Assembly: GCA_030167865.1 (NCBI GenBank)
Contig: JALAGF010002631.1
Location: 1 to 34,367 of the forward strand
DNA from: Craspedostauros australis
Lineage: Eukaryota
Length of the DNA stretch: 34,367 nt
Direction: 5' to 3'
The position numbers and the translations under genes are program-made. Positions 1 through 34,367 of the stretch are shown one piece after another. Within the stretch, counting starts at the first letter, position 1. Each line of letters starts with the position of its first letter. The notes under the pieces are model-generated. The model saw only the letters and a list, made by a program, of their open reading frames with translations, was not told the DNA's origin and did no database searches.

Positions 1-765
<765 letters not shown>

Positions 766-1678
766 GCGGTCTTCTCCCTTGTATCTAGAGAAGGACGAAT
801 CAATCACAGAGCCACTGATCGGCCTTCGTTGATCCGTTGCGTCGGCATCATGAAATCAACCACTTTGGACTCCTGCCACGTCATGTCTCAAAGGCAGCGG
901 GCGGCAACGAACCAGAGCACATGCATGCCAGCCAGATGTGATGAAACAAGGACACAAATACCACCAACACCACCACCATATCATTTTCTAAATAAATTTG
1001 TTGTACACACACCTGTCCATCTCGGCCCCATGTTGGGCCTGTAATGTTCGTGCCCATGTTGCGAAACAAAGTCGAACAAAAGCCAAGAGACAAAACGAGA
1101 CGACGCTTCCCACCGATGTTGGATATGACGTCACGAAATACGATTGCTTCACGATTCAATAGTCGAAGTGATCCAGCAAGTCGAATGCAACAGAATGCAA
1201 ACCACAACCACCAAACTGGACGCGACACAGATTTCCGAAACTGGAAAAAGCCACGCAGAACCGACGCGAATCGCATCATGAACGAAACCTTCGAAATACA
1301 CAAAACACACACACCTGACACAAGTCGTACAGAAGACACCAATCACCAAGGCGTCGTCCACGGAGGGGTTTCATCATCGACAACGCCTCCCATCGGGTCC
1401 ACTGCCAGCGTTCGTTGCGAGACAACGATACCAGCACTTCAAGGCATTTCCTCTCCAAGAGCATTCTAACCGAGGTCGACTCCAATCTTACGAGCAAGTA
1501 CCGGCGGTGTCTCTGGAAGAGGTTGAAGGAACAGCAGGTGCAATTCAATTGCAACAGACAGCTTAGTCACGACAAGGAGAACACCTACTCTACTTTACGC
1601 TACTCTGCAAGCCACAACAGCGACAACCACGACTACAGCCACAGCTACAGCCACCTCTTCTATATAGAGCTGTGCATC

Positions 1679-3925
1679 ATGGGTGTCCAGAGCACAGAGG
1701 AGGCCGCCGAGCTGGTTGCCACCATCCGATCGCAGCATGTGGTCATGAAGACATGGTTCAACAGCGACCAATCGCCGCAGGTGGCTTCATTGCGCAGCAC
1801 GCACGGCTCCTACCCGAAGCTCTGGAAGGAGGTGCTCACCTGGAACGGATGGAAGGAGGCTCGGAGGGCCTTCCTCAGGGCGCAGCAACTCAAAGAGTCC
1901 AACGGTTCGTCGCCGTCCTCTCCTGCGCCATCTCCCGTGCCAAGGAAACGCAAGTCGCGGTGGGGGACCTCATCCTCGCCACCGTCTGCGACGCCAGACA
2001 GCGCCAATGGCGACGGCGGTTCCAAACGCCGATCTCGATGGGGCAGGGACGCACCCGCAGGTGGCAGCAGCACCACGCCCATTCCACGTGCATCCAGTCT
2101 GCCAGGTGCCAAGGCCATCAACCTGCCAGGCATCCCCACCAACCTCCCACCGCAGCAACAGGAGGAGATGCGTGTCAAACAAAAACGCTTGAGGGAGGTC
2201 AACGAGCAGCTCGAGAATGTCGACCGGGAGGCTGCCCGCGTGGATTCGTTGCCGCGCGGTCATCGGGAACGATCCCCATCACCGCCGCCAGGTACGTGCG
2301 AGCAAACAAACAAAGGAATGAATGAATGTGTCCATGTCCGATGTTCTGCTGTGTTGTTGCATGGGTATTCTGCTGTTAACACGTGCTCTGGTTTACCTTG
2401 CCGACTTGCATCTTGCACACTGCCATTCGTATCATCTCGTTCTCATCCTTCCATTTGTGTGTCACACCATCTCCTTTCCAACGTTTGCACCAACCCAACA
2501 CGCAATCTCAATTGCACAACAAACACACTCTCATTTATTCCACGCTGACACAAACATCAACATCAACACCAACTTATCCAAACAGTGTACGGTGCCGACG
2601 GTAAGAGGAAGAACACTCGCGCCGTTCGCTGGAGGCAACGACTGACGAATGAACGTCAAGATATTCTCGAGAATCTCATGAACATGAACCCCGCCACACG
2701 ACAGAGCGGTCTGTTCCGCAGAAAGCACGTCAGAAAGGTGCGCATCCCGTTAGATGAGCATCCGCAGTACAACTTCATTGGCCTCATCATCGGGCCACGT
2801 GGTAAGACGCAGAAGGAGCTGGAGGCAAAGACCGGATGCAAAATCGCAATCCGCGGAAAGGGGTCCGTGAAGGATGGCGCGCGTGGCCGTCGCGATGGCA
2901 AGGTCATGGATAGCGACAACGAACCGTTGCATGTGGTCATCACGGGCGAGGACGCACGTTCGGTCGGTGCCGCAACCCAGATGATCGAAGAGATGCTTGT
3001 GGTCATCGACGATGAGAGGAACGTGCACAAGCAGCAGCAGCTGCGTGAACTCGCGTTGTTGAACGGCACCCTCATGGAGGATCAGTTCTGTCAGATCTGT
3101 GGCGAGAAGGGACACCGAGCCTTCGAATGTCCGAAGCGCTTCGCCAAGAACAAACCGGCATTCGCGGTCAAGTGTGCCATCTGCGGTGACACGAGCCACC
3201 CGACGAGGGACTGCACGCAAAAGCCAGCAGCGAGCAACACCAGCCAGAAGGAGATGGATTCAGATTACATGTCGTTCATGGCGGAGCTCGATGGTAAGAA
3301 GGTGGAGAAATCGAGCGACCAACCTGCCGACATCAAGCCACCACCAGGAGCCGCTGAAATTTCTCCGCCGGTGGCAGCTGGAGCCTCGCCTGCAGCAGCA
3401 GTAGTTCCGCAACCACCAGCCTCCATGCCGGTCCCTCCTCCGTTAATGAATTTGCCACCCCCACCGATGACATCACTCCCACCTCCGCCACTAGTAGCTG
3501 GTGGAGCCCCACCGCCTCCGCCCCCACCCATGCCACCGAGCAGCAATGCATCTTTGCCACCTCCTCCACCGGCAATCGCGGCGGTGGCAGCATCGCCCGG
3601 TGGAACTGGCGCACCTCCTCCGCCACCGCCACCCCCGCCGCCTCCTGCTGGGCACTTTGGTCATGGTGCGGTGCCACCACCACCTAACAATCAGGGATAC
3701 TATCCGAACAACCAACCGCAACAGCACCAGGGGTACTACAACCAGCAACAACAGCAGCAACCGCCACCCCCTCCTCCGGGACAAGGGTACGGCGAAGCAA
3801 CACACGACGAAGGTGGCAGCGGTGCGGCTTGGAATTACGAGAGCTACTACGGCACTGGAGACAGCAACGGCGGAGGTGGTGGCAGCGGAAGCGGTTTCAA
3901 CTGGTGGGATCAGAAAGCGGAGTAG
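1679..3925 (+). CDS. SF1: Splicing factor 1 / branchpoint-bridging protein; exons 1679-2291, 2586-3925
   Basis: Intron 2292-2585 (GTACGT...AACAG) joins in frame to give RSPSPPPVYGADGKRKNTR. Also present: RKRKSRW ULM, KH-QUA2 domain (NFIGLIIGPRGKTQK; KQQQLRELALLNGTL), two CCHC knuckles (CQICGEKGHRAFEC, CAICGDTSHPTRDC) and a Pro-rich tail. Confidence 0.95.
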
Positions 3926-4769
3926 GGTCGAGTACCAGCGAAGCATGTAGAGTATCAAGTCTGGTACTCCAGTATCTTGTACGTAGATCACGCGCAACAT
4001 AGTATTATTATGCCATACAAGACACAATCACATTAGCGCAGGTAGTCGCAGCATCTCCTCTTCTTTCGCTTGCGCCAAGTGTTGGCGCACGACTACTCGT
4101 AGCTCGTACATAAAATATGTGGTATCATACTCGTGGCGTGTATTATACGTAGAATAAGGTCGAAGATCGGTTGGGCAGCTTCTCCAACAGTGTGTGATGC
4201 TTCACTGATCTACATCGGATGGAGTAGAACGATATTGGAAGCCCGAGTAAATATGCAATGCCGGTGTTTTTGGACGGACGCACATAAGATATGATGATTA
4301 ATATTGTGGAAACATCTCCGTCATTGCATGACGGAGTCATCTGCCCCTTTTTGTGACGCGTATGTTCGGGGGTGACATCGGCAGACGGTATCTTCCAGAT
4401 TTCCAACAGCATCTTGCACGGAATCAAAGACATTTCCAAGTGTGCGCACGGACACAACAGGACATGCGCGCGCATCTAAAAACAACGAAGCCTCGATGCG
4501 ATCTTCGTCACCGAGCAACAACGACGCGCGAGGAAGAGAAGAAGCGGAACGAGCGCCAAGGAATCCAACGAACGACTCGGGAGGAGACACCACCACACTC
4601 GCATCTCAAGCAACGAAGAGAGACGAACATTCACGCCAAGATCCTCGTAACTTCAAGGCCAAGAGGTCAAGAATTCAAGCAACTCACCAATCCATCCATC
4701 CGTTCATCGCGCAGCTCTACCACCATAAATTTCACATTCCACCAACACGCAACAAGTATTCAATCAGCC

Positions 4770-6143
4770 ATGTTCCGAATCGCATCCACCGCCCTCAAGC
4801 GCTCCGCTGTCCGCGCCTCTGCTTCCAGCAACGCCGCATTGCTGTCTGGTGTCAGATCCTTCACCAGCGCTGAGGATGCCACCACCGCTGCCGATGCCAG
4901 CAAGCTGAGCGGATACCACGACATCGACTACACCATCAACGAAGATGCTACGGTGTTTGACGCCGTTCAGAAGTTCGCCGCATTCAACATTGGATGCCTG
5001 GCAACCACGGGTGTGGATGGTACGTACGAATATTTTGTGCCGCACGTGTATTGTCAGAATGACCGTGGCCAGGTGATTGTACTCGTGCCTTGCTGCGTTT
5101 TATTGTTGCGCCATGCTGGATTCCACCGTGTTGTTCTTCTTTTTTCGTTGCTTCGCCGAGCTGTCGTTCCGAGTGGCTGGGCGAGGCGGACGCAAAGCGC
5201 AATGAACAATACGAAGGTTTTGGAGACATTTGCCAAATTGCGCCTTCGGATTTGTGCAATGCCATACCTCGTGGGTACGCCATCGACATGAACAACACGG
5301 CCGCGGCACGCCCATGCCTCACAGTGACATGCCCGATCATGTGTATGCACATCAGCACGGATCATGAAGCGGACATCGCCATCTTGGTGGAATTGCGCCG
5401 CAAAATAGATGGCGTGTGATTGTCACCACGGCGCAACACGGCATCCCAGCAACATTGCGACGCATCAGTTCCATGCATCCACCACAGTTGATTTCACCAT
5501 CAAAGCAAACTCTGACCTCATTTCCTCGATGTATCTTTGCTGTTGTCGTTGCCATCGTCATGGTCATTCTCCCTCATCCCATCCATGGATTCCGATACTG
5601 CTCAATTACATCATCATGCAATGCCGCGCAACTGATGCAACGTCATTCGATCCAAACAACAAACAACCAACAACACACGAACAACAACGATCCCAAATGT
5701 TCGATACGGTTTACATTTTTGCTTTGAATTGCTCCACGTTCGACGCGCAACGTCCAACATCCAATCTCAAATATCACATGTCCAAATGCTCCGCAATCTG
5801 TATTTTGCCAACAGGAAACCTCACTGGCGTCGTCTCCGAACGTGACTACATCTCCAAGATCGCCCTGCTCGGCCGCACTTCCAAGGACACCACGATAAAG
5901 CAAATCTCGACGCCGGCCAGCAAGCTCGTCACTGCCAAGCCAAGCGACTCCGTCGACGCGTGCATGGAGAAGATGTTGAATTCCAACGTGCGCCATCTGC
6001 TGTTGGTGAGCGAAGATGGTGAACTTCACGGAATGATCTCCATCAAGGATCTGGTCAAGTCTGTGGTCAAGGAGAAGGAGCAGACCATCCGAGTCCTGTC
6101 CGATTTCGCTCTCGGCAAGGGAGGTCACTTCGGAGCCGAGTAA
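4770..6143 (+). CDS. Mitochondrial tandem-CBS (Bateman) domain protein, CBSX3-like; exons 4770-5019, 5815-6143
   Basis: N-terminus MFRIASTALKRSAVRAS...VRSF resembles a mitochondrial presequence. Intron 5020-5814 (GTACGT...AACAG) gives IGCLATTGVDGNLTGVVSERDY; the second CBS has NVRHLLLV...GMISIKDLV. Confidence 0.88.
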
Positions 6144-6801
6144 GCGCGCTACCTTCGCATGCACGTGCATACGCATACGCAAATATCTATACGTACACAA
6201 ATGTACACATGCATATGCATATACAGGAGTCAACCAAGAAAGAAAGAGAGGCTGAAGAGAGACGGAGGGATGCTTGATGTGCTTCTTTAGGTCATGCCAC
6301 GGCGCTCAACTCCCTTGCCTTTCGTTCGGGGTGGCCCGCGAGCCCAACACTCTATTGGAACGTATCTCCGTGGAAAGTGATGGCGCAGTGGTCCGTTGCA
6401 CATTAGCACAGCGCACTGTTACCATGGCTGACCCTCGGAGCAAGGAATAATTAGCTGGCACATACATACTCGTACGCGTGTGTGTAGCGCGCCAAGGCGG
6501 AGTAGAGTAGCGCTTTTTGTTTCGACGACAGCCGGGCCGCTCTCCTCAACTTGCCGTACTGAGCAAAATCATCACAGGTCGTAGTCCATCGTTGCACCAG
6601 GACACTCAACTGTCTCTCCGACACGGTATGGCAGAAGAAGCCAATGTTCTTCGTACTCGCGCTGGGCCATGTGAGCTAGTTGTTCAAGCAATAACATGGG
6701 CACCGAGAGATGAGCGGTGTAGACGCCAACGGCAGAGTGCTAACCACCAAACACCACACACGGCCATACCGCTGGGTCGAACGTGCATGGTACCATTCTA
6801 C

Positions 6802-6816
6802 TAGTAGTTGTAGTAT

Positions 6817-6853
<37 letters not shown>
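6802..6853. repeat. (TAG)n microsatellite, about 12 perfect copies plus degenerate 5' copies
   Basis: Directly visible tagtagtag run between the convergent CBS and BTF3 genes. Confidence 0.95.
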
Positions 6854-6854
<1 letters not shown>

Positions 6855-7134
6855 CAGTGACGGAAACAAACCACGACGACGTCTGCAACTATTCTTGGAT
6901 TGCCAAAGCTGTTACAGGTGGATGTTGGGCTGCACAGGTTCATGCACACGCAACTCCGAGAGGAGCAACGGCAAAGGCTGGGCCATCAACAACCATACGA
7001 GCTACAGAGAGGCGAACGGATCCGCGCTACGCAAGTATTATACCGCAACATGCTCATGCCATCTCTTTGTGTTAATCCAATATTATTACCTTTGCTTGTT
7101 CGCGAGCTCTTTTGTTTACTTTGAGCGGAGCACT

Positions 7135-7629
7135 TTACTTTTCGGAGACCTCCTCGAAGTTGCCTTCCACGAGATCTGGGACCTCATCGTCGTCGTCACC
7201 CTCGGTCGCCCCGGCGGCAGCGGCGGCGGCTGGAGCCGCTTGTCCTGCCATGGCCTGGAGCTGGGCCAAGTTGTCCATACCAAGCTGAGAAACGATCTGC
7301 GGCAAGAGGTCCTGCAATGGCTTTGTCTCGGATGGTCCGGAGATGATGTACGTGTTGGCGGCGATGGATGCCTGGACCTTTGGGTTGACGAAGTGGATGA
7401 CCTTGCCGTCCTCCTTGAAGAAGTTGACCTCCTCGATTCCCGGAATGGAGGTGGCGCCGAGCTTTTTCAGGGCTGTTCCGAGTTTGGCGTCTGACTGTGC
7501 GGCAGCGCTTCTCGTGGCAACCTTCTTCTTTCGGCGCACACTTCCCTTGCCACCGGTGGAGGTGGTGGCACCGCCAAATCGCTTGGCGATCATTCGTGCT
7601 CTTGCGGCAGCCAAATCAGCTTCTGTCAT
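7135..7629 (-). CDS. BTF3: Nascent polypeptide-associated complex beta subunit (BTF3/EGD1)
   Basis: [52 protein letters not shown] and C-terminal [14 protein letters not shown] are hallmark NAC-beta motifs. Confidence 0.96.
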
Positions 7630-9295
7630 CTTGCAAGGATTATTAGTATAGAATATAGAATGTCACGGGGTTGCTGTTTGCGGGTGTGTGGAAATGAAAT
7701 GATCGAATCAAGTCTGTTTCCAATGTTGCGTTGTTCTGAGCTGAATCTGGTTGTTCCGAAAAGTGTTGAGAGGCGGAAATGAAACCACAAGAGGATTTGA
7801 GAGCGAGAAACGGCGAATGGGAAAAGGGAGACAGACGAAGTTTGTACATTTGCGTTTGAATGTGTGAGTATGAGTGCGTCCTGCGCAAGAGTGGGAGCGG
7901 CAACACGTTCGAATGCAGCTGAAGAGTTCCTTCCACAAGATTTGCGGTAGCTGATGTTTCGGGGCTGCAGAAGTGCTTCTGGGAAAGGGGACGTTTTGGG
8001 CTGCTGATACTGTTGTTGCTGGTGACGTCTGTAAGATGCAACAAGCTCAGCATGGTGTGTTCTCGATTGGGCTGGCTGCTTGTCAATTGTCCTTGTTTCA
8101 TCCACGAGAACCGTTCAACAACTTTCCGCGGCGTTGAGTTGTTGGTGTTCGTCTGTGCACGTTGCGTGGCGTCGCGTCGCTGTCAGGGGTGCTCTCCGCG
8201 TATTCTGTTCCTGCGTGATTTCGCAAGGCGATCCCGCCGGACAGATCACCCAGTACTCCACGCCCTTCCAACTCAACTCAACCCAACCCAACCCAGCCAT
8301 CCTATCTTATCCTATCCTGACGTTTCAGTTGCTGCTGCTGTCGCTTGCGCCTTATCTTTCGATGCAAACCGAGGCACCTATTTGAGCCGTTGATGCTGCC
8401 GCTAATTCCCACACCACCATTGTTGCACAGCTTTCTTAGCCCTCGATCGCCATTTTCGCTGTCCACCAGCACTGCCCCCAACAACCCCACATGAAACCGT
8501 CCCGCTGACTTTGATTCGCAACACTTCGCCCATCCATCAACACCCAATACCCGATTCTCCGCCACACCAATTCATCAAAGGCAAGGGTCCTCCACCATGC
8601 TGATTCGGTCGACGGATCTTGCCGTTGTTGTCATCATCTTGGTCCGCATCGCGCCACCCTCACCTGCCTAGTTTTGCCTCCACCTGGTGGACGCTCGTCG
8701 TCAACCGCAACAGCCAAAAACCACAGGCACCACCAACAAGACCGCAACACAACGAAAGACACGACAGCACGATCAACAACGACAGCGACAGCGACTGAAA
8801 CAGCAAGAACAACAGCGACACCGCCACAACAACGCGAAATCGTCCACTTACTAATTTTCTTGGTCTGGCCATGACATCCACGATCCCAACCGTGTTTTTC
8901 AATTCGTGCACACAAGACAGGACGAGACCGATTGACCAGTCTGACTTGCAGGAATGTGCGGTTCACAAATCGTCTCCACACAGATTCCTGATTCTATCTT
9001 TGATTGGATGGATCGCGAACACCCACACTAAATGTACATTTGTGGTAGTATTGCAATGTTGTTCGCTGATGATACGTCCATTATCGTACCATTGTGCACA
9101 TCGACCAAACCAAACAAGAGGACAACAACTACCACCAATCCCTCAACGCGGTAGGTGCCTGGATGACCTTGTGGTGGGTATCTCCATTGTTAGCTCGGAT
9201 AGCGGTGCAGCCAGCATACTTGTACCATCTGTACTCGTACAGCGCAAAGCATTAGCTACAGCGATAGCAAGTGCTGCACTCTGCTATCAAGTACT

Positions 9296-11466
9296 ATGTC
9301 CAACATGGTGGTGCAAGACCAGAACGAAGCGACGGTGGCGGCAATGGAAGTGGAGACGGATGGAAGCAGCAAGAGCAAGCTCAACGACGAAGATGCCGCC
9401 GCCACCGCCGCTTCAGATGAAATGGAAGACATCGATGATGATCAGCTGGAGGAATACCGCGAGATGATCGACAACTTGGGTGAATTCCCGGACAAGGTCA
9501 AGATCAACACGCTTTCCATGATCGCAGAGGATTACGCCGACTCCAAGCACAGTGCCAAGCTCATTTACGGTCGCATCTGCGAGCAGTTACGTTCCGCGGA
9601 GGTCAAGGGCGCGCGCAAACTGCCGATCGTGTACGTCATCGATTCCATCCTGAAGAACGTCAAAGGTCAATTCACGTCGCTTGTGGAGGAGGATGCCGCA
9701 TCATGGATCCCGATCGTGCACCGGTCCCTCAACGATGCTGGCAAGGGCAAGCTCAAGAAAGTGTGGAAACTGTGGTGGGAGAAAAGGGTGGGATTTCAGG
9801 AATCCAAATGGAAGGCCATGGGCGCATGCTTCGATGCAGCAGCTGCCGCTTCTTCTGGCGGCAGTGGCGCTGCTGGGGATGGCAGCGGAGATGGAATGGA
9901 GGCAATGATATCCAACGATGACAGCGATCCGTATCCATCGATTGCCGGTATTCCACGCAAGGTGAGTGTCTGCAAAACGTCGCAATGGCTCTTCACCGAA
10001 TTCTTAGAACTGTTCTGCGACTACGGTTTGAAACATGGCAGCAGGAGATGCCATGTCGTGGCATGTCTTGTGTCATATTGCCATCTTCTATCGCACCCAG
10101 CACTACTCTATCCATCAAACGAATACGAATACTCACACCAACGCTTACAATCGCTGTTCAAACTACACTGGCGCGCACGCATGGGATACGTATCATGTCA
10201 AAACAACGACGATGACAATGATGGCAATGACGTCCCAATGTTGCTCCAACGTTGTTCCAACACTACTCCAACAAATAACAGAGCGATGGCAGTCTGGTGC
10301 TGAGCACAGCACTGCGAAATGCGATGCAAAGCGTGTTGGATGAAATGCAGAATGATATGGAGAATGAATTGGAGAAGGTTTCGTTGGAACGCGTCGCAAC
10401 TATCGACCCCAATCTGCTGGCGAAGATCAAAGAAATCGCGGAGGCCAATGTGACAGCTGGGGGCTTGGGATCGGCAGCCATGGTGGACTTGACAACGACA
10501 AACGCGACGAATGCACATGATGATATGGCGTTCCTGATCGAAAAACGATCACCGGCCACGATAGCCGAGTCGGAGGCATGGCTCAAGCTGGATCTGAAGA
10601 TCGAGAAGGAGGTGGATGAGTTGATGGCTTCTCTCAACAAATCCATCGCCGATGGATCGTCGACTGAGTCGCGATACACCCAAACAGAGGCGCTGGACAT
10701 GTCCAACTGTCTTGCTGTCGGCGCCGTGACCGCACACCTTCTCGAAGGCGCGCTGAAGCAGCTCAAGATCGAGGAAAAGGCCACCGAGAATGACAAGCAG
10801 AAATCTAGCACGGTTGCTTCCGTTGGCTTTCAGCAACTCCCGAAGGCGTACGCCATCGACAGGAAGCTGTTCACGCAGGATGGTCTCAAGCAGAAGAACG
10901 CCGCCGTCATCGGCATGCTTTACGAGGTCGGCCTGCCCTTTGTCAGCTCATCGGACGGTCGACGATTTGCATCGCAAAGGGCGCTGTCCGACCACATGGA
11001 CGCGTTGTTCAAAAAGACGCAGCTGGAACGCGCCATGACGGCAACGGAAGAACGCGGATGGTACAGCACGGATGATCAGTGGTGCTCCAATGCATCCGCT
11101 ACTGGCAATGATCCTGCCACCACCAACGCTCCGAATACAGCTGCCTCCGCACAACAAGGCGACAGCGGCGCCACGAACCAGAATCCGGACCTGGACGCTG
11201 ACCCGACCACAAATCCCGATGCCTGCACGGTCCCGGCCGACGAATCCAGAGACCGGTGCGCCATCTGCGGCGTCAACTTCCAAATGGTCTTCGACAATGA
11301 CGACGGCATATACAAGTACAAGAATTGTCGCGAGATGGACGTGATGAACGACGACGTCGCAGAGAGGGAATCGGAGGAAATGCTCGTTCACGTGACGTGC
11401 TGGAAGGCTCTTGGTGCGCCGGATGTCTTGACGAGGGATCAGATAATACACGATAACGCCGTCTAG
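9296..11466 (+). CDS. PCF11: PCF11-like cleavage/polyadenylation and termination factor; exons 9296-9961, 10282-11466
   Basis: N-terminal CID domain (KINTLSMIAED; KLPIVYVIDSILKNV). Phase-0 intron 9962-10281 (GTGAGT...AACAG). Clp1-binding-like RGWY...W segment and C-terminal C2HC finger VPADESRDRCAIC...NC...HVTC. Confidence 0.88.
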
Positions 11467-11471
11467 CGATC

Positions 11472-11536
11472 AACTGAACTGAGCTGAACTGACCTACTCT
11501 GAACTGAACTGAACTGAACTACTCTGAACTGAACTG
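11472..11536. repeat. (AACTG)n pentanucleotide repeat with ACTCTG interruptions, immediately 3' of the PCF11 stop
   Basis: aactgaactgagctgaactgacctactctgaactgaactgaactgaactactctgaactgaactg is visible in the sequence. Confidence 0.85.
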
Positions 11537-11931
11537 GATGAAGCTGGGCTTGACAGAAGGTGTGAAAGTATCCACTGTTGGTCGTATCTCTGATGTCTCC
11601 CAGGACAAGTCAAGCCTTCGCATTGCCGCACACATCATCGACTAAATCGATTCTGTGATAATCTAGTCGAGAAAACAAAACGCATTACCGTAACCCCCAG
11701 AATCCATGCAAAGATCTTGATGGCCTTGAGGAGGCGACACGACCACCACTGACCATGACATGATCACCAACATCACCACAACTGTCGTCATCAACTCAGA
11801 GAATGGAACACGACGCCGCAACTATCATCATCAGTCAATAACACTTGTATGCTGCAGTATTGTATTATATCATACCATACGGATAAGCGTCTTCATCGGT
11901 TCACACAGCTCTCGATTCTTCAACCATCACC

Positions 11932-13029
11932 ATGCTGTCGCGCGTAAGCAGCAGCAGTCTGCGAAGGATCGGGCGGCGCATTCCCAACCGCACATTCAGC
12001 TTCAGCTTTGCTGGGCCACGAACGCTGGAAGACATTCTGAAGAAGGAGATGGTTGAGGACAAGTCCGCAGCTGAGGTTGCAGACATCTGGGCAAACTATC
12101 ATAGCTCCAAGGTACGTGTGCTTGTTGTTCTCGCTTGCAGTGCCTGTTGTTGTTGTTGTTGCTTGCGTTGTGCCAACTCAAACGAAGATGCACCAAAGTA
12201 CTATTGCGCAAGACATGCATCCACTCATCTCTCCGTATTTTCAATGCTTTCGTCGTTCCAATCCTTACTATGCTGTATGATATCCACAGGAAAATGTGCA
12301 TGGGCTAGTGCTGAAGGCGGGGAAGGTGAAGTCGCTGCTGTCACGAGCAGCGCAAAGGTGAGCAAAGCCATCGCAGGCCGAAGGGACCAGAGCGGCTGCA
12401 AAGAAATGTACTCGAGAATAGGCTCGATTCCAAGCATTGTTCGAACCGAGATCGCCTTGGTCAAGCCCTCGAGTTGAGGTGATGTTGCAAGGAGTCAAGC
12501 AGGCACGTCCAATGCCATCGATCTCACACACGGTCCACCCCTTTCCGCATACACATGCGCACGCATTTCCACGCTATGCCACGTCACACCATGCCATGCC
12601 ATGCGCTTCCACAGCCCATTCTTTGTGCAACCCGTCTTCCGTGAGGACGGCTACTTCATGATGATATCCCAATTCCAGGAACCGGCCCATTTTCTCATGG
12701 CCTACCTGGAGGACTACAAGATGGATCCCGTCGCTGCCCAACCCTTGCTCACCTTCAGCGTCTTTGATGATTTTGCAGAAGAGAAAGAAATTGTCCTCGT
12801 GCGTGCGGATGTGCTGAATCGTGGGTTGGATGATACGGAAGGATTGAAGGTGGTGCGGAACATGTTGGATGTCTATGCCGACGATGCCGAGTACGAATCG
12901 GTGCATGCCTTCAACAAAGCGCCGGACCAGTTCGATTTCGATGACTTCGTGTCGCGGCAGAATGAGAAATGGCGAGCTGAGGCGGGGATGGCAAAGGACG
13001 ATGACGACGACGACGACGCTCAGAAGTGA
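11932..13029 (+). CDS. ATP11: Mitochondrial F1-ATPase assembly factor ATP11/ATPAF1; exons 11932-12111, 12290-12357, 12615-13029
   Basis: Arg/Ser-rich presequence followed by LEDILK...EVADIWANYH. Introns 12112-12289 and 12358-12614 are GT-AG and join in frame to ENVHGLVL...SRAAQSPFFVQPVFREDGY. Also YLEDYK and AFNKAPDQFDF. Confidence 0.9.
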
Positions 13030-13282
13030 GTGCTTGTCGGGTGTTTGGCAAGTACTGTACGAGTACAGGCATGAGTGCGAAAGAATAATACAGTAGAAGC
13101 ACACAGAATAAGTACGACTGTCGACAAATGCTCCTCCACTGCGTCCATGGCGACGCTCAAGGCAACATGAGTAGAATACATGAGTACCACTACTCATTTA
13201 TCTCTTAACTGGGATGCGAAACTACAAGTCCACTGGATTGCTCCGTGGGTACACGCATGCTTCAAAAACTCGTGGTGCACAT

Positions 13283-15251
13283 CTATTCCCCATCATCCAT
13301 CGCGTCGTCGTCATCCGTTTCATCCGCGGCTTGTTCATCCTCCTCTTCGCTCTGTTCTTCCTCCGACTCCTCGTACTTAATTTTCTTGGTGGCCGATCGC
13401 CTCGGTGTTGCCCTGCGTGGCGTGGAGGATGACTTCTTCTTGGTCTTCTTGGCTGCCGCCGCACCGTGGTCGCTTGCATCCTCATCAGTGCTGGCATCGT
13501 TGTCGCTGTGCAGTGGAACGGAAGAGTCGCTGTGAACATCGTCTCCAGCACCTTCTTCTGCTTCCTCCTCGAATTCCAGTTTGGACGGAGTCGGCCGTTT
13601 GCGGTTTGCCGCAGCCTTCGTTGGTGTTTTGCGCGAGGGGGTGCTGCGTTTGTTCTTGCTGTTAGCTCGTTTCGTACCGACACCATCAATCGAACGGTTG
13701 GATCCACCAAAATGATGCAGTATTACGTCGTCGTTGCCGGTAGTCGTCGTGTCGCCGCTATTGTTGTCATCGTGTGTGCTGCCTTGATTGACTTCGTTTG
13801 ATGCTGGCTTCAAGGATGATGTGGCAGCTGAATTCCACTTGTCTCTCTCCTCCATCGGTTCCCACTTTGGCTCGCCAAGGATGATAGCTGATGAGAACAG
13901 GCTCTGCATGTGCGAGTGCAAATGCGACACGGATGTTGGAGATAGCATTCGATGGCGGCGGTCATAACAGCAAAAGCAACAGCAGCAACACAATCAATTA
14001 TGGCAATAACATTGAATCCAGTCAGAGTATTCCAGTATCGACCAGATTGCAATTCAAAACAAATGTGATCCAAGAAAAGTGACAAATGGGGTCGTTCAAT
14101 ACAACTCAAACGCACAAGAAGACAGCTCATTTGCTGTGCCCTTGTCCTTTCATTCAGCATGCTCGCGCGCAAGCAGCAACACGTACCTTGCACGTCACCG
14201 TTCCCCTGCGCTTGGCACTGCACGACAACACCATGAATTTTGTGGACGTCTCCACTTTCTTGCCAGGAAAGACGAGAACCTGATTTGCGAATGGCACACG
14301 CAGGGATGGCGTTTCGGTAGCTACTCCCATGAGCATTCCAAGGGATATCATGGCATCTGCAGATTTGGATGAGGCGGCTGCTGTTGCTTTCTTCGGTGAT
14401 TGTGCCGATTTTGGCACATCTGGTGGTAACGCAACATCTTCCTTGTCGTCGGGTTTGCCGTCCTCTTTTGGCACGTCATTATGTTCGGCGTCGGCCGCAG
14501 CGGCGGCGCTGTCGCCCGCTTTCGCGGTCGTTGCTGTTGTTTTGGCATTTGCCTGCGGGAGTCTCCCCTTCAGCGAGAGCTGTCCCGGAAAGATAATGAG
14601 GAACCTGCCCTTCTCCTTGGCGACGTTGGGCAAGTTGGTTGCTTGTTTGGTGAGTTGGATGTCCGTCCCGCTGCACTGGTGGATCAGCGGGCCGGGAAGG
14701 AGCCGTGGCGGCGCATCGTTGGCTTCGCCATCCGCATTGATTTCAGCCTCGTTGTCGATCATTGCGTCGTTGTCTGTCGCAACTGCAGTCTCTGCGTTTG
14801 CTTCAATTCCGTTGTTGCCAGTGTGGTCGCTGTTGGTATTGGTGTTGACGTTATCGTTGTCGCTGATGGTTGGTTGACAGACATTTCCCATCACAACTAT
14901 GTCTTCGCAAACGTTGGTGCTCTGGACGCTCACAGTATGCTCGTTCATGCCACCAGCGTCGTTTGGGGCATCGCTCGCGGTGTGTATCGCTCCGTCGTCG
15001 TGCCCATCGCCATGGTCAACACCGTCATGGCCACCTTGGCCCACCTTCGACTCTTCCGATGCGACCGCTTGGGTTGGTTCTGTTGGTGGTGGTGGCAACT
15101 CTCGAGGCAGATGCAGAACGGAGAGTTTCGTTTGGACTGGCCAATCTTTCGGCAAAGTGGGCAGCTCCTTCTTCTTTTGCTTCTTCTGTGGCTTCGCCTT
15201 GGCGGTTGCCTGCTTCTTCCTAGACGCCGCCGTCCCCTTCTTCGACCTCAT
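13283..15251 (-). CDS. RHL1-like (topoisomerase VI accessory subunit-like) nuclear protein; exons 15251-14187, 13903-13283
   Basis: Phase-0 intron 14186-13904 (GTACGT...TGCAG) joins VTCK|SLFSSAIILGEPKW. Core blocks KGRFLIIFPGQL and LGMLMGVATETPSLRVPF...VLVFPGKKV..STKFMVL resemble plant RHL1 as recalled. Lys-rich N-terminus and basic/acidic C-terminus. The gene structure is secure; the family call is moderate. Confidence 0.65.
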
Positions 15252-15782
15252 GGTTGCAGGCTTTCAGTTGATACGCTGCTTTGGCATGCAATGGATCTGG
15301 ATCGTTCCCTCTTCGCATCCGCGATGGATCTTTCGTCACAGGTGGATGCAACTGTGGTCATCACACAACGATCCAAACAAACAAACCAACAAAACGCCAA
15401 AAACGGTGACAGCAACAACAAAAAACACGAACGTCGGGAAGTGTCTTCGATTTTGACACATCCGACTGTAACTAGAAAGGGATTTGGCGCGAAATCCGAA
15501 GCGACGCGATTGATTGCTACGAATCAATTCATGTAGCACGTCATAATTGTGTATGCGTTTGTGTGCGACTGTCATTTGATGACATGTTCGCGCCAAATCG
15601 TTGGCGAGCACAAAGAATAACAACAACAACGACAACACACAAACGAAACCGCCCATAGCGATCAATACGCTTACTCTACTGTCATCATCATCATTCATCA
15701 TTACCATCGACGCAGCCATCGTCGTTCGCCTCAACTTCATCTCGCGACGATCATCACGAGCGTGAGAATCACACACTGGCAC

Positions 15783-17936
15783 ATGCATGCCAATCGGTGC
15801 AGCATCTTTGCGCTTGCGGGTTTGCTGTTGGCACCACGAACAACGGGATTTGGGTGGAGACGGTTCATGTCAAGAGCGGCGCAACGACATCTCGCACACA
15901 GTCACCCCCACACAAACCGTCACGGCAGGGGCATTGAAAGTCACGGAACGTTCCACACGCCTCTCGCATTCCTATTTCCAGCGTCAGCATCAGCGTCGTT
16001 TTATTCATCTTCGTCAACCACCAACATGAAAAAGGAGAAGTCGGAAGAATGCTGCACGCAGCAGGCGCCGACCTCGCTGCAACTGTTTGAGGATTGGATG
16101 CACCATGATGATGTCGCCTTCCATCATTTTTCCAACGACGAAGCGGAACAAATACGAAACGCATTGCTGACATGGTACAGGGTCAACCGCCGGAAGTTGC
16201 CATGGCGAGGTGATGCACCGCCATTCGACGGCAGCACGGCTAGTAAGAAACGCAAGAGATCTTCGTCCTCATCGTCATCCACAACGAAAGGCAAGCAGAC
16301 CAACCTAACGAGCTTCTTCGCCACCAAAAGTACGCCGAGCGATGCCACCAACAGACGGTTGACACGAAGTGCAAAGAAGATGGCGGCGCGAGAGCAGTCG
16401 GCAGATCAAGATGAAGCCATCAGTGGTGGCACGGAACAATGCAACAATGCGGACACACCAGTCGAAAAGGCCATCGCCGTCAGCGCCTACGGAGTCTGGG
16501 TTAGCGAGATTATGCTGCAGCAAACTAGAGTCGAGGCGGTCATTCCATTCTGGTGCAAATGTAAGTTGGTGCGGTAGTTGCAGTTCTGCGGTTTCACAAA
16601 CGTGGAGACGCCTGGGCACACTGGAGCCAAACTGTACCACATGCCGCTCACCACCTCACCCACAAACTCGCCATTCTGACTTTGTCTTCGTCTACACTGG
16701 GTTGCAGGGATGAAATCGTTCCCGAGCGTGCACGATCTCGCAGCGGCGTCCGAAGACGATGTCAATGCGCACTGGGCGGGCCTCGGCTTTTACCGTCGCG
16801 CCAGGCTCCTGCACCGTGGTGCCAAGGACATCGTGCAACGGCTGGATGGGAATGTCCCCAATACGGTCGAGGAACTGCTCAAGATCGATGGAATCGGTCC
16901 CTACACGGCATCTGCGATCGCCTCCATCGCCTTTGGTCGCAGCGTGCCCGTAGTCGATGGCAACGTCTGCCGCGTTCTATCACGTTTGACTGGCATTGCA
17001 AATCACATCAAATCACCGGCGTTGAAAGACAAGCACGGCTGGGATCTGGCGCGGCAGATTGTGGAAGCGGGGGATGGTCAGCATGCCGGCCAGGTCAATC
17101 AGGCAATGATGGAGCTGGGAGCGACCTACTGCGCACCATCCGGCACCGGCATGGATGAGAAAGATCCGCTCAAGTCGTTCTACATGTCGACTAGGTTGGG
17201 ACGCATGTACGGCGATATCATCGCGACGACTGGGCAGCGGCCGGACCGTAGTATGGAACAAACTAGACGATCGCAATCACAAACAAGTGGCCGCTGCGTC
17301 TTGTGCGATCCCGAAGGTGTGGACACCGCATTGGATCGATTCCAAGAGATCACCAGCAAGTTCGACGATTCCAAAGATGACGATACTGGCGACGCGTTCG
17401 CAAGAGCGGGCCATGAAGTGTTTCCGTTGGCTCCACCCAAAGCCAAACGCAGAGAGGAGGATCTGGCCGTTGCCTGCATCAGCGTGAAATGTGATGGCGC
17501 AGTTTGGTGGCTTCTCATCAAACGTCCAAGCGAAGGTTTGCTGGCGGGACAGTGGGAGTTCCCCGCCGTGCTGTTGCAAATTCGTGAAAAGGAGTTCAAG
17601 GTACCGAAGCCGCGCAGTCGCAAGAGCAGACTGACCGCCTTCCTTGACGAGATATCCAACCACGATAACGACGAGGAGAATGCCTTCATCAAACGGCAAC
17701 AATCGAAGGCACCGATCGAGCACATCTTCAGCCACGTCAAGCACGTTATGTGGGTGGAGTATTTGCACTGCGAAGGGAAGGGCACAACCAACCCGATCCA
17801 AGCCAAGAGCTGGACGACCCCGGATGAGAGGGAGGTGCGCTGGATGCGCGAAGCGGACATGATGAAGGTCGGCATCACCGCGCGAGTCAAGAAGATCATG
17901 AAGGTCGCCAAGCAACAAATAACAACAACGTCTTAG
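15783..17936 (+). CDS. MUTYH: A/G-specific adenine DNA glycosylase (MutY/MUTYH); exons 15783-16560, 16708-17936; alternative in-frame ATGs at 15867 and 16026
   Basis: RRKLPWR, YGVWVSEIMLQQTRV, WAGLGFYRRAR, HhH motif IDGIGPYTA, VVDGNVCRV, NQAMMELGA, KRPSEGLLAGQWEFP and HIFSH loop. Intron 16561-16707 (GTAAGT...TGCAG) gives KWMKSFP. Confidence 0.95.
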
Positions 17937-18282
17937 AGTAGATGCATTTAATTTGATTTGATTTCTCGACTCTACGATTCGAATACGATAATCCTTTCGG
18001 ATGGCACTGGCATGAATGTACGTAAGATGTGATGTGCGCGTGTTTGTCCGTCTGTGAATAGCGGTCCGAATCCTACACTTGCGCACACTCTGCTGCGCAA
18101 TGTCTTTCTGCAACTTGTGAGGGATGATAGCGTCCTCACTCGAAACAGATCGCGCAAGGTAGAGTGTGGCATGCAAGTTTTGGGATATGCCGAGATGCAC
18201 CCATCGCAGCCAGCGGTGCTGCCTTCTCTTCACGCTTCTCTTCTCCCGATATATGATACTATCCAATGATGTAACATGCGAT

Positions 18283-20235
18283 TTACCAAAGCATCGCCAG
18301 GCCACCGACCAGAGTAGCTGCCACGGTGGAGATCCCGACGATCGAGCCAGCCGCGGCGGACGTAGGGGCCGTGGTTGGAGCTAAGGTTGGGGCCGCGCTG
18401 GCAAGTGGAGTTGGGACCGCGCTGGGAACCAGGGACAGGGTCATTGATGGAGACTCCGTGACCAAGGCATCGAGCGTCAGGTTTCCTGGAAAGATGACAC
18501 CGTCAATAAAGTGCATGACGCCATTGTCGGCCAAAACATCCGGCATGGTGACCATGATGCCGTTGACAGTGATCATCTCTCCCATCCTGGTGATGTTGAG
18601 CATCTCTCCCGAGATGCTCTGGACCATCTGGCTTCCTTCCATGATCTGTTCCTTGGTCAGAACGCCCTCGACGACGTGGGCCTGCACGACCAGGTCTTGG
18701 ACATCCGAGCGTCCAAAGAAAGCATCGTAGCCTTGTTTGTTGTCCATTTCGAGCTGGCTGAACACGGAGTTTGTCACAGCAAAGACTGTGTGCCCCACCG
18801 AGGTGGAGAGTGTGTTCGCGACTGCGCCGAGGCTGTTCACGAGGTTTGCGAATGTTCCCAGGTCCGCGTGAGCGCCAGCCACTTGCGGCAAAGTCATGCC
18901 CACCCACGAAGGCGTAAGGACGCCATCGATGATGTGCACGAAGCCAGGGTTGAAGGCCTTTTTGTCAGCGGTGGTGACCGTGGCGTTGCCGTTGATGGTG
19001 ATGCTGCTGGTGTTGCTGACCGAAACCGCGAACGTTTCCATGTTGGCAGCCTGGACGTCTCCGCTCATGACCATGCTGGATTCGATGGCTGCTCCGTCGA
19101 CGACGTGGTACAGCAGTAGGTCCCTGAGATGGGTGATGTATGCGAGAGTCTGGATCTTGGCGAGGAAGTCGCCTGGGACGGAGTCGAAGGCCATGTTGTC
19201 GGGGGCGAAGAGGGTGACGTTCGGAGACGTATCCAGCACGTCGACGAGACCGACCATTTGCGTGAGGTTGGCCAGGATGGAGAGGTTCGGCTCTTCCATG
19301 ACGATGGTGGCGACGGTTGGGGGGATGAGGAGCTGTTCGATGAAGCCCACCACCCCGTTTCCAACCGCGGACAATTCATGAATCGCGACACCATTGACGG
19401 TGAAATTCAGGAAACTGTTTCTGAAGAGAGCGAGTTCGAAGCCTTGGATGGTCGGGAATGGTTGTGGCGGCTTGCCGAACAGGGCATTGTCCAGTGATAT
19501 AGGGCTATAATTTGCGTCCAAGATGTGATACTCGATGAGACTCTTGAGAAAGTCGGGAGATTGGATTTTGTCTGCCAATCCTGTGATGTTTGCGAGAGCG
19601 TCTTGAATTGCAGCGTCGGTGGGGGCCATGAACGTGAGCATGCGGTCATTCGACAGCTTGGACAGGAGGCCTGTCTGGTTGGCAAGAGCGATGATGGTGT
19701 CCGCGCTTCCTGATTCGGCCATCTTCTCGACGATCGTCAAATCGAAGTTGGAAGGCCACAAGGGCTTGTCAAGGATGTGAAAGGCGGATCTTTCGACAGG
19801 TACGTCACCTTCGATGATCGAGGCGTTGAACTCAGGAAATGAGACTACGAAGTCCGAGGAAACGGAGACCAGAATTGGGCTTTGCACGATATTCTTGTAT
19901 ACCTCACCGTCGATGAAGTCGAACTCTGAAACGCTGTCGGAAAGGATGTGCGGGAGCATGAGCTCGGTTGTGTGGCCTCCCCATTCAAAGGGTGCAGTGT
20001 CGGTCTGCATATCAATAATCAGTTGCTGGTTGTGGGAGGCAAAGCCCTCGTCTCTGCTCGCGAGGTACGTGATGGTCCTGCAAGTTCTGCTGAACCTGCC
20101 ACCTGACAGCTGCAGGTCCAGAGCTCCCATGATGGAGAACGCGGGATCATTGTCAAAGGTGTCACGGATCCTTTGCCCGTTGGCGACGCCTACCACGCCT
20201 GCCAGGAGCCATGCGCGAGATGTTCCGAACTTCAT
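18283..20235 (-). CDS. Secreted, probably GPI-anchored multi-FAS1 (fasciclin) cell-surface protein
   Basis: Signal peptide MKFGTSRAWLLAGVVGVANG. FAS1 motifs TFMAPTDAA, TLFAPDNMAF, TVFAVTNSVF, LLYHVV, GFVHIIDGVL and NGVMHFIDGVI, plus a degenerate first repeat (AFHILDKPL). P/T/S/A-rich stalk and hydrophobic C-terminus. Confidence 0.92.
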   Translation of the reverse strand: MKFGTSRAWLLAGVVGVANGQRIRDTFDNDPAFSIMGALDLQLSGGRFSRTCRTITYLASRDEGFASHNQQLIIDMQTDTAPFEWGGHTTELMLPHILSDSVSEFDFIDGEVYKNIVQSPILVSVSSDFVVSFPEFNASIIEGDVPVERSAFHILDKPLWPSNFDLTIVEKMAESGSADTIIALANQTGLLSKLSNDRMLTFMAPTDAAIQDALANITGLADKIQSPDFLKSLIEYHILDANYSPISLDNALFGKPPQPFPTIQGFELALFRNSFLNFTVNGVAIHELSAVGNGVVGFIEQLLIPPTVATIVMEEPNLSILANLTQMVGLVDVLDTSPNVTLFAPDNMAFDSVPGDFLAKIQTLAYITHLRDLLLYHVVDGAAIESSMVMSGDVQAANMETFAVSVSNTSSITINGNATVTTADKKAFNPGFVHIIDGVLTPSWVGMTLPQVAGAHADLGTFANLVNSLGAVANTLSTSVGHTVFAVTNSVFSQLEMDNKQGYDAFFGRSDVQDLVVQAHVVEGVLTKEQIMEGSQMVQSISGEMLNITRMGEMITVNGIMVTMPDVLADNGVMHFIDGVIFPGNLTLDALVTESPSMTLSLVPSAVPTPLASAAPTLAPTTAPTSAAAGSIVGISTVAATLVGGLAMLW

Positions 20236-22082
20236 CTTGCTGTTGTTGTTGCTGTTGGTATTGCTATGGCTGTTGTGGTTATTCTTGATGTTCTAGTTGT
20301 TCTCGTTGCTGTCGTTAACGATTGGCAAACGATTGGCAATCGGCGAAGGATCTGTCCTGTTTTGTCGGACGAAAATGGCGAGGATGAGAGTGGGAACGCA
20401 GCGATGAGAGGGATGGAATTGTGAGGTGGTTACACAACAGACAGAACATGGCAGGACGAACGGGACGCACAGAAGAAGCGCAACAACAAAGACTCCGTGA
20501 CCACCGCCCACAGGTGACACTCATGAGCGATTCAGACAATCAAACATGTGGAAGACTTGTGCTCAATCTGCCTTTGTGTTTGAACGCACCTGTCTGCTGG
20601 TTGGCTGGAAATCTTTTTTGTGTTGGTGACTGCGCACTTTTCCGTATTGTGGGGTATGGAACAGAGCAGAGCGGAGATTCCAGGCAGCTCTCGTTTTGCA
20701 GTCTTTGTCGGTGATTGTGGCGCTTTGTTTGTTTGTTCATGCCCTGCATCGTATCCGCAGTCAGCCTCGCGCTCTTGTTGGCTTTGTCCAATTGTTCGCC
20801 TCCCGAACACTCATCCGATGCGGTCGTTTCGCGGTCGTCTTGGTGGTTGTTTGCTTCCTTGGCAGTTGTGTGGCTGTTGTTTGGTTGGCGTTTCCTCGTT
20901 TGTCCGTTCGGCACTTCCCGCGTCCCGTTCACCAAGAAGGATTGGGAGAAGGAAGCAGCGGCAGTATTTTCATTGGACCGTCAGTGCGCAGTACTGTGCT
21001 CTAACGTAGTACTTGTGTTCTTCTTGTGCCGCCCAAACAAAGAAAAGCCCCTTTGGAGCGAATGTCTCTGCGTTGTCGCATGACACAACGAGCGGACATC
21101 ATTTATTGAGGACTTCCACCAAACGCTTGTCACATTCGAATCTTCCTCTTTTTCTTGGTTCAACAGCAGCTGCGAACCCGAGGACGAACACGAGACCACA
21201 GCGCGTGGAGGCATTACGAGCTTTGCACAAGCAACAGTGTCCCTGGAACTCATGACTCAATGTGTGTGACTGAAATACCGGCAACCTGTCGCGCAACACC
21301 GGCGCCATGGAGTACACAGACAAGCGGACAAGGCCAGAAAGATACTCACACCTTGTATGCAGGCGCCTGCCTACACACCTGAGCATAGCACATAGTATGT
21401 AGTTTTACATTCTGGTACTATGAGCTCCATCTGTAAATCTTGTCACAGGTAGGTACATTCCTCCAGCCATTTGCGTGCGCATGTACGCACGGTGGATGTA
21501 CGTTCGATTGCTCCTTTGTTGCCTGCCTGCTTGTACTACTACAATACCTTCCCGGCCGCGTTTGTCCAACATCGCTCCGCGTTGTGAGATAATCTTCCTA
21601 CAGGCGGGGCAGTGGGGAAATCGATGACTCTGGGGTACGACCTACTCTCCTCTGGAGTACATATAGTAGAATGGTAGAGTACTCTCCTCTCCTCTATCTA
21701 CCTCTGCGGTGGCTTCCCCCGCCTGAAACATATGGCTGTGTTGTATATTATCATAAAATGACATTTTATGTAATAGTCGTATGTAACACAGGTGTTGCCA
21801 ACAACCATAATCGTCTCGAGGATCCGATCTTCCGTAGAGGTTATTCGTATAATCGAAGTCATATCTCGAGAGAGAGGCAGCAGCAGCTCTATTGCCACAC
21901 TGGAGCGACCTTCCAAGTCATCGGCGTGGTTTTGGTGTTGCTTTCGGTTTTCACCTGCTAATCCTACTGTCTTCAACTACCTATGCTTCTTCCACTAATG
22001 CCACTAATAATGCCACTACTGATGCGTCTACTGTTGCCACTACTGTTGCTGCTACTGCCTCCGATGATCATGATGGCGTCAG

Positions 22083-23512
22083 TCAGTGGAATCCGTTCAC
22101 AGCGTCAACGGATGCGACGCCGATTTGGCGACGCGCCTCGTCCATGAGCTTCAAGTTCAGCATGGTCTCATCGAGCGTGAATTGGGGCGCCTCGAGCTTG
22201 CCGGCTGCGATGCATCGCGCCACACCGGCGGCCTCGTACGCGAATCCCGCGGAGTTGGGATAGAAGTACCCACCGGCCTTCTTGATCTCCTCCGTGTCTT
22301 CCGGGAGAGCGTATTCGTACACGTTACTTTCTGCCTTGGCTCCACGCCCGTCGGCCTTCACGTCGACAGTCAACCTCGTCGGACAATGGCCGGGTGACTG
22401 CAATGTCATGCGTCCCTTCGTTCCGATCATGGTGGTTTCCTCCACGCTCTCGCAAAGAACTCCGAAGCTCAGGACGGCCACTCCAGCGCCAGGCAGCTTG
22501 GGTGTCGATTCATCCACGTTGCTCTCGTCCATGGCGGGCTGTACGTTGCTGGTGGGTGGGAAGGACATTGTCATGCCGACCTGCAGATCCACTCCTGTCG
22601 TGGCATCCAGCTGTCCCACGGCCTTGATCTGATCCGGCTCGGAATTTGGGAAGAACATGGTCGCGGCCGCGAGGGGGTACGGGCCGACCACCAGGCTCGA
22701 TCCTCCACCGAGCTTGCGGTTGTAGAGGAAGGAGTCGGGGTAGGTTTCCGAGTCGGCCGCATTGAAATTGAAATCCGAAATGACCTGCACCACCTCACCC
22801 AATTTCTTGGCCGAATCGCCGGATCCGGTTGCGATGTCGCGGGCCTTTTGCACTGCAGGGAAGAACCGCGTCCACATGCCCTATTGTTTCGAGTGTTGAT
22901 GATTTGGTGGTAATTTGCAATCGATATTGAGTGAGAGACGGTGTTGAATGGAAGTGAGCACGGCATCATGTACTCTGCGCTTCTGCAAGCATCGTTCCGC
23001 ACCTTGCGCATGACCGCTATCACTGAGATGAAGCGTTGCACGCAGCAACCAGCGCAGTGGGTGCAATCACAGGTATTTGCACACTGAAGCCTTACCTCCA
23101 TCACGAAGACGCCCTTCTTCTTGGCCAAATCGATGAGATACTGTCCATCCTCCACGCTGCACGCGAATGGCTTCTCCACAAGAACGTGCTTGCCGGCGTT
23201 GATGCATTTCTCTGCCGTCTCGCGACGGAATCGATGGATGTTCCCCACGTACACGATATCCACCTCACCATCGTCCAGCAGACCATCGTATCCACCGTAC
23301 GAACGGGCCACACCGTGCTTCTCGGCGAATGCGACGGCGCTGTCCGCACTGCGAGCCGCGCAGGCAGTCACGGTCTGCGTCGGCAGGTGCTTCAGTGCCT
23401 GCGTGAAGTCGTGCGACACGCGGCCGCATCCCAGGATTCCCCATCGCAGTGGTGGGCATTGCAGAGGATCGGCGACCGTGCGGTCGTCCATCGGCGGTGG
23501 TAGGATTGCCAT
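22083..23512 (-). CDS. Gfo/Idh/MocA-family oxidoreductase (dihydrodiol/D-xylose dehydrogenase-like); exons 23512-23096, 22880-22083
   Basis: LRWGILGCGRVS Rossmann motif and KHVLVEKP. Phase-0 intron 23095-22881 (GTAAGG...AATAG) gives VFVMEGMWTRFFP. C-terminal GFAYEA...MDEARRQIG. Confidence 0.92.
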
Positions 23513-24329
23513 CGTGGAAGAGCTTGATGTCTGTATGCGTTGTTGGGTGGCTGGTTGAATTCGCTTTTTTGAATATCTTATGCGCTGTTGTTGGTTGTTG
23601 GAGGTGCGAACTCTGAGCCTGGTCTCGGCCTGTCTCTTCCGACAATCTTCGATCTTCCTTTGCGTTCTGCTGAACCGAATTATGTGCAGTACTACTATGT
23701 GCTGAACGTGCATGCAGAGGTGATGAGCGTTTGGGGAGATCTCTTCTTGTCGCTGGAAACGAACCAACCGATGACGACGATCCCAATTCGGCGACGTGTG
23801 TGTTGCGGATTGTTTCGGTTTGCAAATCTTCGTTACGTCATTGGCTCAGCGATGAAATTCTTCCACGGACACAGAATTCCCATGAGCTCCTCATTCCTTG
23901 ACTCGGACGGAACGATCTTTGGAATCGTGGATGCGATCCATGTTCGCAATTCTTGTTTTGGCGTCTTCTTTTCCACTCTCCTTCTTTCGTGTTCGATCGA
24001 CACAAGAAGTGGACGAGGACGCACCCACCCACGACAGAGCGGTCAACACACACCAAGAAGAAGAAGAGGTCAGCCACCGGTCCCCTTCATTGGTCAACCC
24101 CAGCAAGATGACCTCACACATTGTATGAAGATCCTGCCACAATAGGAGGCTTGAATTGGATTGAGCGAGCCTCAGGTCGAGCTTGATCGAATTGCAGAGC
24201 AAAGAGTTAGAATCCCTGCAGTACGACCAGAGAGCAAGAGAGCAGGGCGGCAAAGCAAGAAAGCAAAGAGACGACAAGGGAACGAGCAAGTCGTCACGCC
24301 ATCTGTCGAACGAGAATCGTGTGGGAATC

Positions 24330-25112
24330 ATGAGGTACGGAAGTGGAAATGGGAGTGGGCTCGGGAGGCATCGCATGATGCTCGCGCCCGATGTTCAGAC
24401 CGTCCAAGTACGACTACATTGTACTACACGACAATATCTTGACCAAGCATGACCAATCTCACACCAATTCGTTTGCCTTCCACGACCACAATCAAAGAAC
24501 AGCGCAACTGACGAGAACGAACGCGCGCTGAGCAGCTGGGAAGACCATGAAGACGACCAGGAAGCCACGGAGCGGCGGGACGAGATCGTGGATGCCGAGA
24601 TGAATCCGCGCCGCAAATGCGTGCACAAAGTGTTCGTGGTGATCAACGGCATCACGGTGATCATCGCGACGCTCATGTTCGTGGCGCAGTTGCTGGGAAT
24701 CTACTTCAAGACGTTGAGCTTGGTGGATTACGTGCTGCGCGTCTACATCATCGCGCTGTGCGCCATGATCGTGATGAACGAATTGGAATGGACGTCGGTG
24801 ATCCGCGAATCGCGGCTGTTGCGCAATTGGTTGACGCGCGGGTTGATCTACGCATTCGTCGGCGTGCTTGGGATTGAGCAATATGAGGCGTCGCCATCGG
24901 GTCGGCATGATGATTCAGCGCATTTCGATGTTGCCATGAATTTCATACGCGTGGTGTCGAATATAATGGTGGGCGTTGGTGGGCTGTACTTCGTCATGGG
25001 GATATGCTGCATGCAGCTCGTGTCCAACAAGCTGCGGCATGAGTACGAGGAGCGCGTGGCGCGGGCGGGGGATATGCATGCCGCGGCGCAGACTTACAAT
25101 GACGTTGCGTAG
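24330..25112 (+). CDS. COPI-associated / TVP15-like Golgi membrane protein; probable exons 24330-24334, 24503-25112
   Basis: Four hydrophobic segments and LRNWLTRGLIYAFVGVL motif. The frame is open upstream of the listed ORF to an AACAG acceptor at 24502, and ATGAG|GTACGG at 24330 joins in frame (MSATDENE...). The start assignment is an inference. Confidence 0.7.
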
Positions 25113-25737
25113 ATCTCAATCATTCGTCATCTCTAATGAGGCTCGCAGCACCCGTGATGCTCCGCTTCATACTCCGAGCACCAAACTGCGGATAACATTC
25201 CATTTGTTCATGTACTATTTTATGATAGAATATGTTATTTGATACAATGCTTTGGTACATTAGCATGTGTCCTCGTTAATGATGGGCGGACATTCGCGCC
25301 ATGCAAACGTGGTGCCTACTCTATTCTACAAGCTGCGAAGGTCCCATTCTTCGTGATGTTGTTGGTATTGATGTGGTTGTTCTCTGCACCCTTTCGTTCT
25401 GTGCGACCTCGCTCACCGCAAAGCGCGAAAGATCAAGGAGGTGTCAACATCAAAAATGAGAAGGTTTGATCGCTGGTGTCTGCGAAAATGAAAAATCCAT
25501 CAACAGTCGCAGTTGGTGTGGAAGAGCGAAGATGGGTGTGGACACCAAGAATAGTCGTATAGTACGCATAGCACAACCTCCACACGAGCGCGTGGATCTC
25601 TCGGGTCCTCGCCATCACAGCAACAGTGCCACAATCAACAGTCTCGCACAGCGCACAATAAGAGGACACGGAACAACCAGGAACAAGCCATCGACTATTC
25701 TACCATACATATTCTATCTGTATTGATCATCGGCACC

Positions 25738-27220
25738 ATGGCGAAGACTGCAGAAAGCAACAAGAGCCACAAGAGCAACAAGAACAATAAGAGCAACAAC
25801 AATGACTCTCCAAGCGCAAGCACGAAGGCCCCGGGCATGTCGACGCCAACGAAGGTCCTCCTGCTGTCCATCGTGATTCAGGTTGTGCTTCTGCTATGCC
25901 CGCAGCCCAAACTGGATCCGCGTGAAGAGATCGCGCTTCCGCTGGCAAGATCCTACACAGCAACGCACGACGAACCACTGCAGGGTCTCACCATCCTGAT
26001 CACTGGCCCCACATCGGGCATTGGCAAAGGCGTCGCCAAGCTGGTCTCCGGAATGGGCGCCACGGTCATTGCGGTGGGGCGATCGCCGACCAAGTTGCAG
26101 CAGCTCAGTGACGACTTGCCGTCCCACGTCGATACCTTCGTGGCGGACTTTGCGGATTTGGAACAGGTCTCCGCGGCTTGCGATCAGATTCTCGCAAAGT
26201 ACGAACGCATCGACATGATCCTGGCCAACGCGGGCGTACATTATGGTTGGCGCACATTCGGATCGCCGTCGACGGCGCAGGGTGTTGATCAGGTGTACGG
26301 AGGTGCGTTCGCCAACGAATTGGTCAATGGATGCCACGTGGACTCGCAATGATGTCATACCATGTACTCACGGTGCGACGCTGCTGCTTTCTCCTCACAC
26401 TTATGTGTACCCACATCCCCATTTCACGATATTGTACATGTACGTGCCTGCAGTCAACTACCTCTCTCATTTTGTGCTCATCGAGAAGCTGATCCCGTTG
26501 CTGGAACAGGGGGGTCACAAGCCACGGCTTGTTTTCGTCAGTTCCTTCTTCCATTACGCCGTCAATGCACATGATGTGATGGGGACCCTGACAGATGCAC
26601 CATCATCAGCAGCAGCATCGTCTACTTCCGTGATGCCATCTATTTCGCCGCCACCCGGTATATTCGCAGATAGGCCATGTCCGCATCCCTTGTACAGAGA
26701 TCAGTACATGTATGGCGCATCCAAGGTGAGCTTGATGCTGTACGCGCACTATCTGCAACGGCAACACCCGCAAATCAAGGTGGTATCCGTGGATCCAGGC
26801 TGGGTGGCAACGCACATCAACGGCAGTCCCGGAACGCCGTTGTACCATCCGCAACAATGGCTGTCCTTCGATGTGTACGATGGATGGGGATTGGTCTCCA
26901 TCCTGCATGCCATGTTCAACACGACCGCAGTACCCGCTCAATCCGGAGGTTCGTTGTACTGGTCGAATGCCAAGAATTACAAGATCTTGCCTGCGTTCCT
27001 GAATTTGGAATCCAAGCTGTCATCGCCGATCTTGCAGCGGCTGTACCGCCAATTCCGAGTTCGCGATGCGTACACGGCGTTGTCGGGATTCGTGCTGGGG
27101 TACACGCAGCGTTTCTTCTATCATGCGTATCCATCGCACGTTGCAGAAGAGACGTTGGATCCGGCGGTGCAAGAGAATGTCGTGGCGTGGACTCGGCAAA
27201 TGGTAGCGCAGTGGTTGTAG
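25738..27220 (+). CDS. Membrane-anchored short-chain dehydrogenase/reductase (retinol dehydrogenase/WWOX-like); exons 25738-26302, 26454-27220
   Basis: TGPTSGIG cofactor motif, IDMILANAG, catalytic YGASK and VDPGWVAT. Intron 26303-26453 (GTGCGT...TGCAG) gives YGVNYLSHF. N-terminal hydrophobic anchor VLLLSIVIQVVLLL. Confidence 0.92.
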
Positions 27221-27524
27221 CCGTGCCAAATGGATGTGGAGTAGCTGATTTTGGTATCATATAATACTTTGGAGGGAGGAGATAACATCGATCTCCGTTT
27301 CCGTATGTGGAGTGCTCAGATCTTGGGAGGTTCGCTGTCTCATTCAAGATGTTGATCTGCTTTTAAGTCTGTTGTCGATACATGCCACTATCACGAGTCA
27401 AGAAACATAGAGTACTTGCAGTGATATGTACTCTACTTTACTCAATGCGTCGCAACATGCTCAATGATTGTGCTCTAATATCATGTTCTGCTATTATGTA
27501 CGCGTACGCGCATACAATGTCCGC

Positions 27525-28532
27525 TTAATCGAAGATGTCAGTTCCCTTCGGCGTGAAAGCGTCTGGCCCACCCAGGACTCCGTCCAATGGATTTGGGTTG
27601 GTCTTGTAGCTGACGTACTTGTCGAGCGCCGAGATTGCCTTCATTTCATCCTCGGACAGGGTGAAGTCGTACACATCAATGTTCTCCTTGATACGATGCG
27701 CCTTGACGCTCTTTGGCAGCACGACAATGCTGCGTTGCAGCAACCACCGCAGCAGGACCTGCGCTGGGCTCTTGCCATGCCCTTCTGCGATCTTGATGAC
27801 AACCTCATCATCCAGCGGACATGCGGTCTTCCAGGTTTCCTTGTTGGCGGCGCCGCCACCCAACGGGGTGTGGGCCGTGACGCAGATCTTGCGGGAGTGA
27901 CAGTAATTGACCAACGATTCGCGGGTGTAGTAAGCGTGCGTCTCGATCTGGTTGCACGACACGGGGACCTTGGCCTGCGTGACGAGATCGTGCAGCAGCA
28001 CGAGGGGGTAGTTGGACACGCCGATGGAACGGCACTTGCCGGCCTCCACCAACGCTTCCATCGCTCTCCAGGTGTCGATCAGCGGGGTGTCGCCGAATTC
28101 GGAAGCGCCCCAGCTGGGCGTGGCCAGTCCAGTGTGCTTCCACGCGACGGGGAAGTGGATGAGGTAGAGATCGAAGTACTCCAGGCCGAGATTGTTGAGA
28201 CTGTGATCGCAGGCCTGCGGCACGATTTCGACGTCGTGGTCAGAGTTCCAGAGCTTGCCGGTGATGAAGAGATCCTCGCGCTTGACGAGGCCTTCGCTGA
28301 ATGCCTTCTGGAATGCGGCGCCGACCTCCTTCTCGTTGCCGTACACGTGCGCCAGATCGAAGTGCTTGTACCCTGCCTTGATTGCCTCGATGACGGCATC
28401 GCCGACCTCGTTGTTCTCGCTGCGGAATGTTCCGTACGCGACGACGGGCATGTCATGGCCGCTTGCCAGCTTGAAGACCGCAGCGGAAGAAGATGGGTCG
28501 AAGCTCTTTGGAGGGATGGTGTAGTTGCTCAT
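27525..28532 (-). CDS. Aldo-keto reductase, AKR2A-like (aldose/mannose-6-phosphate reductase-like)
   Basis: Catalytic tetrad D-Y-K-H lies in HFDLAHVYGNE, FITGKLWNSDH and LYLIHFP. Also SIGVSNY, NQIETH and the LPKS NADPH motif. Confidence 0.95.
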   Translation of the reverse strand: MSNYTIPPKSFDPSSSAAVFKLASGHDMPVVAYGTFRSENNEVGDAVIEAIKAGYKHFDLAHVYGNEKEVGAAFQKAFSEGLVKREDLFITGKLWNSDHDVEIVPQACDHSLNNLGLEYFDLYLIHFPVAWKHTGLATPSWGASEFGDTPLIDTWRAMEALVEAGKCRSIGVSNYPLVLLHDLVTQAKVPVSCNQIETHAYYTRESLVNYCHSRKICVTAHTPLGGGAANKETWKTACPLDDEVVIKIAEGHGKSPAQVLLRWLLQRSIVVLPKSVKAHRIKENIDVYDFTLSEDEMKAISALDKYVSYKTNPNPLDGVLGGPDAFTPKGTDIFD

Positions 28533-29412
28533 GGTGAAATGCTATATTTGTTTTCGGAAGGTGCTTGCTTGTTGCTTGCTTGTGTGCTTGTGGTTCGATT
28601 GTTGTTGCGTTTGTTGTTTTATGAGGACGTCGAAGACGGAAGTGGAAGTCGAAGTGGAGATGAGATGAGCGCGAAGACGAAGATGGCGGATGTTGGCCCA
28701 ATGACCGCGATGCGCGCGTGTGTTGGATCCATTCGGCGCATGCGTACGTACTCGTCTTCCCTGCATGCAACAAGGAATGCAATGTAGGAATCATCATCAT
28801 CGTCATCATCATCTCTCTGTGCAGCCATGTTACCACAACACCGGTTAGATCACATCTTGTGTGGCGAATGCAACCAGCTGCTCTTTCCCGTTTTCGCCTT
28901 CGCCTGCAATTGCCTCTTGTGCATGTGTGTTGTTTCCATTTTGTGTGTGATATCTTTCGAGACGTGGATGTAGAAGAGAAGACAACGAACAACAACTACT
29001 CGCTCCACGTGGAAGCGACCAATACGACCCATCCGCATCAGCCATCACCAACCAACAAACGTGACAACACGAGAGATTGCGAGAGAGACGATCTGCGTGC
29101 GTTTCTGCTGATGTCGATTTCTTTGCGTGTCAAGAGGCAGAAAGATGCAGCGGCTGGTTGATGGGTCGGCCCAAGTGACGACCAAACCAGCCAAAGGAAC
29201 CAAAGCATCATTGCTATCGTCATCTTCATCGCCATCTTCACCATCACCGTTGACCAGAGCAATCTCAAGATCGAATCTGACCAGAGCAGCAAGAGCATCG
29301 TTTTGTAGAAAGAGCGATAATCAACTACGGCAACGCTCTTCCGTTTCCTTTCCAATCAGCAGCACCAGCACCAGCACTAAAGACAACGAATAAGCCATCG
29401 ACGATCTTCAAA

Positions 29413-30568
29413 ATGCAGCGACAGACCTTCCTTCTCGCCATTCTCGCATCCTGCGCAAGCGCGTGGGTGCCATCGTCGTCGTCGTCACGTTCGATGCGAC
29501 GATCGCACGCCCCGATGTTCATGTCGGGGAGCTTGCACGGCGAGAACTCGTGCTTTCTTCCATTGAAGCAGCTGGATCAGGATTACTACGCTCCACGAAT
29601 TGTGCAGGTGCGTTGACGTGTTTTGTGGGAACTTGGCCAATGCATTTGTTGCAGTAAGGGTATTCACTGAATGTCGTTCGATGCAACAGAGCACGATCTC
29701 CGCTCAGCGAAAGTCCATACAATTCAAGTTCTCTCCAAACGACCGATAGCTTCCGATGCTTTCGTTGAGTGACTTTTGTGAAGCAACGGTTCAAGTGTTT
29801 GGGCATCAGATCCATTATGCTCACATTATTGTTTTCCTTTGACCACCGCCATTTCCTGATTTTGACTGGGACAACCAACACTCTGGATTTCCTCGTGGAC
29901 GGATGCTCATTTGGATGAATCAATGAACAACCGGCACGCGCAACCACGAACACAACACTTGGACACAATGAACGAATGGGCGGACGAACGAATGAAACAT
30001 GACGGCGACTGAACCCATGGAATACGAATACGTTGCGAAACACATTGCTCTCAAATACCATGGTATTCTGCAATACAATAACGCCATCAACTGCCCGGCT
30101 GTATTCCAGATTGCCGGCGCTTACCCCGGTTTGACGAGAGCAGAATACGAGGCGGTGTCATCAGATCCGCCGGCGGAACCAGGCCAGTGGACGTACGGAT
30201 TCAGCGACCCGGAGGGACCCCCGGTGGGCACCGTCGCGATGGATGGCAGCAACGCCGTTGCCGTCTGCGAAGATCCGGTGGCCATCATCGGAGATCATTT
30301 CACAATGAAGCTTCCGCTTCCGGAAGTGCTGACCGATCCGGTCGATCTCGTGCTGCTTGTGGACCGCGCCGCCAAGACGTTCGCGGAGCGCAAGTTCCTG
30401 GTGCTGGAAGTTCCTGGTAAGGGCATCGATATCGGCGCTTTCTCGAGGAAGGACGAGCTGCCCGGTGGCGCCGAGATATTGGGGCAGGTGGTGCTGTGCC
30501 AGGTGCCGTGGTTGCCATGCATGAAGCCAACGAAGACCGGCTTCCTCGAGGCGGACGAATACTTCTAA
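29413..30568 (+). CDS. Plastid-targeted protein of unknown function; exons 29413-29607, 30110-30568
   Basis: Signal peptide MQRQTFLLAILASCASA followed by WVP and a Ser/Arg-rich transit peptide (ASAFAP-type). Phase-0 intron 29608-30109 (GTGCGT...TCCAG) joins PRIVQ|IAGAYPG. Exon 2 is GC-rich and coding-like. Confidence 0.85.
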
Positions 30569-30845
30569 AATAAATAATGGCTACCCTTCAGATGGACAGT
30601 GCTACTACCTACTGCTGTATTGCTTTCATCCGATGTTCTGATGGTGAGTGGTTGAGCAGCTGAATGGCTGCATGGCTCGGTGAGTGAATGCAGAGAAGGA
30701 ACGAAGCGCGAAACTGAACACGGTACCTCTGAGTAATATACACACTAGTACTAAACATAATGGATACGCAATACAACGATATCCCACGATTGGTACTGTC
30801 CTGTTTTGTCCGCCAAACTGAACTTTCAAGCCGAGAGAAGATGCG

Positions 30846-30969
30846 ACGTCATCATGACTGTCGATTGCTTGCGTCTGTTTGTCACGCCAGACGGTGTTGC
30901 GTGAGCATCTGACGGAAAAAGATGTTCTTCACGTTGGAGTGACGTTGACTCGTCATCTTGATTACGTCA
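30846..30969. promoter_or_regulatory. Cluster of TGACGT/ACGTCA (CRE-like) motifs about 1.1 kb upstream of the bZIP gene
   Basis: ACGTCA 30846-30851, TGACGG 30910-30915, TGACGT 30940-30945, TGACTCGTCA 30946-30955, TTACGTCA 30962-30969. Function is inferred only. Confidence 0.35.
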
Positions 30970-32045
30970 CTGTATCCGAACGTACGAGGATGAGCGGCAA
31001 TTTCAGACTCCGCGCATAATTGTGCGTCCAAGACGATGCATCAGAGTTGTTTCACACATAGTGCACGGTTGTTCTGTGCCGTGGCTTCCACATGACACAA
31101 ATCCGAACCAGTTGGATCAGCCTGACATCACAACTGCAAGCCAAGACAGCAGAAACTCCGGGCCAATGGTGGAACAGTTGGCGCATTTCCAAAGACGTTT
31201 CGACGGGGAAACATGAGATTCCATCACCCCAAACAAGGTTGCTGCCATTCCACGTGGTTTGCAAAGCGGGAAATGGCATTCCGACATTAGTGCGACATGG
31301 AAGAGGACACGCAAAGTGGTCGAAATGAGAACTGGAACACCTGCTGCTTCTGCGAACTGCGAGAGACAGGCAAACAGATGACGCGAAGGCAGGTTTCAGC
31401 AGACGGAGGCAGAAGGAAAGACACGCGGAAGAATCGAGAATCAACGCCAATGCATCGCGACAAGGGCGGTGCAAGATGGAGGAAAACAACAACCCAAACA
31501 GAAGCACGCACCCGCGCGTGATGCGCGAAATGCCATCGTCATCGACCTCGTCATCATCACCGTTGCGAACCGTGGAAACAGGTGGCGAGGGGCAGAGGTC
31601 GCTTTGTTTGTGAAGGGTTTGCGCTGGTCTGTGCTGATTTGGTTGGTCATGAAGGACGGTGTGATCATCACGTGATGCAGTGTCTGATGTCACAACTACG
31701 TTGGTGTGTTCCACCAAACCAACATCAGACGTCAAAGTATGGAGAAACGGAGACGCAACGGTACGAGAGTCTCACAATAGATTCACACCACATCAATTCA
31801 ACCAACCGAACAACCACCGAAAGCACAAAGGTTCGTTCGCTTCCAACTTGCCCCCACAACGACAACGACAGAACAGTCATCATCACCACCGCATCAGCAC
31901 CGCATCATCATTTGTTCTTCCTCCTTTCGTCCAGCCTGCCTGAGCTCACCCAACCTCACAAACTCAGACCGAGAACATCATATAAACACAACAATTGCAA
32001 CAAAATCAACAAAAGCAACCAACCAGCAGTAAGAACAACAACAGC

Positions 32046-33143
32046 ATGTCCATGATGAACTTGTCAGACACAGCATCCGCGGACGCCGTCCTGTCTCTGA
32101 AGAGGAAGCACGAGGGTCTGTCTCCATTCGCAAAGAAGACCGCCGCATCACCCACCACCATGACCAAGGAGGAGCCATCAGCCATCGGATCGGCCGCATT
32201 CAACCAGCGTCCCGCGAAGAAGGCCAACGTGACCAAGGGCAGGGAGATCCGCCTGGAGCAGAACAGGAAGGCTGCCAGAGAGTCCCGCAGGAGGAAGAAG
32301 GTCATGATCGAGGAGCTGCAGCGCAGCGTCATCTTCTTCTCCAGAGCCAACGGCGCCCTCAAGCAGCAGAACGACGACCTCAGCCGTCTCCTCATGCAGG
32401 CTCAGACGCAGGTTGCCATCATCGAGAACCAGAAGAAGGCCAACGCAGCGGCTGCTGCCGCCGCCGCCGCCCAGCAGCAGCAGGCCCAACAACAGCAACA
32501 AGCTCAGGCGCAGGCTCACGCCCAAGCACAGGCCCAGGCTCAGCAGCCACAGCAAGTCCAGCAGCAGGCAGCGCCTTCCGCTCCTTCCAGCAACAATGGC
32601 AACAGCCACGTGCCCAAGACCAGCCCAGAACAGGAAGCACAGGCCCATGCGCAGACCGTCGCCACGCAGGCCATCCTCCAGAGCCAGGGATTCCCATCAG
32701 CTGCTGCCAGGGCCGCAGCGCAGACCCTCAACGGCGTGCAGCACGCTGTCACCCAGGGCAGTGTCGCCTCTGCCGCCGCGTTGGCAGCCCAAGGTGGACA
32801 GACAATGCCCCCAATGCAGCCAGGTGCCACCATGCAAGCCATGGCCAACTTCCAACAGGCCGCTGCCGTGGCCATGCAAGCCGCAGTCCATGGCATGCAG
32901 GGTCTTTCCGGAACCCAAGCCGCTCCGGCAACAGCCGCCCCACCAGCCCCACAGCAACCTGCGCAGGCCTCACAGGCGACCTTCAACGATGCCATGACCG
33001 CCCTCGCCATGCAGGCTGCAGGGCAGCAGCTGTTCCAGGGCAACCCCTTCGTCGGACCCATGATGGCGTGGCAGCATCAGGCACAGGCCCAAGCCCAGGC
33101 GCATCCCACCGGGACCGCCAATGGTGCCACGCAGCAGCCCTGA
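32046..33143 (+). CDS. bZIP transcription factor with Gln/Ala-rich C-terminus
   Basis: Basic region RLEQNRKAARESRRRKK followed by heptads (IEELQRSVIFFSRANGALKQQNDDLSRLL). First ATG in frame is 32046. Confidence 0.93.
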   Translation: MSMMNLSDTASADAVLSLKRKHEGLSPFAKKTAASPTTMTKEEPSAIGSAAFNQRPAKKANVTKGREIRLEQNRKAARESRRRKKVMIEELQRSVIFFSRANGALKQQNDDLSRLLMQAQTQVAIIENQKKANAAAAAAAAAQQQQAQQQQQAQAQAHAQAQAQAQQPQQVQQQAAPSAPSSNNGNSHVPKTSPEQEAQAHAQTVATQAILQSQGFPSAAARAAAQTLNGVQHAVTQGSVASAAALAAQGGQTMPPMQPGATMQAMANFQQAAAVAMQAAVHGMQGLSGTQAAPATAAPPAPQQPAQASQATFNDAMTALAMQAAGQQLFQGNPFVGPMMAWQHQAQAQAQAHPTGTANGATQQP

Positions 33144-33980
33144 GCAGGGTCGATGCATGGGGAGCGCGAAAGCCTGCGCTGGGCATGAGAAGGCACGATC
33201 GCTCACAATCACTGAACGCACAACTACGTACCCTACTCCAATCTCAATAGCTCGTGATAGTCTCCACGAGATATAACACAATCAATAAGGATCACCGCAA
33301 TATTTGTTTCCAATACCACCATGCCTCATGTAGTATACGTACGAGTACAATACAACGCAAGTGCCTGTGGTCATCGATGGACGCCCTTGTCCATCAACTT
33401 GTGATGTTGCCTCTTTGCGAATGTGGTCAAGACCATCACCTCCGATGCATGCGAGAGTGACGAAGAGCCTCTTCGGAACTTTGTGGAACGTTGCCGCAGC
33501 AGAATCGTGTCGTATTTTGGGGAGTGCCACTTGAACGTACCGGCGTCTCTTCTTCTTCCTGTCTCGTTTCGCACTGTTTCTTCTCTCTCGTGTCTTGTTT
33601 GTGTGTCTTGTTGAAACTGATCTTGCTTTCCATGATCTACACTTGTACCAAGACTTCGTATGACATCTATCTTTGAAATTTGTAGGCTTCCCCTGTGACG
33701 GATCGTGTTGCCGGTTCGTGTTTGATTCAACTGCCAGTTTGGCGATCCCACCACCCAATCATGAGCGTTCATGAATCATACAATGATCCCACAACCGAGT
33801 CCTGCAAGGCACGGGAAAAACGTTGAAACACGACTTAGAGCGTGTTCGACCACTTCGACGAGTTACTTTGAATCACTGAAGCGATGTTGAAGTTCGACTC
33901 AACTGATTGCAACATTCGTTCTAGAATAACGTTTTTAACGTCTATATGTTTAAAAAGCGAACTCCAATGACAACAAACTG

Positions 33981-34160
33981 ATTCAATGAAAGTAATGACG
34001 TTTCAATGAAAGTAATGACGATTCAATGAAAGTAATCACGGTTCAATGAAAGTAATGACGATTCAATGAAAGTAATCACGGTTCAATGAAAGTAATGACG
34101 TTTCAATGAAAGTAATAGCGTTTCAATGAAAGTAATGNCGTTTCAATGAAAGTAATGTCG
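33981..34160. repeat. Tandem array of 9 x 20 bp, consensus dTTCAATGAAAGTAATGACG
   Basis: Nine contiguous units start at 33981, 34001, ... 34141. The core TTCAATGAAAGTAAT is invariant and variation is confined to the flanking positions. One N at 34138. Confidence 0.97.
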
Positions 34161-34367
34161 GACCACGACTGAACGACGAAAACACGACTCACACGATTTT
34201 GTCGAAACTCGACACAACTCACACAACCGCACACGATGGATCAGTTTTGTGTGGTTCCAAAACGAGAACGTGCGTGCTGCCTGCATCAGTGAATGCAGCG
34301 AACGATAACGCTGGTTATACATGTGTTCTTGGTGCAAGTACTACCATTGCGTACTTTGCACGATTGG

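Follow-up and report, generated by a model that had tools for sequence, protein, structure and literature searches.

The window (the whole 34,367-nucleotide stretch of Craspedostauros australis DNA analysed here) carries on its minus strand a two-exon gene that very probably encodes the RHL1 orthologue of diatoms; RHL1 is one of the non-catalytic subunits of the topoisomerase VI of eukaryotes. A likeness to RHL1 had been proposed in an earlier note on this DNA, and the identity is upheld by comparisons between family profiles. A motif from the plant sequence given in that note led to one plant exon, present in five metagenome contigs; the plant exon retrieved 248 proteins, and the best 120 of the 248 were used, about 70 with RHL1 in the name (counted by eye). 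Of these 120 plant proteins, a diatom profile built without the window protein found 90 at E ≤ 0.001, and 115 when the limit was relaxed to E ≤ 1, the best at 3.2e-8 (E values scaled to a library of 1.84e9 sequences); reversed controls scored at most 2.6 bits on it. A plant profile of 96 cores gave more than 10 bits to 54 of the 93 diatom-family sequences and to 0 of the 93 reversed ones. HHalign of the diatom profile (23 rows) against the plant profile (30 of the 120 rows) gave a probability of 98.1% and an E value of 1e-13 over 109 columns, running from the first block to the last strand. This outcome was unchanged when the window row was removed; 30 column-shuffled controls stayed at or below 0.91% and the reversed control at 0.16%. 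Taken alone, the window protein scores weakly on the plant profile (5.8 bits, P 4.7e-4), and exon 1 by itself reaches a probability of 8.3% by HHalign. The colinearity with plant RHL1 that had been read by eye is thus real by profile and HHalign comparison, while the by-eye alignment alone is not significant; the match is decisive only through the diatom family profile and not through the single protein. The Thalictrum record P0219 (953 aa, named Nijmegen breakage syndrome 1) also contains a match to the RHL1 exon; it is probably two adjoining genes fused by annotation.

The gene is present in one copy in the assembly and is made up as follows.

15251-14187, minus strand: exon 1, 355 codons (aa 1-355), frame open from the ATG to a GT donor; its part of the core finds 81 homologues at E ≤ 0.001
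14186-13904, minus strand: intron, 283 nt, GT..AG, phase 0, with in-frame stops; it severs the last strand of the conserved core
13903-13283, minus strand: exon 2, 206 codons plus stop (aa 356-561); it completes the core and has two family motifs in frame, and a run X1 contig spans it

The spliced product of the two exons is a protein of 561 aa. Two-exon splicing had been proposed before with a length of 562 aa; the splicing stands and the length is 561 aa by codon count, and the three stretches of sequence quoted at that time are all found in the spliced translation. The acceptor at 13903 is the best of four tried on a diatom profile of 22 whole cores from which the window protein was left out, with 161 bits over profile positions 2-175; the three other acceptors and read-through gave 141-142 bits each, and exon 2 thus contributes 19 bits. 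The core is uninterrupted in 42 of the 92 homologues, 41 gene calls break at the same codon and nine do neither. The 41 broken calls continue with Val, i.e. the GT is read through, so the intron position is common to many relatives. In a transcriptome-derived Nitzschia protein the continuation matches the start of exon 2. Run X1 is the only run with the region; it is presumed to be RNA, and this is a guess, as no run holding the region is recorded as RNA. Its contig spans 13196-13987, which is exon 2 plus 84 nt of the intron; no splice joint is seen in it, and exon 1 has no cover in this one run. Because the contig enters the intron without a joint, the splice is unsupported by transcripts; its backing comes from homologues.

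An exhaustive phmmer search with the exon-1 core returned 81 proteins at E ≤ 0.001, 58 of them at E ≤ 1e-10, and a profile search added 11, bringing the homologues to 92. A word-index search with residues 180-355 of exon 1 retained 0 of 1163 candidates, although the exhaustive search gave 81. All of the homologues with a species name are from diatoms (Nitzschia, Pseudo-nitzschia and Bacillariaceae sp.). A tree was built from 48 cores: the window protein, seven plant proteins and 40 of the 42 whole-core homologues. In it the window protein is sister (support 99/98) to a group with all five Bacillariaceae-named rows, which most likely makes the source a pennate diatom; its end branch of 0.8 is similar to those of its tree neighbours. 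UniRef names one of the 20 homologues looked up, Nitzschia inconspicua A0A9K3LZB9 (45% identity to the window protein over the matched core), as 'DNA-binding protein RHL1'; the other 19 have no functional name, and NCBI calls the N. inconspicua protein hypothetical. As the UniRef name is probably automatic, the family was tested directly against plant RHL1. Pfam gave no informative match for three window pieces or for 15 of 15 homologues, a null that is uninformative since plant RHL1 also has no match in the same copy of Pfam.

By its composition profile the protein has the look of a folded domain only at aa 183-226 and 303-369. Most of the rest is low-complexity and charged (70 K+R and 91 D+E in the 561 residues), so that charged low-complexity arms flank the core. 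The parts, from the N-terminus, are listed here.

15165..15251, minus strand: lysine-rich N-terminus, aa 1-29, with 13 K/R within the first 30 residues
15129..15155, minus strand: W-P-V short motif, aa 33-41, a diatom-family motif, here about 140 aa upstream of the core
14574..14705, minus strand: core block A, aa 183-226, first part of the RHL1 beta core; aligns with the first conserved plant RHL1 block
14346..14573, minus strand: low-complexity insert, aa 227-302, separating the core blocks; modelled as coil with low confidence
14187..14345, minus strand: core block B, exon-1 part, aa 303-355; aligns with plant RHL1
13862..13903, minus strand: core block B, exon-2 part, aa 356-369, last strand(s) of the core; aligns with the end of the plant core
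13679..13717, minus strand: H-[YF]-G-G motif, aa 418-430, C-terminal of the core
13373..13417, minus strand: basic motif with an aromatic last residue, aa 518-532, followed by the acidic end

The lysine-rich N-terminus is a probable nuclear-localisation or DNA-contact segment, judged from its composition. A [WF]P motif lies upstream of the core in 29 of the 42 full-core homologues. The spacer between blocks A and B is about 80 aa in the window protein and 22-107 aa (median 62) in the 37 of 42 diatom-family cores in which it could be measured, whereas 102 of 120 RHL1 proteins of plants have a spacer of 9-10 aa; the long insert is therefore characteristic of the diatom family rather than of this gene. 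The H-[YF]-G-G motif is present in 35 of the 42 full-core homologues, and a similar aromatic-G-G motif stands C-terminal of the core in 72 of 98 plant RHL1 proteins. With a pattern drafted post hoc from the sequences themselves, the basic motif ending in Tyr or Phe was found in 28 of 40 proteins of the diatom family and in 90 of 98 from plants; the counts for shuffled sequences were 4.1 and 3.3. The order of these two motifs outside the core is the same in plants and diatoms. An acidic-aromatic C-terminal tail occurs in 20 (strict pattern) or 27 (loose pattern) of 40 diatom-family proteins, and an acidic-Trp end of similar form in 67 of 98 plant RHL1 proteins. In the window gene none of the three frames past the core encodes this tail, and the post-core part has 196 aa, compared with a family median of 423 (range 175-624). 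The C-termini of diatom-family members such as P0005, P0013, P0058 and P0095 show a conserved arginine cluster and then the acidic-aromatic last motif; this end looks like a short binding motif and is without a counterpart in the window protein.

A short-insert homologue core, 46% identical to the window core, was modelled with nine strands and one short helix (pLDDT 78). Foldseek with this model placed three Ctf18-Dcc1-Ctf8 entries at the top (E 0.002-0.005), followed by other barrel dimers; no fold match reached E ≤ 0.001 or a Z-score of 8. In a wider fold search the Ctf8 entry (Z 5.3) was tied with an ELL2-EAF1 chain (Z 5.4). With the Atlas model of the N. inconspicua homologue, a chlorophyte cluster came first and a Ctf8 cluster second, and an Atlas feature search gave one chlorophyte cluster at 0.81 and 0.84, a lead only, the aligned part of which carries PF30943. 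The exon-1 part of the window protein, modelled alone with the insert and without the last strand, had a pTM of 0.40 and no fold match, and a sequence search of solved structures gave two chance rows only (best E 0.12). The beta cores of RHL1 and BIN4 have been likened to Ctf8/Dcc1, and the two monomers overlap structurally (PMC9665070). The modelled Ctf8-like fold agrees with that published likeness, if weakly. Given the ELL2-EAF1 tie and no strong fold match, the fold does not point to RHL1 in particular; nor can it separate RHL1 from BIN4.

The genome search bears on the partners as well. The earlier note had suggested a plant-like multi-subunit topoisomerase VI in this lineage, and the search for its catalytic subunits was positive for both. 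TOP6B is recognized by its transducer domain at E 1e-46, with the GHKL ATP-binding boxes in an upstream exon. In the TOP6A family, TP6A_N was found in three near-identical places at E 1.2e-20 and, as a weaker paralogue, in three places at 4.2e-9. From score and conservation, and in agreement with PMC4647503, the stronger gene would be SPO11-3 and the weaker the meiotic SPO11-2. The three SPO11-3-type loci are 97-100% identical to each other and are probably assembly duplicates or haplotypes. The two-exon gene below is a good candidate for BIN4.

G000:C317:43461-45297, minus strand: BIN4 candidate, two exons, 537 aa, 223-nt GT-AG intron, unannotated, no Pfam match

It is proposed on the strength of three short motifs, putatively those of BIN4, which occur in it in the expected order. 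Like RHL1 it has basic and acidic arms, and it has no score on the two RHL1 profiles (-23.2 and -0.4 bits). The pattern that led to it had two matches, of which this gene is one, and two in the control. When the exon-1 core and the candidate's two exon pieces were put through complex prediction, with every chain incomplete and the alignment unused, the score was 0.03, which gives no answer on pairing. C. australis most probably has all four subunits of a plant-type topoisomerase VI: TOP6B and a SPO11-3-type gene were found, and BIN4 is represented by a motif-based candidate.

What sets the window protein apart might be taken as decay of an RHL1 by descent, weakened or re-purposed, its connection with topoisomerase VI or with a downstream partner having slackened through the long insert and the lost tail. 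The tail missing in all three frames, a post-core part near the low end of the family range and the X1 contig that reads into the intron would suit such a history. We regard it as very unlikely, as the insert has a length typical of the diatom family, the tail is also missing in 13 of 40 relatives by the loose pattern, the end branch resembles those of the tree neighbours, the partner genes are all present (BIN4 as a candidate), and the core, the H-[YF]-G-G motif and the basic motif are intact.

Less probable still is an identity as BIN4, which is RHL1's structural twin, or as a different triple-barrel dimer half, for example Ctf8. The structural overlap of the BIN4 and RHL1 monomers (PMC9665070) makes the confusion conceivable, fold searches do return Ctf8 and other barrel dimers, and a family search found no Ctf8 gene elsewhere in the genome, with its controls equally silent. 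The whole core nevertheless matches named plant RHL1 in sequence at E 1e-13, neither the three window pieces nor any of 15 homologues matches the Pfam Ctf8 family (PF09696), and the separate BIN4 candidate is blind to both RHL1 profiles. To the idea that the splice is wrong, that the two open reading frames are not one gene and that the likeness to RHL1 is due to chance, we give next to no credence: the single run X1 lacks a joint and the direct score to plant RHL1 is weak, but both parts lie in one chain in 42 of 92 homologues, the transcriptome-derived Nitzschia protein among them, and exon 2 adds its 19 bits together with two more family motifs.

On the reading that we prefer, in which the window gene is RHL1, the ∼110 conserved residues in the two blocks are by sequence homologous to the plant core, and both blocks are predicted to fold as one half of a Ctf8/Dcc1-like intertwined beta barrel from which the ∼80-aa insert is looped out. 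By analogy with plants and Ectocarpus, this half-barrel would pair with the matching core of BIN4, and the heterodimer would dock on TOP6B of the TOP6A(SPO11-3)2-TOP6B2 enzyme. The disordered charged arms and the short conserved motifs may bind DNA or chromatin and could bring topoisomerase VI to catenated or supercoiled DNA in replication; cutting and strand passage would be left to SPO11-3 and TOP6B, both encoded in the genome. The brown-algal (Ectocarpus) pair has been put to a two-hybrid test; in the three-protein two-hybrid test with TOP6B, done for Arabidopsis, binding of RHL1-BIN4 to TOP6B gave a signal only when all three proteins were expressed, and both RHL1 and BIN4 bind DNA (PMC9665070). 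Arabidopsis RHL1 binds DNA in vitro and its loss gives the phenotype of topoisomerase VI mutants (as cited in PMC9665070). Since the core pairs with BIN4, the pair binds TOP6B and both bind DNA in Arabidopsis and Ectocarpus, RHL1 may by analogy be an adaptor that delivers topoisomerase VI to DNA needing decatenation.

A further step, which we think unlikely, would be that diatoms use the four-subunit topoisomerase VI for auxospore enlargement, paralleling the plant link to cell expansion, with the RHL1 motifs outside the barrel serving to dock the enzyme on chromatin or at the replication fork. The motifs meant are the aromatic-G-G motif, the basic-aromatic motif and the acidic-aromatic tail, which are kept from plants to diatoms outside the barrel. 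The SPO11-3 transcript of Seminavis robusta peaks at auxosporulation, and that of Pseudo-nitzschia multistriata is unchanged with sex (PMC4647503). If auxospores and docking motifs were so connected, the loss of the tail would make C. australis a natural test of one motif.

Compared with plant RHL1 (ROOT HAIRLESS 1 / HYP7), the window protein shares the core homology over 109 columns, the charged disordered arms, the aromatic-G-G and then the basic-aromatic motif after the core, and the co-occurrence with SPO11-3, TOP6B and BIN4 (here a candidate). It differs in being longer (561 aa, compared with about 350-470 aa), in having its core blocks 80 aa rather than 9-10 aa apart, in the ∼140 extra low-complexity residues ahead of the core and in lacking the acidic-Trp tail. 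It belongs to the same family as the stramenopile RHL1 proteins (Ectocarpus siliculosus, Phaeodactylum tricornutum and other diatoms, and N. inconspicua A0A9K3LZB9), shares its intron position with many relatives and differs from most diatom relatives in a shorter C-terminal arm without the acidic-aromatic last residues. What is particular to the protein is thus the ∼80-aa loop splitting the barrel, a family trait, and the missing tail. BIN4 / MIDGET, the published dimer partner of RHL1, has a structurally overlapping beta core (PMC9665070) and is a separate sequence family with its own candidate gene at G000:C317. Ctf8 (of the Ctf8/Dcc1 module of Ctf18-RFC), TFIIF, TFIIIC, EAF/ELL and RNase H2 B/C are the nearest solved folds to the modelled core; with 12-13% identity, E values of at least 0.002 and no Pfam Ctf8 match, Ctf8 and the other triple-barrel dimers share a fold at most.

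To our knowledge, the role of RHL1 in endoreduplication is known from plants only. RHL1 as such, which the earlier note gives as generally described from plants, is not essentially a plant protein, and earlier publications have it in stramenopiles, among them diatoms. Brinkmeier et al. (2022; PMC9665070) describe RHL1 and BIN4 from plants, some opisthokonts, choanoflagellates among them, and SAR, in strict correlation with topoisomerase VI, and their preprint (10.1101/2022.05.08.491100) gives alignments of the RHL1 and BIN4 cores with a species set that includes Phaeodactylum tricornutum. According to Allen and Maxwell (2024; PMC11302465), SPO11-3/TOP6B in SAR is always accompanied by RHL1 and BIN4; the taxa in their figure, as given in its legend, include four diatom orders, with Fragilariopsis, Mayamaea, Chaetoceros and Thalassiosira listed, and they call it unclear whether topoisomerase VI serves endoreduplication in protists (for background on the plant enzyme, see PMC7614492). 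With diatom RHL1 already published, the window gene is an ordinary further member of the family, and, in keeping with the predictions of the 2022 and 2024 surveys, C. australis is one more diatom in which the topoisomerase VI set is most probably complete. No description of the insert or of the tail motifs was found in the available parts of the RHL1/BIN4 literature, and the published alignments may show them. What is gained is a corrected annotation: Pfam has no name for the gene, and its intron and long insert conceal it from searches with a single sequence. The question it touches is the role of topoisomerase VI in single-celled algae, which it makes no more testable than do the orthologues in model diatoms.

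The RHL1 gene is flanked by ATP11, which converges on it, and by a MutY-like gene that diverges from it. ATP11 (an F1-ATPase assembly factor; window 11930-13029, plus strand, several exons) ends 254 bp from the RHL1 stop, and in run X1 its contig is covered about 13 times as deeply as that of RHL1. The MutY-like adenine glycosylase (HhH-GPD, NUDIX_4; window 16027-17936, plus strand) lies about 780 bp off and is a second DNA-maintenance gene on the intergenic region that it has in common with RHL1. The other neighbours were named by eye from their translations.

1-765: GAPDH
1319-3925: splicing factor 1-like
9203-11466: CID-domain protein (PCF11-like)
18283-20292: fasciclin-repeat protein
22083-23845: oxidoreductase
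27525-28541: aldo-keto reductase
31986-33143: bZIP protein

Elsewhere in the assembly, the TOP6B locus (G000:C3814, ∼56300-59300, minus strand) encodes a long run of acidic, low-complexity sequence in its GHKL exon and, past the transducer, an extended C-terminus. The SPO11-family genes each lie on three contigs with equal scores (G000:C1122, C4214 and C4215 for one; C3181, C3482 and C5037 for the other). Two other BIN4 motif patterns were tried and rejected, one with no matches and one with four matches against ten in the control, none of them BIN4-like. Around the chance matches on G000:C1249 and G000:C2089, the translations resemble GC-rich bacterial genes read off-frame, and from this impression the assembly may hold bacterial contigs.
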